Shown: in pieces, positions 1-64,000 of the stretch | How positions within the stretch are numbered: position 1 is the stretch's first letter | Layout of the letters: the number at the start of each line of letters is the position of its first letter | From: an uncultured Thermoplasmata archaeon | GTDB taxonomy: Archaea; Thermoplasmatota; Thermoplasmata; UBA10834 | Direction of reading: 5' to 3' | Assembly (NCBI GenBank): GCA_963705355.1 | Contig: OY970070.1 | Location: 1,906,960 to 1,970,959 of the forward strand | Length of the DNA: 64,000 nt | Program-made: the position numbers and the translations under genes | Notes under the pieces: generated by a model | Seen by the model: only the letters and a program-made list of their open reading frames with translations | What the model was told of the DNA's origin: nothing | Database searches by the model: none

Positions 1-6
1 AAAGGT

Positions 7-516
7 GTGAAGAGTCATCCACGGAGCTTGATGCCAAGCGATTCCTCTATAGATGCGCCGGTCGAGGGAGAGGGCATCGATGCCAGAATGCTCCTCACCA
101 GCGAAGAGAGGGCCAAGATGCTCGCCCGCATCCACTCGCTTGTCTACTGGGTCGGGATGTTGATTCCGGAGCGCGAGATCCTCGACGATTCAGAAATCGA
201 TCTTCGGGAAGTCGTGTACAATCTAACCAGCAAGGAGAAGCTCACGCCGGATGACATCGCCCAGGTCAACGAGCTGATCAGGGTTCTCAAAGCGAAGGAG
301 CGTGGCCTCGAGAAGAGCCTCGCTCACGATCCCATGACATTGGACGGCGCGAAGGGTCTTCTGGAGGAGATATGCGGTCTCCTCCGTGCCATCGACGAAC
401 TACGCTCTGTCGAGACGCCCGAGAAGGCGGAGTTCAGAAAGAGGGATGTCCTGAGCAGGATCGAGGACGCGAAGAGGTGGCAGAAGTTCGTCGAGTCGAT
501 CAAGCCAACGAAGTGA
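7..516 (+). CDS. hypothetical protein (GTG start at window edge, may extend upstream)
   Basis: 169-aa ORF with no recognisable motif. The frame is open to the window start. Confidence 0.35.
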   Translation: MKSHPRSLMPSDSSIDAPVEGEGIDARMLLTSEERAKMLARIHSLVYWVGMLIPEREILDDSEIDLREVVYNLTSKEKLTPDDIAQVNELIRVLKAKERGLEKSLAHDPMTLDGAKGLLEEICGLLRAIDELRSVETPEKAEFRKRDVLSRIEDAKRWQKFVESIKPTK

Positions 517-531
517 ACGATCGTCCGCTCT

Positions 532-1968
532 TCAGTCCTCATACTTTTCCAAGATGCAGTTAATCTGCTTCTGGGTCTGCTTGTCCACCTGTTCCGGGAT
601 ATGCGACGAAATGATCTTCTTCGCTCTGTCTTTCGCCCTCTCGACCATGTCCTTCCTGGACTTGTCCAGACGATAGAATGCGAGATTGTCAGTCTTGTCC
701 TGACTCTGAATGAAGAGTTCCTTCCTCATGTTCCTCGCGGTGTGCATCTCCTTCAGGAAGCTGCCTCCGGGACCGACCTTCCTCACAAGATCGACTGCGA
801 AATGCTCGTCATCAAAGGCAACATCTCTTCGCAATTCCCGAACGTTTTCCCAGAGGTCGCAATCGATTATGATCTGCTCCAGCGACGCGCCCAACGCCTG
901 ATCGAGCCCGCCGATTCCCGATGCGAAATCTGTCAGAGCCAGAGACGTGAGGCTCGTGAACAAGAGTTCCGCCGGATCGAAATACACTCCTGGCGATTCT
1001 CCGCCGAGCCCGACCCCGAAACCGCCGACCATCGTGGAAGCGCCGTAGTACTTTGCCATCTGTGCGGCCGCGCTCGCGATCAAAGCCTCTTCGACAGCAC
1101 CGTAGTGTATCTCTCCCGTCCTCATGTTCGGCGAGGTCGATTCCGAGCTGTATACGACGGGCGCTCCAGCCTTTGTTATCTGGGATATTGCGAAGCTAGC
1201 GAGATTCTCCGCATTCACGATCGCTATTGTGGAAGCTAGGGTGACGGGAGATGTGAGCCCTGTCAGAGCCATCGACATCGAGACGACTGGTATCCCAGCG
1301 CTCGCGAATTCCATCAGGGCTTCGACCGAGCCCTTCTCGAACTCCAGCGGGCAAATGGGACACTGGACCACCGAGAACAAAGGCCTCTTGGCAAGCGCAT
1401 CCTCTCCGCCGGCGATTGCTGCGGCAACCTCGACTTCCGCTCTCGCCTCCTCCGCAGACATAGCCTCTCCTTGGACATGCTTGGTCGTGTTCAGAAGGGA
1501 AATCGTGAGTTCGCTCAAGGCATGGGTTCTGTCCGGAGCGTCATGCGCAGTAACGATCGGCCAGACATAATCGAGCGGATCCATCGCGTCGCAGAGTACC
1601 ATGAAATCCTTGAGATCCTTGCCCAGCGTGGTGTGCTTCTCCCCGGTCTCGAGATCGGTCATGTAGACGGCGGTGCCGTTCGTCGCCATATATGGTGGTC
1701 CAGTCTTCGGAGCTAGCATGTCTTGTTTCGGATTCCTCGCGCAAAGATTCACGGTCTTCGGAAGCTTTTTCACAGTCTCCTTGACCAAGCTTTCTGGAAT
1801 GCTAGCATGCATGCCCTTTCTGTCTATCTTTGCCCCGCCGCTCTCAAGCATCTTGAGCGCTCTCTCGCTTCGAACCATCACGCCTGGGTTCTCCAATATG
1901 CGCAGCGTCTTTTTGTGAACAAGTTCTATGTCACTCTTCGACAGAATGCTTATCTGGGCTACCGCCAT
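532..1968 (-). CDS. trimethylamine/quaternary-amine methyltransferase MttB-superfamily protein (non-pyrrolysine type)
   Basis: 478 aa. Length and conserved blocks are typical of the MttB family (VVQCPICPLEF..., GGFGVGLGGESPGVYFDP). The ORF is uninterrupted, with no in-frame TAG. Confidence 0.7.
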   Translation of the reverse strand: MAVAQISILSKSDIELVHKKTLRILENPGVMVRSERALKMLESGGAKIDRKGMHASIPESLVKETVKKLPKTVNLCARNPKQDMLAPKTGPPYMATNGTAVYMTDLETGEKHTTLGKDLKDFMVLCDAMDPLDYVWPIVTAHDAPDRTHALSELTISLLNTTKHVQGEAMSAEEARAEVEVAAAIAGGEDALAKRPLFSVVQCPICPLEFEKGSVEALMEFASAGIPVVSMSMALTGLTSPVTLASTIAIVNAENLASFAISQITKAGAPVVYSSESTSPNMRTGEIHYGAVEEALIASAAAQMAKYYGASTMVGGFGVGLGGESPGVYFDPAELLFTSLTSLALTDFASGIGGLDQALGASLEQIIIDCDLWENVRELRRDVAFDDEHFAVDLVRKVGPGGSFLKEMHTARNMRKELFIQSQDKTDNLAFYRLDKSRKDMVERAKDRAKKIISSHIPEQVDKQTQKQINCILEKYED

Positions 1969-2023
1969 TCTCCCGCTCCGAGAACCGAGATTGAGAGTGA
2001 GGTAATTAATCCATTGGCCCCCA

Positions 2024-3304
2024 GTGGATGACTATCTCAACGATCTCTTCGGACCAAGTGGACAAATGGTGTTCGAGACTCTCAGGGCATATCCCAGGGC
2101 TTTCAAGGTGCTCGTGGCGAGCGCACTGATCGAGAACATGGCTTTTGGCCTCATAATTCCGTATTTGACGATTTATATGACTGCTGATATCAAAATCTCG
2201 GATGCGGCCGCGGGTGTCGTGCTAATGGGCTATACTCTTTCGGGCATACCCGCTGCGATATTCGGCGGCATGCTCGCCGACAAGATCGGAAGGAGGACCG
2301 TCCTTCTCATCAGCCTGGGTTTGATGGCGATCACGATATTCATGTATTGGTTCGCCTTCGATTTCGTCTCCTTGCTCGCGATCGCCCTTGCGGACTCCTT
2401 TGTTGGCTCGCTTTACATGCCCGCTGCGAACGCGATGATAGCTGATGTGATTCCGTCGGAGAAGAGGCCTCAAGCCTACAGCACGCAGAGGATCGCTTGG
2501 AATGTCGGCTTGATATTCGGCCCCGCGGCGGGTGCAGCCATCGTCGCAAGCAGCTCCATACAGCATCTGTTCGCATTCGGCTCCGTGATCCTTGCGGTGG
2601 CCTTCACGATGAACTTCTTCTTCATCCCGGAGACAAAGCCAGACAAGACCGGTGAAGAGGTGACCTTCAGGAAAGTGGCTGAGGTCCGTAAGAACAGGCC
2701 GTTCCTCCTCCTGTGCGCGATGAGCGGCATATTTTGGTTCGGTTCGACCCAGTTCATGTCTGCATTCCCAGTGTACGTCACCAGGGAACTCGCTCTTCCC
2801 AATACTGACCCTGGGGTTCTGTGGGCGATAAATGGTGCGATGATCGTCCTGCTCCAGCTCTGGGTCACATCGAAGGCTGTGAAGCTCAGAAGATCCGTCG
2901 TCCTAACGGCCGGACAAATCGTTAGTTCGGTCGGATTGGGCCTACTGTTCTTCGCAGCCGGTCTACCTGAGTTGATCGCGTTCATCGTCGTCATGACAAT
3001 AGGTGAACTCATCTACATGTCAATCCTCTCTGCGGTCATCGCTGACATGTCGCCTGAGGACAAGCGCGGCATCTACATGGGCTTCGCTGGATTCATGCAG
3101 ACCCTCGGCATGGGCGCGGGCATGCTCGTCGGCATGTGGCTCCTGGGGGCCCTCGCATCCCAGAGCGCCTATCTCTGGGCGTTCTTTGGAGTCGTGGGCG
3201 TATCGACGAGCCTCGCATACTTGGTCTTCGGCCGGATGGTCGGACCTGAGAAGGATCATCCATCGAAGTTCGGAGTCCCCGCTCCTTCAATGCAGTTGCA
3301 CTGA
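2024..3304 (+). CDS. MFS transporter
   Basis: 426 aa with about 12 predicted TM helices. An MFS signature lies between TM2 and TM3 (GMLADKIGRR). Confidence 0.8.
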   Translation: MDDYLNDLFGPSGQMVFETLRAYPRAFKVLVASALIENMAFGLIIPYLTIYMTADIKISDAAAGVVLMGYTLSGIPAAIFGGMLADKIGRRTVLLISLGLMAITIFMYWFAFDFVSLLAIALADSFVGSLYMPAANAMIADVIPSEKRPQAYSTQRIAWNVGLIFGPAAGAAIVASSSIQHLFAFGSVILAVAFTMNFFFIPETKPDKTGEEVTFRKVAEVRKNRPFLLLCAMSGIFWFGSTQFMSAFPVYVTRELALPNTDPGVLWAINGAMIVLLQLWVTSKAVKLRRSVVLTAGQIVSSVGLGLLFFAAGLPELIAFIVVMTIGELIYMSILSAVIADMSPEDKRGIYMGFAGFMQTLGMGAGMLVGMWLLGALASQSAYLWAFFGVVGVSTSLAYLVFGRMVGPEKDHPSKFGVPAPSMQLH

Positions 3305-3384
3305 GAACAAGAGAAATCCAAAAGGTGAAGGGGTTTTCCAGCCCATCCTCTTGGGATGAACTGATTCAGCAATGCGAAGCGATC

Positions 3385-3942
3385 CTAGAATCGTCTTCGG
3401 CCCTTGTTCATGTAGCTGGGCCTGTCGCTGCTATCTCTGTCTCCGCCTCTGTCGCCATAGCCGCCGCGCCTCTCGCGACCGCCACCATAGCCACCGCGGC
3501 TTCCGCCTCCGCCGAAGCTCCTGCGCTCCTGTTCGTACTCCTTGTCGCTCATGTTCAGCGCGGTGCTTGAGCCGTCAAGCGGCTTCTCGCTCTTTGTGAG
3601 CTGGCCGTACTTGCCGACGTTCAGGCGCATGTGTCCCCTGACCAGCGAGACGTAACCGTTCTTGATCGCCATCACATCGTCCTTGACAATGCTTCCGATC
3701 TGGTTGTCCCACAGGGAGAGGATGATCGCACCCGTCTCGTCCGCTACAGTCGCCTCTGCGACCTTTCTGGAGTTCCCGAACTTTCCGGGGATGTCCTTTG
3801 GCTCGCTGACCTCAAGGCACTTGGCCAATACGTCCACTCTCTTCGATTGTGGCGTGAGGTCCTTTATCTTCGTCTCTACGCTTGCTTGCTCTTCCGAGCT
3901 TTGTCCAACGCTCTCTTCCATGTCTATTCTTCCTTTGTGCAC
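3385..3942 (-). CDS. OB-fold ssDNA-binding (SSB/RPA-like) protein with C-terminal RGG/Gly-rich tail
   Basis: OB-fold core resembling euryarchaeal SSBs (KFGNSRKVAEATVADETGAIILSLWDNQ...). The tail is Gly/Arg-rich (GGGGSRGGYGGGRERRGGYGDRGGDRD). The start is probably Met8 (3921). Confidence 0.55.
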   Translation of the reverse strand: MHKGRIDMEESVGQSSEEQASVETKIKDLTPQSKRVDVLAKCLEVSEPKDIPGKFGNSRKVAEATVADETGAIILSLWDNQIGSIVKDDVMAIKNGYVSLVRGHMRLNVGKYGQLTKSEKPLDGSSTALNMSDKEYEQERRSFGGGGSRGGYGGGRERRGGYGDRGGDRDSSDRPSYMNKGRRRF

Positions 3943-4336
3943 AATTGTCTCCGGCTAGCACGCGAGTCAAACTATCGGCTTCAAAACATCAGCGATGTTC
4001 GGCTTGTCGTATCACTCGGCACAACTAGTGCTGGTTTAACGACTGTGCATGACACTATTAATAATCTTGCCCGATACTAGGCCAACGTGCGGCCGTCATT
4101 GTGCCGATTTGCGCAATCCCAGCTTCAGTCAGCGCGTTCAACTAGACGGCTCTGCTCTGAGAAACAGCTATATATACTCCTGTGCGTACGGCGTTACCTG
4201 TTTGAGGAGCATAGCGCCGTTGAGACCTGCAAGGACACTCCGCACGGAGGTCTGCTCCCCGCCGGAGCAGTGGGTTCATGATGCTCGCGATCGATTCACG
4301 GAAGGGACTTTGAGGACCGCATGTCCCTGAGGGGGG

Positions 4337-6337
4337 ATGCACATGGTTGACGACGGTGTAGGCCGGGCTATTTACCCTGGTGCGGCACCCTCTCCCGCCC
4401 CCCCTACCGAGTTCTCGCCAAAACCTGAACGGCATGAGGGCGGGATCGCAGCCGAAATCGCTGCTCTTGGGATAGAAAATCTGCGCGTTGCGGTTGCTTC
4501 CGGCGAGCGGCTCCTGTACTCACGCGACCAATCTGAGATCCCGCGCTTCCTCAGAGAGATCATGTTCAACTCGGTCCCCGAGGCAGTTGTTCTGGCGAAA
4601 TCGGCTGAGGCGGTCTCGGCCGTTGTTCGATTCGCCTCTTCGAATGGCATCACTGTCATACCCAGAGGTTCAGGCTCGTCGCCCTTCGGCGGTTCGGTCC
4701 CTGTCTCCGGAGGCATCGTGATCGATGTCTCGGGCATGGACAGGATCATCAACATCGATGTTCCAGGCAAGACGGCGAGTGTCGAGGCGGGAGCGAGATG
4801 GGCAGACCTGGATCATGAGCTGGAGAAGCACGGCCTATGCCTGAACACGAGTCCGTCGAGCAAGTTCTCGACCGTCGCGGGATGGGTCGCGACGGGCGGG
4901 ATGGGATTGAACAGCTTCTCGAAGGGTCATCTGAGTTCGAGTGTTCTGTCGGTCGATGTCGTGACTCCAGACGGGCTGAAGAGGACGGTCCAGAGCGGCG
5001 ACCCGATGTTCCCCGCGATCTTCGGAAGTGAAGGGCAGCTCGGGGTGATCACGGCAGTGACTCTTGGCGTCCGCAAGATCCCGAAGAGATTCAAGCCGCA
5101 TTTGATATTCTTCAAAGACCCGAAGAGCGCCTTGAACTTCACACGCTCTCTGGCAGAGAGTGGAGTCCACCCTGCTCACATCTTGTACGAGAGCGCCGCG
5201 AAGTTCTCTCTCATCAACAGGATGCTAGGCCAGAGCCGCTTCAGCGCCGCTGACGCCATCATCGTGAGCATCGAGGGCGAGGAGTCGGAGCAGCTTTACC
5301 AGAGCTTCACGAAGGCCGCGGGTCTCAAGGAGGAGAAGGAGTACCTCGCGCGGTACATGTGGAACGAGAGGTACTTCCCCATGAAGGTTCGCAAGTTCGG
5401 ACCGGGGATGCTTGGATCCGAGGTTATGGTGCCTCAGAGACTTCTTCCAGATGTTCTCACGAAGGCTGCCGACCTGTGCCAAGAGCTCGGGCTCGAGCCC
5501 CTCTTTGAGATACACTTCACCAATGAAGGCCATGGTCTGCTCCTGTGTTACTACGTGACGGACCAGGGCAACACGATAGGCTACACCCTGGACGCGCTCA
5601 AGTCCATGCTTCTCACATCGATGCTGATTGAGAGCGGCGCAAAGCCATACTCTGTCGGCATTTGGAACCATCCGTTCTCGAACGCCGAAGAGCGACCACG
5701 CGTCGATCGCCTGCGACAAGCGAAGGCTACAATGGATCCAAAGGGCGTCATGAACTCTGGAAAGTACTTCTCGCTCTCTGGAAGATTCGGCGGACTCGCC
5801 GCGATGGCCTTCAATCCCAGATTGATGAGGCCAGTGCTGAAGACGATGCGGGTCTTCTCCCCGATCACCATGCGATTCATGCGGATGGGATATGGTTTCG
5901 CTGCCAGGAGGCTGAAGCCGAAGTCAAGGAGCGAACTTCTTCGGATTGCAGACGAGTGCGCCATGTGCGGAGCTTGTGTGAGCGTCTGCCCGGCTTACCT
6001 CGTCGTGGGCGATGAGAGGGTCACCGGAAGAGGGAAGCTGTTGACTGTCAAGGCGATGGCGCGCGGCGCCAAGATATCGAAGGAGCACTCGGACAGGATC
6101 TTCCTGTGCATGAAGTGCAAGGCGTGCGAGCAGGTCTGTCAATCGAAGCTCGAGCTCGTCAAAGCCTACGAAGCACTTGAGAAGGAACTTGAGCAGATTC
6201 ACGGCAAGGACGCTCAGGAGATCGAGAAGTTCATCCGGTACGTGGAGAACACCTCCGAGTACGATGAGCTTGTCGAGCGCGGTCTCGTAATAGGTGCTCC
6301 GAAGCACGGGATGGGAGGTGGTGCGGCTGACGTTTGA
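4337..6337 (+). CDS. FAD-binding (PCMH/GlcD-type) oxidoreductase fused to C-terminal 2x[4Fe-4S] ferredoxin-like domain (D-lactate/glycolate dehydrogenase-like)
   Basis: FAD_binding_4 motifs (VIPRGSGSSPFGGSV, GSEGQLGVIT). Two C-terminal Cys clusters (CAMCGACVSVCP and CMKCKACEQVCQ). Confidence 0.8.
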   Translation: MHMVDDGVGRAIYPGAAPSPAPPTEFSPKPERHEGGIAAEIAALGIENLRVAVASGERLLYSRDQSEIPRFLREIMFNSVPEAVVLAKSAEAVSAVVRFASSNGITVIPRGSGSSPFGGSVPVSGGIVIDVSGMDRIINIDVPGKTASVEAGARWADLDHELEKHGLCLNTSPSSKFSTVAGWVATGGMGLNSFSKGHLSSSVLSVDVVTPDGLKRTVQSGDPMFPAIFGSEGQLGVITAVTLGVRKIPKRFKPHLIFFKDPKSALNFTRSLAESGVHPAHILYESAAKFSLINRMLGQSRFSAADAIIVSIEGEESEQLYQSFTKAAGLKEEKEYLARYMWNERYFPMKVRKFGPGMLGSEVMVPQRLLPDVLTKAADLCQELGLEPLFEIHFTNEGHGLLLCYYVTDQGNTIGYTLDALKSMLLTSMLIESGAKPYSVGIWNHPFSNAEERPRVDRLRQAKATMDPKGVMNSGKYFSLSGRFGGLAAMAFNPRLMRPVLKTMRVFSPITMRFMRMGYGFAARRLKPKSRSELLRIADECAMCGACVSVCPAYLVVGDERVTGRGKLLTVKAMARGAKISKEHSDRIFLCMKCKACEQVCQSKLELVKAYEALEKELEQIHGKDAQEIEKFIRYVENTSEYDELVERGLVIGAPKHGMGGGAADV

Positions 6338-7718
6338 GCGATACCACATACCCCTCAATACGGTTCAGGGAAGAGCGACACCAGTCCCGAAGTTCGTGAT
6401 AACGCGCACGGATAACTGCATCAACTGCGGCAAGTGCGAGAAGGCCTGCATCTATGGCGTGCACAAGAGGAGCGAGCAAGACCTGCGCAAGATGGCCGAC
6501 CCCATCAATCAGCTCTGCAAGAACTGCTTCAGATGCATAGAGGATTGCCCTCAGAGATCATTGTCAATGGCCCCTGGCACGGAATACAAGTCCTTGGGGC
6601 GCGGGACCTGGACCCCGCTGAGGATAACGACGATCTGGGGCGAGGCGGAGACAGGCAAGATTCCCGTTCTTGGCGCTGGCTACCGCGGCATGTTCGCTGG
6701 ACCTGGCTACGACGGCATGTGGACGGACATGTCCGAGATAGTCAGGCCCACGCGTGACGGTATCCACGGCAGAGAATTCATCTCAACGAGCGTCGACATC
6801 GGCAGAAAGCCCGCTTGGCTTGAGTTCGGGAAGAACGGCAATGTCCTCACCGAGATCCCGCCTATCATCGAGTTGCCCATACCTGTGATAGTGGACGTAA
6901 CGAGGCTGAGGTCGGTGAGCGATGATATGATGACTGGCTTCGCCCGCGCGGCAAAGCATCTGAACACTCTCATCCTGGCCTCTCCGGGTTCTCCGCTTTC
7001 TCAGGCGTCCGCGGAGCTCAACAGCCATTACGTCCCGGTGTTCCCGGAAGGCGCGGATGTTCGCACCATCGAGATACCCAAAGGGGTCCAGATGGTCGAA
7101 CTGCAATACGGATCTGGATGGAGAGGGGACGCGAATCTGTTCAGGTCGAGGTTTCCCGGTGTTGTCCTCTCCTTCAGGATGGAGTCCGGCAGAGGCATCG
7201 AGCAAAAGATCCTCGAGCTTGTCCAGGCCAAGGTCGACGCCGCCCATGTCCTCTATGACGAGGAGAGCGCGGAGCTCGACAGGAACGATTTCAGGCACGC
7301 TAAGGACAGCCTGCGTGCTATCCACAGAGCGCTGGTCGCAAGGGCGATTCGCGACCAGATCACTCTAATCGCTGGAGGAGGGATCGCCGCTGCGGAGCAT
7401 GTTCCGAAGAGCATCATCTGCGGTGCGGACATCGTCGCGCTCGAGAAGGCGCTGGTCATAGCGCTCGAGTGCAGAGATTGTATCAGTTGCTCGAAGGGCT
7501 CGTGCCCCATAAACCTGCACAGCGCGCCCCTAGATTGGGTCGAAGGGCGCGTGACCAACATGATTGGCGCTTGGAGAGACCAGCTTCTCGAGGTTCTCGG
7601 AGCCATGGGCCTCAGGGAAGTCCGAAGGCTGAGGGGAGAGTTTGGCAGGGCGATCTTCTATGAGGACGTCGAGCGAGAAGCGTTCTCGGAGATAGAAGGA
7701 GGCGAGACGAATGGCTGA
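6294..7718 (+). CDS. glutamate synthase large-subunit domain-2 (FMN) paralog with N-terminal 4Fe-4S ferredoxin domain
   Basis: N-terminal CINCGKCEKAC...CKNCFRCIEDCP. The C-terminus is a TIM-barrel like GltB domain 2 (IAGGGIAAAEHVPKSIICGADIVALEKA...CRDCISCSKGSCP) but lacks the canonical GGTGA block. It overlaps the next gene, suggesting an operon. Confidence 0.65.
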   Translation: MLRSTGWEVVRLTFERYHIPLNTVQGRATPVPKFVITRTDNCINCGKCEKACIYGVHKRSEQDLRKMADPINQLCKNCFRCIEDCPQRSLSMAPGTEYKSLGRGTWTPLRITTIWGEAETGKIPVLGAGYRGMFAGPGYDGMWTDMSEIVRPTRDGIHGREFISTSVDIGRKPAWLEFGKNGNVLTEIPPIIELPIPVIVDVTRLRSVSDDMMTGFARAAKHLNTLILASPGSPLSQASAELNSHYVPVFPEGADVRTIEIPKGVQMVELQYGSGWRGDANLFRSRFPGVVLSFRMESGRGIEQKILELVQAKVDAAHVLYDEESAELDRNDFRHAKDSLRAIHRALVARAIRDQITLIAGGGIAAAEHVPKSIICGADIVALEKALVIALECRDCISCSKGSCPINLHSAPLDWVEGRVTNMIGAWRDQLLEVLGAMGLREVRRLRGEFGRAIFYEDVEREAFSEIEGGETNG

Positions 7719-9222
7719 GGCCGAGAAGGTCTGCCCTAAGGATATCCCGGAGGCAGCCCTCATCCCCTCCGAGCATCTCAAGTTCGTCAACCGATTCACG
7801 GTGAAGAGGGCAGACACCTGCATCTCGTGCGGCACTTGCGCGAGTCTGTGCCCCTACGGAGTTCACAAGAGGATCGAGGGCCACGCAAAGATCCTCCCGC
7901 CAGACGATAGGAAGTGCATTGGACCGTCCTGCGAGGTTAACTACTTCTTCTGCGTCGCGAACTGCCCAACGAACTCGCTTTCAGTGAGCACAAGCGAGAC
8001 CTTCTTCAGCCTCGGCGACCCGCGTTGGACCTCTGAGATGATACTCGCCACTTGGGCCATGGCTGAGACCGGGAGGCCACTTCCGCTCGATCATCCCGGA
8101 AACGTCGGAGCTTCTGAGGGCGGGTTTGACAGACTGCAGTTCAAGCTCCCCGAACCGAAGGGGGGGTTCGAACCAGCGGAGATATGCACGGCTATCGACC
8201 TCAACAGGCGTGATTCTGGGGCGATGATCAGGATACCCATTCCGATCTACGGCGGGGGAATGTCATTCGGCTCTGTGAGCGTCTACACGATGGTCGCTAG
8301 GGCGAAGGCTGCCAAGAAGTGGAGCACATTCACCTGCACGGGAGAGGGAGGCTATCCAGACGCGCTGATCCCGTACAAGGACCATGTCATCACACAGATC
8401 GCCACTGGCCTGTTCGGCGTCCGCGAGGAGACCATCCAGCGCACTAGGATCGTCGAGTTCAAGTACGCTCAGGGGGCGAAGCCTGGCCTCGGGGGCCACC
8501 TGCTCCACGACAAGAACACGCCTGAAGTCGCGAGGATGCGAGAGGCCGTGCCGTATACGAGCCTGTTCTCACCGTTCCCGTTCCACAGTGTCTACTCGGT
8601 CGAGGACCACAAGAAGCATCTGGACTGGGCGCATGCGATCAATCCGACTGCACTTCTCGCGGTGAAGGTGTCGACGCCGAACGATGTCGAGATGGTGTCG
8701 GTCGGAAGCTACTACGCTGGAGCGCACATCGTCCATCTCGACGGCGGCTACGGAGGGACAGGCGCTGCGCCCGAGATCGCTAAGAAGAACATCGCGATGC
8801 CGATAGAGTATGCCATCCCGAAGGTCCATAAATTCCTCGTCAACGAGGGTATCCGAGACCAGATCACGCTGCTGGCCAGCGGAGGCCTCAGGACCGCGCT
8901 GGACGTCGCCAAGGCGATCGCCCTGGGAGCTGATGGTGCGGTCATCGGGACCGCGGACCTCGTTGCCCTCGGGTGCGTCAGATGCGGCAACTGCGAGAGC
9001 GGCCGAGGCTGTCCTCGTGGCATCGCGACTACAGACCCCATCCTGGACAAGCTGACAGATGCCGACTGGGGCGCCGAAAGGATCTCCAATCTCTACAGCG
9101 CCTGGAGGCTGCAGTGGTGCGAACTCCTTTCTAGGTTCGAGATGTCCGATATCGCGGAGCTGCGCGGCCGGACGGACTTGCTGAGGAACTCAGGCAACCC
9201 GGCGAAGGAGGTGGGCAGGTGA
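7711..9222 (+). CDS. gltB: glutamate synthase FMN-binding subunit (GltB domain 2, archaeal split type) with N-terminal ferredoxin domain
   Basis: Core FMN-domain blocks (HIVHLDGGYGGTGAAP, LLASGGLRTALDVAKAIALGADGAVIGTADLVALGCVRCGNCESGRGCPRGIATTD). N-terminal CISCGTCASLCP. Confidence 0.85.
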   Translation: MAEAEKVCPKDIPEAALIPSEHLKFVNRFTVKRADTCISCGTCASLCPYGVHKRIEGHAKILPPDDRKCIGPSCEVNYFFCVANCPTNSLSVSTSETFFSLGDPRWTSEMILATWAMAETGRPLPLDHPGNVGASEGGFDRLQFKLPEPKGGFEPAEICTAIDLNRRDSGAMIRIPIPIYGGGMSFGSVSVYTMVARAKAAKKWSTFTCTGEGGYPDALIPYKDHVITQIATGLFGVREETIQRTRIVEFKYAQGAKPGLGGHLLHDKNTPEVARMREAVPYTSLFSPFPFHSVYSVEDHKKHLDWAHAINPTALLAVKVSTPNDVEMVSVGSYYAGAHIVHLDGGYGGTGAAPEIAKKNIAMPIEYAIPKVHKFLVNEGIRDQITLLASGGLRTALDVAKAIALGADGAVIGTADLVALGCVRCGNCESGRGCPRGIATTDPILDKLTDADWGAERISNLYSAWRLQWCELLSRFEMSDIAELRGRTDLLRNSGNPAKEVGR

Positions 9223-11852
9223 CCGAAGATACCAAGGCCTTGCTCGAATCACGGGAATGGATGACCTCGTTGAGGACCAACACATCGGCCCACTCTCAAG
9301 AGGCTGAGGGCGGCTGCGGTGTTGTCGGGATAGCCAGTTCCGTCCCTCTCGCGGGGAAGCACATCCTCGGTCCGCTGGTGCAGATGCACAACAGAGGGAA
9401 CGGGAAGGGCGGAGGCATCGCAGCGGTCGGCCTCTCACCAGAGCAGATGGGCGTGCCGAAGAGGGTTCTTGAAGAGGACTACCTTGTCCAGGTCGCCTAT
9501 CTCAAGCCTGCGATACGCGAAGCCCTTGAGGAGGAGTTCATCAAGCCGAACTACAGGATAGAGAGGAAGTACAAGGTCGAGATTAGCACCGACAAGGCGC
9601 TCATTTCATCACTGGAAATCACTCCGCCTGAAGTCTGGAGGTACTTCTGCAGGGCGAAGAAGGAGGCTCTCGACAACTTCGTCAGGAGGCATAAGCTCGA
9701 AAGGCTCGAGCCGCGCAAGGCGGAGGACGAGCTCGTCTATCAGACAAGCTTCAGCATCAACAAGAAGTACTACGCGACATCCGACATGTCCGCCTTCGTC
9801 ATGTCCCACGGAAGGAACATGATTGTGATGAAGATCGTCGGATATGCCGAGGACGTCATCAGGTACTACAAGCTCGAGGATTTGAAAGCGTATGTGTGGA
9901 TCGGGCACCAGAGATACCCGACCAAGGGAAGGGTCTGGCATCCTGGAGGGGCGCACCCGTTCGTGGGCCTTGACGAGGCCCTTGTGCACAACGGCGACTT
10001 CGCCAACTACTACTCAGTTTCCGAGTACCTCGCGCAGAGAAACGTCGTCCCCCTGTTCCTCACGGACACGGAGGTCTCGGTCCTCCTATTCGATGTCCTG
10101 AACAGGGCATACGGCTACCCGCTCGAGTACATCATAGAAGCTTTTGCCCCGACGACCGAGCGCGACTTCACGCTGCTGCCGGAGGAGAAGCAGAAGGTCT
10201 ACAGGGCGATCCAGGCGACGCACATCCATGGTTCCCCAGACGGCCCGTGGTTCTTCATAATCGGCAGGAACTGTTTCTACGAGAACAAGTTCCAGCTGAT
10301 GGGCATCACGGACACATCGATGTTGAGACCACAGGTCTTCGCCCTGGTCGATGGTGGCATTCAGCTCGGCCTCATCGCATCTGAGAAACAGGCGATCGAT
10401 GCCGCTCTCAAGAGCGTCTCCTCAGAATTCCCGTCCGTGCCTGGATATGCCGACATGTACTGGAACGCGAGAGGCGGCAGCCACACGGACGGCGGAGCGT
10501 TCATCTTCAGCCTGTACCCCGAGAAGGGCACTGCGGATGGCATGCGGCTCATATGCACGAACAAGTTCGGAACGCCGGTCACGAGCCCGTCGATGGATTG
10601 GAGCAGGGAGGACGACCTAGCGCTCGCCGAGCCGTTGCCAAGCAGGCCAAAGGTGAGCGACCTGGCGAAGGAGCTGATGGCGAAGAAGAACCCAAGAAGC
10701 GCGCTGGATCTCCTCGTCAGCAAGTTCGGTGAGCTCTCGGGCTCGGAACTCAACGACATCTTCTCCTTCATCGTCCAGCACGCAGCGAAGAGTGATTCGA
10801 CCATGGACGACGGCGTCGAGCTGCTCACCGCGATCATAGACCGCAGGTACTCGTCCGGCAAGTTCAGGCGGAGCAGGATCAACAGGAAGGCGAACGAGGC
10901 TGTCGAGAAGATCCTGAGATCGGCCAGGAGGATCGAGAAGAGCGGCCACTCACTCTATTCTCTAATCGACCTCAAGAACATGGAGAAGCTCGGTGAAGCT
11001 ATCTCGCCATACGACAAGCTCGTCATTGACTGCGCTGGTTTCCCCATGGAAGGCGATGGCGGAGTCTCCTTCGCGATCAAGAGGGCAAGGGACCTCGGAT
11101 GGAACCGCGTGGTCGTCGTCGGCGTTCACGGGCAGAGATTCATCGGTGCTGGTCTCGGGCCGAGGACCAGAGGATTCAAAGTAGATGTGTTTGGCAGCCC
11201 AGGCGATTATCTCGGTTCAGGACTGGACGGAGCAGAGGTCGTCGTTCATGCGAACGGACAGGACCAGCTGGGACAGATTCTCAGCGAGGGCAAGCTGGTC
11301 GTCCACGGGGACGTCGGACAGACTTTCCTGTACGGCGCGAAAGGCGGCGAGGCATACGTTCTCGGCAACGCCGCTGGCAGGCCTTTGATCAACGCTGTCG
11401 GAAAGCCCAAGGTCGTGATAAACGGAACATGCCTCGATTACCTGGCAGAATCGTTCATGGCGGGCAACCCGCTCTACGGCGGAGGGTTCGTCGTCCTGAA
11501 CGGAATGACATTCGATGGCAGAGGAAAGCCGATGGATCTCCCGGCTCCATATCCGGGCGGCAATTTGTTCTCGCTTGCCTCTGGAGGCGCTATCTATGTT
11601 CGAGACCCGAAGAAGCTGGTCGGGGAGGAACAATTGAACGGCGGCAGGATCTCCAGACTTACGAGAGCCGATTGGAACCTGATCCTGCCGCACCTGGAAG
11701 AGAACGAGCGACTCTTCGGAATCTCGGTTGAGGATTTCCTGCTGAAGGTCGACGGCGCGAGCAGACCGCCAGAAGAGATCTACAGGAAGATCGAGGCAGT
11801 GCCGCTGGTCACTCTTGCAGGCACAGCTCAGATGCAGGAGACAGGCGACTAG
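9219..11852 (+). CDS. gltB: glutamate synthase subunit: class-II glutamine amidotransferase domain fused to GXGXG (GltB domain 3) domain
   Basis: N-terminal catalytic Cys in GCGVVGI (Ntn-type GATase II). The C-terminus carries GXGXG repeats (VVVVGVHGQRFIGAGLGPR..., VVHGDVGQTFLYGAKGGEAYVLGNAAGRPL). 4-nt overlap with the upstream gene. Confidence 0.85.
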   Translation: MTEDTKALLESREWMTSLRTNTSAHSQEAEGGCGVVGIASSVPLAGKHILGPLVQMHNRGNGKGGGIAAVGLSPEQMGVPKRVLEEDYLVQVAYLKPAIREALEEEFIKPNYRIERKYKVEISTDKALISSLEITPPEVWRYFCRAKKEALDNFVRRHKLERLEPRKAEDELVYQTSFSINKKYYATSDMSAFVMSHGRNMIVMKIVGYAEDVIRYYKLEDLKAYVWIGHQRYPTKGRVWHPGGAHPFVGLDEALVHNGDFANYYSVSEYLAQRNVVPLFLTDTEVSVLLFDVLNRAYGYPLEYIIEAFAPTTERDFTLLPEEKQKVYRAIQATHIHGSPDGPWFFIIGRNCFYENKFQLMGITDTSMLRPQVFALVDGGIQLGLIASEKQAIDAALKSVSSEFPSVPGYADMYWNARGGSHTDGGAFIFSLYPEKGTADGMRLICTNKFGTPVTSPSMDWSREDDLALAEPLPSRPKVSDLAKELMAKKNPRSALDLLVSKFGELSGSELNDIFSFIVQHAAKSDSTMDDGVELLTAIIDRRYSSGKFRRSRINRKANEAVEKILRSARRIEKSGHSLYSLIDLKNMEKLGEAISPYDKLVIDCAGFPMEGDGGVSFAIKRARDLGWNRVVVVGVHGQRFIGAGLGPRTRGFKVDVFGSPGDYLGSGLDGAEVVVHANGQDQLGQILSEGKLVVHGDVGQTFLYGAKGGEAYVLGNAAGRPLINAVGKPKVVINGTCLDYLAESFMAGNPLYGGGFVVLNGMTFDGRGKPMDLPAPYPGGNLFSLASGGAIYVRDPKKLVGEEQLNGGRISRLTRADWNLILPHLEENERLFGISVEDFLLKVDGASRPPEEIYRKIEAVPLVTLAGTAQMQETGD

Positions 11853-12086
11853 CGCGACAATTGTGCCTATTCAAATCGGCTCATTTCCAAACGGCATCGG
11901 CGTTTTTAGAAATGTTTCCGAAATCGAACCTGAAACGTCCCTCTCCATCGGAAGAAACTGCTCCAGACAACTGTGTTCGCGGCAAGCTTAAATACGGACG
12001 TTTTAATCACGCGACCGATAGACATCACGGCCTCGTTCCAAGCCCTCGGGCCGCGCTTCCTGGCCGAGGGCGGGAAGAGTGTTCAA

Positions 12087-12914
12087 ATGTACGAGATAGT
12101 GAAGTCGGAGAAGCTCACTCCGGATGTCATAAGACTGGAGATACGCGCGCCTCAAATCGCGAAGAAGGCGAAAGCGGGACAGTTCGTCATGGTGACACCG
12201 ACTGAGCACGGGGAAAGGATCCCGCTCACCATGGCGGACTTCTCACCGGACGATGGAACGGTCACGATAGCAGCGCTGGAGGTCGGCAAGACCACCAAGG
12301 AGCTCGGCAAGATGAAGGCCGGGGACAAGGTCTTCAGCCTGGTCGGCCCGCTCGGACTCCCGACTCACCTGAAGCAATATGGGAACGTCGTCAGCATCGG
12401 CGGCGGCATAGGCCTCGCTCTGATGTACCCGGTCGTGCGCGCTTTCAAACAGTCCGGCAACCACACAATCAACATCGTCGGCGCAAGGAACGAGAAGCTG
12501 CTGATGTACGAGAAGGAGATCCAGTCCGTCAGCAACGAATTCTTCGTCTGCACCGACGACGGCTCCAAGGGCCACCATGGGTTCGTGAGCGACATCCTGA
12601 AGAAGCTGATTGCCGAGAACAAGAAGATCGACCTCGTCTACGCTGTCGGTCCGATCATCATGATGAAGGTCATCGCTAACATAACGAAGCCATACAACAT
12701 CCCGACAGTCGTCAGCCTCAACCCGATCATGGTCGACGGGACCGGCATGTGCGGCTCGTGCAGGGTGATCATCGCGGGCGAGACCAAGTTCGGCTGCGTA
12801 GACGGGCCCGAGTTCGATGGCCACAAGGTCGACTTCGACAACCTCACGGCCAGGAACAAGAGGTACATCCCCGAGGAGCAGATCTCGCTGAGGAGATTCC
12901 AGGAGACGAAGTAG
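12087..12914 (+). CDS. NfnA/SudB-like ferredoxin-NAD(P)+ reductase small subunit (PyrK-type FAD/[2Fe-2S])
   Basis: PyrK/SudB blocks (RIPLTMADF, GPLGLP, VSIGGGIGLALMYPV). C-terminal CGSCRV...GCVDGPEFDG. The ORF opens at 11973, but Met at 12087 fits the family length. Confidence 0.8.
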   Translation: MYEIVKSEKLTPDVIRLEIRAPQIAKKAKAGQFVMVTPTEHGERIPLTMADFSPDDGTVTIAALEVGKTTKELGKMKAGDKVFSLVGPLGLPTHLKQYGNVVSIGGGIGLALMYPVVRAFKQSGNHTINIVGARNEKLLMYEKEIQSVSNEFFVCTDDGSKGHHGFVSDILKKLIAENKKIDLVYAVGPIIMMKVIANITKPYNIPTVVSLNPIMVDGTGMCGSCRVIIAGETKFGCVDGPEFDGHKVDFDNLTARNKRYIPEEQISLRRFQETK

Positions 12915-14384
12915 ATGGCCGAGGAAGAGAAGAAGCCCAAGAAACTCGTCCCCAAGAAGTACCCGATGCCCGAGCAGGACCCGAAGGAGCGCGTGCACAA
13001 CTTCAACGAGGTGCCGCTTGGTCAGGACGCTCAGGTGGCGATAGCAGAGGCGCAAAGGTGCCTCCAATGCAAGCGCGGGCCGAACAGGAAGGTCTGCATG
13101 GACGGCTGCCCGGTCGAGATCGACATCCCGGTCTTCATCAAAAGGGTCCAAGAGGGGAACTTCGAAGAAGCCATAAGGATCATCAGAGAGAAGCAGAACT
13201 TGCCAGCGGTCTGCGGCAGGGTTTGCCCGTACGAGAACCAGTGCGAGGGCGTCTGCATCGTCGGCAAGAAGAACGAGCCCGTCGGGATCGGCAGGCTTGA
13301 GAGATACCTTGCGGACTGGGAGAGGAAGCAGGGCAAGACGGGCAAGATCGAGGTTCCTCCGCCGACAGGGAAGAAGATCGCAGTTGTGGGCGGCGGTCCA
13401 GCGGGTCTCACGGTCGCGGGCGACCTCGCCAGACTGGGCCACAAGGTGACCATCTTCGAGGCGCTGCAGTACTGCGGCGGCGTGCTGATCTACGGCATCC
13501 CAGAGTTCAGGCTTCCGAAGGAGATCGTGAGAGCAGAGGTCGACTACATCAGGAGGATGGGAGTCGAGATTTTCAACGACTTCGTCGTCGGCAAGCTCGA
13601 GACCGTCGATGAGATGCTGGAGGACTACGACGTTGTCTTCGTGGGAACCGGCGCTGGTCTTCCCGACTGGACCGGCCTTCAGGGGGAGAACCTGAACGGC
13701 ATCATGTCCGCCAACGAGTTCCTGACAAGGGTCAATCTGATGAAGGGCTACAAGTTCCCGGAGTACGACACCCCAATACGCGTGGGCGAGCGCGTGGTCA
13801 CCATCGGCGGAGGCAACGTCGCAATGGACTGCGCGAGGACTTCGCTCAGGCTGGGCTGCAAGGAATCGGTCATCCTCTACAGGAGATCGGACGCAGAGCT
13901 GCCGGCCAGACGCGAGGAGATACACCACGCCAAGGAGGAGGGCGTCAGGTTCGAGCTGCTCGCAGCTCCGCTCGAGTTCATCGGAGACGAGTGCGGCAAC
14001 GTGAAGCAGGTCAAGGCCATCCGCATGCAGCTCGGTGAGCCGGACGCGTCGGGAAGGAAGAGGCCGATCAAGATCCCCGGCTCGGAGTTCCTGATCGATG
14101 CTCAGACAGTCCTGATCGCCATTGGCCAGAGCCCGAATCCGCTGGTCCCGATGACAACGCCCGACCTCAAGACGACCAAGGAGGGCACGATAGCTGTCGA
14201 CCCCGAGGGCAGGACCTCGAAGAAAGGAGTTTTCGCAGGCGGAGACATAGCGTCAGGCGCTGCGACCGTCATCCTTGCAATGGGGGACGGAAAGCGCGCC
14301 GCGAAGGCCATGCACAAGTACCTCACTGAGGACCCGTCTTGGCCGTCACCCGAAGTGTTCGAGAAGCTATCTTGCGAGATCTAG
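12915..14384 (+). CDS. NfnB/SudA/GltD-like NADPH-dependent oxidoreductase (glutamate synthase small-subunit family)
   Basis: N-terminal Cys clusters (CLQCKRGPNRKVCMDGCPVEIDIP, CGRVCPYENQCEGVC). Two dinucleotide folds (KIAVVGGGPAGLTVAGDL, VVTIGGGNVAMDCART). Starts 1 nt after the nfnA stop. Confidence 0.85.
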   Translation: MAEEEKKPKKLVPKKYPMPEQDPKERVHNFNEVPLGQDAQVAIAEAQRCLQCKRGPNRKVCMDGCPVEIDIPVFIKRVQEGNFEEAIRIIREKQNLPAVCGRVCPYENQCEGVCIVGKKNEPVGIGRLERYLADWERKQGKTGKIEVPPPTGKKIAVVGGGPAGLTVAGDLARLGHKVTIFEALQYCGGVLIYGIPEFRLPKEIVRAEVDYIRRMGVEIFNDFVVGKLETVDEMLEDYDVVFVGTGAGLPDWTGLQGENLNGIMSANEFLTRVNLMKGYKFPEYDTPIRVGERVVTIGGGNVAMDCARTSLRLGCKESVILYRRSDAELPARREEIHHAKEEGVRFELLAAPLEFIGDECGNVKQVKAIRMQLGEPDASGRKRPIKIPGSEFLIDAQTVLIAIGQSPNPLVPMTTPDLKTTKEGTIAVDPEGRTSKKGVFAGGDIASGAATVILAMGDGKRAAKAMHKYLTEDPSWPSPEVFEKLSCEI

Positions 14385-14482
14385 GACGGCATTCTCGGAC
14401 CATATCAAACCTCTTGATCATCTGATTTCCATCATTGGATAAAAGTGCAGTTCATGCAACATCTAGAACCAATTTGAACAAT

Positions 14483-16309
14483 TTACGCGGGCTTCTGTTT
14501 CAGGGGCAGAGCCATGTGGAATGTGCTCCCGACTCCCTTCTTGCTCTCGAACCACATCTCCCCGCCATGCCTCTTGACGATCTCCCTGCTCGTGTAGAGG
14601 CCTATGCCCACTCTTCCGTCCGCCCTTACCAGGCCAGCGTCCGCGAGGAAGAACCTGTCGAACAGTTTGTCGCGGTCCTCTTCGGCAATGCCTATCCCAG
14701 TGTCCCTCACCCAGATGTGCACCTTCCCGCCCAGGATGTCCGCTCCGATCGTTATCTTGCCGCCCGGGTCAGTGTACTTCACCGCGTTGCTGACGAGGTT
14801 CTCGATGACGTCGTGGATCCTGAGCCGGTCGGCCCGAACGACCGGCAGCTCGGTCCCGAAGAGCACGTTGACCGCATGATTCTTGCCCTTGACCTCGCGG
14901 TCCAGGTCAGCGACTACCTCCTTCGTGACCATCGCGAGGTTGACCGACTCGAAGTCCAGTGCCAGGGTCTTGTTCTGCAGCCTGGACATCTCAAGCATCG
15001 CCGAGATCAGTGAGTTAATCCTGTTGACCTGCTCGAGAATGCTATTGAACTTGTCCTTCATCTTCGGGCTGATGTCACCGTACATCCCGGCTGAGGCCAT
15101 CTCTAGATACCCGAGGATGGTGGTCAGGGGAGTCCTCAGCTCGTGCGATATGGTGTCGACCAGGCTGTCCTTCATCTTGTCCAGGTCCTTCATCTCCTCC
15201 AACGCCCGCTGGACCTGCTCGAAGTTCTGCTGCAGCTCCTCCCTAAGCCTCGCGTTCTCAAGGGCGATTGCAGCGTGGGCGGCGAAAGGCTCCGCGACGG
15301 CGTACTCGACCCCCGTGAACTTCCTGCTCTTGTCCCTGTAGAGCTCAAGTACTCCCTCTACGCCATGCTGTCCCTTCAGCGGAATCGCCATGATGGTTTG
15401 GCGGACCTCGATGTCCTCGATTCCGGGGATGTCTTCCACTCTGGAATCGTCCATGGAGTCCTCGACGATGTCGACCTTGCCAGTCTGGGCGACCTCTCCA
15501 GCGAGACCTGAAATAGGACCTACGTCGGCCATGACCTCGTCTGCATAGGGGCCGGTCGCGTGAACGGGAACAAGCAGTCCCTTGTTCCAATCGACGAGAT
15601 AGACGCTCACCTCGTCAAAAGGCACGAGATCGTTCAGCCTCTCGGCTATGACCTTCAAGGTCTCCTTGAGGTCGACTGGCTGTTGCATCGCAACTGTCGT
15701 GTCGAGCAGAGCTCTGAACAACTTCACCGTTCTGTTCAGCGCCCCGACGAGCCTGGCGTTCGTGATGGCAATCGATGCCAGCCTGGCGAACACCTCCATC
15801 TGGACGACGAACTGCGCAGATGGTATCTTCCGGTTTCTGGGGCCGTCGGGCTCAAGCCAGCCGACCATGTTCCCGTCGGCATCCTCGAAGACCACATAGA
15901 GCACATCGAGCTCGTGCCAATCGTCTGGATTCTCTCTCGGCAGCTTCACCCTGTCAGGGTGGAGCACGCTGTAGTAGTCGCTGGAGTTCGCTCCCGCCTC
16001 TGATTTCATGAAGTAGGTGAGCTTTCCGATCCTCTGCGCGTTCGCCAGGTCGCTTTTGATGGTTTGGCGAGACTTGGTCAATCCCTCGATCTTCTTTGAC
16101 ACTTCTATGGGGAATCCCTTGCTCGTCTTGAGCACGAAGTTGTCGTGCTCCTCGTCGTACAGGAAGGCGTCACAGGCCTCGAAGCCGAATTCGTCCGTGA
16201 TGTCGTCGATGATCAACTTCAGGATCGTGTCGACATCCCGGGTGTTCATAATTGCTGTGGCAAGTTCGAGGGTCTTGCCCAGCATGTCCTCTTGCACAGA
16301 CTCGTTCAT
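14483..16309 (-). CDS. cytoplasmic sensor histidine kinase with two GAF domains
   Basis: 608 aa. HisKA H-box SHELRTPLTTILGYLEM. HATPase_c blocks (NLVSNAVKYT, DTGIGIAEEDRDKLFDRF, GIGLYTSREIVKRHGGEMW). Two GAF-like regions. No TM segment. Confidence 0.8.
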   Translation of the reverse strand: MNESVQEDMLGKTLELATAIMNTRDVDTILKLIIDDITDEFGFEACDAFLYDEEHDNFVLKTSKGFPIEVSKKIEGLTKSRQTIKSDLANAQRIGKLTYFMKSEAGANSSDYYSVLHPDRVKLPRENPDDWHELDVLYVVFEDADGNMVGWLEPDGPRNRKIPSAQFVVQMEVFARLASIAITNARLVGALNRTVKLFRALLDTTVAMQQPVDLKETLKVIAERLNDLVPFDEVSVYLVDWNKGLLVPVHATGPYADEVMADVGPISGLAGEVAQTGKVDIVEDSMDDSRVEDIPGIEDIEVRQTIMAIPLKGQHGVEGVLELYRDKSRKFTGVEYAVAEPFAAHAAIALENARLREELQQNFEQVQRALEEMKDLDKMKDSLVDTISHELRTPLTTILGYLEMASAGMYGDISPKMKDKFNSILEQVNRINSLISAMLEMSRLQNKTLALDFESVNLAMVTKEVVADLDREVKGKNHAVNVLFGTELPVVRADRLRIHDVIENLVSNAVKYTDPGGKITIGADILGGKVHIWVRDTGIGIAEEDRDKLFDRFFLADAGLVRADGRVGIGLYTSREIVKRHGGEMWFESKKGVGSTFHMALPLKQKPA

Positions 16310-16428
16310 GCGGTGTAGTATATTTCCTTTTTTTGCACAGACAATTCAGTCATGAGGACGTCTGCTGAGAATGGTGATTATGGAGGTTTAGTCAGGTCCT
16401 AGAGGCTCCGTCTTCACATGAAAGCCGT

Positions 16429-16839
16429 TCAGACCTTCTTCCAGAACAGCCCGCAGTAGCATTTGCCGTGCCGTTCCACGTCCCCGCCCCTGGTCGGCTT
16501 GCAGGGACACTGGTATTCCGGAACGTGTTCCATCCTGCACGGGCAGTAGAAGTCGCCGAATCTCTTGTTCTTCCCGAGGAGGCCCTCGATCAATTCCTCC
16601 TTCATGTCGTTGAACAGGTATCCGTGGAGTCTGGCGTACTCGTCGACCCTTTCTCGGATCTCCTTCTCGGCTCCCTTTTCGGGTCTTTCGCCGACCCATC
16701 CCTCGGGGGAACGCTTCAGCCTCAGCTTCTGCCCGCAGATCGGGCATATGACTATGCTGCCTTCCTTCCAGCCATCGACGAACTTGAACCTCGCGAGACA
16801 CACGGGGCAGTATATCCTCTCTGGCTGTTTCCCATTCAT
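16429..16839 (-). CDS. ferredoxin:thioredoxin-reductase catalytic-subunit-like protein (FTR/FDR-like) with N-terminal rubredoxin-like zinc ribbon
   Basis: CPC...CPC...CxC pattern (CPCRMEHVPEYQCPCKPTRGGDVERHGKCYCG) typical of the FTR catalytic subunit. N-terminal CPVC...CPIC. Confidence 0.65.
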   Translation of the reverse strand: MNGKQPERIYCPVCLARFKFVDGWKEGSIVICPICGQKLRLKRSPEGWVGERPEKGAEKEIRERVDEYARLHGYLFNDMKEELIEGLLGKNKRFGDFYCPCRMEHVPEYQCPCKPTRGGDVERHGKCYCGLFWKKV

Positions 16840-17096
16840 ACCTTCAGAGCCTTCCTCAGCTTGTCCTCGTCGTGCCCAACGATGATCTCTTTTCCGATTA
16901 TGACCACTGGGAACGATCTCTTACCTGTGAGCTTCTCTATCTCCTCCAGAACCTCGTCCTGCTTCGCATCGTCCAGGAGGTCCACATCAGTGCAGTCGTA
17001 GGCGATCTTGTGCTCATCCAAGAACCGTTTCGTCCTCTTGCAGTAGGGACAGGTGCTCAACGCATAGACTTTTGGCTTCTCTTTCATCATCATCAC
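16836..17096 (-). CDS. glutaredoxin-like protein (CPYC active site)
   Basis: 86 aa. STCPYCKRTKRFL with a thioredoxin fold. 4-nt overlap with the FTR-like gene. Confidence 0.75.
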   Translation of the reverse strand: MMMMKEKPKVYALSTCPYCKRTKRFLDEHKIAYDCTDVDLLDDAKQDEVLEEIEKLTGKRSFPVVIIGKEIIVGHDEDKLRKALKV

Positions 17097-17195
17097 TCAC
17101 TCCGAACAGCATCTCAGCGATCTCGATGCTTTGTTGTCGGTGAAAGGATAGGAGTAGGATAAATCGTTTGTCCAGAACATGCGCTCATTTGAGAC

Positions 17196-18296
17196 CTAGC
17201 CTGCAGTCTTGCCCAGTATCCTGCGGCATAGCTCCAGCTGCCTCGACACGGTCGGATGCTTCTCCTCATTAACGAACTTAACCTTCACATTCTCACCCAT
17301 GTAGTCGGAGCTGCTCTTGCCTCCCCACTCTCCGTACACCAGTATCTCCTCGTTGTCAAGCGAGACCAATCCGAAAGTGACCGCGAGGTCGTAGATCAGG
17401 TCTGAGGTCTTCCACGGGTCTATCCTCGCATGTTCGGGGACGGCGAATGGCAGCTCTAGCTGCATGGTCATGAGCTCGCTGGTTCTGGCGTGATTCACCA
17501 TGTCCTCGTCTGCTGTGAGCAGGAACACGTCGTAGTCTCCGCCCCTCGCCCAGTACTTGTACGACTGCGCGATCTCAATGTCGTTCCTCTCCTTGCCCTT
17601 GGCCGCAGTTCCCTTGACCCTCAGCGCTCTGAGATCCGTGAGCAGATAGTTCATCTCGTTGAAGGCCAGCTTCGCGATCCTTGTGCGTCTTCCGCTTCCG
17701 TTCGAGAACTCCTTCAGCAGCTCGGGATGCGCAAGGACCTGCCCCAGAGCTTGGATCTCATCTCTGGAGTACTTGTGTGTGATCTTCGAATCGAGCTCCA
17801 TCTGGACGACCTCGCTCAGAACATATCTGAAATCCGTCGCCTCGATTGTTCGCCCGGAGAAATCATCCTTCAGTGGCAGGTGCCTGGATAGGAATCGGTC
17901 GTAGAGGATGTTCGTGTCCACCGCGACGAACACTGGTCGTGGCCGCTTGTTCGGATCCCTCGCCTCGTCCCTTAGCTCGATGAGCTTCTTGGTGATCTCT
18001 GTTTCGTTCTTGTAGTTGAGGAAACCGGAGGAGAGCAGACAGTTCCTGAGATCCGTATAGCTCGGCAGCTCGTCCGCGCTCACAGCTCTGTCAAGTGGCT
18101 TCTTGGTCGTCCTCATCCAGTCAAATGCGTCCGGCCTCACTATCTTCGTGAGCTCTGGTTTTTCGATATCCAGCGTGAAAAGCTCGACTTCATAGAACGG
18201 ATACGAGACATGGACATACCTCTTGTCTCCGCGGTAGATTGCGTTGGTGAGTATCTGGAGCTCGTTCCTGGACATCACGAGCTCCTTCACTTCCAC
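17196..18296 (-). CDS. PIN-domain protein with uncharacterised N- and C-terminal extensions
   Basis: Central PIN acidic residues (VFVAVDTNILYD, SEVVQMELD, LLTADEDMV). The roughly 120-aa N-terminus and 80-aa C-terminus are unassigned. 10-nt overlap with the upstream CARF-like gene. Confidence 0.6.
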   Translation of the reverse strand: MEVKELVMSRNELQILTNAIYRGDKRYVHVSYPFYEVELFTLDIEKPELTKIVRPDAFDWMRTTKKPLDRAVSADELPSYTDLRNCLLSSGFLNYKNETEITKKLIELRDEARDPNKRPRPVFVAVDTNILYDRFLSRHLPLKDDFSGRTIEATDFRYVLSEVVQMELDSKITHKYSRDEIQALGQVLAHPELLKEFSNGSGRRTRIAKLAFNEMNYLLTDLRALRVKGTAAKGKERNDIEIAQSYKYWARGGDYDVFLLTADEDMVNHARTSELMTMQLELPFAVPEHARIDPWKTSDLIYDLAVTFGLVSLDNEEILVYGEWGGKSSSDYMGENVKVKFVNEEKHPTVSRQLELCRRILGKTAG

Positions 18297-18793
18297 ACCT
18301 CCTCTTTGAGGTCCACGAAGTGCTGGAGATGGAAGGGTATCATCGGGTAGGGGTTGGTGGCGTTCCTCATGTCCTCGAGGTAGAGATAGTAGACGTGGTC
18401 CACCTGCTTCTGCCAGGCGGAAAGAAGTGCCGACGAGATAATGGCCTTCCTTCCTGGCGTGATGTCTATCGCCACCTCGTTCCCCGCAGCTCTCTCCTCC
18501 TCCATGACTGCCGTGATCTTCTTCCCCGACGACGTGAAGTCGCCCTCGTCTATCGTCCTAAGCACAGGCTCGATCCTCTTGCCGTAGGATTCCGTCAGGG
18601 TCCTTATCCATTCTGAGAGAGCGCGAGCATCATTTTCCCTGCCAAGTGTGACGAAAAGATAGATCTTGTCAGGCAGGTAGCCCTTGCAGCAGATCGCCGC
18701 CCAGAGGCTGTTGAGAACAGGCCACTTGCTGATGCCTGTCATCGTGATGTAGATCTTCTGAGCCATTCCCGTCAAGATAACGGCTATGTCCAT
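18287..18793 (-). CDS. minimal CARF-like Rossmann-fold domain protein (putative ligand sensor)
   Basis: Starts at Met56 of the 223-aa ORF (MDIAVILTGMA...). The N-terminal strand plus TG resembles CARF (hhhhS-hG). Signature EVAIDITPGRKAI resembles Csm6/Csx1 IDhTGGTK. The upstream 55 codons are low-complexity and unlikely to be coding. Confidence 0.45.
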   Translation of the reverse strand: MDIAVILTGMAQKIYITMTGISKWPVLNSLWAAICCKGYLPDKIYLFVTLGRENDARALSEWIRTLTESYGKRIEPVLRTIDEGDFTSSGKKITAVMEEERAAGNEVAIDITPGRKAIISSALLSAWQKQVDHVYYLYLEDMRNATNPYPMIPFHLQHFVDLKEEVWK

Positions 18794-19313
18794 GATAAAA
18801 TCCTTGCCGACAATAAGGGCCGCGGAGACGATTGGCGTCTTTCTGCGTGATTGTTGAGTCGAGGATTGGTGTCGAAACCTTTCTTCCAGAGCGCCGGAGC
18901 TCGGCTTTGTTTCCGCCAGAAGGTTCCGGAATCTCGAATCGAGAATCGACCACTGCACAACTTTGGTCGTTCAACGTTTGTGTTGCTTGCGGATAGGCCC
19001 ATAGAACACTACAAATAGATGCATGCTATTTCTTGACTCGGGGGTGAAAGCCTGAGGAGAATTTGGATAGTCGTAGCCGGAGTGCTAGCATTGGGGGTAA
19101 CTGTCGCACTCGCTGTTGTCGGTGTCGCTCCTGACGGAGGACACACATGGTTGCATGCAATCCATACTGCAGTGAGCTCTGTTGCCGACAAGGTTAGCGC
19201 AACTGGCGGCCACACATGGCTCACCTGAGTGTGAAAACCGAAATGGGCGACGTTTCAGTAGACGTCCCCATCCTAAACCAATAATCTTGCCAGGTTCGAC
19301 GGGAGAGTGTTAC

Positions 19314-20615
19314 TCAGCATCCTGCGAGAGTGGCCTCTGCCTTCCTGGCAAGGGCAACGTTGCCTATCTCTCTGTAGACGACGGAAGACTTCTTCAGTAG
19401 CTTCTTTGCCAACTTGGGATCGATTGCCGATTTCAATAGTGCCATTCCGTATTCGTAACAGCAAGCTGCGAAAGTATCCTCCACGCCAGAGGATCTCGCA
19501 GCTCTTACGCTCTTCTCAAACCATTCGAACCCCATCTGCAAGTTCGAGTTGTGGAATTCTACATACCCGTAGTTCCTGTAAGCAAGGGCAAGCATGTTCA
19601 GGTTGTTTGGTTCTTTGAAAACCGTAACCGCCTCGTCGGTGTATCTCAGTGAAGTGTCAATATCCCCAGCGCGTGCGCAGCAGTACCCAGCGTTCACAAG
19701 CGCAGCACCCAGAACCTCCATATTCCTGGTTGTCCTGCATGCAGAGATGGTCTTCTCGAAATACTCGGCAGCGTCTGTGAATCTCTCCCTCGACATGTTC
19801 AACACGCCGAGGTTGTTTGATATCCTGCACGAGTATTGCATATCCCCAATCTCAAGGAAATACTTCAAGCAGTTCTTGCTTGCATTCTCCGATTCTTCGG
19901 TTCTGCCCTCCAGGTCGTAGATGATTGCTAGGTTACCAAGAGCTTTTGCCTCTGCGTGTTTGTCTCCGATGGCCTTTGCCATAGATAGGCTGCTTTCGAA
20001 GCATCGGATTGCCGAAGCGTGGTCTCCCTTGTTGCCATACACGATTCCCATAGCTCCGTTCGTGAGACATACGCCTCTCCGGTCGCCCGCTTCCATGTAT
20101 TTCTCGATCGCGTTCAGGTATGACTCCAGTGCCTCATCCCAGCGGTTCTGCGCGACCTCTACTCTGCCCTGATAGAACAATGCGAATGCGAAGCTCTCGA
20201 CATCCTTTGTCCTCTCTGCAAGTCTCTTCAGCTCAAAACAGTTGAGCAATGCGCTATCCCAGTTGCTCGTATCACACTGTAGCGCCACGAGTTTCTTCAG
20301 GGCTTCCTTCCTCGTTCCATTGGATCCTCCATCGACGTCTCTTAAGGCGGCGACGTGTTCCTGAAGACTCCTATCAAGAGCCTTGATCTCTGGATGATTA
20401 GCAACAATTCCTCTGCCTTCCTTCGTCAGCGAGTAGCTTTCCTCATAATCCGCAAGGCCACCGTGGCCGATCCAACCTAGATCCTGCAAGCCCCTGAGCG
20501 CAGTCACACGGGCTTCTTTGGGAACTCCGTCAAGGCCGGATTTGATCAGCAATTGCCTGTTGTTCTCGCCGAGAACATAGAAGATGAGACTCTCTATCTC
20601 GTTTCTAGTGGCCAT
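19314..20615 (-). CDS. TPR-repeat protein
   Basis: 433 aa. Multiple TPR-like repeats (AxxxYxxAIxxY..., GNLAIIYDLEGRTEES). Confidence 0.7.
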   Translation of the reverse strand: MATRNEIESLIFYVLGENNRQLLIKSGLDGVPKEARVTALRGLQDLGWIGHGGLADYEESYSLTKEGRGIVANHPEIKALDRSLQEHVAALRDVDGGSNGTRKEALKKLVALQCDTSNWDSALLNCFELKRLAERTKDVESFAFALFYQGRVEVAQNRWDEALESYLNAIEKYMEAGDRRGVCLTNGAMGIVYGNKGDHASAIRCFESSLSMAKAIGDKHAEAKALGNLAIIYDLEGRTEESENASKNCLKYFLEIGDMQYSCRISNNLGVLNMSRERFTDAAEYFEKTISACRTTRNMEVLGAALVNAGYCCARAGDIDTSLRYTDEAVTVFKEPNNLNMLALAYRNYGYVEFHNSNLQMGFEWFEKSVRAARSSGVEDTFAACCYEYGMALLKSAIDPKLAKKLLKKSSVVYREIGNVALARKAEATLAGC

Positions 20616-20817
20616 GCTCTCTCCGGGAAGGGAATTACGTTATCAGCTTATGGAATAGATATAGCTTTTCCATGAGAAACCATGGTTCACATGTGGCTGT
20701 TCCCAGAATACTGACGACCTCTGCTTCCTGTGGAGCATCGTTCCCCAGATTGCAGCATCGCATGACTGGGGCAGGAAGGCGGAATCAATATGCCTCCGCA
20801 TCCCGAATCGGTGCCTG

Positions 20818-21429
20818 ATGAACCGAAAGAAGTCCTCTTCCGAGAGTCGTCATGGTATCAGTGAGGGCCACCGCTTTTCTGCCGAAGGCGACTTCATCGA
20901 GCGCCTAGAAGGCTCGGAGCGCAGGGAGAGCATACCTATCGAGCGCATTCTGCCAAACCTGGGTCTCAGAAGGGAAGATGTCGTGGCAGACTTGGGCTCG
21001 GGGATCGGCTACTTCTCGCTCCCCGTTGCAGAGCACGTCCGAGAGGTTATTTCGATCGACCAAGAGCCGAAGATGCTCAGAGTGCTCTCGGAGCGACTGC
21101 ATGAGGGAGACTTGCGGAATGTCAGCCTTGTCCGAGGAGAGATTACCGGTCTACCGGTTGCGGATTCGTCGATAGACCACGTTCTTGCGGCGTTTGTCTA
21201 TCACGAAGTCCCCAGCCAAGAGGGGCTTATTCGCGAATGCGCTCGGATACTCAGAGAGGACGGGTTCCTGACCGTGATCGACTTCCAGAAACGAAGCACG
21301 TCTTTTGGCCCGCCCGTCAAAGAAAGGAAGAAGCCCGAGCACGTCCTGAGAACCTCGAGAGAATGGTTCAGATTGGCCTCACGACATGAGACCGAGGTCT
21401 ACTATCAGCTGCTCCTGACGCGCATCTGA
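20818..21429 (+). CDS. class I SAM-dependent methyltransferase
   Basis: Motif I VADLGSGIGYFSLPVA. Motif post-I/II ISIDQEP. Rossmann MTase layout. Confidence 0.75.
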   Translation: MNRKKSSSESRHGISEGHRFSAEGDFIERLEGSERRESIPIERILPNLGLRREDVVADLGSGIGYFSLPVAEHVREVISIDQEPKMLRVLSERLHEGDLRNVSLVRGEITGLPVADSSIDHVLAAFVYHEVPSQEGLIRECARILREDGFLTVIDFQKRSTSFGPPVKERKKPEHVLRTSREWFRLASRHETEVYYQLLLTRI

Positions 21430-21435
21430 AGAAGG

Positions 21436-21511
21436 TGGCGCCCCGGTCGGGATTCGGACCCGAGTCCCGAGCTCGACAGGCTCGGATGATAGGCCGCTAC
21501 ACTACCGGGGC
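21436..21511 (-). tRNA. tRNA-Asp (anticodon GTC), CCA encoded
   Basis: Manual fold of the reverse complement: acceptor GCCCCGG/CCGGGGC, anticodon stem CGAGC/GCTCG, loop CTGTCGA (GTC), T stem TCGGG/CCCGA, discriminator G, CCA. The T-loop reads TCCGAAT, i.e. C at position 55 instead of the near-universal U. Confidence 0.75.
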
Positions 21512-21630
21512 TTGTGGACAAGCGCTGGAATAGCGGCTTACAAAGCGTCGTCTTGAGGCAAAAGCGAACTGCGTATATAAGCGTTGGCGGGTTGCAGAAA
21601 TGCTGGCTTCAGTGCGATCTGAGCGTGCGC

Positions 21631-21834
21631 TCAGACCTTCTTCTCCTCCGGCTTGGCCGGAGTCGCAGGTGCCGGCTTCGGCTCGTCCTTGAACTCCTCG
21701 ACAGGCCTTGTCGTGTACACGCCGCACTTCATGCAGTAGAATGTGACGAAATCGTCGTCCTTGTCGTCGGCGATGAGTTCCTTGCCGCACATCCTGCATT
21801 TGGTCTTCATGTCTATCAGTTTCATGTGCACCAA
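21631..21834 (-). CDS. small zinc-ribbon protein
   Basis: 67 aa with CRMCGK...CMKCGV (C4 ribbon) and an acidic/Pro-Lys-rich tail. Confidence 0.4.
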   Translation of the reverse strand: MVHMKLIDMKTKCRMCGKELIADDKDDDFVTFYCMKCGVYTTRPVEEFKDEPKPAPATPAKPEEKKV

Positions 21835-21894
21835 CCTGTGAGCGGCCTCTGAATGACAGCTTGTTCTTTAAGCTTTGTGGAATCCAGCAGGAGC

Positions 21895-22923
21895 CTACTT
21901 CCAGTTCACCAGGATTTCCTCTCTGTTGAAGACCTTGAGGCTCAGGAGGACCACTCCAGCATCGACCGCGATGACTGCAAGCGAGAAGACGATCATCGGC
22001 AGCAGCGCCGTCGACAGAACGCCTGCCAAGCTGAAGAAGAAGAACAGCAGGACGGGAAGGATGAGCACACCACCGATTTGCTGCGACACCCTCACGTCAT
22101 TCACCCTCGAGGAGATAATCACGTTCGCCAGTATGCTCATGAGACACATCCCCGGTGCGAGCAGCAGTATGCCAACGATCCAGTACGCGTTGGGCAGCGG
22201 ATAGTATCCAAGGAACGGCTTGGTGAGAACATCGACCATGACCACCGCGACTATGAACGAGATCCAAGTCGCTCCCATGCTCACTGCGAATATCGAACCA
22301 GACTTCCCCGCAAGCAGTTCTAGGTCGGTTGTGGGAGTCGCCAAGAGCGGTTCAAGGCTCCTGTTGACCTTCTCGCCCACGAAGCTGTATGACGCAGTGA
22401 CGGTCGGTATTGTGACCGGTGTCATTATGAGGAGGATCAGCAGCACGTTGAACATGAGTGCCTTGAGCTGCTCGAGCTCGTGGCTTCCACCGGCATATTG
22501 CGATGAGCGGACCGTGTTGCCGACATCGCTTGAGAGATTGACCAGGTAGCACTGGTCGAGCATGCTGCTTCGGACGGACGAATAGGCTATGCGCGACTCG
22601 TTCAGGTTGGAATTGACTATCGTGCAGTTCTCAACTATGCTATTCCTGATGACGCTGTTCGTTATGTTCACGTACTGCAGCCTCGCGTTGACCACCGTAG
22701 CGTCCGTCAGTGTTGCGTTGTCCAGGATGTAGCTGATGTCGAACTTCAGATCTAATTGGGCCTGGCTTTGCCGGCTTAACTGGTTGATCGGGACAACATA
22801 CACGACCGGCAGGATCACGGATGCGAAGAGAGGCATGAGCACGATCGTCAGCATGATGTACCTGTTCTTGCGGAACTCAGACAGATCCTTCTTGGCGACG
22901 ATTATCGCTCGATCCATCCTCAT
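21895..22923 (-). CDS. ABC-2 family transporter permease with about 100-aa pentapeptide-repeat insertion in first extracellular loop
   Basis: 6-TM ABC-2 topology. Between TM1 and TM2: TVVNA RLQYV NITNS VIRNS IVENC TIVNS NLNES RIAYS SVRSS MLDQC YLVNL, about 11 tandem pentapeptides with many N-x-S/T sequons. Confidence 0.75.
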   Translation of the reverse strand: MRMDRAIIVAKKDLSEFRKNRYIMLTIVLMPLFASVILPVVYVVPINQLSRQSQAQLDLKFDISYILDNATLTDATVVNARLQYVNITNSVIRNSIVENCTIVNSNLNESRIAYSSVRSSMLDQCYLVNLSSDVGNTVRSSQYAGGSHELEQLKALMFNVLLILLIMTPVTIPTVTASYSFVGEKVNRSLEPLLATPTTDLELLAGKSGSIFAVSMGATWISFIVAVVMVDVLTKPFLGYYPLPNAYWIVGILLLAPGMCLMSILANVIISSRVNDVRVSQQIGGVLILPVLLFFFFSLAGVLSTALLPMIVFSLAVIAVDAGVVLLSLKVFNREEILVNWK

Positions 22924-23846
22924 CGGCTTCCGCCTCCGATGAGCTTCATGTAGACATCCTCGAGCGACCTCTTGAGCTCTGTAACGTACTCTATCTTCGC
23001 CCCCGCCCGCGCGAGCCTCTCAACGATGACCGGATTCCTAGTCTCCGGATCATCCAGATCCACGAGGATCCGGCCATCTTCAACCCGAACGTTCGAAGCG
23101 AATTCGAGACCGCGGACGATGTCGACGTACGAAGTATCTGGGGAAGCCAGCTCTATCACAGTCGTCCTGCCCCAGTACCTCCTCGCGAGTTCCTTGGGCG
23201 AGCCTATGGCAAGTGCTGTTCTGTTCATCACAGCGATCCTGTCGCAGAGTCTCTCCACCTCGTCGAGGTGGTGGCTGTTGATGAACACCGTTCTCCCCTC
23301 TTTCTTCAGGGCTACGAGGAACTCCCGAACTGTCAGTGAGGCCTGAGGGTCGAGGCCAGCTGTCGGCTCATCCAGGAAAACCACCTGTGGATCGTGAACG
23401 AAAGCGCGGGCGATCGCAATCTTCTGCTTCATGCCCTTGGAGTAGGTCGCTATCGGCTCTTCCCTGCGGTCCCAGAGATCGAGCATCTTCAGGAGCTCCT
23501 CGATCCTCTTTTCCCTGCGGTCCTTCGGAACGCCGTAAAGCTGCGCGAAGAAGTCGAGATTCTTGTTTGCGCTCAGGGACTCATACAACCCTGGCGACTC
23601 GGGAAGGACGCCCACAATCCCTCGGATCTTCTGCGATTCGACCTCCTTGTTGATCTCGAAGCCGTTGACAAAAGCCGTTCCAGAAGTCTGCTTGATCAAA
23701 CACGCGAGCATCCTGATTGTGGTGGTCTTGCCCGCGCCGTTCGGCCCGAGCAGTCCGAAAACCTCTCCCTGCTCGACCTTCAGGTTCAGGTCCTCGACTG
23801 CAACCTTTCCGTCGAAGGTTCGGCCGAGGCCAACAGTCTCAATCAT
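22920..23846 (-). CDS. ABC transporter ATP-binding protein
   Basis: Walker A GPNGAGKTTT. Signature LSGGMKQKIAIARA-like (YSKGMKQKIAIARA). Walker B VVFLDEPTAGLD. 4-nt overlap with the permease. Confidence 0.9.
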   Translation of the reverse strand: MIETVGLGRTFDGKVAVEDLNLKVEQGEVFGLLGPNGAGKTTTIRMLACLIKQTSGTAFVNGFEINKEVESQKIRGIVGVLPESPGLYESLSANKNLDFFAQLYGVPKDRREKRIEELLKMLDLWDRREEPIATYSKGMKQKIAIARAFVHDPQVVFLDEPTAGLDPQASLTVREFLVALKKEGRTVFINSHHLDEVERLCDRIAVMNRTALAIGSPKELARRYWGRTTVIELASPDTSYVDIVRGLEFASNVRVEDGRILVDLDDPETRNPVIVERLARAGAKIEYVTELKRSLEDVYMKLIGGGSR

Positions 23847-23929
23847 CGCGATGTCACTCCGTCAGCTTGCCGTGCTGACACAGACGCTTGCATCTGATAA
23901 AGAATACGGTGGGACTATCATTTTGCGCC

Positions 23930-24298
23930 TTACATGCGAGAGGACATGATCTTCAATATCGCCTCTGCGGGAGCACCGTCTGTCTCCTGAAGGGCCTTCC
24001 TGGCTTCGGCCGGCGTGCAGCCAGTCTGTGATACCACCAACTTGATGTCGTCCTCTGGAATGCCGCCCTCCTTGCCCTCTTCCCGCTTGCGCTCTCTCTC
24101 CTGCGGCGTGCCCACAATCTGGTAGGTCTTCTGTCCCTGGACGGTGACGGCGGTGACCGCAGCGTCCTTGAAAACGAGCTCCTTAGTCCTGGTCTTGATG
24201 ACGACCTCTTCGACCTCAGGCATTTCCTCTTGGTCGATCCCCATCCGCTTCATCATCGCTTTCATCTGCTTGGGGTTCATCCTTCCGCCGGGCATCAT
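23930..24298 (-). CDS. nac: nascent polypeptide-associated complex protein (archaeal alpha-NAC) with UBA domain
   Basis: NAC domain (IKTRTKELVFKDAAVTAVTVQGQKTYQIVG). C-terminal UBA-like (EDDIKLVVSQTGCTPAEARKALQETDG). Start taken at Met25 (MMPGG). Confidence 0.8.
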   Translation of the reverse strand: MMPGGRMNPKQMKAMMKRMGIDQEEMPEVEEVVIKTRTKELVFKDAAVTAVTVQGQKTYQIVGTPQERERKREEGKEGGIPEDDIKLVVSQTGCTPAEARKALQETDGAPAEAILKIMSSRM

Positions 24299-24409
24299 TC
24301 TGGGCACCTCTCGCGGCTCGCATCCTCTGCAACAGGCAATCTTCATAAAAGGGTTTTGGGCCATTTCCATTTATTCTACGAAGTAAGTACTGTTCCGGAG
24401 TTGTCGGAC

Positions 24410-25045
24410 ATGTCGGAAGAGATCGCGGATCCTCGAAGTGCGAAGCGGCTGAGGCTCTGGTATTTGGTGATAGTCATTGCCGTCGCCGCGATACTCGGGT
24501 TCTCGATGTTGTCGGTGCTCCTATATCGCCAAATGCAGGACTATCATGATGCCAAGTACAGGTCCCAGTATGTCATCGTCGGCGATATCAGCACCTACGC
24601 CCAGTTGGTCGATTCGCACGTCGCCACAATGACAAATACCAGCATCACTCTGAATGACAGAGCGATTGCAGGCACTTCTGCGGTCAATGACCTGAGATAT
24701 CTCTCATCTCTGGTCCGCGCAATTCGAGAAATGTACCTTGCTGATTCGGAGAAGAACGATACGCTCTACATTCTTGGACAGGCGGTCGATACTCTGGGCA
24801 TGAACGCCGAGACGGTGTATGACAACTTGCTGAGGAATCTCACCGATGGCGTCCCCATGCTCGAGCATCCGGCTCTGAATGCCAAGCTTGAGACGGCCGC
24901 CGCTCTGATCGGCAGCCTGTCCCCGGTCCTGGACGCCGGATTCAAAGAGGGCGTGGATTTCGAGAAGCATCCGTATTCCATCGTGAACAATCTGGATCTG
25001 GCATCGATTCGGAGCATTTCCGTCTCGGTCATCAATGCATTCTGA
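24410..25045 (+). CDS. membrane-anchored hypothetical protein
   Basis: A single N-terminal TM (LWYLVIVIAVAAILGFSMLSVLLY) followed by a soluble domain. Start at internal ATG 24410. Confidence 0.4.
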   Translation: MSEEIADPRSAKRLRLWYLVIVIAVAAILGFSMLSVLLYRQMQDYHDAKYRSQYVIVGDISTYAQLVDSHVATMTNTSITLNDRAIAGTSAVNDLRYLSSLVRAIREMYLADSEKNDTLYILGQAVDTLGMNAETVYDNLLRNLTDGVPMLEHPALNAKLETAAALIGSLSPVLDAGFKEGVDFEKHPYSIVNNLDLASIRSISVSVINAF

Positions 25046-25136
25046 TCGATGCCATAAGGACATTCTACGATCCTTCACGATTCCTTCGAGGAAACGTTTT
25101 ATACGCCCCTCGAACATTGATGATGCACTCTCGCGA

Positions 25137-25643
25137 ATGTCAAGGTCGATGGATATGGCCGGTATCGAGAAGGACTTGATGGATGCGCAGGACGCGATGG
25201 CGAGCGGCGACTTCGACGGTGCCATCTCGAAGTACAATAAGGTCCTCAAGGCGGACCCGAAACGCGCAGATGCATATTTCGGAAAGGCCGAGGCGTCTGT
25301 AGGAGTTCCGAAGATGACGCCCGAAGAGGTCATGGAGCTCTACAAGAAAGCCGTCGAACTGGACCCCAAGAACCCGATCTATCAGTCCTCATATGCCGCG
25401 TACCTCATCGAGATTGGGAGGTTCAACGAAGCCGAGGCGGCGTATCTGAAAGCCGCTGAGCTGGATCCGGACAACGCAAGATACTACTTCTCAGAATTCG
25501 GAGTCGAGTACATTCAGCGAGCTCCAGTGGTGATGGAGAAGTTCCTTGACGACAAGACCAAGGAGATGATCCTCAAGAAGGGTCTGAAGTACCTCCTGAA
25601 AGCAGCAGGCATCACAGAGGAAGAGGCGAAGAAGCTCCTCTGA
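25137..25643 (+). CDS. TPR-repeat protein (short)
   Basis: Three to four TPR-like helices (ADAYFGKAEA..., YQSSYAAYLIEIGRFNEAEAAYLKAAELDP). Confidence 0.5.
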   Translation: MSRSMDMAGIEKDLMDAQDAMASGDFDGAISKYNKVLKADPKRADAYFGKAEASVGVPKMTPEEVMELYKKAVELDPKNPIYQSSYAAYLIEIGRFNEAEAAYLKAAELDPDNARYYFSEFGVEYIQRAPVVMEKFLDDKTKEMILKKGLKYLLKAAGITEEEAKKLL

Positions 25644-25649
25644 TAGTGC

Positions 25650-25805
25650 TCAGGTCAGTCGTTTTACCCTCTTCTGTCCTCCAGCGCAAGTCCTGCAAAC
25701 ATGCGTGACCGGATCGGAATCCTGAGGGCAGACAAGCCTTCCGCAGAGAGGGCAGGTCGTCGCAGCGGGCCGGCCGCATATGCTGCAAATACCGATCATC
25801 GACAT
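25650..25805 (-). CDS. small C4 zinc-finger protein
   Basis: CSICGRP...CPLCGRLVC...CRTCAG. The longer 109-aa ORF would overlap the HAD gene out of frame, so the Met59 start was chosen. Confidence 0.3.
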   Translation of the reverse strand: MSMIGICSICGRPAATTCPLCGRLVCPQDSDPVTHVCRTCAGGQKRVKRLT

Positions 25806-25849
25806 GGCGGACTGTGAAGCGATTCGCAGCGAGATAAAACCTTCCGAAT

Positions 25850-26563
25850 CTAGCGCTCTGTGAGCCCGAGCCACACGAGACCTTCGATAACGCCTTTTCC
25901 GTCCGATCCCTTGGCGACGAATGATGCTACCCGCTTCGTGCCCTCGAACGCATTCCCTACTGCTATCCCGTACCCGCACTCACGGATCATCATCTCGTCA
26001 TTGTCAGAGTCGCCTATTGCGGCGACATCCTTGACCGATATCCCGAGAAGCTCGCATCCCTTCTGGATCCCGCGGAACTTGTTCATCCCCTTCTCCATTA
26101 TGTGCACTGCCCAGCCGGTCGTCTGCACATCCACGGGCCAGTCCTTCAGAATCTCCTTGACCTTCTCGAGGCTCACGTCTCGTTTCAGCCCGATCTCGGT
26201 CTCGCGCCATTTGTCGGTGAAAAGCCTCTCGGCGTCCATCTTGGTCCTGAGGAAGTCGTATGCCTTTCGCGGGCCTTCCAGAGCTCCAAGGGTCCATGTC
26301 TTCTGCTGGTAGGACACGATCCCGCCGTTCTCGGCAATGATAGGGCCCTTGAACCCCAGATAGTTGGACAGGGCATAGGCGATGGGGAGGACATTCCCGC
26401 TCGCCAACATGATTGGCATTCCAGAATCTTGTACGTCGCGGAGTGCTGCCACCGCCTCGAGGTCAACCCTCCTGGAATCGTCCGCGAGCGTGCCGTCAAC
26501 ATCCACCGCGAGAGCCTTGATCTCCTCTGGGTTCGGCCTACGCTTCCTTCTGCCAGCGCTCAC
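25850..26563 (-). CDS. phosphoglycolate phosphatase (HAD-IIB/Cof-type, archaeal PGPase)
   Basis: HAD motif I VDVDGTLAD. Motif III/IV (KGSDGKGV...GDSDNDEMM). Length 237 aa. Confidence 0.8.
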   Translation of the reverse strand: MSAGRRKRRPNPEEIKALAVDVDGTLADDSRRVDLEAVAALRDVQDSGMPIMLASGNVLPIAYALSNYLGFKGPIIAENGGIVSYQQKTWTLGALEGPRKAYDFLRTKMDAERLFTDKWRETEIGLKRDVSLEKVKEILKDWPVDVQTTGWAVHIMEKGMNKFRGIQKGCELLGISVKDVAAIGDSDNDEMMIRECGYGIAVGNAFEGTKRVASFVAKGSDGKGVIEGLVWLGLTER

Positions 26564-27456
26564 TTGCTCCTCAGCTCGCCAAGGGTAGTGACTCTCTCCG
26601 CAAAAGCGTTGTGTTTGTGTATGGATTCCTCGCTCTCGCTGCGGACCGTCACATGTACGGAATCGTCCAGGTGCTTGTACTTCTTCAGCAGCTTGCCCAG
26701 AATGTCCCTGACGACATCCTCGACGAACTTCGGGTTCTCGTGCGCCTTCAGGACAACATTCGCCTCATCTTTGCGCTTCAGAATGCCGTATGTGGGGCTG
26801 CTGAGCGAACTCTCCACGATCTCGACCAGGTCGTCGGCCTCGACCTCGACATGCTCGGGCACCTCGATCATCAGCGAAGTCCTGTTGCGCTGGTTGTGCG
26901 ATATCATCGGGACATCGGAAGGCACCCGCTTCAGTTCAGGATGCTTCGCCGTCAGCTGGTGCCTGACGGTTTCCATGGCGCATGGACAAGCGGTCATGCC
27001 CTGAACCTCGACCCCGACCAACTTCATGAGGCCGTTGCCTCGCATCGCAGTGGCCTTCGCCATCAGCTTGAACGGCTCGAGCGACGCCTTCCCACCGTCC
27101 GGCCTTCGCTCGAGAAAATAGTCCGCGGACATCTGGACCTCGGCGAAGCTCGCGTAGTCGTGCCTCACGAGCAGCTTCTTGCACAGGTTCGCCGCTAACT
27201 GCTCGAGGCTCGCCACCTTTGTCCTCACGCTCTCCTCGAGCATCTCGGTGATCACCTCGACGTTCCGGGACATGTGCGACCCTCTCTGTGTCGATGGGAG
27301 GTCGACGAAAGCATCGATGACCGCGGTGAGGTGGTTGTCCTTGCCGTCCCTGTGGACCACTATCGGCTTGCGGACTCCAGTGATCCCCACCCGCGTCAGC
27401 TTGAAACTGTTCTCAAGCCTCTTGGCCTGACAATCCAGCCTGTCCTTTTGCGTCAA
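26560..27456 (-). CDS. mptA: GTP cyclohydrolase MptA/FolE2 family (GTP cyclohydrolase IV)
   Basis: FolE2/MptA block STQRGSHMSRNVEV. Length is about 300 aa. 4-nt overlap with the PGPase gene. Confidence 0.7.
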   Translation of the reverse strand: MTQKDRLDCQAKRLENSFKLTRVGITGVRKPIVVHRDGKDNHLTAVIDAFVDLPSTQRGSHMSRNVEVITEMLEESVRTKVASLEQLAANLCKKLLVRHDYASFAEVQMSADYFLERRPDGGKASLEPFKLMAKATAMRGNGLMKLVGVEVQGMTACPCAMETVRHQLTAKHPELKRVPSDVPMISHNQRNRTSLMIEVPEHVEVEADDLVEIVESSLSSPTYGILKRKDEANVVLKAHENPKFVEDVVRDILGKLLKKYKHLDDSVHVTVRSESEESIHKHNAFAERVTTLGELRSK

Positions 27457-27534
27457 CGCGCGGGCATAACCTGGCCTGAATAATAAATAGTGGTGAATTT
27501 ACTATTCGAACGGTAGCTCAGCCTTGCTTTTTAT

Positions 27535-28317
27535 TCACTCGTACCGCTGGCAACGGTAGCAGAAGTATCTGTTGTACTCGGGGATGTATTTCAGCGATCC
27601 GCCGCATCTCGGGCAGGTCCTGCCAGGCATCGGCGGAGCCACAGGAGGCGTGACAGCGGTGGCAGCGACGGCCGAGCTCGAGCCCACATGCTGCACCATG
27701 CGCCTGCGTTCGGCCTCATCCTTCAGAGCTATCATCTGAAACGCTCCTCCGAAAACCATGACGGCCAAGATGCTCAACACGACCAACATCATCTGCTGAT
27801 CTGTCAGCAACAGCCCAAACCCGACGAGCAGCCCGCCCACGACGGCCGTCACGATGCCGATCGCCGCCTCGATGTAGACGAATGTGACGGCAAACGCGAT
27901 CACGCCGATCACGAGCGCGACGAGGGTGTTCGTCACGAGGAGGTCAGCTACCACGAAACCGAGCACGCCTGCAACGATGCCGATCCCGAGCCTCGCCAGG
28001 AAGATGAACAGCGCGCTCCCGACGATCGAAGCGAGAACCCCGACGATGAATCCCACGAGTATCCCGCCTATCGCAGTCCCGATGGCGAACCCGATCAGGC
28101 CCCCGATGATGGCGCCGATGAACGACATGACGCGCTTCCATATCCTACGGCCTGAGAATGCGAGGAACAGCCCGACTATCACCAGCAATACCGCGACAAT
28201 CAGCAACAGCTCCTTGTTCGTGCTCAGGTCCAGCCCCAATATGTCCTGTTGCGCCCTAGCGATCATCCTCGACAATATCGCCCAGAAGGACAATAAGCCT
28301 TTCCGGGCAGAACTCAA
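27535..28317 (-). CDS. polytopic membrane protein with C-terminal cytoplasmic zinc ribbon
   Basis: Multiple Gly-zipper TM helices. C-terminal CPRCGGSLKYIPEYNRYFCYRCQRYE. Confidence 0.5.
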   Translation of the reverse strand: MSSARKGLLSFWAILSRMIARAQQDILGLDLSTNKELLLIVAVLLVIVGLFLAFSGRRIWKRVMSFIGAIIGGLIGFAIGTAIGGILVGFIVGVLASIVGSALFIFLARLGIGIVAGVLGFVVADLLVTNTLVALVIGVIAFAVTFVYIEAAIGIVTAVVGGLLVGFGLLLTDQQMMLVVLSILAVMVFGGAFQMIALKDEAERRRMVQHVGSSSAVAATAVTPPVAPPMPGRTCPRCGGSLKYIPEYNRYFCYRCQRYE

Positions 28318-28340
28318 AACCTCTATCTACGCTCTGCCCC

Positions 28341-28991
28341 ATGCGAGGAAGGATGATATGCGGGGTCGATGAGGCGGGCAGAGGGCCGGTGATCGGCCCG
28401 ATGGTGGTCTGCGCGATCGCGGTCGACTCAGACGCCTCCCTCATCCGCCTCGGCGTCAAAGACTCAAAGAAGCTCGCGCCACATAAACGCGAAGAGCTCG
28501 CACCCAAGATACGCAAGCTGGCCCAGGTCGAACTCATCGAGGTGTCCGCGGAGGAGATCGACCTGAGAGGCTGCTCCCTGAACGAGCTCGAAGCGGATGT
28601 CTTTGCGAAGCTCATCGAACGGATCTCTCCGGACGTGGCATACGTCGATGCGGCAGATGTGAGCGAGGAGCAGTTCGCGAAAATGATCCAAACGAAGATG
28701 AAATGCAAACCGAGGATCGTCTCAGAGCACAAAGCGGACGACACCTACCCCGTCGTCATGGCGGCCTCGATCATCGCCAAAGTCACTAGGGACGCCCGCG
28801 TGAGAGAGATAGAGAAGGAACTCGGCGAGCCCATTGGCTCGGGCTACGCGCATGACGAGATCACCATAGCATTCCTTGAACGGTTCATAGCAGACCACAA
28901 GTGCTGCCCCCCGTACACCCGCAAGTCCTGGGAGACAGCCAAAAACCTAATGATGTTGAACTCTTTGCGGAAGCTCGATACATTCAAGTGA
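28341..28991 (+). CDS. rnhB: ribonuclease HII
   Basis: N-terminal ICGVDEAGRGPVIGPMVVCAIAV (DEAGRG catalytic motif). Length 216 aa. Confidence 0.9.
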   Translation: MRGRMICGVDEAGRGPVIGPMVVCAIAVDSDASLIRLGVKDSKKLAPHKREELAPKIRKLAQVELIEVSAEEIDLRGCSLNELEADVFAKLIERISPDVAYVDAADVSEEQFAKMIQTKMKCKPRIVSEHKADDTYPVVMAASIIAKVTRDARVREIEKELGEPIGSGYAHDEITIAFLERFIADHKCCPPYTRKSWETAKNLMMLNSLRKLDTFK

Positions 28992-28995
28992 TCAA

Positions 28996-29328
28996 ATGGT
29001 CGAAGAGCTCCTGAAAGAGACCATCGCGAGGTTCAACAAGAAGGCGGCCGAGGACCCCAACTTGCGGGCGGAACTCCAGAACATCAAGAAGACGATTCAG
29101 ATAGAGGTCACTGACGGGCAGCTGTACCACTTCGTCCTCGAGAACGCGCACGTGGGCGAGCTGAACAAAGGTCCGGCGCAGAATCCGGACATCAGGATCA
29201 TCGCGAGCAAGGAGACGATTCATCAGCTGAGGAGCGGGGAACTGAGAGTCATGAAAGCCTATGCAACCAGAAGACTCCAGGTGAAGGGTTCGATAGAGGA
29301 TTTGCTCAGGCTCAGGAAGTTCTTTTGA
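28996..29328 (+). CDS. SCP2 sterol-carrier-like domain protein
   Basis: 110 aa. SCP-2-like pattern (KKTIQIEVTDGQLYHFVLENAHV...RLQVKGSIEDLLRL). Confidence 0.65.
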   Translation: MVEELLKETIARFNKKAAEDPNLRAELQNIKKTIQIEVTDGQLYHFVLENAHVGELNKGPAQNPDIRIIASKETIHQLRSGELRVMKAYATRRLQVKGSIEDLLRLRKFF

Positions 29329-29389
29329 AACGATTCACCGCTCTGTCACACGGATACTTTTAACTACACAATCATCGTTAGTCGGAAAC

Positions 29390-29464
29390 AGCGGGGTGGG
29401 GTAGCTTGGAAATCCCATCAGGCTCATAACCTGAAGATCGCTAGTTCAAATCTAGCCCCCGCTA
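29390..29464 (+). tRNA. tRNA-Met (CAT), initiator-like (A1:U72), no encoded CCA
   Basis: Acceptor AGCGGGG/CCCCGCT with an A1-U72 pair as in archaeal initiators. Anticodon stem TCAGG/CCTGA, loop CTCATAA. T arm GCTAG-TTCAAAT-CTAGC. Discriminator A. Confidence 0.85.
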
Positions 29465-29493
29465 ATTAGAGCTTTTATATAATAATGTCCGAA

Positions 29494-30663
29494 TTATATA
29501 TTGCCAGATTGCAGAATGAGTCTCTTTCTTTCTTGGATCACCAGCGCCAATCCAACCAGTCTTCTTGCATCATGAGAACAGAATCTCAACTCCCAAATGC
29601 AACTCCAGAATCCGTCATTCTTCAGGGCAAGTCTGGAGACTCCGCAATTCGGTGCCATTCCGAGTCTTGTGAACAGAAGCCTGACGTCATCCAGGATTTC
29701 ACTCCTGCAGGACGAGGCACAGTAGTCATGGACTGACACTCCGAAGACCGTCGAGTCCCTGAGGGTGCCTTTCGATATGCGCCTTGGATCTTTCTCGGTT
29801 GGAGGGGAGGGCAGGATTCCAAGATCAAGGTGTGTGTGTCTGGACTGGGCGATCACGAATGATTTGTTTCCTGTCGAGTGCAATCCGCTGGCGCTCCCTT
29901 CGCCATCGCACCAGGGCTGGAGCGCAGCGATCCATGTCAGCCTATCGTTGGATTTCATGACCCAGGTTGGCAGATGAAGCTCCCTTGCGGACTTGTCGCC
30001 GGGCAAGACTCCGTTCTCAATGAGCCATTCGGCAACGAACCTTGAATAGATGAATCCTCTGATTGCGGCTGCCCCATTCCCCGGCTTCTGTGGGGGCCCA
30101 ATGTCATGAAGGAAGACGTCCCTGCACAGCGACCTAAAGTGATCATATAAATCAGTCTCGTGCGCGGCGAATGTGACATTGACCGCGCATTCTCCCCATT
30201 TCTGCTTCTGGAGCCACACAGACCCTTCGGCCAAGACGTATGAGACGATAGCCGCTGCCTTCCTTCTGAGGTCGTCATCTTTCTCCAGCTCATCTTTGGT
30301 CGGCAGCCTCAACTTGTCCCGGCACATCTCACGAAAAACGCTGATTGCATGCTCGTTCGCCCAGGTCCTATCCTTGGTTATCCCTTTGCCCGTGATTCTC
30401 TCCCCAAGGTCTTTGTCTCCTGCAATCTGGAGCATCTGGTTGAGTATGGAAATCGGCATCGTGAGTCTCCCGATTCGATAGTAGTATACGGACGATTTCG
30501 GCATGTTCAGGTGCTTGGCCAGCTCTTGGCAGTTGCCGAATTTCGCTGCGGCCTTTTCGACCAGTTCCTTCTGCAGTTCCTGTGGCAGTGCGATTCTGTC
30601 CTCTTTTCTGTACGCGCCTCTGGTGCCTCGTGTTGTCATGGTATCCAGAGGGTTGATTCTCAC
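29494..30663 (-). CDS. HTH-containing protein with two LAGLIDADG-like motifs (homing-endonuclease-like, free-standing)
   Basis: Motif 1 IVSYVLAEGSVWL and motif 2 WIAALQPWCDGEGSASG, each retaining the terminal acidic residue. N-terminal HTH-like segment (FGNCQELAKHLNMPKSSVYYYRIG). Its 3' end lies 30 nt from the tRNA-Met 3' end. Confidence 0.55.
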   Translation of the reverse strand: MRINPLDTMTTRGTRGAYRKEDRIALPQELQKELVEKAAAKFGNCQELAKHLNMPKSSVYYYRIGRLTMPISILNQMLQIAGDKDLGERITGKGITKDRTWANEHAISVFREMCRDKLRLPTKDELEKDDDLRRKAAAIVSYVLAEGSVWLQKQKWGECAVNVTFAAHETDLYDHFRSLCRDVFLHDIGPPQKPGNGAAAIRGFIYSRFVAEWLIENGVLPGDKSARELHLPTWVMKSNDRLTWIAALQPWCDGEGSASGLHSTGNKSFVIAQSRHTHLDLGILPSPPTEKDPRRISKGTLRDSTVFGVSVHDYCASSCRSEILDDVRLLFTRLGMAPNCGVSRLALKNDGFWSCIWELRFCSHDARRLVGLALVIQERKRLILQSGNI

Positions 30664-30705
30664 ATAGCCAGATAGTAGCCAGCACTACCTGCAGGCTACA
30701 TCCAG

Positions 30706-31026
30706 ATGTTTGGAAAACAGGCTCCGCTCGGGCCCATCAATAGAAATTCTGATATAGCGGATAAGACACATACGAGGCCCGTGACTTTTCACCAGACATG
30801 CAAGGATGTCAAGAAGGTGCGGCAGCTGTGTCCTGTCTGTCTATTTTGGGATCCGCGTCCCGAGGAGGGGTCTGGCCCGGGTTTCGGGTACTGCGAGAAG
30901 AAGGACTTGATGACTCGGATCAGGTGCGAGTGCGATGTGTTTGAGGAGGCCACGCAGATGAAGGTCGAGGCCCGCAACAGGAAGATCTATGGTCAGATCA
31001 ACGAGGAAGGCGAAGAGGAGGATTGA
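30706..31026 (+). CDS. hypothetical Cys-rich small protein
   Basis: 106 aa with CPVC...YCEK...RCEC and an acidic C-terminus. Weak support. Confidence 0.3.
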   Translation: MFGKQAPLGPINRNSDIADKTHTRPVTFHQTCKDVKKVRQLCPVCLFWDPRPEEGSGPGFGYCEKKDLMTRIRCECDVFEEATQMKVEARNRKIYGQINEEGEEED

Positions 31027-31094
31027 TTGCTGGCCTGTGGTGCGCAACCATTAAGTGGCGGCACTCATGTAGGTTTTTGTCCGGTGGGTTTCTG

Positions 31095-32285
31095 ATGAAG
31101 GCGGTAGTGCTGGCTGCGGGGGAAGGCATGAGGCTTCGGCCGCTGACGGTGTCTGAGCCGAAGGTCATGATCCCGATTGCCAACCGGCCGATATTGGAGT
31201 ACGTTGTCGATTCTCTCGTGAAGAACGATGTTCACGAGATCATCATGGTCGTGGGCTATCGCAAGGAGCGGATAATGTCCCACTTCGAGGACGGGAAGAA
31301 GTTCGGTGCGAAGATCGAGTATGTCGTGCAGGAGAAGCAGCTGGGGAACGGGCATGCGCTTTCCTGCGCGAAGGACCGGCTGTCCGGGGAGTTTCTCGTG
31401 CTTCCAGGGGACAATGTGATTGACAGGCGCGCGGTCAGCGACCTTCTTAGGGCTAGAGCATGTCCAAGCGCGCTCGTTGTCGAGAGCGAGAACCCGTCGA
31501 AGTACGGCGTTGTGACGCTCGAGAAGGGCGCGATCAAGGGGGTTTACGAGAAGCCGACCGAGATGATATCCAACATCATCCTCACGGGCATGTACTGCCT
31601 GAGCGACAGGATATTCCAGTTCGTCGACCAGTGCATTTCCATGGGCGAATATGGCCTCAGCAACGCGGTCCAGGCCAGCTTGGGGTACGATCCTCTGACA
31701 CCTGTGTTCTCGGACGGTCTGTGGATTGACGCGGTGTATCCTTGGGATTTGCTAGAGCTGAACGCGGCCGCGCTCGAGAACCTGCCCGTGCGCACCGCCG
31801 GCAAGATAGAGTCTCAGGTCGTGATCCAGGGACCCGTCGGCATCGGCGAGGAGACGGTGATCAGGGCGGGCACGACGATCTACGGGCCTGTGCTCATAGG
31901 CGACGGTTGCGACATCGGGCCCAATGTGACGATCTTTCCGTCCACTAGCATCGGGAACAGCGTCACGGTCGAGCCTTACACGGTCGTCAAGAACAGCATA
32001 CTGATGAGCAACTGCAGCATCGGAGCGCACTCGTACCTGTCTCACTGCGTGCTCGGATATGGCGTGAAGTCGCAGTCTCACCTGATGGGCGCTGGCGCCG
32101 AGGCCTACGTCAATATCGGGGACGAGTTCTTCAAGGTCCCCCACATAGGATCGATAATGGGCGAGGACACTGCATTCGGCACGGGCGTCTCCGTCGAGCC
32201 TGGGACGATCGTCGGTGCTGGATGCAAGATATCGAGCGGGTCGAAGATCATCAGGAACCTGCCGAACAGGTCGCTCGTCACCTAG
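31095..32285 (+). CDS. glmU: bifunctional sugar-1-phosphate nucleotidylyltransferase/acetyltransferase (archaeal GlmU-like)
   Basis: N-terminal MKAVVLAAGEGMRLRPLT (NTP-transferase G-loop). C-terminal left-handed beta-helix hexapeptide repeats. It sits immediately upstream of glmS. Confidence 0.8.
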   Translation: MKAVVLAAGEGMRLRPLTVSEPKVMIPIANRPILEYVVDSLVKNDVHEIIMVVGYRKERIMSHFEDGKKFGAKIEYVVQEKQLGNGHALSCAKDRLSGEFLVLPGDNVIDRRAVSDLLRARACPSALVVESENPSKYGVVTLEKGAIKGVYEKPTEMISNIILTGMYCLSDRIFQFVDQCISMGEYGLSNAVQASLGYDPLTPVFSDGLWIDAVYPWDLLELNAAALENLPVRTAGKIESQVVIQGPVGIGEETVIRAGTTIYGPVLIGDGCDIGPNVTIFPSTSIGNSVTVEPYTVVKNSILMSNCSIGAHSYLSHCVLGYGVKSQSHLMGAGAEAYVNIGDEFFKVPHIGSIMGEDTAFGTGVSVEPGTIVGAGCKISSGSKIIRNLPNRSLVT

Positions 32286-32297
32286 AGGTCATTTCGA

Positions 32298-34088
32298 ATG
32301 TGTGGCATAGTTGGTTACGCGGGGTGGCGCGATGCGCAGCCCATACTCTTGGATTGCCTGAAGCGGCTGGAGTACAGAGGGTACGATTCGGCTGGGCTGG
32401 CGGTCGTTGGAGACCAGCTCCAGCTGTTCAAGAGCAAGGGCGAGATCGCGGTGCTCGAGGCCGAGATGCCCGTGATGAAGGGCGTCGTGGGGATCGCGCA
32501 CACGAGGTGGGCCACGCAGGGTAAACCGACCACGGAGAACGCGCACCCCCTCGCCGACTGCTCGAACAGGCTGGCCGTCGCTCATAACGGCATCATCAGC
32601 AACTTCATGGATGTGCGTGAGGAGCTGCAGAAGAGCGGCCACAACTTCACATCGGACACCGACACCGAGGTGTTCGCGCACTTGGTGGAGTCGGAGTTCA
32701 AGGATGACCTCGTGAAGGCCGTGCGGAAAGCGCTCGAAAAGGTCGACGGGACGTATGCTTTCGCAGTCGTCTGCGCGGGGTGTGACCAAGTCGTCGCAAC
32801 GAGGCGCGAGAGCCCGCTCGTGGTCGGGCTGGGCGAGGGCGAGAACTTCATCGCCAGCGATGTCACCGCTCTGCTGAAGTACACCAACCGGATGATCTAC
32901 ATCCACGACGGCGAGGTCGTCAGCATCACGAAAGATTCGGTGAGAATAATAGATAGTCAAGGCAACGAGGTCCAAAGGGAGCCAGAGAAGATCACCTGGA
33001 GCCTCGAGGACGCCGAGAAGGGCGGATACCCGCACTTCATGCTCAAGGAGATCTTCGAGCAGCCCGATGCGATCCATGATTCGCTGCTTGGCAGGATCGA
33101 GTCGGTCGAGCCGGAGCCGTTCTTGCAGGGCGACCACTTCTCGAGCGTGAAGATAGTCGCGTGCGGAACATCCTATCATGCTGGCCTCGTCGGCAAGTAC
33201 ATCATCGAGGAGCTTGCGCGGATCCCGACGACTGTCCAGATATCTTCCGAGTACAGGTATTCGTCCGTTTCGAGGGAGAATCCGCTTGTCGTGTTGATCA
33301 CTCAGAGCGGTGAGACCGCAGACACCCTCGGGGCGGCGAGGGAGGCCAAGAAGCGCGGCAACAAGACGCTTGGCATCGCGAATGTGGTCGGGTCTGCGAT
33401 CACCAGGGAGGTGGACCGTACCATTTACACTCGAGCTGGGCCCGAGATCGGCGTCGCGGCGACCAAGACCTTCGTGACCCAGCTCGTTGCGCTGTATCTT
33501 CTGGCCATGGAGCTCGGGATCGAGAACAGGTCATTGACCGCGCAGGCGAGGAGGTCCATGATTGGGATACTGAGGAACCTGCCCAGGTCGGTGCAGGACG
33601 TGCTGAACCAGGCCTCGGAGATCGAGGCGCTGGCAAACAAGTACGCCTCGGCCCGAGACATGTTCTTCATCGGCAGGAGCATAAACTATCCGACAGCCCT
33701 CGAGGGCGCTCTAAAGACAAAGGAGATCTCGTATATCCACGGAGAGGGGTTCCCCGCGGGCGAGCTGAAGCATGGACCGCTGGCTCTGATCTCGAAGGAC
33801 TCCCCAGTGGTGGCTGTCGCCATCAGGGACCACACGTACGAGAAGATGCTTGGGAACATTAGCGAGGTCTCCGCTAGGGGAAGTCCCGTTATTGCGATAG
33901 GTTTCGAGGGAGACACGGAGCTCCCGAGGTACGTGGACGACGCCATCTGGATAAGGGAGATTCCGCCCGTGTTCTCGCCCGTGCCTGTGATCGTCGTGTT
34001 GCAGCTATGGGCATATTACTTAGCCAAGGCGCGTGGGTGCCCGATCGACAAGCCAAGGAACATCGCTAAGACGGTGACGGTGGAGTAG
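32298..34088 (+). CDS. glmS: glutamine--fructose-6-phosphate aminotransferase (isomerising)
   Basis: N-terminal MCGIVGY (Ntn Cys). Two SIS domains. C-terminal ...PRNIAKTVTVE. 596 aa. Confidence 0.9.
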   Translation: MCGIVGYAGWRDAQPILLDCLKRLEYRGYDSAGLAVVGDQLQLFKSKGEIAVLEAEMPVMKGVVGIAHTRWATQGKPTTENAHPLADCSNRLAVAHNGIISNFMDVREELQKSGHNFTSDTDTEVFAHLVESEFKDDLVKAVRKALEKVDGTYAFAVVCAGCDQVVATRRESPLVVGLGEGENFIASDVTALLKYTNRMIYIHDGEVVSITKDSVRIIDSQGNEVQREPEKITWSLEDAEKGGYPHFMLKEIFEQPDAIHDSLLGRIESVEPEPFLQGDHFSSVKIVACGTSYHAGLVGKYIIEELARIPTTVQISSEYRYSSVSRENPLVVLITQSGETADTLGAAREAKKRGNKTLGIANVVGSAITREVDRTIYTRAGPEIGVAATKTFVTQLVALYLLAMELGIENRSLTAQARRSMIGILRNLPRSVQDVLNQASEIEALANKYASARDMFFIGRSINYPTALEGALKTKEISYIHGEGFPAGELKHGPLALISKDSPVVAVAIRDHTYEKMLGNISEVSARGSPVIAIGFEGDTELPRYVDDAIWIREIPPVFSPVPVIVVLQLWAYYLAKARGCPIDKPRNIAKTVTVE

Positions 34089-34092
34089 CAGC

Positions 34093-35109
34093 TCACGCGA
34101 GCCTTTCCGGGCACGCTTCTCTTCGGGAGCAGTTCCTGCACTTGCCCGGCCTCTCATGGTTCCTGTGCGCGTTCCCAGTCTCCATGGTCTTCCGCATCTC
34201 ACCCAGCTTCTCCAGGAGCACTTTCTTGAGATCCTCATTGAACTCGATCTCGTGCTCGTGCTCCGGATACCTGATGATTCCGTAAGGCGGAGCCTTGCCC
34301 GTGCTCTCCTCGATAAGCAGAGAGTACGCCGCGACCTGAAGGATGTGCGAGAACAACGGCCCTCGCGGAGTCCTGCCGGTCTTAACCTCGACAGGGATCA
34401 GGTTCTGGTTTGCCTTGATCACGTAGTCCGGTCTTCCCGATAGACCGTACTTCTCGGACTTGAAGACCTTCGATTCGCCCATGTCGATATACTCTATCTT
34501 CCCTCGGACACTGTATTCTTTCTTCAGGGACTCGACGATGCCGGTAGATCTCAGAGTCCTGTACATGAAAAACGACGCCCCCACCAGCCATATGATCGCA
34601 GTCGCCTCCAGCGCCTCAGCAAGCCTGACATCTGTTATCAGGAACGCGACGGCGTTGACGGCGATGAGCACTGCTATGATCGCGAAAGTGAGAATGAGTT
34701 TCTCGTAGTTCACAACGCTGCTGTGAATTGTCGACTTCGTTGCCCTGTACAAGAAGTAAGTTGCTGCGAGCATCCAGATTAGCGCAACCACACCGAGCAC
34801 TTGACTGAGGGTCAGCGAGTTCTTCGTGGGAAGAACATCCAGCCCGACAATGGAGATGAGGGTGGCCACGACTGCCCACCAGAAAACAAGCCTCTCCGAC
34901 TCCCGGGCGGTCTTCTCGCCCGAGTCGATCTTCCAAAGGGATTTGCCGAGCTTTTCGTGACCCTTGATTCCCTCCGCGAGCTCCTGGGTCTCCCCTTCGA
35001 AATCCTGGCTCAGCCACCAGCTCAGGGGGCAATAGCTGTACTTCTCGAGATCCCCGGCCGAGATGAACTTGCTCGGGCCACGCGCCATGCGTGAAATTAC
35101 AATTGTCAA
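34093..35109 (-). CDS. Cas4-like PD-(D/E)XK nuclease with Fe-S Cys cluster, interrupted by about 4 TM helices (membrane-embedded)
   Basis: N-terminal YCPLSWW (Cas4/DUF83 first Cys). Core GRPDYVI, PVEVKTG (ExK), HILQVAAYSLL (QxxxY), PPYGIIRY. C-terminal CRNCSRREAC. Four hydrophobic helices lie between the N-terminal Cys and the nuclease core. Confidence 0.55.
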   Translation of the reverse strand: MTIVISRMARGPSKFISAGDLEKYSYCPLSWWLSQDFEGETQELAEGIKGHEKLGKSLWKIDSGEKTARESERLVFWWAVVATLISIVGLDVLPTKNSLTLSQVLGVVALIWMLAATYFLYRATKSTIHSSVVNYEKLILTFAIIAVLIAVNAVAFLITDVRLAEALEATAIIWLVGASFFMYRTLRSTGIVESLKKEYSVRGKIEYIDMGESKVFKSEKYGLSGRPDYVIKANQNLIPVEVKTGRTPRGPLFSHILQVAAYSLLIEESTGKAPPYGIIRYPEHEHEIEFNEDLKKVLLEKLGEMRKTMETGNAHRNHERPGKCRNCSRREACPERLA

Positions 35110-35112
35110 GAG

Positions 35113-35928
35113 TTAATAATGTTTGCCAGGCACGTGGTCCCGTTTGCGGTCGTCGAAGAATGTGCCTGGTAGGAGCATGACGCCTTCGGGTGGCTCTATC
35201 CCTTCGACGAACCCGAACCAGTACACGACGGCTCCCGTGCCGAACATCTCCGTGTAGGGCTTCAGCTGCCTGCGAACATTCTTGCGCAGCTCTATGTCGT
35301 CCCCGAACGAGGCCTTCGACTCGATCCAATGAATCTTCATCCCATCGATCTGGATTGGCTTGTCCAGGAGGCAGTCCGGAGTTTTCTTGTGGGTGTTCCT
35401 GAGGTCGATCTCGGTCCTGTACTTCAGCTGTCTCGCGTCCAACCAGTCTTGGAGCTTCTTCTCACCCCAGACGCCTCTCTCGGTCTGGATCTGAGCCCCT
35501 CTGGGGGAGTAGATCATGTCCTCCTCGGCGATCTGTATTAGCTCCTTTCTTAAACGCCTGTCATGGCACGAGTCCGGGTCTCTGATGTACTTCCAGAACT
35601 GCTTCCTGGGGAGCCCGATTTCCGAGCCCAACATAAGCCCGAGGAGCACCGGAGGGAAGTTGATCATCCTGGCAATCTTGGCCATCGAGGTGTCTCTTCG
35701 CCATTCTCTCGCGATCTTCTTGATGTCCTTCTTGACGATGTAGAACCTTCGCGTCGCATCCCTGACGGTCCTTTGAGTGTAGAGGACCAGGAGGAATTCG
35801 CGGTCCACGCCTAGCTTCTGCGCGAGATGATCTATGTCAGAGGGTTTCTTCAGCTGAGAATATATGTTCTTGTAGTCTTCGTACTTCATCAGTTCACAGT
35901 CCAGCAAGCTGCTGAACGAAATGTTCAA
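35113..35928 (-). CDS. TPD-motif / CDIN1 (C15orf41)-like putative PD-(D/E)XK nuclease with N-terminal helical (HTH-like) region
   Basis: KKTPDCLLD...IQIDG...HWIESKAS matches the D...D...ExK arrangement and the Pfam 'TPD' motif family. It lies 3 nt upstream of the Cas4-like gene. Confidence 0.45.
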   Translation of the reverse strand: MNISFSSLLDCELMKYEDYKNIYSQLKKPSDIDHLAQKLGVDREFLLVLYTQRTVRDATRRFYIVKKDIKKIAREWRRDTSMAKIARMINFPPVLLGLMLGSEIGLPRKQFWKYIRDPDSCHDRRLRKELIQIAEEDMIYSPRGAQIQTERGVWGEKKLQDWLDARQLKYRTEIDLRNTHKKTPDCLLDKPIQIDGMKIHWIESKASFGDDIELRKNVRRQLKPYTEMFGTGAVVYWFGFVEGIEPPEGVMLLPGTFFDDRKRDHVPGKHY

Positions 35929-36093
35929 TATGCTTGATTCTGAGGCTGCGTTATAGTCTCACTCTACTTATGCCTTTGCGGAATACCATTATATTCTCCC
36001 AGTTCTCAAGCACCGCAAGCCTGCCTGCACAACCTTGAAATGGACATAAGTCATGGGCGTTGATGCGACGCGAGGTTTTTGAGGGGTGTTTGA

Positions 36094-37191
36094 TTGCCAG
36101 AAAGTGGCACCAGGAAGATGATCCTGCCGGCGAAGTACGTCCAGGGCCCGGGCGTGCTCAACCAGTTGGGCGCGCACGTCAAGCAGTACGGAGAGAGGCC
36201 GTTCGTCGTGAGCGGCCGGACGAGCTTCTCGAAGGTCAAGGCCCGAGTGCAGGCTAGCCTTTTGTCGGCGGGGATTCCGTTGGTCGGCTTCGACGATGGC
36301 GTCTCAGAATGCACTCGCGCCAAGATCAACGAGGTCTCGGAAAAGGCCCAGGAGCTTGATGCGGACGTCGTCATCGGCTGCGGTGGCGGGAAGGCCGTCG
36401 ATACCGCGAAGGCTGTCGCGGAGAAGCTCCACGTTCCTTCGATATCGGTTCCAACTCAATGCGCGACCAACGCGGACGGGATGGCAGATGCTGTGATCTT
36501 CACGGAGGATCACAACTTCCTTGAGGACTTCTACCTGAGCAGAGCTCCTGTCCTCGTGCTCGTCGATACTGAGGTGGTGGGGAGAGCGCCTCCTCAGTAC
36601 ATCGTTCAGGGCATGGGGGACGCGCTGGCATGCGCCTTCGAGAAGCCGGCCTACGCCGAGTCTCAGAGAGCGAAGAGGGCGAGCGATCAGGCGACGACCG
36701 CCGCTCTTGAGGTCAACCTCAGTTGTTTTCAGACGCTGATGGCCCACGGACTGCAGGCCAAGAAGGATGTCGAATCCGGCAAGATCACCGAAGCTGTCGA
36801 AGCAGTGGTCGAGGCCATCAAGCTCAAGAGCGGATTCGGATTCGGAGGCGGAGGCTGCGCTGCTGCTCATGCTGTCCACAACGGTCTAACGGTAGTGCCT
36901 GGAATCGCCAGGAAGCACGGCGAGATCGTGGCCTTCGGCACCCTTGTCCAGATGATCCTGGAGAGGCGCCCGTTGGGCGAGATAGAGAGAGTCATGCGGT
37001 GGTGCAAATCAATAGGCCTCCCCGTACGACTTCAGGACCTCGGAAAGCTCGACAGGAGTCACTTGTCGCTTGCGGCTGAGAAGGCGTGCGATCCGAAGGA
37101 TTCGATGGCTAGCATGCCATTCCTCGTGACGCCCAAGATGGTCCTCGACGCGATCGACGAAATCGATAGGTTGGGAAATGCACTGTCATAG
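36094..37191 (+). CDS. gldA: glycerol dehydrogenase (iron-containing ADH family, GldA-type)
   Basis: Near-identical blocks to GldA: GCGGGKAVDTAKAVA, EAVVEAIKLKSGFGFGGGGCAAAHAVHNGLT, GEIVAFGTLVQMILE. Confidence 0.85.
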   Translation: MPESGTRKMILPAKYVQGPGVLNQLGAHVKQYGERPFVVSGRTSFSKVKARVQASLLSAGIPLVGFDDGVSECTRAKINEVSEKAQELDADVVIGCGGGKAVDTAKAVAEKLHVPSISVPTQCATNADGMADAVIFTEDHNFLEDFYLSRAPVLVLVDTEVVGRAPPQYIVQGMGDALACAFEKPAYAESQRAKRASDQATTAALEVNLSCFQTLMAHGLQAKKDVESGKITEAVEAVVEAIKLKSGFGFGGGGCAAAHAVHNGLTVVPGIARKHGEIVAFGTLVQMILERRPLGEIERVMRWCKSIGLPVRLQDLGKLDRSHLSLAAEKACDPKDSMASMPFLVTPKMVLDAIDEIDRLGNALS

Positions 37192-37320
37192 GCCCGGGCC
37201 GATGTCCAGGGTCAGGTTGCTGGCCGATGTTAGATAAGCCTATATATGGCCATCACGATTCTTGAGTGAAGTCGTCTTCGGACGGCGTAAGAAGGGATGA
37301 GTTAGAGGAGGCATTCGAAA

Positions 37321-37956
37321 ATGAACAGTCCAATGGGCACGATTTTCGCTCACGGAACCACACCACCGTGGCTTCCGCGAGAGGTTGCTGAAGGCCGCAA
37401 GTTTGCATGGTGGGCACAGATAATGTTCTTCTTGATGGCAGCTGTATGGTTCATCTTGGCCATTGCATCCATCACAATCTACGTCGCCGACGGCGGTCGC
37501 GGTGTGCTCATCGTTGGTGTCTTCGGGTTCTTCGGTATGCTCATCTGCTTCCTGGCTGGCGTGTTCATGAAGAAGACGGTCATCGACGCGATAGACCAGG
37601 GCAGGTTCCATGACGCGAAGAACGACAGCCTCGTTTGGATCATATTCGGGCTTGTCGGATTCGTCATACCCGCGCTCTTCCTGATACTCACATACGCGAA
37701 GCTCGGGGACGCCCTGGCAACGCAGGCGCCTGTAGGCTACCAGCCATATTCGCCTGGGACTGTGGCAGTCCAGCAGCCGGCTCCTTACGCTCCGCCGCCT
37801 GCGCCGATCCAGTCGCCTGCACCGGTCCAGCCAGCCGCGCAGGGCCCACCGCAGTACCATGCGCACCAGACCCCGATGGTCAGGTGCAAGAACTGCAATG
37901 TGCAGTACCCTGTGTTCATGCACTCCTGTCCGAACTGTGGCGCGCCAAAAGAGTAA
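37321..37956 (+). CDS. membrane protein with Pro-rich linker and C-terminal zinc ribbon
   Basis: 3-4 TM helices, a P/A/Q-rich segment, then CKNCNVQYPVFMHSCPNCGAP. Confidence 0.5.
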   Translation: MNSPMGTIFAHGTTPPWLPREVAEGRKFAWWAQIMFFLMAAVWFILAIASITIYVADGGRGVLIVGVFGFFGMLICFLAGVFMKKTVIDAIDQGRFHDAKNDSLVWIIFGLVGFVIPALFLILTYAKLGDALATQAPVGYQPYSPGTVAVQQPAPYAPPPAPIQSPAPVQPAAQGPPQYHAHQTPMVRCKNCNVQYPVFMHSCPNCGAPKE

Positions 37957-38006
37957 AACTATTTCCCTTTCCATCCTTTTCTGCTTTTCACGGGTTAGTG
38001 TGAATC

Positions 38007-38726
38007 ATGACCGATATGCTCTACATGAAGGATGTGGAATCGAACTACATCAAGGAGTTCGATGCCAAGGTCATCGAACGCGGCTTCGACTATGTGGTTC
38101 TTGATCGCACTGCATTCTATCCCCTCGGCGGCGGCCAACCTTCGGATACTGGTCAGCTTGTATGGCTAGGCGGGAAGGCCGAGGTCAAAGAGGTCACCAA
38201 GAAGGAAGGCGTTAGGCATCATCTCGTTCAGAACCCAGACTTGGTTCCAGAGGCTGTTCACGGAGTGCTCAACTGGGAGCGGAGGTACGCGCACATGAGG
38301 ATGCACACGGCGCAGCACATTCTCTCCGGAGTCGTGTACGATCTATACAAGGCCCGGACTGTCGGGAACCAGCTCTACCACGATCGCTCTCGGATCGACT
38401 TCGCTCCCGTGAAGTTCACGGACGAGATGGTCGCCGAGGTCGAGAGACGCACGAACGAGATCTTGGCTACGGGAGCCAAGGTTGAGATATGCACCGAGTC
38501 TCGGACCGAGATCGAGAAGAACGTCGACGTCCAGAGGGCCAACCTGGACCTTCTTCCGAAGTCCGTTCAGGAGCTGAGAGTGGTCAAGGTGGAGCAGTAC
38601 GATGTATGTCCTTGCGCCGGAACTCATGTCCGTTCCCTCTCCGAGGTCGGCAGCATGAAGGTGACGAAGCGGGAGAACAAGGGCAAGGACCGGGAACGCA
38701 TCACCTACGAGCTCGTCCGTCCCTAG
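38007..38726 (+). CDS. alaX: alanyl-tRNA editing protein AlaX-M (AlaRS editing-domain homolog)
   Basis: HxxxH zinc motif (HTAQHILSGVV) and CxxxH (CPCAGTHV). 239 aa. Confidence 0.85.
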   Translation: MTDMLYMKDVESNYIKEFDAKVIERGFDYVVLDRTAFYPLGGGQPSDTGQLVWLGGKAEVKEVTKKEGVRHHLVQNPDLVPEAVHGVLNWERRYAHMRMHTAQHILSGVVYDLYKARTVGNQLYHDRSRIDFAPVKFTDEMVAEVERRTNEILATGAKVEICTESRTEIEKNVDVQRANLDLLPKSVQELRVVKVEQYDVCPCAGTHVRSLSEVGSMKVTKRENKGKDRERITYELVRP

Positions 38727-38790
38727 GTTTCTGGGCAATCCAGCTAAACCCTTAAGTACACAGCCGTGAAATATTCGCCCCAGGGGTCAA

Positions 38791-39039
38791 ATGGTCGAAG
38801 TGCAAACCACAAACGAAGTATCAAGAATGTCGGTCTGGTTCAGCGCGGTCTTCGCCGTGATAGGCGTAGGGCTGCTCTATCTGGCTATCGCCATTTCCGG
38901 CGCGTCCGAGACAGTGAAGGTGCTTTGGGCGAGCGGTCTTTCGCTGACGGTGGCTTTCACGTTCCTGATCATATGGACAATGGCCAGGGATGCGATGAGG
39001 GTTCACGAGCGCGAATCCAGGCGAAGAATCGTTCCGTGA
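38791..39039 (+). CDS. small two-TM membrane protein
   Basis: 82 aa with two hydrophobic helices. Confidence 0.3.
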   Translation: MVEVQTTNEVSRMSVWFSAVFAVIGVGLLYLAIAISGASETVKVLWASGLSLTVAFTFLIIWTMARDAMRVHERESRRRIVP

Positions 39040-39052
39040 GCCTGTTCAAACC

Positions 39053-40207
39053 CTAACCTGCTTTCTTGTTCTGTCCATTGTTCTTCTCGATATCCTGAGC
39101 AGCGTCCAGCAGAAGCTCCATCAGATCGACGACTTTGGTTCCCGGAATCGTTCTGAGCTGAGTCTCGCAGAATGGGCACGAGGTCACGAGCGTCGTCGCG
39201 CCGGTCGACCTCGCCTCTGCGATCCTCTTGGATGCCAGGTCTTTCGAGAGTTTCGGGAATGCCGTCTGCAGACCAGCTCCTGCTCCACAGCACCTTGATT
39301 CGTACCTGTTGTTCGGCATCTCGACGAGAGTAGCAACTGAACTGACGATGACCCTTGGCTCCTCGAAAATGCCGCCCAGTCTTCCGAGGTGGCAGGGGTC
39401 ATGGTATGTCACCCGCTCGGTCGACTTCCTCACCTTGATCTTCCCATCTTTGACCAACTGCGCGATATCCTGTGCAGCATGCGTCACCTTGATGTTTGAT
39501 CCCGCCTTCTCAAGCGACTTCTTGAGCGTCGTGTAGCACCCAGGACATGTGGTGACGATCTTCTTCACGCCGAGTGATTCGAACTTCTTTATGTTCTCCT
39601 TCGAGAGCTCGTCGAACGCCTCTGTCTGCCCGACCCTTTGCAACGTGGAGCCGCAACACGGTTCGTCTTGTCCCATCGTCGCGAACTTCAGTCCCGCCTT
39701 CTGAAGAAGCTTCGCGCTCGCCACCAGGCTGCGGTTCAGCGGCTTTGTGACCGCGGAAGTGCATCCTGCGAAGAATAGCACTTCATGAGACCCAGGCGTG
39801 GCCTTTGGGATATTCAGCCCCTTCGACCATCTGTTTCTCGCGCTCCTCGGCTGGAACCACGGGTTGCCGTAGTTCTTGAGGCTCAGCGCGAGCGATGAGT
39901 GCTCCTTCATCGGCTCCACGCCGTGCTTGAGGAGGTATTCCCTGAATGCCTGCGTGTGCTCGGTGTTCTTGAGGGAGCACCACCTGTCGCAGTTTCCGCA
40001 GAGCGTGCACTCGAACGCTGCTTGGACGACCGCAGGCGTGATCTCGAACTTGCCCTGGAGGAGGCCGAGCATGGTTCTGTTCCTTCCCCTCATGCAAAGG
40101 GTCTTGACTTTGAGGTCCTGGTAGACTGGACAGCCCCTCTCGCAGAAACCGCAAGAGGTCCCGAAGCATGTCTCGAGCTCTTCCTTGAACTCCTCTAGGC
40201 CACTCAT
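39053..40207 (-). CDS. HdrD/GlcF-like Fe-S oxidoreductase (2x[4Fe-4S] plus two CCG domains)
   Basis: CxxCxxCxxxCP motifs near the N-terminus. Two CCG motifs (PCCGST, RCCGAGAG). 4-nt overlap (ATGA) with the upstream GlcD-like gene. Confidence 0.8.
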   Translation of the reverse strand: MSGLEEFKEELETCFGTSCGFCERGCPVYQDLKVKTLCMRGRNRTMLGLLQGKFEITPAVVQAAFECTLCGNCDRWCSLKNTEHTQAFREYLLKHGVEPMKEHSSLALSLKNYGNPWFQPRSARNRWSKGLNIPKATPGSHEVLFFAGCTSAVTKPLNRSLVASAKLLQKAGLKFATMGQDEPCCGSTLQRVGQTEAFDELSKENIKKFESLGVKKIVTTCPGCYTTLKKSLEKAGSNIKVTHAAQDIAQLVKDGKIKVRKSTERVTYHDPCHLGRLGGIFEEPRVIVSSVATLVEMPNNRYESRCCGAGAGLQTAFPKLSKDLASKRIAEARSTGATTLVTSCPFCETQLRTIPGTKVVDLMELLLDAAQDIEKNNGQNKKAG

Positions 40208-41649
40208 TTTCGGCCGCCTTCTCTGAGGAATTTCTTGCCTGGATTGAGGATGCCCTTCGGGTCGAAGATTCTCTTCACCTCTCTCATGTACCTGAGAGAC
40301 GCCCCGTGCTCCAACTCGAGGTACGGGGCCTTCTGGTAGGTGTCGCTCATGAATGTGCTCATGGTCCCTTCGAACGCGACGGCCAACTTGCTGAGCTCAT
40401 CGTGGAACTCCCTGAATCTCCCCACCTCCTCAGCGCTTCTGTAGTCCACGAAAACGGCGCACGAAAGGGAGAAGCCGATGCTATTTGGATGCTCGAGATA
40501 CGCATTCATGCCGATGATCTCGAGTTTGTGTTTCTCGGCGATCTCGACGAACTTATGATAGAACTCCTCGAGCCTCCCCACTGGCACGCCTGGATCCGCA
40601 GCTCCGAACTTCTTCTGCTTCTGGGAGTCCGGCCATTTCTGTTTGAAGGGTTCGAAGTCGAGCGTGTACTTGGAAGCCCACCACGCCTCAACGATCTCAC
40701 GTTCTTCGACCAATTGCCCTTCGAAGTCCTTCGCGATCCTGAGCGCATAGCTTCTCTGCATATCCACAACTTCGGAATCGCCTGCGAATGCGATTGCCAG
40801 AAGAGCCTCCGCCCACGCCGGAATCTCCGGGTCTTTTCCGTACTTCTGCCTGTAGCTGTGTGTGTAGAACTTCAGTCTCCTCTTGCAGTTGATGTGAGCA
40901 GCCTCTATGCACAGGCCGGCCTTCAACAGCCTGCTCAGATAATCCACAGCCGCTCCCATTCTTGGAAAGACAAGCATGTCCACCTTGCGTGATGCGGGGA
41001 TCGGCTCGAGCTTGAGCGTAGCTTCGGTGATGACGCCAAGAGTGCCCTCGCTTCCGGCTAGAAGGTCTTTGAGCTTGTACCCGGACGATGTGAAGTGGGC
41101 CTTCCTGTGGCCCAGCTCTAGGACCTCGCCTGTCCCTGTGACTATCTCCGCGCTCAGAAGGCAGTTGAGTATCTTACCGTACCTGACGCCGAATGTGGAA
41201 TCGTTGTCGCAGGCTATCGCCGAGCCGACCGTGCTGACCCATTTCGACTCGGGTTGGTGTGGAAGCCACAGGTCGTATGGCTGGATGGCGTCATTGACTT
41301 CCTGGAGGGTCGCCCCGGCCTGGACTCTCACAGTCTGGTTCTTAGCGTCGATCTCGATGACTGAGTTCAGCGTCGTGGTATCGATGTATATGCCTCCGTA
41401 GATTGGCACAGCGCCGCCCAGCATTCCAGTGAGCCCGCCCCCTGCGGTCACCGGGATCTCATGGGCATATGCGATCTTGACTATCCTTTGAACATCTCTC
41501 GTAGTCCTCGGCAGAACGACGACATCTGGCGGGACGAATTCGTCGGGAGTCCTGGGGCTCCAGTCAGCGCCATAAACGAACTTCTCCGAAGGGTCCGTGA
41601 GGACTTTCTCCTTCCCCAGAGCCGTTACGAGCTCGTCGATGTAGGACAT
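40204..41649 (-). CDS. FAD-linked oxidase GlcD/D-lactate dehydrogenase-like subunit
   Basis: Starts at internal Met (MSYIDELVTALGKEKVL...) of the 916-aa ORF. FAD_binding_4 blocks (VLPRTTRDVQRIVKIAYAHEIPVTAGGGLTGMLGGAVP, GSEGTLGVITEATLKL). The ORF's upstream 435 codons are low-complexity and antisense to the HD-domain gene. Confidence 0.8.
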   Translation of the reverse strand: MSYIDELVTALGKEKVLTDPSEKFVYGADWSPRTPDEFVPPDVVVLPRTTRDVQRIVKIAYAHEIPVTAGGGLTGMLGGAVPIYGGIYIDTTTLNSVIEIDAKNQTVRVQAGATLQEVNDAIQPYDLWLPHQPESKWVSTVGSAIACDNDSTFGVRYGKILNCLLSAEIVTGTGEVLELGHRKAHFTSSGYKLKDLLAGSEGTLGVITEATLKLEPIPASRKVDMLVFPRMGAAVDYLSRLLKAGLCIEAAHINCKRRLKFYTHSYRQKYGKDPEIPAWAEALLAIAFAGDSEVVDMQRSYALRIAKDFEGQLVEEREIVEAWWASKYTLDFEPFKQKWPDSQKQKKFGAADPGVPVGRLEEFYHKFVEIAEKHKLEIIGMNAYLEHPNSIGFSLSCAVFVDYRSAEEVGRFREFHDELSKLAVAFEGTMSTFMSDTYQKAPYLELEHGASLRYMREVKRIFDPKGILNPGKKFLREGGRK

Positions 41650-41793
41650 ATCCGCTTGCTTGTCAGCGGAGTGCCCATACAAAAGCTTGATTGATGTACA
41701 GTACTGTGCTTTCGATTCCGCAATTCTGAACGGGCAAGGATTCAATACCCTACCTCCGCATTCGAGGCATCGGGAAAAAGCTGGTGCGATGCT

Positions 41794-42690
41794 ATGTCTG
41801 AACAGGATTTGGGAAGCGGCTTGCTGTACGGCCTGAAGATGCCTTCTTCCTATACCGCGCTGGAAGAGAAATCGATCAAGACGATCAACGAGGGTCTCGA
41901 GAGGCATCCTAACGCGCTCAGGGTGTTCAATATGCTCCAGAGCGACGAGGAAACGAACACATATCTGAGCCTCGCGAACTACATAGCCGTTCGGAAGCTG
42001 GGCTACAACGACCATGGCCCGCTCCACGCTCGGATCGTCACCGCAAACGGCGTCAGGCTGCTCAGGATCATTTTGGACAGCAAGCAACTGCAGGTCGATT
42101 CGATCAGCGGCCTGGGGATGTCGGAGGATGACGCCTATGTCATCATTGTTGCTGGCTGCATGTTGCACGACATCGGAAATGCGGTTCACCGGGAGGAGCA
42201 CGAGATCTTCAGTGTCATTCTCGCGAAGGGGATTCTCGAGAGGCTGCTCCCTGCGATATATCCGGACCTGCCAAAGAGAACTGCCGTGATAGAGCAGATT
42301 CTCCATGCGCTCTATGCTCACGATGTCGGCGAGAATGCGCTCACAATCGAGAGTGCGATCGTTGTCATCGCAGACGGGTGCGACATAACGAAAGGCAGAG
42401 GTAGGTTGTCTTTCGACCTGGGCAAACACGATATCCACTCTATCTCTGCTCTTTCGATCGAGTCTGTAGACATCCACAAGGGCAAGACGAAGTTGGTCGA
42501 GATAGAGGTCAACATGTCCAACTCGGCTGGGATTTACCAAGTCCAGGAGACTCTTGCGAACAAGGTCGCGAAGAGCGTCCTGAGAGACTATGTCGAGATC
42601 GTTGCGGAACTCACTCCGTCGAAGACGCCGCCTGAACTCAGGATCCTGGACAGAATTGTCTTCTCTGACGGCAAGTACAAGAACGTCTAG
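41794..42690 (+). CDS. HD-domain metal-dependent phosphohydrolase
   Basis: GPLHARIV... then CMLHDIGNAVHREEHE (HD motif). Confidence 0.7.
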   Translation: MSEQDLGSGLLYGLKMPSSYTALEEKSIKTINEGLERHPNALRVFNMLQSDEETNTYLSLANYIAVRKLGYNDHGPLHARIVTANGVRLLRIILDSKQLQVDSISGLGMSEDDAYVIIVAGCMLHDIGNAVHREEHEIFSVILAKGILERLLPAIYPDLPKRTAVIEQILHALYAHDVGENALTIESAIVVIADGCDITKGRGRLSFDLGKHDIHSISALSIESVDIHKGKTKLVEIEVNMSNSAGIYQVQETLANKVAKSVLRDYVEIVAELTPSKTPPELRILDRIVFSDGKYKNV

Positions 42691-43547
42691 AGCGAGAAGA
42701 GCGGTACTGAGATGAAGAGCATCGCAAGCGCGATGATCTGTCTCAGGTTCAGCTGTTCTCTCAATCTCACCTTGGCAGCAGCGATCGTGACCAGAGGATA
42801 TAGGTTCGTTATCGGAGACACGATAGAGACATTGCCGTTCTGGATTGCAAGGTACAGCGTGATGCCGCCGCCAGCGAGGCACAGAAAGGAGAGTTCGAGC
42901 AACCATACATTCGATTTTGGCCTCTCGAACTTCGCCTTTTCGCGGGCGAGCCAATAGGCGACCCAGATCGATGGACAGACGAGGGCATAGACTCCGATGA
43001 AGTTGGTATCACCGATGTCGGATATCACGCCCTTGGCCATCGCGGCAGATGTCCCCCAGAAGAAGAGCGAGGCAATTGCAAACGCGATCCCCAATAGTTC
43101 GGTCTTCTTCTTGTCATTGCTCCCGTTCCCAGTGGCGTATGTGAATACCAGCATGCTGGTGACGACGAGAACGACGCCGGCTCCCTCACTGAGGCTCATG
43201 GTCTCCCCAAGGAATACAAGCGCAAGCAGGACTGTCCAGGGCGCATAGGCCCCGGCGATCGTACCGACGATGCTGACCTTCCCATGCTTGAGCGATTCAT
43301 AGTATGTCACAAATGCCGCTCCAGAGAGCGCAGCAGCTCCAGCCGCCCGAAGCCATGTTTCAGCAGGGAATGATCCGGGCTCTCTGAACAGAAGCCAATA
43401 GGCGAGCCAGATCACGAAGATGTTGCCACCCAGCAGCAGCAGGATATTGGCCGATGAGACGTTGGTCCTTGTCTCCTTGGCAAGCACCTGGCCAAAGCCA
43501 TACATGATTATAGTTGCGATTGAAAAGGGCAGCCAGAGGAGCTCCAT
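42687..43547 (-). CDS. EamA/DMT-family transporter
   Basis: 10 TM helices in two EamA-like halves. 286 aa. Confidence 0.7.
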   Translation of the reverse strand: MELLWLPFSIATIIMYGFGQVLAKETRTNVSSANILLLLGGNIFVIWLAYWLLFREPGSFPAETWLRAAGAAALSGAAFVTYYESLKHGKVSIVGTIAGAYAPWTVLLALVFLGETMSLSEGAGVVLVVTSMLVFTYATGNGSNDKKKTELLGIAFAIASLFFWGTSAAMAKGVISDIGDTNFIGVYALVCPSIWVAYWLAREKAKFERPKSNVWLLELSFLCLAGGGITLYLAIQNGNVSIVSPITNLYPLVTIAAAKVRLREQLNLRQIIALAMLFISVPLFSL

Positions 43548-43587
43548 GATGCGCTCGCATGTGCAAGGCCTAGATATATCTTTTCAG

Positions 43588-43863
43588 TCATGTGAGTTCT
43601 TTGGCTCTTGCATTCTTCTCGAAGAGGGTCCTCCCTCTGTAGTCTATTCTTAGGATGCGGTGATACGGAATAGTCGCTTCATCCGTTTCGAAGAAGGCTC
43701 TTCCGAGCGAATTGATGTTGGCTCCCGTGATCTTCTTCGCATCCCCTGGTGCGCCTCTGTGGATATACCAGATCACCGCTTCTTCCAGGGACGCGCCCTC
43801 AGTCCAACGGAGCCGGTTGAGCACGTCTCTCGGGTAGACCATCGTGGAAGTGAGGTGCGACAA
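43588..43863 (-). CDS. DUF504/UPF0248-like small protein
   Basis: 91 aa with RDVLNRLRW...IPYHRILRI, resembling the archaeal UPF0248 family. Confidence 0.45.
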   Translation of the reverse strand: MSHLTSTMVYPRDVLNRLRWTEGASLEEAVIWYIHRGAPGDAKKITGANINSLGRAFFETDEATIPYHRILRIDYRGRTLFEKNARAKELT

Positions 43864-43938
43864 GAAGATATCATGATTTCGACGCGAGAGCGAAGTGAAA
43901 TGAAAATAAAATTGAAGGAAAGAGATTTCTCGATCGCC

Positions 43939-45135
43939 CTAGAGCTGCTTCAACTTCTCTTCGATCTTGTTAGCCAAGTCCGCAACTTTGTCGAACTCGG
44001 CTTGCTTTGGCGGACCCTTGACTTCGACTACTCCGAGCACTTCCAGCTTCGAGCCCTCAAGCAATGCCTGGATCTGCTTCACGGCGCCGCCAGACCATCC
44101 GAACGAGGTGAGGACGGCACCGTACTTCGTGGGCGCCCTCAATGTCTTCACTAACAGAGTCGCGTAGGCCGCGACTGGGTGAACGCCTCCCAGGACGGTT
44201 GGGCCTCCGACCACGACAACCGGGGTGTCAACCAATTCCTTGGCGACGTGCCCGATCTCTGTGTTTGTGAGGTCGAACACGTTGACCGAGATCCCCTTCT
44301 TGACAAGCGCCTCATTGAGTGCCTTCACCATCTTCTCGGTGCTGCCCCACATGCTCACGTAGGCAATCATCACTTTCTTTTCCATCTTCTCGGAGGTCCA
44401 CTTTATGTATTCGTCCAGTATGACCTTTGGATCCCTCCAGATGACTCCGTGCGAAGGGGCGATCATCTTCGGACCGAGCTTGTTGACCTTCTCTATTGCG
44501 TTCTGGCCGGGCTTCCTGAACGGCATCATGATCTCGGCGAAGTACAGCTTCGCCATGTCCAGCGATTCCGCATCCCCGTACTCGTCTGCGAAGAACGCTC
44601 CGACTGCGAGGTGCGAGCCGAAGAAGTCACAGGGGAAGAGGATCTTGTCTTCCTCGAGATATGTGAATATCGTCTCCGGCCAGTGAAGCCACGGAGCATC
44701 GACAAACCTCAGGGTCTTCCCGCCCAGATCGATCCGCGAATTCTCATCCACAACCTCGATCCTGGCGGCATCGATGTCAAAGTACATCATCGCCGCCTCT
44801 TTTCCCTTCGCGCCCGCGACGAGCTTCGCGTTCTTCGCGATGCTCAGCATATGTTTCGCCGCATTCGCGTGGTCTGGCTCAGCGTGATTCATTATGACAT
44901 AGTCGATCTTGGTCGGATCCACATGCTGAGCGATCTTGTCGACGAGTTCCTGCTCGAAGCCAGGATTGACCGTGTCGATGAGGGCTATCTTGCTTTTTCC
45001 GACGATCAAATAGGCGTTGTAGCTCGTCCCGTGCGGTAGCGGGATCAATCCGTCGAAAAGCCTCCTGTTGTAGTGCTTGACCCCCACCCAATAGACGTCG
45101 GGGGCAATGGCTATTGTTCCCATTGTCTTGGCCAT
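43939..45135 (-). CDS. fprA: flavodiiron protein (FprA-type; metallo-beta-lactamase plus flavodoxin domains)
   Basis: MBL diiron motif NHAEPDHANAAKH. C-terminal flavodoxin domain (LVVGGPTVLGG...). Confidence 0.85.
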   Translation of the reverse strand: MAKTMGTIAIAPDVYWVGVKHYNRRLFDGLIPLPHGTSYNAYLIVGKSKIALIDTVNPGFEQELVDKIAQHVDPTKIDYVIMNHAEPDHANAAKHMLSIAKNAKLVAGAKGKEAAMMYFDIDAARIEVVDENSRIDLGGKTLRFVDAPWLHWPETIFTYLEEDKILFPCDFFGSHLAVGAFFADEYGDAESLDMAKLYFAEIMMPFRKPGQNAIEKVNKLGPKMIAPSHGVIWRDPKVILDEYIKWTSEKMEKKVMIAYVSMWGSTEKMVKALNEALVKKGISVNVFDLTNTEIGHVAKELVDTPVVVVGGPTVLGGVHPVAAYATLLVKTLRAPTKYGAVLTSFGWSGGAVKQIQALLEGSKLEVLGVVEVKGPPKQAEFDKVADLANKIEEKLKQL

Positions 45136-45372
45136 GATTTTAGCCTCCTGGGTCCGCGAATGTTTCAGGGGTTATTAGACTTGGCGACGTCTGCGTTTGA
45201 ATAGCATCTCAGCTGTCTGGAATTCCCTCTCGTCTTCCTTCGCTCATGAGGGCCCAACAATCGAGATGGTCAAGAAGGTTATTTATTCTGAAAGTAGTTG
45301 GCGAGGTCAGAGTGGAAGAGCCTTGGACGCGGCCATCTGCTGAAGGGCCTTCTCGCGCAAGGTGATAGCATC

Positions 45373-45903
45373 ATGGATCTGAAGACAAAGATCAGGTGGA
45401 TTCCTGAGCACAAGGGAGTTGTCTTCTGGGACATCACGCCGTTGCTGAAGGACAGGCACGCGTTCAGAGAATGCGTCAGAGGATTGGCCGATCACTACAG
45501 GGACGCGCGCATCGATGTCGTGGTCTCCAACGAGGCCAGAGGTTTCATCATCGGAGCACCTGTTGCCCATGAACTCGGCGTCGGGTTCGTGCCCATCAGG
45601 AAGAAAGGCAAACTGCCGCACAAGGTCGCGAGTCTGAGCTACATCAAGGAATATGAGTCAGACGTGATCGAAATTCACGAAGACGCGATAAAGCCCGGCG
45701 ACAGGGTTCTTCTCATAGACGACTTGTTGGCGACTGGAGGGACCATCAAAGCGAATGCCGACTTGGTGGAGAAGCTGGGCGGCAAGGTTGTGGGGATGGG
45801 CTTCCTCGTCGAGCTGGAGTACCTGCGCCCGAGAGAGTACTTGGGCGGGAAGTACGACGTCTTCTCTCTCATCAGCTGCAAGACGACCACCGAGCAGGGC
45901 TGA
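45373..45903 (+). CDS. apt: adenine phosphoribosyltransferase
   Basis: PRPP-binding motif VLLIDDLLATGGT. About 176 aa from Met26 of the ORF. Confidence 0.8.
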   Translation: MDLKTKIRWIPEHKGVVFWDITPLLKDRHAFRECVRGLADHYRDARIDVVVSNEARGFIIGAPVAHELGVGFVPIRKKGKLPHKVASLSYIKEYESDVIEIHEDAIKPGDRVLLIDDLLATGGTIKANADLVEKLGGKVVGMGFLVELEYLRPREYLGGKYDVFSLISCKTTTEQG

Positions 45904-46029
45904 GAGGTCTGCTTCCAGGGATCCAGCGACTCCGCTGTTCAACATGACTTCAAGTTTGTGGATGCTCCAAGTTCGTCCGAGCACAGCCGAGAAAGAAGGT
46001 TTAATATCTGGTCCGTGATTGCACAATCC

Positions 46030-46593
46030 ATGGCTCTTGAAGCGCTGAAATCGTCACTTCTTGATTCTCCTGTCGTGAAGCGCGGCGACTATGACTATGA
46101 CTATCTGGTGCACCCGATAACGGATGGCATACCATCCATCGACCCTGCGATCCTGAAGGAGGTCACGGATGCGATCATGGAAATCGGCAATTTCGACTGC
46201 GACATGATCACAACGATCGAGGCCCTCGGCATACCGCTCGCAACGTGCCTTTCATTGAGGACTGGCAAGCCTTTCAACATCGTCAGGAAGAAGATGTACG
46301 GACTCCCTGGCGAGGTCAGCATAACCCAGGTCACGGGCTACTCGAAATCCGCACTCTTCATCAACGGACTGAAGGCGGGGGATAGTGTAGTGATCGTTGA
46401 CGACGTTGTCAGCACTGGCGGGACGCTTTGGGCGCTCGTTGAGGCTCTCAAGTCCATGCAGGTCAAGATCGTCGACATCATCGTGGTGATCGAGAAGACG
46501 GACAAGAAAGCAGAGCTCGAGAGGAAGATCGGCATGCCTATCAAGACCCTGGTCAAGGTCGATATCGTCAACGGCAAGGTTCGTGTGCTTTGA
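46030..46593 (+). CDS. purine phosphoribosyltransferase-family protein (archaeal HGPRT/GfcR-like)
   Basis: PRTase motif VVIVDDVVSTGGT. Start at Met25. Confidence 0.65.
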   Translation: MALEALKSSLLDSPVVKRGDYDYDYLVHPITDGIPSIDPAILKEVTDAIMEIGNFDCDMITTIEALGIPLATCLSLRTGKPFNIVRKKMYGLPGEVSITQVTGYSKSALFINGLKAGDSVVIVDDVVSTGGTLWALVEALKSMQVKIVDIIVVIEKTDKKAELERKIGMPIKTLVKVDIVNGKVRVL

Positions 46594-46729
46594 TTCTTGA
46601 TGGCTAATTTTGGTTCATTATCCTAAGGAACCGCTCTCATGTTGGACAATAAATGAACACTATCCGCAAGCCTCGCGAATACTTACTGCAGTGCGCGCGC
46701 GCATCAACGATTCCACTAATCTGTGACGC

Positions 46730-48130
46730 GTGTCTGGGCTAGGCCTGCTTCTATCACTTGGGCTTTCGACCGTTGCGGGATTCTCGGTGGGCTTCCTTGC
46801 GGGGCTCGTGCCGGGGCTTCATATGAACAACATCGCTGCCGCCCTGACTGCCTATGGGGGCGCGTCTGTCATGGCCTTCGGGGCACTTGGCGCTGCATTA
46901 GGAGAATGCGAAAACGCTCTTCTGATCTCCTGTTTCATTTCCGCAGCACTGATTGCTCATCTGTTTGCAGAGTCGATTACCTCGACGTATGTCGGGATTC
47001 CATCGGAGGACGTGGTCTCTGTCCTTCCCGCGCACAGACTAGCTATGGCCGGTCTGGGGCCAACCGCTGTCAGGTCCTCAGCCGATGGCGCTTTGGCAGG
47101 AGTCATTGTTTCGGCAGTACTTCTGTTCCCCATCTGCATCGTGATGGGACCGCCACTGGGGATCTACGAGGTTCTGAGGAAGATCATGGCTTTCATCATC
47201 ATCTTCTTCTCAGCCGTGCTTCTTCTCTCCGAGGGTTTTTCAGGCCTCCGATGCAGACCTAGAGATCGGCGTCCACTTCGCAAAACCATGAATGCCTGCG
47301 TGATCTTCCTGTTGGCTGGCATTCTGGGTACGATAGTCTTTAGGACGAACTACTGCGCGTGTCACATTCCCGATATGCCATGGTTGCCTGGTGATTTCGT
47401 GCCGAGATCATCGTTGCTTCTCCCGATGTTCGCCGGCCTCTTTGGGATCCCCGGCCTTTTATTGAGTTTCGGGTCTAGGGCGGTCTTCGACATCGACCGC
47501 AACTCCGTCGGCTCGATTGTGCATCAGGCGCGATCCGGCGATTTCATCCTGTCCTCAGTCGGCGGCATCATTGTCGGATGGCTCCCGGGAATGACATCAG
47601 GGTCCGCCGCGACGCTTTGCGTTCCGACAGCAGGAGAAGTCAACCAGAATGACGAGGTGGGAAGCTCTCTTCGATTCATCTGGCTCTACTCATCCATCTC
47701 GGCTGCGGGAGCGGTATTTGCTGTCGGCGCGCTGTTCGTCATAGGGCGCGCAAGAAGCGGGTCTATGGATGCAGTCGCCTTCTTCCTGGGCGACGATGCC
47801 ATGACGAGCTCCATGACTTCCAACATCCTCCCAATCCTCTCTATCCTGCTTGCGATGATCCTTTCCGCCTTGGTTTCTCACAGCGTCCTCGTCAGATTTC
47901 AGTCCGGGCTCTCGAACCTGCGCAGATTCCTTTGCTCGAAGGAGCTCGCCCTCGCCTCGCTGTTGTTCGTTGCTTCCCTGTCGATCGTTTTGACTGGGAC
48001 TCGGGGTGCTCTCCTGATGGCAACCTCAGCCATCCTCGGCCTTATCCCACCTTTGACCGGCGTCCGCAGAATACAGTTGATGGGATGCCTGCTGGTGCCT
48101 ATAGCGACCCTCTTGCTGTCCATGCTGTGA
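46730..48130 (+). CDS. TctA-family (DUF112) transport membrane protein
   Basis: 466 aa with many TM helices and Gly-rich motifs (GLVPGLHMNNIAA, LPGMTSGSAAT) typical of the TctA large subunit. Confidence 0.55.
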   Translation: MSGLGLLLSLGLSTVAGFSVGFLAGLVPGLHMNNIAAALTAYGGASVMAFGALGAALGECENALLISCFISAALIAHLFAESITSTYVGIPSEDVVSVLPAHRLAMAGLGPTAVRSSADGALAGVIVSAVLLFPICIVMGPPLGIYEVLRKIMAFIIIFFSAVLLLSEGFSGLRCRPRDRRPLRKTMNACVIFLLAGILGTIVFRTNYCACHIPDMPWLPGDFVPRSSLLLPMFAGLFGIPGLLLSFGSRAVFDIDRNSVGSIVHQARSGDFILSSVGGIIVGWLPGMTSGSAATLCVPTAGEVNQNDEVGSSLRFIWLYSSISAAGAVFAVGALFVIGRARSGSMDAVAFFLGDDAMTSSMTSNILPILSILLAMILSALVSHSVLVRFQSGLSNLRRFLCSKELALASLLFVASLSIVLTGTRGALLMATSAILGLIPPLTGVRRIQLMGCLLVPIATLLLSML

Positions 48131-48471
48131 TCTGATGGTCGTTGATTGGAAACGGAGCAGATGTTATCAGAGGAAGGGGCCGCCTTACTCCCCCCGAATT
48201 TGCAGTACCCGGCTTGGGAGCTCTTTCCTCGGCCTTGTTAGTCGCCCTTACCGGACGGAGGTCGAGGAACAATATGAGCCCCGTTGGGCATCCTGCCCAA
48301 GGCGGTCTCCCTTCCTCCTTTATCGTCAGTTGAGATCCGAGGAGTTCATCAGAGCCAGGGCAACTTATGAAGTCGCGAACACCAGTACCGCTGTCGGTAT
48401 TGCTAGCATTGCGCACTTCGACCCCAGCAAATCAGTCTCCCCCTTTTGTGTGCTCATCACCCGTTTCGACG

Positions 48472-50949
48472 CTATGCTATATAGGCTTGTCGGCGAGTCA
48501 GTGCGTTTCTTGGCGCAAAACGCGAATTTGCCTTTTTTCTGGGGTTCTTGGAGCTGAAAAGCTCGGAGAGCTTCTCTATATTGTATCCGAAAGGAAGGAG
48601 CATGCCCTCTGCTCCTCGCAGAAGTAGATCGACATAAGCATCCATATCGTACGCCTCATCTCCCGAGATGAACGAATCGACCTTCACTCGCTTGCGCGGG
48701 TCCTTGCTCTTGCAGTCGCATATCAAGAACCTCACGGCCTCTCCCGGGTTCACGTCAAAACCCTCGTCGTCCAGCTGCATGAGGGCTGCGACGCGGTCGT
48801 TGAACTGCTGATAGGCCCCGAGTCCCTGTGACACCCGCTTGGTCATCAGCAGCTTGCTCAGCGGAACCGCTTGAGACCTGACGGTCTCGACATAATCGTT
48901 CACGATGTCCAGCGCGGACGGTATGAGTTCTATGAACTGCTGCGAATCGTCCGCCTTTGAGAAGTTCGCGAGCAGCTCGTTCTGCATGTCCTTCACCAGC
49001 TCCGTCGTGTCGTGCTTCCTGAGCTCGATCCCGCGCAGTTTCAACTTCCCGTCCTCGAACATACCATAGTATCTGTTCAGAACGCCGACGCCGTTCGACC
49101 TGTGCGGCAGAAACACTATCCACTTGTATATCCCCTCCGGCTCGAGCGGGATGCCTATGTGGCCAGACACATGCTCGCAGAACTTCTCTGGATCGCCGTT
49201 CCCTTTCAGCCAGAGCGAATCCACGATTCCGTGGAGTATCTCGAACCCGTGCGCCTCTGCCATCTCGGACGCCTGCAGCATTATCTCCCTTCCGTACGCG
49301 TTGATGGCCTCGTGGCATTCTATTCTCCCGAACCTCGCGTTCCTGTAGCCCGTGTATCCGAAGCAGTTGTGCGTGAGCACCCCGTTGGCGAGCGCGAACC
49401 CGTGCAGCGGTTCGTCCACTCCGAGACAGTAGACATGGTCTCCAGACGGCCTGATTCTGCGCACGGACATCACGCGCATGTGGGTTATCGAGTTGCCGGA
49501 GCTGGATGCGCTGCTGTAGAGAGGCATGAGCGCTGGGAGCAGGCTTCCCTCTGTAACCCTGTCAGCTCTCTTCAGCACGAGCCGGTCCCCGTTCATGACA
49601 TAGCACGGATGGTCTGGTGTCAGTCTGATCCTGCTCTCTGCGAGGTTCAGCTCGATCATGTGCTCAGGTGCCGGGAACTTGAAGACCTTCGAGACGGTCT
49701 TCAGCGAAGGCTCCAGATTCCGGTCCAGCCCGAACGCCTCGAGCTTGTCATTGACCGTGCACTCGTCAGAATCTCCGCGAACATACCTCTCAACGATCTC
49801 GCCGACGGTGCGGACATCGAACCTTCCGCGCCTTCTGAACGGTATTTCGGTGTCAGAGTCCAGGCAGGTCACGAGCAACCATTTCAGAATGTCTACCCTC
49901 TCCTTGTAGAGCTTCGTATCCCCTATCCCGGCCTTCACCATCCTCTTGAGTCTCGTCCTGCGCTCCACCACGGGTTTGAGCACGCGCGGTATCAGTCCCA
50001 GTCGTTTGTCACATATGCCATATCCAAGAACAGGCACCCGTCTGGTGGGCTCGGGACAACAAGAGCATGTGACCGTCTCAGGCGAGATGTTGAACCTCAC
50101 CATGATGTTCGGATACAGCGATGTGAAATCCACTTCCAGAACGCGGTCGTGTATCCCGACCGCGGGCTCGTAGATGAAACCTCCGCGGTCTGATATGACG
50201 AGCTCCTCCGCGGTCTTGAACTTCTCCGGGAGGTTCTTCTTCCACATTATGACGCAGCCATCTTTGAGCGCGAGATTGGCCTGCATCGCGCTGATCGCGC
50301 TCCCAGGAGAGAGCCTCGCAAGTTCCTGGACGGGCACGCCAGATATGCGAGAGAGATCGGTCAGGCCGCCCAGGCCGCTCTCCATGAACATGAATGAGCT
50401 TGAGCGATCGATGTGGATCCTCCCGCGGAACTTGTACGATGGGGGCTTGTACTTGATCTGCCCGTATGTGAAGTATGATTTGCCCTTCCGGTCGGTCCTC
50501 TGGTCGTCGACGTCCCTACCCAACATGATCCCCTTGAGGCCGACATGCCTCGCCCGCTGGTACAGGTACGGGATGAGGAAGGCGTCTCCGTTGTCTGTGT
50601 AGATCACATCTGGATCCCCAGCTTTGACGATCTCTTGGATCCCTTCGAGGATAGTCTCCTCGTCACCGTCTACAACTTCGTCCCCTACTTTGGCAGAGAT
50701 CAGCTTGTCATCGAAAGTCGGTATTCCCTTCTTGGCTTCCGGCACAGCGCTTAGCTCAATTCCAGAGAGCGGAGGCATCTCGTAATCGATTTCGTACGGA
50801 TCGTCTATCATCCGCGGCCTCGGTCTGAACTCCAGCAGGCCCATGGGAAAGATGCTCTTCTCGCAGAAGTACCGCTGGCTGAATCTCAGATCGACAGTTG
50901 AACAACGTGTAATCTTTGTACCTTCCGCGATTGTCGATAGTATGCGCAA
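48472..50949 (-). CDS. family-B DNA polymerase homolog with disrupted catalytic motifs (inactivated PolB type), containing a mini-intein
   Basis: Motif A DFTSLYPNIM is intact. Motif B reads KWLLVT|CFGYTGY (the Asn of KxxxNSxYG is replaced). Motif C reads HGIVDS (first Asp of DTD lost). Exo I reads SGIELS (D to G). Exo II reads NGDAFLIPYL (D to L). The N-terminal domain lies in another frame (next feature). Confidence 0.7.
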   Translation of the reverse strand: MRILSTIAEGTKITRCSTVDLRFSQRYFCEKSIFPMGLLEFRPRPRMIDDPYEIDYEMPPLSGIELSAVPEAKKGIPTFDDKLISAKVGDEVVDGDEETILEGIQEIVKAGDPDVIYTDNGDAFLIPYLYQRARHVGLKGIMLGRDVDDQRTDRKGKSYFTYGQIKYKPPSYKFRGRIHIDRSSSFMFMESGLGGLTDLSRISGVPVQELARLSPGSAISAMQANLALKDGCVIMWKKNLPEKFKTAEELVISDRGGFIYEPAVGIHDRVLEVDFTSLYPNIMVRFNISPETVTCSCCPEPTRRVPVLGYGICDKRLGLIPRVLKPVVERRTRLKRMVKAGIGDTKLYKERVDILKWLLVTCLDSDTEIPFRRRGRFDVRTVGEIVERYVRGDSDECTVNDKLEAFGLDRNLEPSLKTVSKVFKFPAPEHMIELNLAESRIRLTPDHPCYVMNGDRLVLKRADRVTEGSLLPALMPLYSSASSSGNSITHMRVMSVRRIRPSGDHVYCLGVDEPLHGFALANGVLTHNCFGYTGYRNARFGRIECHEAINAYGREIMLQASEMAEAHGFEILHGIVDSLWLKGNGDPEKFCEHVSGHIGIPLEPEGIYKWIVFLPHRSNGVGVLNRYYGMFEDGKLKLRGIELRKHDTTELVKDMQNELLANFSKADDSQQFIELIPSALDIVNDYVETVRSQAVPLSKLLMTKRVSQGLGAYQQFNDRVAALMQLDDEGFDVNPGEAVRFLICDCKSKDPRKRVKVDSFISGDEAYDMDAYVDLLLRGAEGMLLPFGYNIEKLSELFSSKNPRKKANSRFAPRNALTRRQAYIA
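49366..49866 (-). mobile_element. mini-intein (about 167 aa, Hint domain only) inserted in PolB motif B
   Basis: It begins CLDSDTEIP after ...WLLVT. Block B is TPDHPCYV. It ends ...GVLTHN followed by Cys+1 (CFGYTGY). No LAGLIDADG or HNH endonuclease insert. Confidence 0.7.
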
Positions 50950-51229
50950 CGTCCTCGACTTTCGCGTAGTCTCTTATCGTGATCCCGAGCACTTCGCGTT
51001 CGTCATCTCCGAGCCATGTCCGTTTCATCTCCCGCCCGGTCGCGCTCACTTCGTCTAGAATCGGAAGCGCTCTCTCGAGATCGTCGAGGTTTTCGGGAGT
51101 GGAGTGCACGAATATCTTCGGGCGGAACGCCCGATCTACGATCTTGTTCGCGCCCTTTCGGGTTCTTACCCAGTATACGATGGAGTTTGTCTCGTACTCT
51201 GGGTAAATGTCGAGGAGCCAGCCTCTCAT
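50756..51229 (-). CDS. PolB N-terminal domain fragment in a different frame (apparent frameshift with downstream PolB ORF)
   Basis: MRGWLLDIYPEYETNSIVYWVRTRKG...FRPKIFVH matches the PolB N-terminal domain (LDIDY...IRLF...F.PYFY). The main ORF resumes with the RYLIDKGLIPM-equivalent (RYFCEKSIFPMG) in another frame. The overlap is 50756-50949. Confidence 0.5.
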   Translation of the reverse strand: MRGWLLDIYPEYETNSIVYWVRTRKGANKIVDRAFRPKIFVHSTPENLDDLERALPILDEVSATGREMKRTWLGDDEREVLGITIRDYAKVEDVAHTIDNRGRYKDYTLFNCRSEIQPAVLLREEHLSHGPAGVQTEAADDRRSVRNRLRDASALWN

Positions 51230-51516
51230 CTTTTGGACTCACTGCTCCCGATTCCCCCATCCTGGATTCCGTTGCTTTCATTCTCTTCTTTGAGATTCTT
51301 TTTCAGAGCTAGTATCTCCTTCTCGTGTTCCAGGAGCATCGAGAGAAGGGCCGACTCTGTTGGGTCGAGGCTTATCGCGTATGTCGATGCGGAAGCGTGC
51401 ATGCGCGCCCTGGTCACCAGAGAATCGAATGCTTCCCGGTCTCCACTCCTGAGCGCTCTCCGAAAATCGTTCCACTGCTGGGTCATCGCCTCAAGGGCCA
51501 AGCGGTATGTAGGCAC
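51226..51516 (-). CDS. small hypothetical protein (operonic with PolB)
   Basis: 96 aa. It overlaps its neighbours by 4 and 26 nt. No known motif. Confidence 0.3.
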   Translation of the reverse strand: MPTYRLALEAMTQQWNDFRRALRSGDREAFDSLVTRARMHASASTYAISLDPTESALLSMLLEHEKEILALKKNLKEENESNGIQDGGIGSSESKR

Positions 51517-52270
51517 CGTTCTTCCCGTCGGAATCCCCCCTGAACTCGTCTAGCGTTGCTTGGTTCCAAGGCACGGGCGAGAACACGATCTCCCGCTCCG
51601 CCCTCGGCAGCCGGAAGAGCAAGCCATCTCTTCTGGTGCGCATCTGAACGATCTGGTCCGAGTGTTCGTACAGCAATGCTGCCAGTTTCGGGCTTGGACG
51701 GACCTGCTGATGAGTGTTGTTCGTGAGCATGGAGATAGTCTCGTGCTCCTTCGTCACCCTGGATATGTCCTCTAGACACCTCCTCAGGAGCTGGTGTGAT
51801 TCCATCCACTTCATGTCCTTGTCGAGGAACATCTCGGTTATGGATGACACTATGACGGCGCACGGCGAGCTTCTCTCGACCTGTTCCTCGAGCTTCTCGT
51901 CGATCAGAGTCACGAGCTGATACGCAGTGAACGCCCTGGACACGTTCACGCGCGACAGGATCTCCCGCTTGTTTAGCCTCAGTCGCTTGCACAGAGAGCT
52001 GATGGCATATGGATCGATGGCATTCCCGCCGTCTATCCAGACGACCTCCTCGTCGAATTGCGAGATCGCGCGGACGCAGAGCAGGTGCAAAAGGCTGGAG
52101 GCGTAGCTGCTGTCGCTGTCGAGCAGCGCGACCTGGGCTGAACGGAAGCCGCCTATGAGCTCGTCTAGCTGCAGGATCGAGGTTTCCAGAACCCTCTCAT
52201 GGAGCAGCGGCTCCTCGCCGACTATCTGCACCAGCGGTTGTTCGAGCGCTGCTGTTCTCTGGATCTGCAA
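51491..52270 (-). CDS. RadA/RadB-like RecA-fold paralog with Walker A and B ablated (inactivated recombinase-like)
   Basis: It aligns with RadA/RadB blocks: LDELIGGF, VVWIDGGNAIDP, VSRAF (RadA VARAF), LTNNTHQQV (VTNQV). Walker A GxxGxGKT is replaced by LLDSDSSYASS. The Walker B Asp is Ser (AVIVSSIT). Confidence 0.55.
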   Translation of the reverse strand: MQIQRTAALEQPLVQIVGEEPLLHERVLETSILQLDELIGGFRSAQVALLDSDSSYASSLLHLLCVRAISQFDEEVVWIDGGNAIDPYAISSLCKRLRLNKREILSRVNVSRAFTAYQLVTLIDEKLEEQVERSSPCAVIVSSITEMFLDKDMKWMESHQLLRRCLEDISRVTKEHETISMLTNNTHQQVRPSPKLAALLYEHSDQIVQMRTRRDGLLFRLPRAEREIVFSPVPWNQATLDEFRGDSDGKNGAYIPLGP

Positions 52271-52474
52271 GCAGTGTCACCAGCATCGCATTATCGGTCG
52301 TTCTGGAGTTAAACGGCTGCAGGGGGGAGCATGGTGAAACTAGTGAACCCGATAAAATCCAGCAAGTCCAATCGCACGCGAAACAGCGCACGGAAGCCCG
52401 TCTTTCTGTGGAAACGGTGTGTTAATGTTTAAGTACACTAAGGGTGTTTTTCACTCAACTATTCCAGAGGATCG

Positions 52475-55363
52475 TTGAGATTCATCGGGAAGGGACAGAG
52501 GAAAATGGCTTCCAGATCATCTTCCAGAAAGCAAACACCACCGTCGAGGCCCCCGCCGACTCAGAGGACCTACGCGGCGCAAATAGAATCCACAGAGGTG
52601 AAGAGGTCGCGCAAGGCCGCCATACTTCAGCTCAAGATGGGCCGGCTAGCACACACGATAGGCATCGCATCCGGCCTCGCGCTAGCACTGACGGCCATAA
52701 TCGCGTACGGCATCATCAACTGGGAATTCCTCCGGAATGCTCCCGATATATTCGCCACTCTGAAATGGATAATTCCGCTAGTCGCAGGCGTGGTAGTCGC
52801 TGCGGTCGCACTCGCGATCAAATGGGAACCGTATTTCACGGACAGGGAGGAGCCGCACTTCGCGATGAGCATCGTCGCGCTCGTGGCTCCTGCCTTCATC
52901 ATAGCGCTCATAGTCCTGGACGAGTACGACTACGTGCAGCTCGGCAGGCCTGCTTGGCTCTATCCTGCCTCTCTCCTGGGGATATGTCTCACAGAGATAT
53001 CGCTCGCGATGACTTGGGAGGGTTCGAGTCCTCGCCGGACCGTCAGCATCGTCTCTGCGATCTTCCCGATTGTCCTGCTCGTATTCCCCATGGTCTACCG
53101 CTTCACGCCCGAGGAATTAGCCAGCACTCTTCCGATGGCATATCTCGGCAGCGCGGTCGCGATCCAGCTCAGCGGCTCGATGCTGCACATCATTGCGAGC
53201 TCGACATCTGTGCAGCAGCGAGAGGTTCTCAAGGCGAGCGACAGCAAACTGCGCGAGGAGCTCCAGGAACTCGAAAAGAAGCGGCACGCGCTGATATACA
53301 GAGAGGACGCGCTAAGATCCAAGGAGTCCGACCTCGAGACCCTTGAGAAGCGGCTCAGCGATGAGACGGCTTCGATAGAGGAAAGGAAGACCCAGGTAGC
53401 CGCGGCCGAGGCGGAGGCGGAGCAGCGTTTCCTGCAGTTGCGCGATGAGAGACAGAAAACCGCGAAGCAGCAGGCGGAGATAGAGGATGCCAAAGAGGCC
53501 CTGAAGCTGAGGCAATCCGATCTAGAGGCTCAGAGAAGGGAGCTGGAGAAGCGCTCCAAGGCGCTGCTCACGAAGGAAGAAGCTGTCTCCACTAGGGAGA
53601 GGGACGCCAACAGGATATTGATCGATGCTCAGGCCAAGGAGCGGGACATAAGGAACAGGCTCTCCGAGGTCGAGGCGGAAGAGAAGGCTCTCGATACCAT
53701 GCGCCAGGAGATCGACGAGCTTCAAGGGGCACTTGCGGACCGCGAGAAACAAGTGGGCGTCCGAGAGAGCGCGCTGGACATGAAGGTTCTGGAGATTGCG
53801 GCAGCGAGGGAAGAGCTTGGGACGGTTGCCAAAGAGAAGACTTCTGTCAAGACCCTCGAGCAGCAGTTGCTGATGAGGCAGGAGTCTCTCGCAGAAAAGG
53901 AAATCGCTCTTAAGACGTCTGAGGACGAGCTGCGTAAGAAATCCGAGCGTGCTGAGAGGCTGATTGCGAGAGCCGACAAGCAGATGAACGAGCTCATCGA
54001 GAAGGAGAACACACTCTTGGCTCGCGAAAAGACTGTCACCGACAATGAGTCCCAGCTGAGGGCGGAGGTCGAAGGCTTGAACGCCAAGCTGGAGGAGATG
54101 CAGAGCGCGCGTGAGTCGGTCACCGACAGGGAGAAGGAGTATCACAGTCTAACCGAGACCACCAGAACAAGACTCTCAACAGTGACATCTCAAGAGGAGG
54201 AGATCGTAAGGAAGATGGCCGCTCTCGAGCGAAGGGAGGAGAAGATCCGGGAGCTCGAGACGAGGCTCAGAACCGAGCACGACACGATGAGCTCCAAACT
54301 GAGGGAGATGCTCGAGAAGGAGAAGGATCTCAGCGCCCACGAAGACGAGATGAACCTGCGCTATGCGGAGCTCAAGGCGATGGAACGAGGGGTTCTGGAG
54401 AGCGTGGACGAGGTCGAGGCGGCCAGGACGTCCTTCGAGGTGCCAGAGGAGGGCGAACAGACTAAGACCTTGGCCTACAGAGAGAGGCGTTTGATTGAGA
54501 AAGAGCAGGAGATGAAGTCGCGGCTCTACCAGCGCGAGAAGGAGCTGGAGGCGCGCGAGCAGTCCCTGCGCGCGCATCTGAAGAAAGACATCGAGGGGAT
54601 GGAAGAGGCCGTCGAGAAGGAGTACGCTGAGGAGAAGGTCAAGACGGGAATAGAACGTCTGGACGCCCTGCTCATGGGCGGCATGCCCTTCGGGTCCAAC
54701 ATCACGTACGTCGGACCGCCATTCATAGGAAAGGAGACCGCCATCCTGTTGTTCTTGGCCGAGGGCCTCAAGAAGGGCATTCCAGCAGTGATTGTGACAA
54801 CCTCAAAATCCCCCGAAGAGATCTCCAAGGATATGGCGCCGATACTACCTACGTTCAAGGAATTCGAGCAGCTCGGTCTCGTGAACTGGGTAGACGCCAC
54901 CGGACTTCAGAGAGCCCCGAGCGCGAGAACTGGAAAACCCAGTCTCATTGCAGCGTTGGGCTCGGGAGATCTGGGCGGGATCGGCAAGGCGATCGACGGA
55001 TGCGTTAACAAGATACAGAAGCAGAGGCACCCATACTTCAGGTTCGCCTACATGTCTCTCTCGATGAGCGTGACGCAGTCGAACGAGAAGGACTCGTTCC
55101 AGTTCGTGCAGACCTTGGTCGGCAAGCTGCGGCAGGCCAACGCGATTTCGGTCTTTGCGCTCGAGCGCGGGATGCACACGGAGCAGCAGCTCGAGTCGAT
55201 TCAGCATCACATGACCGGCGCGATCCAGTTCAAAACGGACAAGCAGAAGACTCTGATAAGCGTCCAGGGCGTAGGCGATGCGCAGACCAGGGACTGGATC
55301 GAGTACAAGCACACGAACAGGGCCCTCATGATCGGAGCATTTTCACTTGAGAGGATAAGGTAG
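52475..55363 (+). CDS. membrane-anchored long coiled-coil protein with C-terminal KaiC/RadA-like domain (degenerate P-loop)
   Basis: About 6 N-terminal TM helices. About 520 aa of heptad-rich coiled coil (E/K/R/L-rich). The C-terminal domain has LDALLMGGMPFGSNITYVGPPFIGKETAILLFLAEGLKKGIPAVIVT (compare KaiC GPPGTGKT). The Walker B position lacks Asp (VFALERG). Confidence 0.65.
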   Translation: MRFIGKGQRKMASRSSSRKQTPPSRPPPTQRTYAAQIESTEVKRSRKAAILQLKMGRLAHTIGIASGLALALTAIIAYGIINWEFLRNAPDIFATLKWIIPLVAGVVVAAVALAIKWEPYFTDREEPHFAMSIVALVAPAFIIALIVLDEYDYVQLGRPAWLYPASLLGICLTEISLAMTWEGSSPRRTVSIVSAIFPIVLLVFPMVYRFTPEELASTLPMAYLGSAVAIQLSGSMLHIIASSTSVQQREVLKASDSKLREELQELEKKRHALIYREDALRSKESDLETLEKRLSDETASIEERKTQVAAAEAEAEQRFLQLRDERQKTAKQQAEIEDAKEALKLRQSDLEAQRRELEKRSKALLTKEEAVSTRERDANRILIDAQAKERDIRNRLSEVEAEEKALDTMRQEIDELQGALADREKQVGVRESALDMKVLEIAAAREELGTVAKEKTSVKTLEQQLLMRQESLAEKEIALKTSEDELRKKSERAERLIARADKQMNELIEKENTLLAREKTVTDNESQLRAEVEGLNAKLEEMQSARESVTDREKEYHSLTETTRTRLSTVTSQEEEIVRKMAALERREEKIRELETRLRTEHDTMSSKLREMLEKEKDLSAHEDEMNLRYAELKAMERGVLESVDEVEAARTSFEVPEEGEQTKTLAYRERRLIEKEQEMKSRLYQREKELEAREQSLRAHLKKDIEGMEEAVEKEYAEEKVKTGIERLDALLMGGMPFGSNITYVGPPFIGKETAILLFLAEGLKKGIPAVIVTTSKSPEEISKDMAPILPTFKEFEQLGLVNWVDATGLQRAPSARTGKPSLIAALGSGDLGGIGKAIDGCVNKIQKQRHPYFRFAYMSLSMSVTQSNEKDSFQFVQTLVGKLRQANAISVFALERGMHTEQQLESIQHHMTGAIQFKTDKQKTLISVQGVGDAQTRDWIEYKHTNRALMIGAFSLERIR

Positions 55364-55512
55364 TTAGAGCCTCGCCTCGGAAAAGCCCATAGGGGAGGAA
55401 AGGCTATCACCGATAAGGGAGGTAATGGCGTGAGTTCAGGTGGAATTGACGATAACACATCCTTCAGATATGCCCTGATTGCCGGCATTCTGTTCGTAGT
55501 GAGTTTCCTGGC

Positions 55513-55740
55513 ATGGTTCTTTGGGGTCATAATCTTCGGGGGGACGAATGGAGTTGGCAGTCGGCATATGCTACATTGGGTGCCATGACGAGCGTGTTCC
55601 TGCTTTGCTCGATTCTGTTCACCATGCTTGGCAAGAGAGAGCTGTCACGAAAGTCACTCGTTGTTGGAGTCCTGCTGTTAATAGGACTGATATTGCTGTT
55701 CGCAATTCGCACAATCACATATCAGCCTGGGTCTGTCTAG
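55513..55740 (+). CDS. small membrane protein
   Basis: 75 aa with two hydrophobic helices. Weak support. Confidence 0.3.
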   Translation: MVLWGHNLRGDEWSWQSAYATLGAMTSVFLLCSILFTMLGKRELSRKSLVVGVLLLIGLILLFAIRTITYQPGSV

Positions 55741-55815
55741 CCCGAGAAAAGACCTCTATGTTGATGTGTCCCCGCCTCAGCATAACATCCACAGGGGAGG
55801 AAAGGCGATTCGGAC

Positions 55816-56319
55816 CTATTGTGACCCCACAGGAACCGGTTTTCTAGCCCTGTAATTAACTGACAACCAGCGAGCTGCAATGGGAACCGAAATCCCCAAG
55901 ACGAGCGTGCCATATTGCATGATGCTGATGCTTGAGTTGGTTCCTGTCCCCATCGCGAAGACGAACCCCCCTGCGGTAAGAACGAGGCCAAGGATGTATT
56001 CATTCGTACCGTGTTTCTCCTCGTCCTTCACATACAGAGGTTTCGATATGAACCACACACCTACCCACATGAAGAAAGTGCAAGCACCCACGAATCCAAT
56101 CGTGAGTTCTCGGTCAAATAGCGCAGCAACCAGCTTGCTCTGTCCAAACAAGGCGAGAACAACTCCAATCAAGAAGACTGCCACATACACTGGTCTCCTG
56201 AGGACTAGTTCCTTTCCTCGCTTCTCAAGGTCGAGCAAGACAAGCGCGAGTACCACTCCCATCAAGACGCCTGTAACCGCAGCGTCGTACAGGTCTTTCA
56301 GCAGCATTACTTCGTCCAT
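55816..56319 (-). CDS. polytopic membrane protein, hypothetical
   Basis: 167 aa with 4-5 TM helices. Confidence 0.45.
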   Translation of the reverse strand: MDEVMLLKDLYDAAVTGVLMGVVLALVLLDLEKRGKELVLRRPVYVAVFLIGVVLALFGQSKLVAALFDRELTIGFVGACTFFMWVGVWFISKPLYVKDEEKHGTNEYILGLVLTAGGFVFAMGTGTNSSISIMQYGTLVLGISVPIAARWLSVNYRARKPVPVGSQ

Positions 56320-56445
56320 TTGCCATTTTCTCCGAGCGCCTGGTTGTGCACCATACGCTCGGCATAGGTATCACATTCGGCATTATTAGCGCTCTGCTTC
56401 ATTTCGCGATTGACTCCTATGAGGCGGTTCCTTGCTAGGAAGAAG

Positions 56446-56520
56446 GGGTTTGCGGCAGCCCGCAAGCCTCTTTGATTGATTCTCAGCCAGTCATCGGAGT
56501 TCAAATCCCGGCGGGAGCAC
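56446..56520 (+). repeat. 75-nt structured direct repeat, copy 1 (tRNA T-arm-like GTTCAAATC core)
   Basis: gggtttgcggcagcccgcaagcc...gccagtcatcggagttcaaatcccggcgggagcac. The hairpin GCGG-cagc-CCGC covaries with GCAG-caac-CTGC in copy 2. Confidence 0.5.
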
Positions 56521-56570
56521 TTCTTCGATCCGGCGGCGACGGGAGCCGTCTGTGCTGGGATGTCATCACC

Positions 56571-57131
56571 TTAGAGGAAGTACTTCGGCCCTGTACTCCA
56601 CGCGTAGAGTACCCCTTCGTCAATCACGAAATCGTAGCTTGTCCAATAAGAGTTGGGGCCTCCCCTCCATGTCACGGTCAGCATGTATGTTACTTCCTCC
56701 ACGAATCCTGAACCGTTCACGACCGAGATCACGAAGTAGTCCTCCTGGCCGAAAGCGCCGTCCCCTGTGATGTCGGTGAGATTCAGCGAGAGAGTGAGGT
56801 TGCCTGCGGTCCTAGTTCCAAGGTTCACCGTCGCGGAACGACCTGTGTTAAGCAACTGTGAGGCATTGAGTGCGTCCCAGCTGCTGCTTCCATTAGAAAA
56901 GCTTATCCAAGGAGCACCGTAATGGTACTGGACCAGGGCAGCGTTATCTCCCGTCCACTTGATACCTTCTGGGACAAGCGACAACGGAGTGTGTTCTGAT
57001 GGAAACTCAGGCTTGGAGAGTATCGTATACAAAGCGTAGGAGACCCCACTGGCAAGGATGCAAACACACAGTACGACCACTATGAAGATCCTTGGTCGTC
57101 GATGCGCGAATTGCCGAACCCTTTCCGTCAT
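56571..57131 (-). CDS. signal-anchored extracellular protein, hypothetical
   Basis: N-terminal TM anchor (IFIVVVLCVCILASGVSYALY), then a beta-rich domain with N-x-S/T sequons. The ORF opens at 57242 (TTG), and Met38 is the likelier start. Confidence 0.45.
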   Translation of the reverse strand: MTERVRQFAHRRPRIFIVVVLCVCILASGVSYALYTILSKPEFPSEHTPLSLVPEGIKWTGDNAALVQYHYGAPWISFSNGSSSWDALNASQLLNTGRSATVNLGTRTAGNLTLSLNLTDITGDGAFGQEDYFVISVVNGSGFVEEVTYMLTVTWRGGPNSYWTSYDFVIDEGVLYAWSTGPKYFL

Positions 57132-57251
57132 GGAGCCGCTAGCCACTCCTCCTAGAACGCATTGCCTGTTCCGTCTCATATAGCTTCGTCTCCCGATGAC
57201 GAAACGGTCAAGAACGAGTAAACAGCCCGAATAAACAACCAATAGAGCGAT

Positions 57252-57322
57252 GGGTTTGCAGCAACCTGCATTCCGATTGACTGTCGAGCCAGTCGTCAGA
57301 ATTCAAATTCAGGCAGGAGCAC
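57252..57322 (+). repeat. 71-nt structured direct repeat, copy 2
   Basis: gggtttgcagcaacctgcattcc...gccagtcgtcagaattcaaattcaggcaggagcac. About 75% identity to copy 1, with the same flanks gggtttgc...gccagtc...ttcaaat...ggagcac. Confidence 0.5.
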
Positions 57323-57497
57323 CTAATCTCATGTTGTTGGAGAAGAATGCGAAAGGGTTTGGGGGGACGGACGACGAATGTTGAGCGTTTGCAGCATGTT
57401 GTTGTTTATACTTTCGACTTCCTCGGTGTAAGGTAGTTTATACCCTCTGCACCTTGTAGCTCCTTGATCTGCCGAGCGTGCTGAAAGTGGGAGAAGA

Positions 57498-58460
57498 ATG
57501 ATCCAGCTGGGCAACGGCATCCTGATCGAGGTTGATGGCTGCTCGTTCAGGTTCGATCCGAAGCGAGTTCTTCTCGGCGAGACGAGCATGATATCTCACG
57601 CCCACTCAGACCACCTTCCGAGTTCTTTCAAGCAGATGTCGGCGATATGTTCTCCTGTCACGAGAGATTTCATCAAGGCGCGGAGGAACAAGGAGATCGG
57701 GATAGACTCCGATGACCGTGTGAAGGAGCTTGAGGCCGGGCACATCGCGGGCTCGAGAATGTTCTTCGTTAGCGGGGACACGCGGGTCCTGTACACGGGC
57801 GATTTCTGCACGAGGGAGAAAGCAAACACAGAAGCAGCAAAGCCGCACAAATGCGACATCCTGATCACCGAGGCAACCTACGGCAAACCGCAGTACATCT
57901 TTCCAGACCACGAAGAGATCATGTCAGTCGCAAGGGATTGGGTGCGAGACATAGTGAAGAGGGATGGATGCGCAGTCCTCTTCGCTTATCCACTCGGAAA
58001 GTCACAGGAGCTCACGGCCTACTTCAGAGATCTTCCGTTGGTCCTTCACCCTGCGATTGCCGAGAACAACCGGATACTCAGGAGGCATGGCTACGAGCTC
58101 GCCCAGACGGAATTCGATGCTCATCGGACGAAGCCGCCGTTCGTGTACATCACGTCTGGATTGGGCAAGGACGCGCCTCGTGTGCAGTCGTTGAGAAAGC
58201 ACGGAGCCAAGACGGCAGCATTCTCAGGATGGGCATTGGAGAAGGGTTTCAGATACCAGTCCGGGGTCGACGAAGCGTTCCCGGTTTCGGACCATTGCGG
58301 TTTCGACGAACTCACGGAGTTCATCAGAAGGTGCAGTCCCCAAAACGTTTTCACGAATCACGGGTTCTCAAAAGAGTTGGCGATGCATGTGCGTCGCTCG
58401 CTGGGGATTCAGGCTCAGCCGTTGGTTGCCAGGCAGAGGACTTTGGATCACTTCTGCTGA
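57498..58460 (+). CDS. MBL-fold metallo-hydrolase (possibly beta-CASP-related)
   Basis: HAHSDH motif plus downstream His/Asp ligands. 320 aa. Confidence 0.65.
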   Translation: MIQLGNGILIEVDGCSFRFDPKRVLLGETSMISHAHSDHLPSSFKQMSAICSPVTRDFIKARRNKEIGIDSDDRVKELEAGHIAGSRMFFVSGDTRVLYTGDFCTREKANTEAAKPHKCDILITEATYGKPQYIFPDHEEIMSVARDWVRDIVKRDGCAVLFAYPLGKSQELTAYFRDLPLVLHPAIAENNRILRRHGYELAQTEFDAHRTKPPFVYITSGLGKDAPRVQSLRKHGAKTAAFSGWALEKGFRYQSGVDEAFPVSDHCGFDELTEFIRRCSPQNVFTNHGFSKELAMHVRRSLGIQAQPLVARQRTLDHFC

Positions 58461-59422
58461 TCTTCCTGGGCAGAGCTGCCCCAAGATCTCAAGTATGTCC
58501 CCGTGGGCATGAACACCCTCGAGACATCGACCGCGAATCCTTCCGAGCGCTTCATGATCTCCTCGGAATCCATGAGCGACGTGCCAAGGGCGACGCCCTC
58601 TCCGCTGAGGGTCATGATCGCAACAGTTCCCCTCTTCTTGATGCGTTCGTCTAGAGACACTATCCCGGGGACGGCGAGGTTCGCACCGTGGCAGATCGCA
58701 TCGACCGCAGAGTCCTTGATCTCGATCTTGGGCATCTGGGCAAGAAGTACTTCCTTCGGCCTCAGCATCTTCCTGAGCGGACCGCTATCGCCAGCTTTGT
58801 GCTCCTCGTAGGCGTCCTTGAGGTCATGCAGAGAGACGGCGTCGTCCTCCGTCAGCACCCCCGCCCTCGTTCGCCTGAGATCCTGAAGATGCGCTCCCAG
58901 AGCTATGGCATCGCCGATGTCGACGCATAGGCTGCGGATGTAGGTCCCCGCCTCGCAGTCGACCTTGAAGAGCACATCACGGCCGGAGATCTCCAGCAGC
59001 GAGAGAGAGGTTATCCTTCTCGTCCTCAACTCTCTCTTGACGGCGGAACGCATGGGCGGGGTCTGATAGATCTCGTCTGTGAACTCCTTGAAGATCTCCT
59101 CCAGCCGTTTCCGATCGGCGTTGCCATGCATTCGCATCACGCCGACGTACGCCTTGGTCCCGTAGTGCAGCGTATCCATCGCGCGCACCGCGTTCCCCAA
59201 TCCAACCGGCAGAACGCCCGTGACTCGAGGGTCCAGAGTGCCTCCGTGGGCGGACTTCTTGGCGCCGACCATGTCCCCAACCCAGCTAGTTACTTGGTGT
59301 GAAGTCGGACCAGCCGGCTTGTCGATGACGACAACGCCGTCCTCCAGGAGCTCGTCGACCGTGCGTTCCTCGGGCCTTTTGCCCTTTCCTGAGCTAATCG
59401 GCCTCTTGGATTTCACGAGCAT
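58448..59422 (-). CDS. cbf5: H/ACA RNP pseudouridine synthase Cbf5 (TruB family plus PUA domain)
   Basis: TruB catalytic block GTLDPRVTGVLPV (catalytic Asp). C-terminal PUA. 324 aa. Confidence 0.9.
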   Translation of the reverse strand: MLVKSKRPISSGKGKRPEERTVDELLEDGVVVIDKPAGPTSHQVTSWVGDMVGAKKSAHGGTLDPRVTGVLPVGLGNAVRAMDTLHYGTKAYVGVMRMHGNADRKRLEEIFKEFTDEIYQTPPMRSAVKRELRTRRITSLSLLEISGRDVLFKVDCEAGTYIRSLCVDIGDAIALGAHLQDLRRTRAGVLTEDDAVSLHDLKDAYEEHKAGDSGPLRKMLRPKEVLLAQMPKIEIKDSAVDAICHGANLAVPGIVSLDERIKKRGTVAIMTLSGEGVALGTSLMDSEEIMKRSEGFAVDVSRVFMPTGTYLRSWGSSAQEDQQK

Positions 59423-59960
59423 GTTCCACCTCTGCCTTCCTTGCCTTCTCCACGATCAACTCCGCGATCTTGTCTGCAGGGGTGCTTGAGGAGTCGACCC
59501 ACAAATCATAGACTGCTCTATCCGAAGGATCTACGCCATAATACGCGAGGTACCTCTTCTTTTCCGATCTCTCTCGTGAACGAATGTCCTTCAGCACCGA
59601 ATCGGCGCTCTTGCCCTCCCTGCGGGCTATCCTATCGGCCCTTACCTGCTCTGAAGCTTCGATGAACGCTGCGAACACAGGGACTCTCTTCGCCTTCAGG
59701 ATAAGACCTGCCAGCCTTCCCTCGATGACGATGTTTTCATTCGCCTTGGCGAGCGCGACCATGCGCTCGTCCAGCTCCTTGTCGATGGTCTCGTCCTCCT
59801 CGGCAAGCCTCCCGAAGGTCTCGAGGTCCACCTTGCGCTCCATCGCCATCTGTCTGAAGATCTGGCCCACGAGGATGAAATCGCAGTCGAGCCGGTTTGC
59901 GACGAGCATGCATATGGTTGTCTTTCCGCTTCCAGGTGGTCCGGAAATCGCTATCCTCAT
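59394..59960 (-). CDS. cmk: cytidylate kinase (archaeal Cmk)
   Basis: P-loop ISGPPGSGKTT. About 188 aa. It lies between cbf5 and the DUF106/secY genes, as in archaeal ribosomal clusters. Confidence 0.75.
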   Translation of the reverse strand: MRIAISGPPGSGKTTICMLVANRLDCDFILVGQIFRQMAMERKVDLETFGRLAEEDETIDKELDERMVALAKANENIVIEGRLAGLILKAKRVPVFAAFIEASEQVRADRIARREGKSADSVLKDIRSRERSEKKRYLAYYGVDPSDRAVYDLWVDSSSTPADKIAELIVEKARKAEVEHAREIQEAD

Positions 59961-60673
59961 CGGCGGGCTCCCACTTCTTCAGGCTCCGTCTCACGCGTCT
60001 CTTCAATCGCCCCCGACTCCAGTTCGCGCAGCCTTCTGCCAAAACTGAAGTACTTCAGGACCCTCGTGAGGACCTGCCCGAACGGCAGAGTCAAGAGCGA
60101 GTAGAGCAGGATCCAGTTGGGCAGCACATTCGAGTGCTTCATGTCAGCGTTGAAGGCCCACGGGACCGAGAAAGCGGTCGATTGCAGGTCAAGATACACG
60201 AAGTTCGCGAGCCATGCGAATATCGGGATTATCACAAGCATGGTCACGGGCATCAGCTTCAGCTGCGTCTGGGAAGCCTTGAGCGACTGCGCCATGATCT
60301 GAGGCTGCAGCTCTGTCAGCTTCTTCAGCTTGTACGTGTTGTTGCTGGTTCTGGCCTCTCGGAGCTCCTTTTGAAAGGCAGATGTGATCCTGGCGTTCCT
60401 GGCCTGCCCAATCCAGTCCGAGAACAGATGTCTCACGGTGATGCTGAAGAAGCTCATCAGCAGACCCGTGAGCAGGAGGGTGAGGATCGGCTCGTGCCCG
60501 TTGAAACCAACCAAGGGCGTGAGCGGTATACCCACCAGCTTTCCGAGCCCCTGCCGCAGGTTCTGGTCGAACATCACGATCATCGCCGTGATGAACGCCA
60601 TCATGACGATCATCTGGTTGCCGACGCCTGCAGTCGGCGGTCTCGGTCCTCGAGGAGCGCCCGAGCTAGCCAT
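59957..60673 (-). CDS. DUF106 / EMC3-Get1-YidC-like archaeal membrane insertase homolog
   Basis: 238 aa with 3 TM helices and a coiled-coil cytoplasmic hairpin (ELREARTSNNTYKLKKLTELQPQIMAQ). Conserved position next to secY. Confidence 0.7.
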   Translation of the reverse strand: MASSGAPRGPRPPTAGVGNQMIVMMAFITAMIVMFDQNLRQGLGKLVGIPLTPLVGFNGHEPILTLLLTGLLMSFFSITVRHLFSDWIGQARNARITSAFQKELREARTSNNTYKLKKLTELQPQIMAQSLKASQTQLKLMPVTMLVIIPIFAWLANFVYLDLQSTAFSVPWAFNADMKHSNVLPNWILLYSLLTLPFGQVLTRVLKYFSFGRRLRELESGAIEETRETEPEEVGARR

Positions 60674-60677
60674 CTGT

Positions 60678-62261
60678 TCACTCGCCTCCGAAGAAGCCTC
60701 TCAGCACTGGATGCATCTCCATCATCTGCTCGCGGCCGATCGCGTCGTACAGTTGGATCATGATGCCCACTGAAAGCAGCACGCCTGTGCCTGAAGCGTT
60801 TCCGACGGTTCCTATGAGATCCGCGCCTGATGCCAGCGCGCCAACAGTCGCTCCAGAAATGACTGTCACCACGGGGATGTACCTCTCGAGCACTCTTTTG
60901 AGCACCCTCGGGTCCCTCCTGAATCCGGGGATCTGCATCCCGCTCGACTCGATCTGGCCCGCAACCGCTTCCGGGCCCATGTTCGTGGTTTCGATCCAGA
61001 ATCTGGCAAACAGCACGGAACCGCCCACCATGACGCCGACGTAGATGAGCACATGTATGGCTATCTGAAGCCTGGTCTTGTTCAGCCCCGTGGCATTGAG
61101 ATAGCTGTTGCTGAGCAGAGGCAAGAGCCAATCGCCCACGCCGTTCGACGACGACACGTAATAAGCCAGCCCACCGGACGGATGCGTTTTGCCCGCTGCA
61201 TAGTATCCGAGCATCCAGTTGTGGCCCAGTATCGGCACATGCTCAAATGCGGGGTGGCTCCAGAATAGCATTGAGAACATGCTCACGTTCGCCAGCAGGG
61301 CCGCCATGAGTATGACCGGTATGTTGGACGCGTAGATCAGCTTGATCGGGTACCTGCCCCTCGCACCCCGCGCGGTCCCGTGTGCGAGCGGGAGTTCGAT
61401 TCTGCTGGATTCCGTGTACGCGACGAAGAAGAAAATGGCGACAGTACCTATGAGCGCGACCATAGGGTTCGGCTGCGCGAGGAATATGCGTTCATAGCCT
61501 CCGTTCGAAAGCTGAGCGGCGGACATGTGGTGGAACAGGTAGATCGTCTTCGGGATGGTCCCCGCAGGAGGATTGCTGGACATGTCCAGCGGCTTCGAGC
61601 CATCGACAGGGTGCCAGTTGATCGATCCCGTGAAGATCTGCTGCGCTACCCCCGCGGCGATGAACAGGGATATGCCGCTCCCGATCCCCCACTTTGAGAC
61701 CACCTCGTCCATCAGGAACACAAGGTACGAGCCGACGAACAGCTGAATGACTATGAGGGACCTCGCGAAACTCGCACCATGTCCCGTCCAGAAGCTCTCC
61801 ATGTTGCTGACGAATTTTGTGGAGGGTTCCATGAAGCCGTAGACCTGGGGCGCGGCCTCGACGACTATCATGATGATGACCATGAGCTTCTGCGTGCCCT
61901 GGTAGACCGCCTTGTCCTCTTCTTTCTTCAGATCGAGCTTGATGATCTTCGCGCCCGTGAAGAGCTGCATGATGATCGAGCCGGTGACGATGGGACCGAT
62001 TCCGAGGTGCATCAACGAGAATTGCGCACCCGCGAGTATCGCCCTGTACTGGGCGAACAGATCGACTCCTCCTGTCGTGCTCAGCCCATAGATCATGATG
62101 TTGGTCATCGCGAAGTAAAGCACTAGTATGAGGATGATCCACATCATCTTCGTCCGGAAGTGCACGTGCCCTTCAGGCCTCGTCACCGCGGGCAGCCTGT
62201 CCGTCAGTGGCTTGAGCTTGTAGAGCATGCTCTTCTCTTCGTCCTCCTCAGCCATCTGCAC
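60678..62261 (-). CDS. secY: preprotein translocase subunit SecY
   Basis: 10 TM helices with SecY blocks (LKPLTDRLPAVTRPEGHVHFRTKMMWI, GIGSGISLFIAAGV). Confidence 0.9.
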   Translation of the reverse strand: MQMAEEDEEKSMLYKLKPLTDRLPAVTRPEGHVHFRTKMMWIILILVLYFAMTNIMIYGLSTTGGVDLFAQYRAILAGAQFSLMHLGIGPIVTGSIIMQLFTGAKIIKLDLKKEEDKAVYQGTQKLMVIIMIVVEAAPQVYGFMEPSTKFVSNMESFWTGHGASFARSLIVIQLFVGSYLVFLMDEVVSKWGIGSGISLFIAAGVAQQIFTGSINWHPVDGSKPLDMSSNPPAGTIPKTIYLFHHMSAAQLSNGGYERIFLAQPNPMVALIGTVAIFFFVAYTESSRIELPLAHGTARGARGRYPIKLIYASNIPVILMAALLANVSMFSMLFWSHPAFEHVPILGHNWMLGYYAAGKTHPSGGLAYYVSSSNGVGDWLLPLLSNSYLNATGLNKTRLQIAIHVLIYVGVMVGGSVLFARFWIETTNMGPEAVAGQIESSGMQIPGFRRDPRVLKRVLERYIPVVTVISGATVGALASGADLIGTVGNASGTGVLLSVGIMIQLYDAIGREQMMEMHPVLRGFFGGE

Positions 62262-62306
62262 CCTTCCTTGATCCAGGCGTTTCCGGTCTTACCTCTGGTC
62301 CGATTC

Positions 62307-62732
62307 TCATTCGTTGATTAACGCCCCGCCGGCGCCCTTAAGCTTCTCCTGCGCCGATGCGGAAGCCTCCGCCACCCTCACCGATATAGCGGTCGTGATC
62401 CTGCCCGACCCGAGCAGCTTGTCGACGCCCATCTTGGTCAGGTCCACGCTCCACTTTCCGTCCTTCTGAACCGCGAACCCATCCTTCGCCAGCGACGGGA
62501 GCGCTTGTTCGACCTCAGAGAGGTTCATGGTGACCTTGTCGCTCACGACGGACTGCGGTCTTTTGAACCCGTGGTGGCCGAAATAATCAGGACAGTATTT
62601 AACGACGCTTATCCACTTGTGCTTGTGAAGTCCGGCATTCCCTCGGCCGCCCCTGAGGCCAGCTCCTCGTCCGGCCTTCTTGCCGCGACCGTGCGTTCTG
62701 CTACCTCTGAACTTGCTCGTCCTGCTGACCAT
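62307..62732 (-). CDS. rpl15: 50S ribosomal protein uL15 (L15P)
   Basis: KFRGSRTHGRGKKAGRGAGLRGGRGNAG is Gly/Arg-rich as in uL15. Confidence 0.9.
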   Translation of the reverse strand: MVSRTSKFRGSRTHGRGKKAGRGAGLRGGRGNAGLHKHKWISVVKYCPDYFGHHGFKRPQSVVSDKVTMNLSEVEQALPSLAKDGFAVQKDGKWSVDLTKMGVDKLLGSGRITTAISVRVAEASASAQEKLKGAGGALINE

Positions 62733-63221
62733 CTACTTCCCCTCCGAGGGCTTGGCAAGCATTCGGTCTAGCAGCTTCTCGATCTCCGCGCCTCTATATC
62801 CGAGCGAGCCGCGGTCGACGTACGATCGCTTCGTGTTTCTGTAGCCTTGCCTCGGCGGCGGGAGCCTGAGGACCGGCTTCAGCCCCTTCACATCTGTGAG
62901 CTTCGCCTCTCCCTTGTCGATCGCCTTCGCGAGCGACAGTATCGAAGTGTACTCCGAGTTATCTTTGACGTATGCGTCTGTCACCCTGCCGCCTCCGACG
63001 ACCTCGCCTCTCTGGAACAGCAGCCGCGCGAGCGTCTCGTGCGTGAGTTCTCCCCAGGTGACATAGTCCTTCACGACCTGGAGCATCCCGTTTGTGGTGT
63101 CGTTCTGCGGGAGCACGACACAGTGGTTCACTCTTGTCAGCTTCATCATGTCCATGGTCTCGACGGCCTGGTGCTGAATCTTCGCGTGCCCTCGGACCCT
63201 CACTATGGCCAATGCCGGCAT
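62733..63221 (-). CDS. rpl30: 50S ribosomal protein uL30 (L30P)
   Basis: MPALAIVRVRGHAKIQHQAVETMDMMKLTRVNHCVV. Start at Met27 of the ORF. Confidence 0.85.
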   Translation of the reverse strand: MPALAIVRVRGHAKIQHQAVETMDMMKLTRVNHCVVLPQNDTTNGMLQVVKDYVTWGELTHETLARLLFQRGEVVGGGRVTDAYVKDNSEYTSILSLAKAIDKGEAKLTDVKGLKPVLRLPPPRQGYRNTKRSYVDRGSLGYRGAEIEKLLDRMLAKPSEGK

Positions 63222-63222
63222 C

Positions 63223-63942
63223 CTACTTCGCCTCCTTCGGCCCTTCCGGGGCATCCTCTGCCGTCTCCGGTGGCTCCTCTTGTGAAGTGCCAGCGACATG
63301 GATTTGGACAGGCCCGGTCATTATCTGGAGCCTGCTCTTCTGCTCGTCCGTGACCCTCAACTGTGAGGTTCTCCTGAGGGCCTCGAACGCCGCGATCGAG
63401 TTGTTGATGGTCGTCTTGGTGTGGCCCTTCGTGAAGCCCCACGCGTCCTTTATCCCGGCCATGCGCAGCACGCTCTTCGCGATGTCCCCCACGGCCAGCC
63501 CAGTGCCGCGAGGGGCGGGCTTTAGAGTCACGACGACGGAACCTGAGTGGCCGGTCACCTCGAACGGAAGCGAGTGAGGTGTCAAGCAGCCGCATTGCCA
63601 CGAGCCGCAGCCTCTCTTGATCTCGATGACGTTCAGCTTGGCGACGTCGATCGCCGCCCTGATGGCGGGCCCGACCTCCTTTCCTTTCAGCCTTCCGAGT
63701 CCTACATAGCCGTCGTAGTTGCCCACGACGACGGTGATCGCGAACCTGACCCTCCTTCCGGAGTCCGTCATCCTCTGGACCATGTTCACATCGAGGACTT
63801 CGTCGGCCAGATCCGGAAGCAGTATGTCCACGATCTCGGGCTCCCTGAGGGGCAGCCTGGTCTTCAGCGCCTCGCTCATGGTGGCTATCTTGCCCTCGGC
63901 GACCAGCCTGCCCAGCCTCGTCTTCGGCGTCCAATCACTCAT
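63223..63942 (-). CDS. rps5: 30S ribosomal protein uS5 (S5P)
   Basis: Conserved block [44 protein letters not shown] at 63942 (the ORF opens at GTG 63951). Confidence 0.9.
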
Positions 63943-64000
63943 CAGTCGCACCTCCGATCTTGCTCTTTGCGCCTTCGAACATCGCAGCCGTGCCCTCTCG
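63935..64000 (-). CDS. rpl18: 50S ribosomal protein uL18 (L18P), 3' end only (partial at window edge)
   Basis: The frame is open to the window end, with stop TGA overlapping the rps5 ATG (ATGAGTGA). The assignment is by conserved L18-S5-L30-L15-SecY synteny. Confidence 0.4.

Follow-up and report, generated by a model that had tools for sequence, protein, structure and literature searches.

The operon that couples PolB2, a small arCOG07300 protein (PPB2) and an inactivated RadA (iRadA) has been described in archaea since 2013–14 (Makarova & Koonin 2013; Makarova et al. 2014, PMC4104785), and a model of its products as a heteropentamer, the 'PolB2 mutasome', has been published (Timinskas et al. 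2025, PMC11791011). PolB2 was described as dispensable and patchily distributed (PMC4104785). Its representative in Sulfolobus, Dpo2, is a robust polymerase and an extender of mismatches and lesions (Feng et al. 2022, PMC8764526), and it is needed for damage-induced mutagenesis; damage induction in Sulfolobus runs through Orc1-2 (PMC6061795). According to PMC11791011, the E. coli Pol V mutasome (UmuD'2C-RecA-ATP) is the functional analogue of the PolB2 mutasome, as in both a translesion polymerase works with a RecA-family subunit and a small accessory protein that oligomerises, and both have a motif for clamp binding. Pol V, however, belongs to family Y and PolB2 to family B, the accessory proteins are not homologous, and RecA is an active recombinase whereas iRadA is a dedicated inactive paralogue. 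A clamp (PCNA) binding motif in iRadA or PolB2 is found in many PolB2 complexes, not all (PMC11791011). In the accessible part of the data set published with that model, Thermoplasmata operons of the iRadA-PPB2-PolB2 type are already present, and a group 1a operon is listed next to Methanomassiliicoccus entries (PMC11791011).

We analysed a 64,000-nucleotide stretch of DNA from an uncultured Thermoplasmata archaeon (the window). The features of the locus are as follows.

48472–51229, minus strand: polB2, a PolB2-group family B polymerase, 918 aa as reconstructed after removal of an extra base, 751 aa without its intein
49366–49866, minus strand: mini-intein of 167 aa inside motif B of polB2 (KWLLVT / CFGYTGY), coordinates verified
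50896, minus strand: extra T on the gene strand (...TTCAAC[T]GTCGAT...), after which the polB2 frame is shifted (following codon 111)
51226–51528, minus strand: PPB2 (arCOG07300; Pfam DUF8156), a small helical PolB2 partner of 100 aa, translation verified
51491–52270, minus strand: iRadA, a RadA/Rad51 core paralogue of 259 aa with a TTG start
52271–52360, minus strand: operon promoter and leader, conserved at the nucleotide level in an alignment of 25 loci
52505–55363, plus strand: KaiC-like membrane protein of 952 aa (Pfam KaiC, 2.7e-12; DUF7504)
57498–58460, plus strand: β-CASP/metallo-β-lactamase nuclease-like gene of 320 aa with an HAHSDH motif (Pfam RMMBL)

The ORF map placed the iRadA, PPB2 and PolB2 genes next to each other on one strand in the order iRadA-PPB2-PolB2, which is the commonest order of the PolB2 mutasome operon (group 1a) and comprises the same three families. 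This order was the same in all relatives examined, and order and overlaps were kept in more than 20 species. We are confident that the three minus-strand genes are the known archaeal operon and that the KaiC-like gene is its neighbour. The preliminary description had been right to couple a RadA paralogue, a small ORF and a PolB as an operon, and its fold assignments agreed with profile searches (Pfam, NCBIfam) and with alignments to solved structures. The novelty that it attached to this coupling did not hold, as the operon was in PMC4104785 and had been modelled in PMC11791011; filed as first read, the finding would have re-announced a published system under an outdated functional label. Orc1/Cdc6, SRAP and DUF72, the neighbours enriched beside PolB2 operons elsewhere, were not seen adjoining the operon here and were absent among the scanned ORFs, a subset of those in the window. 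An Rfam scan of the whole window gave two tRNAs and nothing else. A defence-system reading was dropped, since a PADLOC scan of all locus proteins returned nothing apart from the PolB ORF, which matched a model bearing the label 'homing endonuclease'.

The iRadA ORF matched Pfam Rad51 (8e-8) and NCBIfam RadA (6e-10). Residue-level alignment to 1pzn and 4a6p, with P. furiosus Rad51/RadA as the reference, began at chain residue 115 of 1pzn, indicating that the N-terminal domain is missing. At Walker A the protein reads LDSDSSYA where P. furiosus has GEFGSGKT, and at Walker B it reads VIVSS for LIVDS, with Ser at the Asp position; the absence of Walker A and the Ser at Walker B reported earlier were thus borne out. 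What is left is the ATPase core of RadA/Rad51, lacking the N-terminal domain and with its ATPase site destroyed, as in the iRadA of other PolB2 operons, with which it may also share a C-terminal motif resembling a clamp box. This PIP-like box, PWNQATLDEF (Q237), had been missed at first reading. The tail pattern Qxx[LM]x[DE][FY] was conserved in relatives and reads Q237-ATLDEF-R here, so that the eighth (last) aromatic position is not kept; in the accessible part of a published table, QSHLEAFG is listed as the comparable motif of one Thermoplasmata iRadA (PMC11791011).

PPB2 was 46% identical to the arCOG07300 member of Halovivax ruber (BLASTP, E 9e-18), and a precomputed PF26485 match was available for an 86-aa gene call. 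Its N-terminal arm, xGRTVPTYR, corresponds to the MGRT motif with Arg3 and Arg9 of the approximately 90-aa helical arCOG07300 proteins of known PolB2 operons. Codon 1 at this conserved N-terminus (51526–51528) is ACG, upstream of any ATG, GTG or TTG, and 38 nt of the gene are shared with the 3ʹ end of iRadA. In 23 loci the conserved arm precedes the annotated starts, and the iRadA frame that overlaps it varies. The upstream extension of the small ORF to the GRTVPTYR arm had not been noticed in the preliminary description.

PolB2 matched NCBIfam NF004416 and NF004418 over the full length with 458 and 459 bits, below the curated cut-offs of 516 and 692, respectively. In the alignment to P. abyssi PolB (4flt), Exo II changed from NFDF to AFLI, no DxE was present at Exo I, motif B changed from KILANSYYG to KWLLVTCFG (split by the intein as KWLLVT|CFGY), and motif C changed from YIDTDG to HGIVDS, in which HGIVD represents HxxxD. 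All the substitutions listed earlier (Exo I, Exo II, motif B and the first motif C Asp) were therefore present, and the motif A Asp (DFTSLYP) and the second motif C Asp were retained. This combination of HxxxD in place of YxDTD at motif C, degenerate exonuclease motifs and a kept motif A Asp is that of the PolB2 group, and the motifs were invariant across 20 relatives. FKTAEELVISDRGG was present in PolB2, and its FKTA....DRGG, an FxxA-like motif followed by an invariant D(K/R) loop, was likewise invariant in the 20 relatives. The HxxxD motif C, the lost exonuclease motifs and the FxxA-like motif with its D(K/R) loop are common to this protein and the PolB2 of the mutasome operons, and from its sequence and its position before motif A we infer that FKTA....DRGG is the published iRadA-binding motif.

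These substitutions had been taken to mean an inactivated polymerase. Sulfolobus Dpo2, with the same HxxxD and the same loss of exonuclease motifs, is an active polymerase (PMC8764526), and because PolB2 proteins with the same motif C are robust translesion extenders in Sulfolobus, 'dead PolB' is an unsafe inference. The activity proposed for the present Thermoplasmatota protein is an extrapolation from Sulfolobales.

Motif B of polB2 is interrupted by the mini-intein, which was not recognized at first reading. The element begins with Cys1 (CLDSD...), carries block B LTPDH, and ends with HN before a +1 Cys (...VLTHN|C); it matched Pfam Intein_splicing as well as TIGR01445 and TIGR01443, both above their cut-offs, and it has no homing endonuclease domain. 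The closest solved inteins were Pab PolC (2lcj) and cdc21. The intein-less allele in L030 reads KWLLVT|CFGY, which gives the precise excision junction, and the residues of the element appear splicing-competent. Like the inteins at the pol-a, pol-b and pol-c sites of archaeal family B polymerases (PolB3/PolB1), it lies inside a conserved polymerase motif and carries the class 1 residues (Cys1, TxxH, HN and +1 Cys). In contrast to them, its host is the PolB2 translesion paralogue, and it is a mini-intein without an endonuclease. The element was nearly fixed in the PolB2 of this Thermoplasmata clade, and the PolB2-operon literature examined here mentions no intein for PolB2. Compared with the known mutasome operons, the present one thus differs in the mini-intein in motif B, in the ACG at PPB2 position 1, and in a one-base frameshift.

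The preliminary description had given PolB as one gene at 48472–51229, a span of 2758 nt that is not a multiple of 3. In the window polB2 is split over two ORFs, 50756–51229 and 48472–50949, which are joined by the extra T at 50896, and the operon may therefore be non-functional in this strain. The extra T was absent from L002, L003, L004, L006, L009 and L011, and could have arisen through a very recent mutation that inactivates the gene or through an error in the assembly. Programmed +1 frameshifting was rejected, as the site shows neither a slippery nor a stop-codon context, the zero frame continues for 45 codons, and the relatives all lack the base.

If the extra T were real, the operon would be decaying and polB2 a fresh pseudogene, which would yield only a 157-aa N-terminal fragment and perhaps a truncated PolB2 from an internal start. 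The insertion does not lie within a homopolymer and is the sole frame-breaking indel in about 15 kb of coding sequence aligned to L009 in the comparison with 96%-identical relatives; PolB2 is described as dispensable and patchily distributed (PMC4104785), and the operon is missing beside the KaiC-like gene in three members of the clade. All of these are compatible with decay. On the other hand, polB2 contains no second lesion and was intact in every close homologue examined, including DNA with 97% identity, its dN/dS (against L009) was about 0.1 on both sides of the frameshift, and iRadA and PPB2 are intact, as are the promoter and the splice residues of the intein. Moreover, the extra T was seen in one assembly, and the only independent contig, the short-read contig L001, ends 25 nt before the site. 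Exact-sequence look-ups found neither frameshift product on record as a called gene. We consider decay a serious possibility, with the chances leaning somewhat against it.

The operon promoter and leader contain a TATA-like TTTTAT (52352–52357), ACTAGTTTCACC (52333–52344), a CTCCCCCC block, a TTTAACTCC block and an SD-like GGTGA (52277–52281) upstream of iRadA. When the conserved 100-nt leader of iRadA was compared across 20 species with RNAalifold, no consensus structure emerged, indicating that the conservation of the leader lies at the level of DNA motifs. The TAGTTTCA core is also the core of the damage-response element consensus AATAGTTTCRG, a consensus derived from Sulfolobus; this likeness is suggestive only, and the operon promoter is possibly damage-responsive. 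No further copy of ACTAGTTTCACC or of the TATA-spacer-TTTCRC pattern was found elsewhere in the window, and as ACTAGTTTCACC is unique there, there is no evidence for a regulon. The operon promoter was conserved with or without an adjacent KaiC-like gene, and the KaiC-like gene has its own conserved promoter, AATGTTTAAGTA, which was kept in loci without the operon.

The divergent KaiC-like gene most likely starts at ATG 52505, with TTG 52475 as an alternative. Its membrane helices, coiled coil and degenerate domain were found as described before; the length of 962 aa and the spacer of 204 bp had to be corrected to 952 aa and, given the ATG start, 234 bp. About six N-terminal hydrophobic helices extend to residue 233, followed by about 475 aa of long helices with three breaks according to AF2 secondary structure. 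The full-length AF2 model was of low confidence (pLDDT 62, pTM 0.31) and was used for secondary structure and the C-domain match alone. Alignment confirmed the non-canonical P-loop and the missing Walker B Asp: the C-domain (residues 715–952) reads GPPFIGKE for GxxGxGKT (GxxxxGK[ST]), with Glu at the Ser/Thr position, VTTSKS for VTFEES, lacking the catalytic Glu pair, and YMSLSMS without a Walker B Asp. These are not the residues of an active KaiC/RecA-like ATPase, and with a KaiC/ArlH-like fold that has lost Walker A, the Glu pair and Walker B, the protein belongs to the family by its fold but probably does not act as an ATPase. We collected 134 homologues, of which 120 were at least 54% identical over the full length. 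GPPFIGKE was invariant in the homologues from the protein search, which was independent of the scan patterns, while its invariance in L009–L087 is not evidence, the peptide having served as one of the scan patterns there. The KaiC-like protein thus represents a conserved, uncharacterised Thermoplasmatota family.

A role unrelated to DNA was considered for this family, in which the protein would be a pseudo-ATPase of ArlH/FlaH type and serve as scaffold for a machine of the cell envelope or of a type IV filament. The top Foldseek matches of the C-domain were FlaH (4yds), KaiC and PH0284, with 4yds ahead of KaiC by a narrow margin, and a weak NCBIfam FlaH match was also obtained. T2SSE, T2SSF and a pilin-like gene lay near the homologue in about 20 of 44 Methanomassiliicoccales loci, and two distant TM-bearing homologues adjoin GDP-mannose dehydratase, epimerase and methyltransferase genes. 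The combination of membrane anchor and coiled coil recalls ArlX. With ArlH/FlaH (4yds), PH0284 (2dr3) and SSO2452 (2w0m), the C-domain shares the fold and N-terminal sequence blocks, but here it is fused to the membrane domain and the coiled coil, carries the Glu of GPPFIGKE, and has neither the catalytic Glu pair nor the Walker B Asp. In ArlH, Walker A is canonical, and the protein is encoded with ArlI/T2SSE and ArlJ/T2SSF, whereas the present protein has no such Walker A, and neither the window nor the 35 close-clade loci yielded a homologue of T2SSE or T2SSF. The neighbourhoods also vary by lineage, each could be plain synteny, and the structural match comes from the low-confidence model. 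A filament-type scaffold therefore seems unlikely.

The linkage of the KaiC-like gene to the operon was compared across relatives. Among 27 informative species of the clade, the two were adjacent in 12 including this one (divergent, 221–363 bp apart), separated by inserts of 1.3–6.6 kb in 12, and the operon was absent in three, so that the gene lay within 7 kb of the operon in 24. Among 44 more distant KaiC-like homologues, none was near a PolB2 operon, although the accessible part of the published table lists a group 1a operon next to Methanomassiliicoccus entries, and PF06745 (KaiC) did not rank among the 20 most frequent neighbours in a set of 1823 PolB2 operons. The linkage is confined to one clade. 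In that clade synteny spans from TctA to the ribosomal/SecY cluster, so linkage within it carries little information, and this shared synteny is the best explanation for the position of the KaiC-like gene. The gene is a separate transcription unit and a lineage-specific neighbour of the operon, and the earlier proposal that its product is a third partner does not fit this pattern.

A lineage-specific functional tie is nevertheless possible, given the distance of at most 7 kb in 24 of 27 species and the nuclease-like gene on the other flank. The latter matched NCBIfam TIGR04122, 'ligase-associated DNA damage response exonuclease', over the full length (5e-41), with 140 bits where the cut-off is 325. 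In most relatives it directly follows the KaiC-like gene on the same strand, at most 110 nt away in 26 of 31 informative loci; in this window the distance is 2.1 kb. The PolB2 operon, the pseudo-KaiC membrane protein and the nuclease-like gene might then form a lineage-specific DNA-damage island, which we regard as very improbable; if true, the cell envelope would be where the membrane protein recruits or sequesters the nuclease or the translesion complex. Likelier, though a smaller novelty, would be a dependence of the clade's PolB2 on a fixed mini-intein in motif B and of its PPB2 on translation from a non-AUG codon (ACG).

The first reading, in which three dead enzymes under a shared divergent control region form a non-catalytic DNA scaffold tethering DNA to the membrane, is favoured by the degenerate motifs of iRadA, PolB2 and the KaiC-like protein, by their divergent adjacency and within-clade linkage and by the DNA-repair-type nuclease-like gene, but it has hardly any probability left against an active polymerase with the same motifs (PMC8764526), clade-wide synteny, the inserts and losses, separate promoters conserved regardless of adjacency, and the lack of KaiC enrichment or distant linkage. 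No support for a non-enzymatic membrane DNA anchor was found in our analysis.

For the PolB2 mutasome operon, which we favour, a mechanism can be proposed on the basis of homology with the Sulfolobus system and of the published models. The operon would be driven by its own conserved promoter, possibly in response to damage. Spliced PolB2 would act as a family B polymerase without exonuclease, extending primer ends that are mismatched or paired with a lesion. It may bind one iRadA through the FxxA-type motif FKTA, just before the DRGG loop, mimicking RadA oligomerisation, and one of the N-terminal GRT arms of a PPB2 trimer would reach into the cleft between PolB2 and iRadA. For contact with the sliding clamp the complex may use the C-terminal PIP-like box of iRadA.

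These results indicate that Thermoplasmatota have a very well conserved family of pseudo-KaiC proteins with membrane helices and coiled coil, which has no demonstrable tie to DNA. They also indicate that an uncultured Thermoplasmata clade very probably carries a PolB2 mutasome with a nearly fixed mini-intein in the active-site region, a PPB2 whose non-canonical start is conserved, and a promoter under strong conservation. If the clade does depend on the intein and the ACG start, a mutagenic polymerase would through them come under additional control, both post-translational and translational, and the intein, the PPB2 start and the promoter offer handles for studying how archaea restrain such a polymerase.

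The genes and sites concerned were placed as follows, with profile matches from Pfam and NCBIfam.

532-1968, minus strand: MttB-family methyltransferase ORF, unconnected to the finding
34093-35109, minus strand: Cas4-like PD-(D/E)XK nuclease ORF, unconnected to the finding
48472-51229, minus strand: PolB2, family B polymerase (DNA_pol_B and intein models)
49366-49866, minus strand: mini-intein of 167 aa in PolB2 motif B, between KWLLVT and CFGYTGY
Minus strand, overlapping the end of iRadA: PPB2, small ORF (ORF map)
51491-52270, minus strand: iRadA, RadA-like ORF of 259 aa (ORF map; Rad51/RadA models)
52395-52504, plus strand: promoter-like block AATGTTTAAGTA of the KaiC-like gene, ~75 nt upstream of the ATG at 52505
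52475 or 52505 to 55363, plus strand: KaiC-like ORF of 962/952 aa (KaiC and DUF7504 at the C-terminus)
55816-56319 and 56571-57242, minus strand: two ORFs of no known family between the KaiC-like and beta-CASP genes
57498-58460, plus strand: beta-CASP/MBL protein of 320 aa (best NCBIfam match "ligase-associated DNA damage response exonuclease", full-length and below cut-off)

The profile searches bore out the RadA, PolB and KaiC-like folds assigned in the preliminary description, and the residue substitutions it listed were present in residue-level alignments to solved structures. Against P. furiosus Rad51, the Walker A motif of iRadA changes from GEFGSGKT to LDSDSSYA and Walker B from LIVDS to VIVSS, and the N-terminal domain is missing, as the alignment starts at Rad51 residue 115. 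In PolB2, Exo II changes from NFDF to AFLI, motif B from KILANSYYG to KWLLVTCFG and motif C from YIDTDG to HGIVDS, but the polymerase retains motif A (DFTSLYP) and the second Asp of motif C. The KaiC-like domain has GPPFIGKE for GTPGTGKT and VTTSKS for VTFEES. The observation was thereby partly confirmed: the genes and substitutions stood, but PolB2 is frameshifted and not a single ORF, and the intein and the full extent of the small ORF had been missed.

The proposed operon of a RadA paralogue, a small ORF and PolB corresponds to a known gene order, 1a, and is not new. PolB2, arCOG07300 and an inactivated RadA were reported as a conserved predicted operon of archaea and some bacteria by Makarova et al. 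2014 (PMC4104785), and Timinskas et al. 2025 renamed the partners PPB2 and iRadA, catalogued 1823 operons and modelled a PolB2:iRadA:PPB2x3 complex (PMC11791011). The model places the N-terminal 'MGRT' arm of PPB2 (Arg3, Arg9) in the PolB2/iRadA cleft, and iRadA is bound, as by a RadA oligomerisation motif, by a PolB2 loop preceding an invariant D(K/R); clamp-binding motifs lie mostly at the iRadA C-terminus (PMC11791011). The window operon has order 1a, HxxxD in PolB2 motif C, FKTA...DRGG in PolB2 invariant across 20 relatives, a PPB2 GRT arm with Arg3 and Arg9, and at iRadA residue 237 a conserved box, Qxx[LM]x[DE][FY], whose eighth aromatic position is not kept. PPB2 is 46% identical (E 9e-18) to the Halovivax arCOG07300 sequence of the 2014 supplement. 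Judged by sequence, the features of the published operon are present, the iRadA box being a candidate clamp-binding motif, and the published table already has Thermoplasmata entries that match the window in motif B-C sequence (PMC11791011).

The substitutions had been taken to suggest a non-enzymatic assembly, a function left unsupported by Sulfolobus Dpo2, an active PolB2 with the same catalytic make-up (PMC8764526). Dpo2 purified from its native host by Feng et al. 2022 showed robust nucleotide incorporation without proofreading and efficiently extended mismatched and lesion-paired termini; the second motif C Asp is a metal ligand, and HxxxD is common to PolB2 enzymes (PMC8764526). In Sulfolobus, Dpo2 is the polymerase induced by DNA damage, and Orc1-2 controls it (PMC6061795). 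Because the window PolB2 has a Dpo2-like catalytic make-up, is under strong purifying selection and carries in its active-site region an intein that retains the residues for splicing, a working polymerase would fit this lineage better than a scaffold.

The intein has Cys1, TPDH, the terminal HN and the +1 Cys, and its exact splice junction is given by an intein-less allele in one close-clade locus (L030). An intein-sized length was found in ~90/101 of the closest PolB2 homologues and not in ~9/101; the intein-less database homologues (~9) have 725-732 aa, and PolB2s further removed (53-56% identity) are as long as expected without an intein. Within this Thermoplasmata clade the intein is close to fixation, and a few alleles lack it. 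The PolB2 literature searched does not mention one.

The 2758 nt of polB2 (48472-51229) do not form one ORF, codons 1-111 lying in one frame and the remainder in another. DNA alignments to four relatives, one of them a metagenome scaffold 97.2% identical across the entire gene, place a lone extra T at 50896 (TTCAAC[T]GTCGAT), outside any homopolymer, and the frame is broken in this genome only. The gene is intact in 20/20 genomic relatives and in the database homologues listed, dN/dS against the closest genome is ~0.1 on either side of the T, and an alignment of ~15 kb to a genome 96% identical shows no other frame-breaking indel; this pattern leaves an assembly error or a very recent mutation as the source of the extra T. 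The sole independent contig ends 25 nt short of 50896, and an exact-sequence look-up returned no database record of the frameshift products. If the frameshift is real, the PolB2 pathway may be broken in this genome.

The small ORF extends beyond any ATG/GTG/TTG ORF, and gene callers shorten PPB2 to 83-91 aa. Of the two overlapping frames, that of PPB2 is the one under selection, because its upstream part, xGRTVPTYR(L)ALE, is invariant in 23 loci and the overlapping iRadA tail varies freely. Codon 1 (51516-51528 region, minus strand) is ACG in the window and 12 other loci (13/23), ATG in 7/23 and TTG in 3/23, ~6 nt downstream of an SD-like G-rich run, GGGGGGAT. A stop codon immediately precedes the ACG in one locus (L013), and in some of the ACG loci the alternative is an ATG or GTG lying 2-5 codons further upstream. 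This arrangement suggests non-AUG initiation of PPB2 within the iRadA 3' end, behind the SD-like GGGGGGAT.

The iRadA leader (52271-52360, minus strand, ~90 nt) shows nucleotide-level conservation between species that share just 50-60% protein identity, with the blocks TTTTAT, ACTAGTTTCACC, CTCCCCCC and TTTAACTCC. Within the ACTAGTTTCACC box lies TAGTTTCA, identical to the core of the damage-response element of Orc1-2 in Sulfolobus. No consensus RNA fold was found in the leader and no second copy of the motif in the window. The KaiC-like gene has its own strongly conserved block AATGTTTAAGTA and an SD-like GGAAGGGA (52395-52504, plus strand), both of which every clade member has, even where the PolB2 operon is missing; the two genes keep separate nucleotide-conserved promoters regardless of adjacency.

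The KaiC-like membrane protein had been proposed as a partner of the operon. Its family is tightly conserved (120 database homologues at least 54% identical over the full length, coiled coil included), with invariant blocks in the membrane domain, GPPFIGKE and the C-terminal ...GAFSLERIR. A low-confidence AF2 model (pLDDT 62) has six N-terminal helices, long helices at 235-709 interrupted three times, and an alpha/beta domain whose best PDB matches are FlaH/ArlH, KaiC, PH0284 and SSO2452 (E ~1e-6). Linkage was scanned in 79 loci, one genome per species, with GPPFIGKE among the scan patterns. The whole block is syntenic in 35 close-clade loci, in the order TctA, PolB2 operon, KaiC-like, 320-aa beta-CASP, Cbf5, cytidylate kinase, SecY, ribosomal proteins. 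Around the 44 more distant KaiC-like homologues (29-39% identity), no PolB2, iRadA or PPB2 gene lies within 10 kb. Of 27 informative close loci, 12 are divergent (221-363 bp), another 12 carry inserts of 1.3-6.6 kb, and in 3 no PolB2 operon occurs within 4.4-10 kb of the KaiC-like gene; KaiC is absent from the 20 commonest neighbours of 1823 PolB2 operons (PMC11791011). The partnership is unsupported by these counts, and we conclude that the adjacency reflects inherited gene order.

The KaiC-like gene is tied more closely to the downstream beta-CASP gene, which follows it directly on the same strand (<=110 nt) in 26/31 loci; 2.1 kb separates them in the window. Because this other-side neighbour resembles a DNA-damage-response exonuclease, a lineage-specific tie to the PolB2 operon stays faintly conceivable.

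Among the 44 distant homologues, about 20 lie near T2SSE, T2SSF and a pilin-like gene, and two that retain the membrane domain adjoin sugar-nucleotide and methyltransferase genes. The 44 loci, from Methanomassiliicoccales and other Thermoplasmata, hold shorter homologues (~575-800 aa); in a crude hydropathy scan the shorter forms lack a hydrophobic N-domain, and they keep GPPFIGKE, itself a scan pattern. In 38/44 of these loci a protein of 145 aa was detected that matches no known family, immediately downstream and convergent where called.

Beyond the observed gene content, motifs, intein, frameshift and synteny, the family suggests how the operon would act. It would be transcribed from the conserved promoter with the ACTAGTTTCACC box and its TAGTTTCA core, and the PolB2 intein would then be spliced. 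PolB2 would assemble with one iRadA through FKTA and a PPB2 trimer through the GRT arm, be recruited to PCNA by the iRadA tail and extend mispaired termini following lesion insertion. The preliminary interpretation is partly supported, in its folds and operon. The locus already falls within the published PolB2 operon type; the new parts are side observations, each modestly new: the PolB2 intein, the ACG at the PPB2 start, the conserved operon promoter, and an uncharacterised pseudo-KaiC membrane family with a beta-CASP partner.

Follow-up and report, generated by a model that had tools for sequence, protein, structure and literature searches.

A short intein inside a DNA polymerase homolog with degenerate catalytic motifs raises the question of why a protein that seems to have lost its chemistry should still have to splice in order to fold. 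Such a combination lies on the minus strand of the window (the whole 64,000-nucleotide stretch of DNA analysed here), where a preliminary description placed a Hint-only intein of about 167 amino acids in motif B of a family B polymerase (PolB) that it took to be catalytically dead, and concluded that either the non-catalytic protein is under selection or its inactivation is recent. Comparison of sequences and predicted folds points, with a probability that we judge to be high, to a more ordinary situation: a standard selfish class 1 mini-intein, inherited mostly vertically, that splits motif B between its Thr and Cys (KWLLVT/CFGYTGY; the slash marks the insertion point here and below) in the fingers of a PolB2 polymerase that is most likely active. 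The features of the intein and its junctions, with the basis of each, are as follows:

49366–49866, minus strand: mini-intein, HINT splicing domain only, 167 amino acids, Cys1 to His166-Asn167 (translation, profiles, fold, empty sites)
49597–49620, minus strand: intein block B, TPDHPCYV, with Thr83 and His86; Cys88 is position B:12 (alignment of homologs)
49417–49434, minus strand: intein block F, VYCLGV, with Cys147 at F:4 (Cys147 is invariant in every allele copy examined)
49366–49383, minus strand: intein block G, GVLTHN, with penultimate His166 and terminal Asn167 (His-Asn conservation, TIGR01443)
49867–49884, minus strand: end of the N-extein, KWLLVT, first half of motif B; its Lys is the equivalent of KOD K487 (HMMER alignment to 4flt)
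49327–49365, minus strand: start of the C-extein, CFGYTGYRNARFG, second half of motif B, with the +1 Cys at 49363–49365 (intein-free homologs, Pyrococcus abyssi PolB alignment)

The intein segment translates into exactly 167 residues (CLDSDTEIPF...TPDHPCYV...GVLTHN), after which comes the Cys of CFGYTGY. Its two ends pass the cutoffs of the NCBIfam models intein_Nterm (TIGR01445; 35.8 bits, cutoff 24.5) and intein_Cterm (TIGR01443; 20.6 bits, cutoff 15.6), Pfam Intein_splicing (PF14890) matches it with an E-value of 4.5e-8 and 33.5 bits, 2.3 bits under the gathering score of 35.8, and the NCBIfam DP2 model aligns to it across that model's own intein region (E 2.7e-14). Matches in a phmmer search of the PDB were the Pab PolII intein (1.6e-6) and CDC21-1 mini-inteins. 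An AlphaFold2 model of the intein has a mean pLDDT of 92.4 and a pTM of 0.86, and when it was compared with the PDB by Foldseek, ranks 1–21 were all inteins, 71 matches had E ≤ 1e-3, and the best matches (the TFIIB Mvu, Pho RadA and PolII mini-inteins) had TM scores of 0.81–0.85. Pfam and NCBIfam match the splicing domain only, and an endonuclease domain is absent from the 167 residues; the place that LAGLIDADG_3 occupies in 528-amino-acid relatives is taken by a linker (intein residues 111–130) that is poorly conserved and modelled with low confidence. The size and Hint-only nature first proposed for this insert are thus borne out.

The residues needed for splicing are also all present. Cys1, Thr83, His86, Cys147, His166 and Asn167 are invariant in 22 aligned homologs and at least 98% conserved in 105 mini-inteins; in block B, Thr83, Asp85, His86, Pro87 and Cys88 are invariant in the same 22 homologs, and the T.DH core is kept throughout the allele, Asgard copies included. 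Cys1 (codon 49864–49866) is invariant in the 105 mini-inteins and in divergent copies as well, and Cys+1 is found in 118/118 homologs with a readable junction. Such conservation far exceeds chance, and the residue pattern identifies the insert as a genuine class 1 mini-intein with every splicing-critical residue in place (the Cys1, block B His, terminal Asn and Cys+1 named in the preliminary description among them), for which splicing is predicted. Position F:4 is Cys147, where Asp is usual in class 1 inteins (Asp there is typical and not strictly defining), so the fine mechanism of splicing may depart from the textbook case. A class 3 intein, which has the WCT motif, was considered and ruled out for the present copy, which has Cys1 and the penultimate His and in which B:12 is Cys. 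Two Asgard copies of the allele have Trp at B:12. A search of the six-frame open reading frames of the window with an HMM of the allele gave a single match, the present intein, and no others.

The ends of the intein can be placed to the residue by natural empty sites. Eight of the 120 closest homologs (P0086, P0093, P0094, P0096, P0097, P0099, P0104 and P0105) are intein-free, and these eight read ILKWLLVT/CFGYTGYRNARFG, identical to the sequence expected after splicing; the segment is missing precisely in P0086 and P0104, and the boundaries match these empty sites. Most GTDB PolB2 loci are also intein-free, and KW[LI]LVT/CFGY is read there and in the eight homologs. The Lys, Trp, Leu and Val of the N-extein end are invariant among diverse PolB2 proteins. 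In a gapless HMMER alignment the ligated motif B stands opposite KILANSYYGYYGY of P. abyssi PolB, its C-extein start aligning to YYGYYGYAKARW, and the insertion falls between the Thr, which aligns with Ser, and Cys+1, which aligns with the residue after it. The intein therefore interrupts motif B, as had been claimed, and its junction reconstitutes a contiguous motif.

The PolB2 site, which corresponds to KOD S492/Y493, seems to be shifted downstream by one residue from the classical pol-b site, N491/S492 of KxxxN/SxYG (KOD precursor 406 + 85 = 491, and the Vent precursor features). With this offset, the allele would seem to represent a separate invasion of one hot spot. No pol-b junction was found among the matches to a P. 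abyssi PolB fragment, all of them short proteins, which gave one pol-a junction (HN/SLYPS in P0267); no intein-split PolB3 was found by tblastn against plasmids. The present intein resembles the PolB3 pol-b allele (Tko Pol-2/PI-PkoII, Tli Pol-1/PI-TliII) in interrupting motif B (KxxxNSxYG) of a family B polymerase, in being of class 1 with a terminal His-Asn, and in having both LAGLIDADG-bearing and mini forms, but it sits in PolB2 and uses Cys rather than Ser as its +1 nucleophile. Among the fold matches PI-TkoII (2cw7) ranks only 20th, with 18% identity. The best matches of the present intein, in sequence and in fold, are the solved archaeal replication-protein mini-inteins, with which it has Cys1, TxxH and the lack of an endonuclease in common, and like the Pab/Pho PolII, Pho/Pab CDC21-1, Pho RadA and Mvu TFIIB mini-inteins it falls in the range of about 165–185 amino acids and has the HINT fold (TM 0.8–0.85). 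It differs from the solved archaeal mini-inteins in host, insertion site and the Cys at F:4, and its identity to them is 19–26%.

We infer from the residues and the fold that the host precursor would be translated with the intein inside. Cys1, with help from Thr83 and His86 of block B, would carry out the N-S acyl shift, attack by Cys+1 would give the branched intermediate, cyclisation of Asn167 aided by His166 would free the intein, and an S-N shift would restore the peptide bond, leaving a contiguous KWLLVTCFGYTGY helix.

The PolB2 allele of this intein was found in Thermoplasmata and in some Asgard archaea. Forms of 528 amino acids with two LAGLIDADG motifs occur at the same site, interleaved with 168-amino-acid mini forms, and intein-free alleles are nested at at least four places in the extein tree; read together, these sequences display the full homing cycle of LAGLIDADG forms, minis and empty sites. 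Intein and extein distances are correlated (Mantel r 0.85, a value reached by 0/999 permutations), and the allele is mostly inherited vertically; an intein without endonuclease has been kept across a clade in which the extein p-distance reaches about 0.57. A selfish element would have entered PolB2 through a LAGLIDADG-bearing ancestor, then lost its endonuclease, and then passed down vertically, persisting because only a precise deletion can remove an intein from an indispensable motif. A search of 1.84 billion representative proteins gave 84 sequence relatives, of which the best approximately 26 are PolB2 proteins with an intein at the same site, followed by inteins of MCM, SMC and radical SAM proteins; there were no PolB3 inteins among the 84. 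Judged by these matches, the allele is specific to PolB2 and unrelated to the PolB3 inteins. A 2014 survey listed inteins only in PolB3 and PolB1, the text of Kazlauskas 2020 contains neither "intein" nor "PolB2", and our literature search turned up no publication that mentions a PolB2 intein, the word being absent from the searchable PolB2-specific studies.

Whether the host is a working enzyme depends on its own motifs, which with the gene itself are located as follows:

48472–51229, minus strand: whole polB2 gene, ATG at 51229 and stop codon at 48472–48474; 918 amino acids when an extra base at 50896 is skipped
50756–51229 and 48472–50949, minus strand: the two polB2 open reading frames as sequenced, 157 and 825 amino acids, split by the base at 50896
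50896, minus strand: one extra base, T in coding-strand and A in plus-strand reading, which shifts the polB2 frame by +1 (blastn against contig L001)
50107–50130, minus strand: polymerase motif A, DFTSLYPN, with the catalytic Asp and steric-gate Tyr kept (DFRSLYPS in P. abyssi PolB)
49213–49233, minus strand: polymerase motif C, HGIVDSL, with Tyr replaced by His, the first Asp by Ile, and the distal metal-binding Asp kept (YIDTDGL in P. abyssi PolB)

The polB2 product is 97% identical to the uninterrupted 924-amino-acid protein P0001 and contains the Pfam domains DNA_pol_B and DNA_pol_B_exo1. Over 98% of its length it shares 34.7% of its residues with a haloarchaeal plasmid PolB2 found in a Cdc6-hyp-hyp-polB context (E 2e-115); the best E-value against Thermococcales PolB3 structures is only 6.7e-50. 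Its motifs, pairwise similarities and operon context (below) identify it as a PolB2-family polymerase, and its motif C follows the PolB2 pattern, in which Tyr and the first Asp are replaced and the distal Asp is kept (Rogozin 2008, PMC2527604). The PolB2 motif changes are ancient and occur in archaea and bacteria alike, and the idea of a recent inactivation that was drawn from them does not hold.

The proposal that the host had lost both polymerase and exonuclease catalysis stands for its second part only. Exo I has no DxE and no conserved replacement in relatives, the Exo II Asp is substituted (DNGDAFLIPYL, against YNGDNFDFPYL), and no Exo III YxxxD motif can be aligned in the product (HMMER against P. 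abyssi PolB). The polymerase residues fare differently: conservation throughout the family extends to the catalytic Asp of motif A, the Lys of motif B and the distal Asp of motif C (HGIVDS; invariant as D670 in alignment A2), Asp, Phe, Ser and Pro of motif A are invariant in the same alignment, and the steric-gate Tyr is invariant in distant PolB2s. In the host, Val replaces the Asn of motif B (KOD N491) and Arg the lysine of KxY, and activity could be lower or altered as a result. The host protein is under strong purifying selection (extein dN/dS 0.06–0.11; that of the intein is 0.18–0.33), in agreement with the suggestion that selection acts on it.

Upstream of polB2, on the same strand, lie two further genes:

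51226–51486, minus strand: PPB2 (arCOG07300/DUF8156), a small helical subunit of 86 amino acids, 70% identical to an 86-amino-acid DUF8156 protein of contig L003
51491–52270, minus strand: iRadA, a RadA/Rad51 homolog (Pfam Rad51, E 8e-8) with a destroyed Walker A motif (GSGKT to DSSYA)

The stop codon of PPB2 overlaps the polB2 ATG (ATGA), iRadA has LLDSDSSYASS opposite FGEFGSGKTQL of the P. furiosus RadA ATPase domain, and the iRadA-PPB2-PolB2 arrangement, with PPB2 in the same position, is conserved in the related contigs L001–L004. This locus resembles the PolB2/Dpo2 mutasome of Sulfolobales, haloarchaea and some bacteria in its operon order, its iRadA without Walker A, its disrupted Exo motifs, and a motif C that lacks Tyr and the first Asp and keeps the distal Asp. 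Sulfolobus Dpo2 (PolB2) has no first Asp in motif C and is a robust, exonuclease-free translesion extender polymerase (PMC8764526), PolB2/Dpo2 is genetically required for damage-induced mutagenesis (PMC7390963), and a mutasome that includes PPB2 and iRadA has been proposed (PMC11791011); the Dpo2 motif pattern is compatible with robust translesion synthesis (PMC8764526, PMC7390963, PMC11791011). By homology and gene context, the present host is the catalytic subunit of an iRadA-PPB2-PolB2 mutasome operon, with a dead proofreading exonuclease. It keeps two metal-binding Asp, the Lys of motif B and the Tyr of the steric gate, and by analogy with Dpo2 it most likely acts as a translesion extender. 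The label "catalytically dead" is not supported, given these conserved residues and the Dpo2 precedent, and the intein sits in an enzyme that is probably active, as is usual for inteins, so that the supposed paradox largely dissolves. Unlike the described PolB2/Dpo2 proteins, the catalytic subunits here, in a Thermoplasmata clade and in some Asgard archaea would have to splice before functioning.

The copy of polB2 in the window has a complication of its own, a frameshift that the preliminary description missed. The 96.6%-identical contig L001 reads TTCAAC-GTCGAT where the window reads TTCAACTGTCGAT (blastn); the two differ by only two indels in 7.2 kb, of which this insertion, near codon 111 and outside any homopolymer, is one. 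Either polB2 was inactivated here very recently or the assembly is in error. With polB2 frameshifted in the window, neither the host nor the intein may be made in full in the source organism. Programmed +1 frameshifting was rejected, as the extra base is missing from the nearest relative, whose frame stays open, and the site has no stop or rare codon. We give a substantial chance, somewhat short of even, to the reading that polB2 here is a fresh pseudogene, in which the base at 50896 would be a true insertion, no full-length precursor would be produced and the intact intein would be an undecayed remnant; the non-homopolymer position of a single-base difference from so close a relative favours it, as does the dispensability of PolB2 in Haloferax (an unpublished observation cited in the review PMC7776575). 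On the other hand, there is no stop in the 825 downstream codons, all of the approximately 120 close homologs are uninterrupted, and extein dN/dS between the window and L001 is 0.108, the same as in intact pairs, so that no relaxed selection is seen in the window lineage. The absence of a downstream stop and the unchanged dN/dS mean that the event is extremely recent or is an assembly or consensus error. A pseudogene in this one genome is compatible, at the level of the family, with a selfish mini-intein in an active PolB2.

Three other readings bear on the family as a whole. One takes the host to be a catalytically dead structural PolB homolog, a scaffold without enzymatic function for whose folding alone the intein must splice. 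PolB2 was read as dead in print in 2008 and 2014 (PMC2527604, PMC4104785), and this view agrees with the missing Exo I, II and III carboxylates, a motif C without Tyr and first Asp, and a motif B without Asn; the activity of euryarchaeal and Thermoplasmata PolB2 is, moreover, extrapolated from Sulfolobales. We nevertheless consider it unlikely, since a scaffold would have no need to keep the four invariant polymerase residues (above), and Dpo2, whose motif C is defective in the same way, polymerises robustly (PMC8764526) and is required for damage-induced mutagenesis (PMC7390963). An insert that does not splice, a HINT-like or lineage-specific domain that stays in the mature polymerase, would fit the slightly sub-threshold Pfam score; its likelihood is very small, given that the nucleophiles and assisting residues are all invariant, that its boundaries coincide with the empty sites and endonuclease-bearing versions occupy the same site, and that a domain of 167 residues in the helix of motif B would be disruptive to the fingers, where dNTPs bind.

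The intein might also have been co-opted as a post-translational gate, with splicing, and so PolB2 maturation, under redox or stress control through cysteine disulfides. A switch of this kind has precedents in redox-trapped archaeal inteins, Pab PolII among them, and the cysteines available to it would be the invariant Cys1, Cys+1 and Cys147, the last of these unusual at F:4, plus Cys88 (B:12) in the present clade. Retention of an endonuclease-free intein across so divergent a clade under purifying selection, and the damage-inducibility of the host operon in Sulfolobales (PMC11791011), speak for it. Purifying selection on splicing residues is, however, expected for any intein in a needed protein, and the intein-free alleles repeatedly nested in the clade, together with the mostly intein-free PolB2s of other lineages, indicate that the intein is dispensable; we hold co-option to be distinctly improbable. 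The same small probability attaches to the alternatives of a gate on a mutagenic polymerase that acts through the invariant Cys (with Cys or Trp at B:12) or a mechanistic intermediate between classes 1 and 3.

A selfish mini-intein in an active PolB2 remains the reading that we prefer, and an intein in the most conserved motif of PolB2 is what intein biology leads one to expect. It also corrects an outdated inference: judged by its motifs PolB2 seems dead, but the members that have been characterised are working damage-bypass polymerases. That KW[LI]LVTCFGY does not vary, even in lineages where the intein is missing, independently argues for functional constraint on the dNTP-binding fingers of PolB2. 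The allele, with its mini, endonuclease-bearing and empty forms, would be new to the searchable literature, and expression or modelling of PolB2 mutasome subunits requires that the intein be removed beforehand. Compact cysteine-dependent mini-inteins of mesophilic archaea may have some value in protein engineering. The Rfam matches in the window are two tRNAs only, irrelevant to the intein.

ORF calling and translation gave the following features for the polymerase gene, polB2, and its intein (F:4 and B:12 are positions in intein blocks F and B):

48472–51229, minus strand: polB2, a single family B polymerase gene (ORF calling and translation)
50756–51229, minus strand: upstream ORF of polB2, 157 aa, beginning MRGWLLDIYPEYE (ORF calling)
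48472–50949, minus strand: downstream ORF of polB2, 825 aa (ORF calling)
49366–49866, minus strand: mini-intein, 167 aa, CLDSDTEIPF...LTPDHPCYV...VYCLGVDEPLHGFALANGVLTHN, then CFGYTGY (translation)
49417–49434: block F, VYC, with an invariant Cys at F:4 in every copy of the PolB2 intein allele
49597–49620: block B, whose B:12 residue is Cys within the Thermoplasmata clade and Trp in two copies from Asgard archaea (homologs P0182 and P0196)

The mini-intein is real and exactly delimited. The NCBIfam intein N-terminal and C-terminal models both pass on it (35.8 bits against a cutoff of 24.5 and 20.6 bits against 15.6, respectively), and Pfam Intein_splicing matches it with an E-value of 4.5e-8, 2.3 bits below the gathering score. 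Its AlphaFold2 model, built from an alignment of 22 homologs, has a mean pLDDT of 92.4 with a dip only at residues 111–130, and a Foldseek search of the PDB with this model returned inteins at all of ranks 1–21 (Mvu TFIIB, Pho RadA, PolII and CDC21-1 among them) with TM-scores of ~0.8–0.85; phmmer matches in the PDB are the Pab PolII and CDC21-1 mini-inteins. No endonuclease domain was found in the 167 aa. Terminal models, fold and the lack of this domain thus bear out the preliminary description of a Hint-only intein of about 167 aa, and the formal models recover its block residues.

The insertion site was surveyed in the 120 closest homologs and is readable in 118, of which 104 carry an insert of 161–169 aa, 6 an insert of 528 aa that includes LAGLIDADG_3, and 8 have no insert and read ILKWLLVT/CFGYTGY (the slash marks the insertion point), so that orthologs other than these 8 keep an intein here and its removal rebuilds a contiguous motif B, as had been anticipated. 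All the refuting conditions set out beforehand were thus checked, and none of them holds. The splicing-critical residues are also in place: Cys+1, the first C-extein residue, is present in all 118, and C1, T83, H86 (block B), C147, H166 and the terminal N167 are ≥98% conserved among 105 mini-inteins and invariant in the 22-sequence alignment. Class 1 inteins usually have Asp at F:4. The F:4 Cys and B:12 Trp resemble the Trp-Cys portion of the "WCT" signature of class 3, even though this intein has Cys1 and a penultimate His. One homolog (P0014, 76% identical) has an intein ending in His-Thr rather than His-Asn. This intein may be defective in splicing, or the Thr may be a sequencing error.

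The genes that precede polB2, and the divergent gene beyond them, are:

51226–51486, minus strand: PPB2, a helical protein of 86 aa, with 70% identity to the DUF8156 protein that relatives encode in this place
51491–52270, minus strand: iRadA, a Rad51/RadA homolog of 259 aa upstream of polB2, with Walker A GSGKT changed to DSSYA
52475–55363, plus strand: 962-aa protein whose N-terminal membrane region is followed by a very long coiled coil and, at the C terminus, a KaiC-like ATPase (PF06745, DUF7504)

The PPB2 stop codon overlaps the polB2 ATG, and the order iRadA-PPB2-PolB2, repeated in four homologous loci (L001–L004), is that reported for PolB2 by Makarova 2014 (PMC4104785) and a 2025 mutasome study (PMC11791011). 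The "type B DNA-directed DNA polymerase" of a haloarchaeal plasmid shares 34.7% identity with the window polymerase (E 2e-115), and its gene follows Cdc6 and two small hypothetical genes; against Thermococcales PolB3 structures the best E-value of the window polymerase is just 6.7e-50. Exo I DxE has no counterpart and Exo II lacks its Asp; motif A (DFTSLYPN) retains its Asp and steric-gate Tyr, motif B retains Lys with Asn replaced by Val, motif C (HGIVDS) has lost Tyr and the first Asp and retains the distal Asp, and KxY is RxY. By operon, sequence similarity and motif pattern, the host is a PolB2. In L005 (CP070672.1, a 4.2-Mb Thermoplasmata contig; 5001–8768) a PolB2 with a 528-aa LAGLIDADG intein has an uncharacterised 663-aa protein upstream in place of iRadA and PPB2.

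Rogozin 2008 described exactly this motif pattern; the family was there termed "apparently inactivated", although its distal aspartate was seen to be conserved (PMC2527604). However, Sulfolobus Dpo2, a PolB2, is a robust exonuclease-free polymerase that extends mismatched and lesion-opposed primer termini (PMC8764526) and is needed for damage-induced mutagenesis (PMC7390963), and the 2025 study terms the earlier prediction of inactivity erroneous (PMC11791011). Homology and residue conservation suggest that Thermoplasmata PolB2 is likewise active, and the host is a probable translesion polymerase. Of the "catalytically dead PolB" first proposed, the loss of exonuclease motifs stands, but deadness does not fit the retained motif A Asp, motif B Lys and distal motif C Asp or the activity of Dpo2; the paradox of an intein in a dead protein largely falls away, because it relied on an outdated reading of PolB2. 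Selection is evident, but the same residues and the Dpo2 precedent argue against its acting on a non-catalytic protein: compared codon by codon with three relatives, the window gave dN/dS of 0.06–0.11 for the extein and 0.18–0.33 for the intein, and both are constrained.

A frameshift of one base, found in this sequence only, interrupts polB2 of the window. Read directly, the DNA joins the two frames at ...TTC AAC T GTC GAT..., and the nearest relative, a JGI metagenome contig (L001, 96.6% identity across 7.2 kb), has TTCAAC-GTCGAT there and an intact gene for a 924-aa PolB2 (97% identical); since L001 lacks the base and its ORF is unbroken, window polB2 has a one-base insertion at 50896 (minus-strand T), and skipping it yields a 918-aa protein. 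The base is missing in all homologs examined, lies outside any homopolymer, and is one of just two indels relative to L001 across the 7.2 kb. Because the 825 codons 3' of it are open and the window–L001 dN/dS is normal, it is an assembly error or else an inactivation of the gene (pseudogenisation) of very recent date. Programmed frameshifting here is unlikely.

An intein-free homolog aligns without gaps (HMMER) to P. abyssi PolB, with KWLLVTCFGYTGY opposite KILANSYYGYYGY, which places the insertion point between Thr, which stands in the place of Ser in KxxxNS, and the next residue, Cys. From the KOD precursor (exteins 1–406, 407–491 and 492–774) and the Vent precursor we take classical pol-b inteins to lie between Asn and Ser, presumably one residue upstream of the PolB2 site. 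The pol-a junction, HN/SLYPS, was observed directly, and pol-c is YGD/TDS in the literature. A phmmer search with the window intein through all 1.84 billion representative proteins gave 84 matches; the top ~26 are PolB2 proteins with an intein at the identical site, the others are inteins hosted by MCM, SMC, radical SAM enzymes and further proteins, and none of the 84 has a PolB3 host. The classical pol-b intein PI-TkoII ranks just 20th by fold (Foldseek, PDB). The PolB2 intein is not kin to PolB3 inteins. Though new as an allele, it is of a familiar type. In the searchable literature (InBase being outside the search) PolB2 is nowhere said to contain an intein, "PolB2" plus "intein" found unrelated uses only, the word "intein" does not occur in two PolB2-specific studies, and the text of a 2020 PolB survey has neither term. 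Makarova 2014 gives inteins only for PolB3 and for the PolB1 of Nitrososphaera gargensis (PMC4104785), and a Haloferax review mentions them in PolB3 only.

Asgard archaea of the Hodarchaeales and Kariarchaeaceae also have this PolB2 intein allele. PolB2 is very widespread in GTDB species genomes (at least 592 loci, bacteria included), nearly always as KW[LIM]LVT/CFGY without an intein; among 80 loci listed of the at least 592, only L007, L008, L011 and L059 have one. Since intein-free loci carry this sequence, the +1 Cys is a native conserved PolB2 residue exploited by the intein. Copies are widespread among bacterial MAGs (L023, L046, L055, L058, L065, L078–L080 and L086; Acidobacteriota, Thermodesulfobacteriota, Chloroflexi and Armatimonadetes) and read KW[LM]LV[TVC]/CFGY, with no intein at the site.

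Intein and extein pairwise distances are strongly correlated (Mantel r 0.85; 0 of 999 permutations as high), and the mini-intein is therefore mostly vertically inherited, with amino-acid distances growing ~1.5-fold faster than in the extein. A neighbour-joining tree of exteins places empty alleles inside the mini-intein clade at ≥4 positions, and close relatives in a sister clade alternate 528-aa and 168-aa versions. The classical homing cycle is seen here, with invasion, then loss of the endonuclease and, from time to time, precise loss of the intein. The linker at residues ~111–130 (including SSASSSGNS), of low pLDDT and poorly conserved, is where the endonuclease lies in long forms. The element is a selfish, well-behaved mini-intein in a conserved motif of its host polymerase.

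The 962-aa KaiC-like gene is divergent from the iRadA-PPB2-PolB2 operon and has the same position in L001, L003 and probably L004 (a divergent 784-aa gene with no domain matches on record). Just ~340 bp (48131–48471) separate polB2 from a convergent TctA transporter gene, where L002 (4191–5022) and L003 (7751–9303) have two or three extra small genes, including a 173-aa HTH_HVO_0163_N regulator. The window has a G+C of 56.6%, and its sole Rfam gathering-threshold matches are two tRNA genes:

29390–29464, plus strand: tRNA gene
21439–21511, minus strand: tRNA gene

Follow-up and report, generated by a model that had tools for sequence, protein, structure and literature searches.

The KaiC-like/RMMBL spacer and its repeats

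The window, by which we mean the whole 64,000-nt stretch of DNA that was analysed, belongs to a 1.98-Mb Thermoplasmata genome (G000). The repeats lie between two conserved plus-strand genes of the chromosome, a KaiC-like gene on the left (52475–55363) and a metallo-beta-lactamase/RMMBL gene on the right (57498–58460). The DNA separating them is a strain-variable insertion of 2.07 kb (55364–57436) without an integrase gene, edged by a 10-bp direct repeat, TAAGGTAGTT, on the plus strand. The left copy of this repeat (55356–55365) includes the KaiC-like stop codon, and the right copy (57429–57438) is followed by the conserved RMMBL promoter region. Directly after the stop codon stands a junction repeat of 24–33 nt, r33 (AAAAGCCCATAGGGGAGGAAAGGC; 55381–55404, plus strand), with a variant copy (the TAACATCC... 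variant) at 55783–55806 on the same strand. The right terminus of the insertion is a second arm-like module, unit R (57352–57428, plus strand), in which AAAGGGTTTG is followed by a G-rich stretch.

Two minus-strand genes are carried as cargo, and both translate as membrane-anchored proteins. The product of the left one (55816–56319) is a multi-pass membrane protein of 167 aa, for which a search of 40 relatives gave no homolog; that of the other (56571–57131), of 186 aa, has a membrane anchor at its N terminus and belongs to a divergent multi-copy family found in 38 of the 41 genomes of the taxonomic family, G000 counted. An overlapping ORF on the plus strand looks like antisense junk.

The two imperfect direct repeats first noticed in the sequence are real, and both lie on the plus strand: c1 (56444–56522), to the right of the 167-aa gene, and c2 (57250–57325), on the far side of the 186-aa gene. 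Over the full unit they are identical at 56 of 74 positions (76%), with seven gapped columns, and a repeat search recovers a 36-nt block (56485–56520 and 57287–57322, 83%) and a 19-nt block (56446–56464 and 57252–57270, 84%). The likeness is not due to chance, since an HMM built from the four copies in the genome finds c1 with E = 8e-24 and c2 with E = 8e-18 in a search of all 1.98 Mb. The spacing given in the original prediction, about 110–120 nt upstream of a minus-strand gene, was about right; measured from the start of the repeat to the ATG, it is 127 nt for c1 (ATG at 56319) and 121 nt for c2 (ATG at 57131).

Each unit begins with a conserved arm that is not tRNA-like, comprising AAGGGTTTG, a hairpin and the motif GATTGAT-N4-AGCCAGT, and continues into a tRNA-like part. 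In c1 the arm starts as AAGGGGTTTG, with the hairpin at 56450–56465, GATTGAT at 56474–56480 and AGCCAGT at 56485–56491; a degenerate 5' strand of a T-stem follows, and then a tRNA-Glu-identical block (56499–56522). The older and more decayed c2 has its hairpin at 57257–57270 and AGCCAGT at 57287–57293. We also considered whether the unit codes for protein, and an ORF can be read through the copy c4, but indels between the copies break the frame. A minus-strand terminator, suggested by a T-rich run after the hairpin, was discarded as inconsistent among copies.

The spacer itself is polymorphic. It is 1.15–2.85 kb long, with differing content, in four genomes (outside G000, these are G002 with 2850 nt, G006 with 1152 nt and G007 with 1750 nt), and only 39–61 nt in five congeners (G004, G016, G003, G010 and G014). 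G002 is 98% identical to G000 in the flanks and differs from it in the content of the insertion: its homology with G000 starts at 57279, inside c2 at a position equivalent to the anticodon loop, and is preceded in G002 by another left arm. This breakpoint falls ∼23 nt upstream of the T-loop, whereas the block of tRNA identity begins at the T-loop. Assembled contigs from four DNA runs contain the G002-like arrangement in one peat sample, and no clean deletion between c1 and c2. One contig in these data joins 56520 to 57352 with 16 other letters in between; its depth is low and its likeness 88%, and it is most likely a composite from another organism.

The tRNA-Glu 3' end and the unit family

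The last 24 nt of c1 match the 3' end of both tRNA-Glu genes of the genome at every position (24/24), starting at the T-loop and running 3 nt beyond the discriminator base, and c2 matches the same block at 19 of 24 positions. The T-loop-like GTTCAAATC that had been pointed out is present in the repeats, and the earlier suggestion of tRNA-derived elements holds. From 'A GCCAG T' onwards, the unit corresponds to positions 38–73 of real tRNA-Glu genes in other Thermoplasmata, and the matches to a specific pattern in a scan of the genome collection were mainly genuine tRNA-Gly, tRNA-Arg and tRNA-Glu genes from other archaea. Judged by its sequence, the tRNA-like part of the unit is an ordinary 3' half of a tRNA. 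Arms of the same architecture are also joined to the 3' ends of tRNA-Ala(TGC) (29/29 nt) and tRNA-Arg(CCT) (23/23 nt), and likewise to those of tRNA-Ala(CGC) and other tRNAs. In the literature searched we found no description of an arm (AAGGGTTTG / GATTGAT-N4-AGCCAGT) common to several tRNA targets.

A leader followed by positions 38 to 73 of tRNA-Glu is also the layout expected if tRNA-Glu genes were split and the units supplied the 3' halves, with a separate 5' half joining in trans. The many intron-containing tRNAs of this archaeon fit such a scheme, since they imply that a splicing endonuclease is present. However, a BLAST search of the genome gave no tRNA-Glu 5' halves beyond the two genes themselves, a fuzzy search with partial coverage for a complement to the leader gave only chance-level matches, and both codons are already served by the intact tRNA-Glu(TTC) and tRNA-Glu(CTC). 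In addition, most copies have a broken T-stem, c4 and the G016 copy have other sequence in place of the acceptor strand, and there is no CTGGC to pair with GCCAG, the 3' strand of the anticodon stem. We give this explanation almost no credence.

A search of the genome for further copies, which had been proposed as a check, found two more full ones, c3 and c4, making four in G000. No tRNA-Glu gene lies beside any of the four, and the window contains none. The congeners hold at least 10 copies, with 11 full or near-full matches in nine congeners. Most copies in relatives are situated 0.3–2.3 kb downstream of tRNA-Glu, near decayed integrase genes. Those downstream of tRNA-Glu and in the same orientation are at 1.5 and 2.3 kb in G010, 1.0 kb in G018, 0.34 kb in G004, ∼1.1 kb in G005 and ∼0.9 kb in G011. 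A synteny comparison of the window with these tRNA-Glu loci showed no genes in common. Among viral contigs, a specific pattern gave 0 matches and a loose pattern 120 stretches, of which the 80 listed are chance matches, none confirmed by the HMM.

In G001, the 3' end of tRNA-Glu (contig position 4–30) leads directly into an intact Phage_integrase gene (E = 6e-19; 388 aa), which is followed by a resolvase, a weak DUF3987 match just under the Pfam cut-off and a ParB gene. The unit closes this 18.4-kb island with its intact tyrosine integrase, and adjoins genes that in other genomes flank tRNA-Glu(CTC). Remnants of this integrase persist beside tRNA-Glu in G018 (aa 230–388, 76% identity), G010 and G005. 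The core is flanked by inverted motifs, GATTGAT-N4-AGCCAGT on the left and, on the tRNA and integrase side in G001, G010 and G018, ACTGGCT-N5-TCAATTC on the right; these are putative symmetric protein-binding motifs around the crossover region. The right arm after the first G010 copy is the same as that after the tRNA itself, and the layout of this copy reads as the P-O-P' junction expected of tandem integrations. The downstream flank of the second G010 copy, compared with the flank after the tRNA-Glu(TTC) of G000, aligns for only 7 nt beyond the tRNA.

Elsewhere in G000, c4 together with unit R forms the right end of a 25.2-kb integrase island, on which c3 also lies. This island is absent from G002, G004 and G006. 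It has an 11-bp direct repeat at both flanks, and its 415-aa integrase is 29 nt from the left junction. The window insertion ends in the same module, c2 plus unit R, as the island does on its right, and unit R also follows unit copies in G016, G011 and G017.

Hairpin and RNA structure

The original prediction placed much weight on the hairpin, reading GCGG-cagc-CCGC in c1 and GCAG-caac-CTGC in c2 as a compensated double change and therefore as a sign of conserved RNA structure. The sequences are as described; their interpretation is another matter. Over 14 family members the pair concerned is G.T in 10, G-C in three and A-T in one, and therefore c1 and c2 are each one transition away from the common G.T state, rather than being related by a single compensated double change. 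Most of the variation in paired positions is one-sided G.U.

The units might nevertheless be genes or cis-elements for a lineage-specific structured RNA, for instance an sRNA, a leader at the 5' end of the adjacent minus-strand envelope genes, or a processing signal resembling tRNA, the last being cut by RNase P or tRNase Z and so punctuating cassette transcripts. The hairpin does occur in almost every copy (93% of cells paired within its 4-bp core), and RNAalifold can draw a three-helix fold. Many related junctions also place a tRNA-like 3' end directly before a repeat with a GGAGG ribosome-binding motif and a start codon, and tRNA-punctuated processing would give this same layout. Against this, no covariation above shuffled controls was found in the 14 copies. 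Neither a model of hairpin plus T-arm nor the RNAalifold fold beats the shuffles: for cells paired the two folds have tallies of 155/500 and 130/500, for the covariation score 43/500 and 212/500, and none of five measures reaches the usual bar with either fold. Fold z-scores, between -0.7 and -2.2, are unremarkable. Of the T-stem pairs, 54:68 is open in 11 of the 14 copies and 56:66 in 10; the linker between the hairpin and the arm motifs varies by 0–7 nt, and many copies have lost the lower stem.

Database searches point the same way. A scan of the window at Rfam gathering thresholds returned only its two real tRNAs, and a permissive Rfam scan of 56300–57500 returned only sR10 at E = 1.8, with no RNA family matched at the repeats at better than E = 1; ARAGORN called nothing there, whether introns were allowed or not. 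Among the sequencing runs listed as containing the stretch, none is an RNA run. The copies are gained and lost with insertions, without synteny, and the genes next to them are mutually unrelated, one being an ORFan. The proposed sRNA or leader family is not supported, and we consider a structured-RNA role very unlikely. The gene at 56571–57131 is variable cargo in the insertion and not the regulated target of a leader; the suggestion that att-like sites flank this gene stands as regards the att-like sites, with the gene between them being insertion cargo.

Origin of the units and comparison with known systems

The family members in relatives favour the alternative, also raised at the outset, of att-like sites of integrative elements. 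We conclude that c1 and c2 are very probably DNA-level relics of attR type (P arm plus core), left by tyrosine-integrase elements of this genus that target the 3' end of tRNA-Glu. Because the units join an integrase-site arm to a tRNA-Glu end within a small strain-variable insertion, the repeats are the usual kind of trace that archaeal integrative elements leave, rather than a new structured RNA. In G001 the unit is the far end of an integrase insertion that begins at the target tRNA, a position that c1 and c2 do not occupy, and the DNA that holds units is present or absent among close relatives both at the KaiC-like/RMMBL spacer and at the 25.2-kb island. The att role of c1 and c2 themselves we infer from the relatives, because the window has neither an integrase nor a remnant of one and no copy beside tRNA-Glu; the exact crossover point is likewise deduced, and the window copies are presumably now inert. 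A point against the att reading is that the insertion is bounded by TAAGGTAGTT and not by the tRNA-like core.

The mechanism we propose is as follows. A circular element would carry an attP with a left arm made up of AAGGGTTTG, the hairpin and GATTGAT-N4-AGCCAGT, a core copied from tRNA-Glu between the T-loop and ∼10 nt past the 3' end, and a right arm with the inverted pair ACTGGCT-N5-TCAATTC, adjoining the integrase gene. Recombination with the tRNA gene would rebuild the tRNA on the integrase side and leave the far side with the left arm and the tRNA 3' end, which is the 75-nt unit. Repeated integration and decay could then stack units with small pieces of cargo between them. The window units are no longer at a tRNA and ride in the decayed, integrase-less 2.07-kb insertion, which adjoins the KaiC-like gene at its 3' end.

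The r33 repeat raises the question of whether such modules still move. The genome has 42 copies, and in the contigs of the DNA runs r33 appears as a high-copy junction. One could envisage the units as still-active sites of an integron-like platform of small, promoter-poor cassettes (r33, gene, arm, tRNA-like core), which integrases encoded on islands move in trans from and to tRNA genes and secondary sites, the KaiC-like/RMMBL spacer among them. An arm or tRNA-like end lies directly before about a third of the 42 r33 copies, as read by eye from their flanks, and r33 arrays stand beside paralogous integrases at 333.9 kb and 1598.2 kb. A cassette of r33, a 27-aa basic ORF and a type-B arm occurs both at 352.8 kb in G000 and in the G002 spacer, whilst in G004 the succession of tRNA-Glu(CTC), an r33-like sequence, ∼250 nt and a unit resembles a 0.4-kb mini-insertion. 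In contigs from sediment and wetland metagenomes, r33 has 7 to 180 times the depth of its flanks and many different neighbours. However, no r33 follows c1 or c2, the cargo genes are on the strand opposite to the r33 copies, and there is no cognate integrase near the window. No circular or excised form was seen in the assembled contigs, where rare events cannot show, and larger elements that accrete and decay in the ordinary way account for the same pattern. We therefore regard an active platform as quite improbable.

A broader, speculative form of this idea is that the Glu-type unit, r33 and unit R are parts of one undescribed archaeal gene-capture system, of which c1, the gene and c2 would be one stack; we hold it as a tentative proposal, unlikely on present data. 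It would comprise a Thermoplasmata integrase family with a modular attP, in which a common arm (AAGGGTTTG / GATTGA / AGCCAG) is combined with an exchangeable core from any of several tRNA 3' ends or gene ends. The right arm, r33, would supply a ribosome-binding site, and single-gene mini-cassettes would be shuttled in trans between tRNA genes and secondary chromosomal sites. If true, the system would amount to an analogue of integrons that is based on tRNA ends, and if the modules are still mobile in trans it is worth experimental work.

With the tRNA-relic reading, a candidate new structured RNA gives way to scars of mobile elements. The reading also provides a concrete map of how the att sites of integrative elements are built in an uncultured Thermoplasmata genus, from a common arm, a core taken from a tRNA 3' end and a right arm with an inverted motif, and marks the KaiC-like/RMMBL spacer and the region upstream of thyX as insertion hot spots. 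It adds to the evidence that much of the gene turnover in these archaea runs through small modules bounded by tRNA ends.

Among known systems, the units are closest to the partial-tRNA repeats at attL and attR of prophages, integrative plasmids and genomic islands, where a tRNA 3' end is joined to arm DNA derived from the element. Sublocation classes of tRNA integration sites were reportedly set out by Williams in 2002. As with tyrosine-integrase att sites, a unit stands at the far end of an integrase insertion beside the target tRNA (G001), inverted motif pairs surround the core, and decayed integrases lie beside the tRNA in several relatives. Unlike usual att repeats, the window copies are distant from both tRNA-Glu genes and integrases and lie inside an insertion with another, 10-bp border repeat, and the arm is common to sites aimed at several tRNAs. 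Free-standing tRNA 3' halves after non-tRNA sequence are also known from the split tRNA genes of Nanoarchaeum equitans and Caldivirga maquilingensis; in contrast to these, the units have no 5' half or leader/trailer complement, their T-stem is broken, and complete tRNA-Glu genes exist. Integrons and CALIN arrays, archaeal ones included, consist of short gene cassettes parted by a recurring repeat resembling a recombination site, and vary between strains. The cassette arrays here share the recurring site-like repeat and the variation between strains, but appear to lack an IntI-type integrase and an attC-type imperfect palindrome: the repeat is a tRNA-end copy with arm motifs, its hairpin is only 4–6 bp, and the nearby integrases are ordinary proteins of the Phage_integrase family.

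Archaeal integrases of the pNOB8 type (non-partitioning) have been reviewed (PMC8371274). In the tycheposons of Prochlorococcus (bioRxiv 10.1101/2020.12.28.424599), serial integration at one tRNA pushes older elements inward; the islands contain many partial tRNAs and fragmented integrases, the small cargo modules vary between close strains, and excision was shown by PCR. The likeness lies in the serial integration, partial tRNAs, integrase fragments and small strain-variable cargo. The differences are a different domain of life and integrase lineage, units that are recognized here by their sequence, and their occurrence also at non-tRNA sites as sub-terminal modules of islands. The two repeats, as they stand here, are themselves ordinary relics.

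Composition of the repeat unit

A repeat search recovered the two imperfect direct repeats of the original prediction, with both conserved blocks, as c1 (56444-56522, plus strand) and c2 (57250-57325, plus strand), which share 56 of 74 aligned bases. An HMM of this ~75-nt unit was run over the whole genome, a single contig of 1.98 Mb and 56% G+C on which the window occupies 1906960-1970959. Its gene content is that of an archaeon: it encodes KaiC-like proteins, MttB, an EMC3/TMCO1-like protein and a Cbf5 that carries PUA and DKCLD domains, and intron-containing tRNAs are numerous. The search gave four full copies with E-values of 1e-17 to 1e-24, the other two being c3 (genome positions 1607128-1607203, minus strand) and c4 (1623220-1623290, plus strand), and several partial, degenerate ones. 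The repeat is thus far beyond chance.

Over its final 24 nt (56499-56522), c1 agrees at every position with the 3' end of each of the genome's two tRNA-Glu genes; the match starts at the T-loop, spans the acceptor strand and stops 3 nt past it. In c2, 19 of these 24 bases are retained. In addition, the stretch A GCCAG T... of the unit corresponds to position 38 onward of genuine tRNA-Glu genes of other Thermoplasmata, where the anticodon stem is CTGGC/GCCAG. Because of these two matches, we read the 3' 40 nt of the unit as the 3' half of a tRNA-Glu with a decayed T-stem 5' strand. The 5' 40 nt are not tRNA-like, and comprise AAGGGTTTG, a short hairpin, a linker whose length differs by 0-7 nt among aligned copies, and GATTGAT-N4-AGCCAGT. 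The tRNA-Glu genes themselves lie at 1048376-1048451 (TTC) and 1361459-1361561 (CTC), the latter with a 27-nt intron at 37/38; it was read by hand, the ARAGORN label of tRNA-Ser(tga) with intron being a mislabel. This intron and the arm hairpin of the unit have the 10-mer TTTGCGGCAG in common, which is probably a coincidence, and a degenerate unit is found ~100 nt 3' of the same gene, at 1361658-1361710.

Elsewhere in this genome, the start of the arm and its motifs (AAGGGTTTG ... GATTGA ... AGCCAG) are fused to further tRNA 3' ends. These are tRNA-Ala(TGC) at 656422 (29/29 nt), adjoining an integrase fragment, tRNA-Arg(CCT) at 1684329 (23/23 nt), tRNA-Ala(CGC) at 1830220 (minus strand) and, with shorter matches of 14/14 nt each, tRNA-Gly(GCC) and tRNA-Leu(CAG); the remaining coordinates of such fusions are 1678192, 939555 and 336318. 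In the non-Glu fusions, the T-loop or the variable loop is where tRNA identity sets in. The shared arm points to a single integrase superfamily whose tRNA targets can be exchanged.

RNA structure of the aligned copies

The original prediction took a paired base change in the hairpin to argue for a conserved RNA structure. Covariation was assessed on an alignment of 14 full-length copies, of which this genome contributed four and eight congeners the other ten, with 500 shuffles as the control. The predicted hairpin, with a tRNA-type T-arm, had 72% of cells paired vs 71% in the shuffled alignments, a value reached by 155 of the 500, and its covariation score was equalled or surpassed by 43. A three-helix fold from RNAalifold had 80.7% of cells paired vs 80.1% (130/500 shuffles) and a covariation score matched or exceeded by 212/500. 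The T-stem pair 54:68 is unpaired in 11 of the 14 copies and the pair 56:66 in 10. As for the supposedly compensated hairpin pair, it is G.T in 10 copies, G-C in three and A-T in one, so that c1 and c2 are each one transition from a common state. Single-sequence fold z-scores of the units range from -0.7 to -2.2, and an Rfam scan gave no match at the repeats. A split-tRNA reading was also rejected, as the genome gave no partner 5' half and, for a complementary leader, nothing beyond chance-level matches.

Units in relatives and at island ends

In a sequence-model search of relatives, full or near-full copies were confined to the genus. Matches in other genera cover the tRNA-like 3' half only, mostly at E-values of 1e-5 to 1e-2, and are taken to be mainly real tRNA genes, a reading checked on the tRNA-Glu pair of the genome under study. 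The congeneric copies are mostly downstream of a tRNA-Glu gene in the same orientation: 1.5 and 2.3 kb behind tRNA-Glu(TTC) in genome G010, 1.0 kb behind it in G018, 0.34 kb behind tRNA-Glu(CTC) in G004, and about 1.1 and 0.9 kb from tRNA-Glu in G005 and G011. Since the genes beyond these copies are those directly after the tRNA in our genome, the copies lie within insertions.

The clearest case among the relatives is G001, whose gene order gives a complete attL-island-attR picture. The tRNA-Glu 3' end (4-30) at the start of the contig is directly followed by a gene for a 388-aa Phage_integrase protein (50-1216), then by a resolvase, a weak match to DUF3987 that falls slightly short of the Pfam cut-off, a ParB gene and a large surface protein of beta-helix/PKD type, and finally by a unit (18481-18553) and conserved chromosomal genes. 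Remnants of this integrase adjoin tRNA-Glu in G018 (residues 230-388, 76% identity) and in G010 and G005 (the last 26-27 residues). A conserved right arm with ACTGGCT-N5-TCAATTC, the inverted image of the left-arm GATTGAT-N4-AGCCAGT, follows the tRNA in G001, G010 and G018. The same right arm also follows the G010 copy G010_e1, as expected at the internal junction of two tandem-integrated elements.

Units also occur in a 25.2-kb insertion upstream of thyX (1598174-1623389; loci L019 and L020), an island that G002, G004 and G006 lack. It is bounded by the 11-bp direct repeat CAAAAGCATTT, and 29 nt separate its left junction from a gene for a 415-aa tyrosine integrase (1598202-1599446, minus strand), which has a paralogue beside a variable region at 334-373 kb rich in the junction repeat r33. 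Among the island's cargo are genes for an Mrr-type restriction endonuclease and an MttB-family methyltransferase. Copy c3 lies inside the island in inverted orientation, and c4 together with a second arm-like module, unit R, forms its right end. Unit R begins with AAAGGGTTTG, followed by a G-rich, hairpin-prone stretch, and its 3' part differs between sites. It occurs in the window (57352-57428), at genome positions 1623315, 795127 (minus strand) and 345985, and in G016, G011 and G017. It closes the right side of insertions that lie away from tRNAs, and could represent the P arm of an att site whose core is not a tRNA copy.

The window insertion, small modules and known systems

In every congener examined, the two genes that flank c1 and c2, KaiC-like (52475-55363) and RMMBL (57498-58460), are neighbours. 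They are 39-61 nt apart in G004, G016, G003, G010 and G014; the distance is 2134 nt here, 2850 nt in G002, 1152 nt in G006 and 1750 nt in G007. The direct repeat TAAGGTAGTT, with the KaiC-like stop codon inside its left copy, bounds the extra DNA (55364-57436). This DNA holds two r33 repeats (55381-55404 and 55783-55806), a pair of minus-strand genes for membrane proteins, both repeat units and, at its end, unit R; a search of it for an integrase found none. One gene (55816-56319) encodes a 167-aa multi-pass membrane protein, an ORFan for which a search of 40 genomes of the taxonomic family gave no homolog, and which we regard as strain-specific cargo. The other (56571-57131) encodes a 186-aa membrane-anchored protein without a Pfam match, from a divergent, fast-evolving multi-copy family found in 38 of the family's 41 genomes (this one counted), with up to six matches per genome at 22-37% identity. 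Since c4 and unit R form the right end of the 25.2-kb island, the window insertion looks like a stripped-down relative of such islands, retaining only the right-terminal module and a small amount of cargo.

In G002, the flanking genes are 96-98% identical to ours and the spacer cargo is different. Homology restarts at 57279, within c2; leftward of it, G002 carries an r33 copy, then a 27-codon basic ORF and then an arm of another type. The unit thus behaves as a junction where neighbouring DNA was exchanged. The breakpoint falls at an anticodon-loop-equivalent position, whereas tRNA identity starts at the T-loop. On the best reading, c1 and c2 are likely to be attR-type relics left by integrative elements that target tRNA-Glu. 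Serial integration and decay would have stacked them, and the stack would now lie within a decayed insertion at a non-tRNA site.

Several observations hint at a less probable variant, in which the units, r33 and unit R would together make up a working system of mini-cassettes mobilised in trans. The repeat r33 (AAAAGCCCATAGGGGAGGAAAGGC) has 42 copies in the genome, with clusters at 163-184, 334-373, 1604-1611 and 1680-1684 kb, and contains a GGAGG motif; a start codon usually comes within 5-30 nt after the repeat. With flanks read by eye, about a third of the 42 copies directly follow an arm or a sequence resembling a tRNA 3' end. The depth of r33 in metagenome contigs from sediment and wetland is 7 to 180 times that of flanking single-copy DNA, with many different neighbours. 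A 0.4-kb insertion at tRNA-Glu(CTC) in G004 points the same way, as does a mini-module in which r33 and the 27-codon ORF, which is highly basic (MKLPRSTKSKLKRR...), are joined to a type-B arm that ends in tRNA-like sequence. This module occurs at 352764-352990 of our genome and in the insertion of G002 (L079, at about 10.7-11.0 kb as oriented here). Its chromosomal places thus differ between two genomes that are about 98% identical, so that it has moved.

The main use of the finding of probable tRNA-Glu-derived att relics, modest in itself, is a defined arm architecture with two mapped insertion sites. The 3' ends of tRNAs have long been known as integration sites. A review of archaeal integrases (PMC8371274) reportedly covers such integration and the partial-tRNA litter of additive islands. 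For the tycheposons this litter is described in detail (bioRxiv 10.1101/2020.12.28.424599), and the partial-tRNA litter of our genome matches the pattern described there. The window repeats fit this pattern of tRNA 3'-end integration and additive islands.
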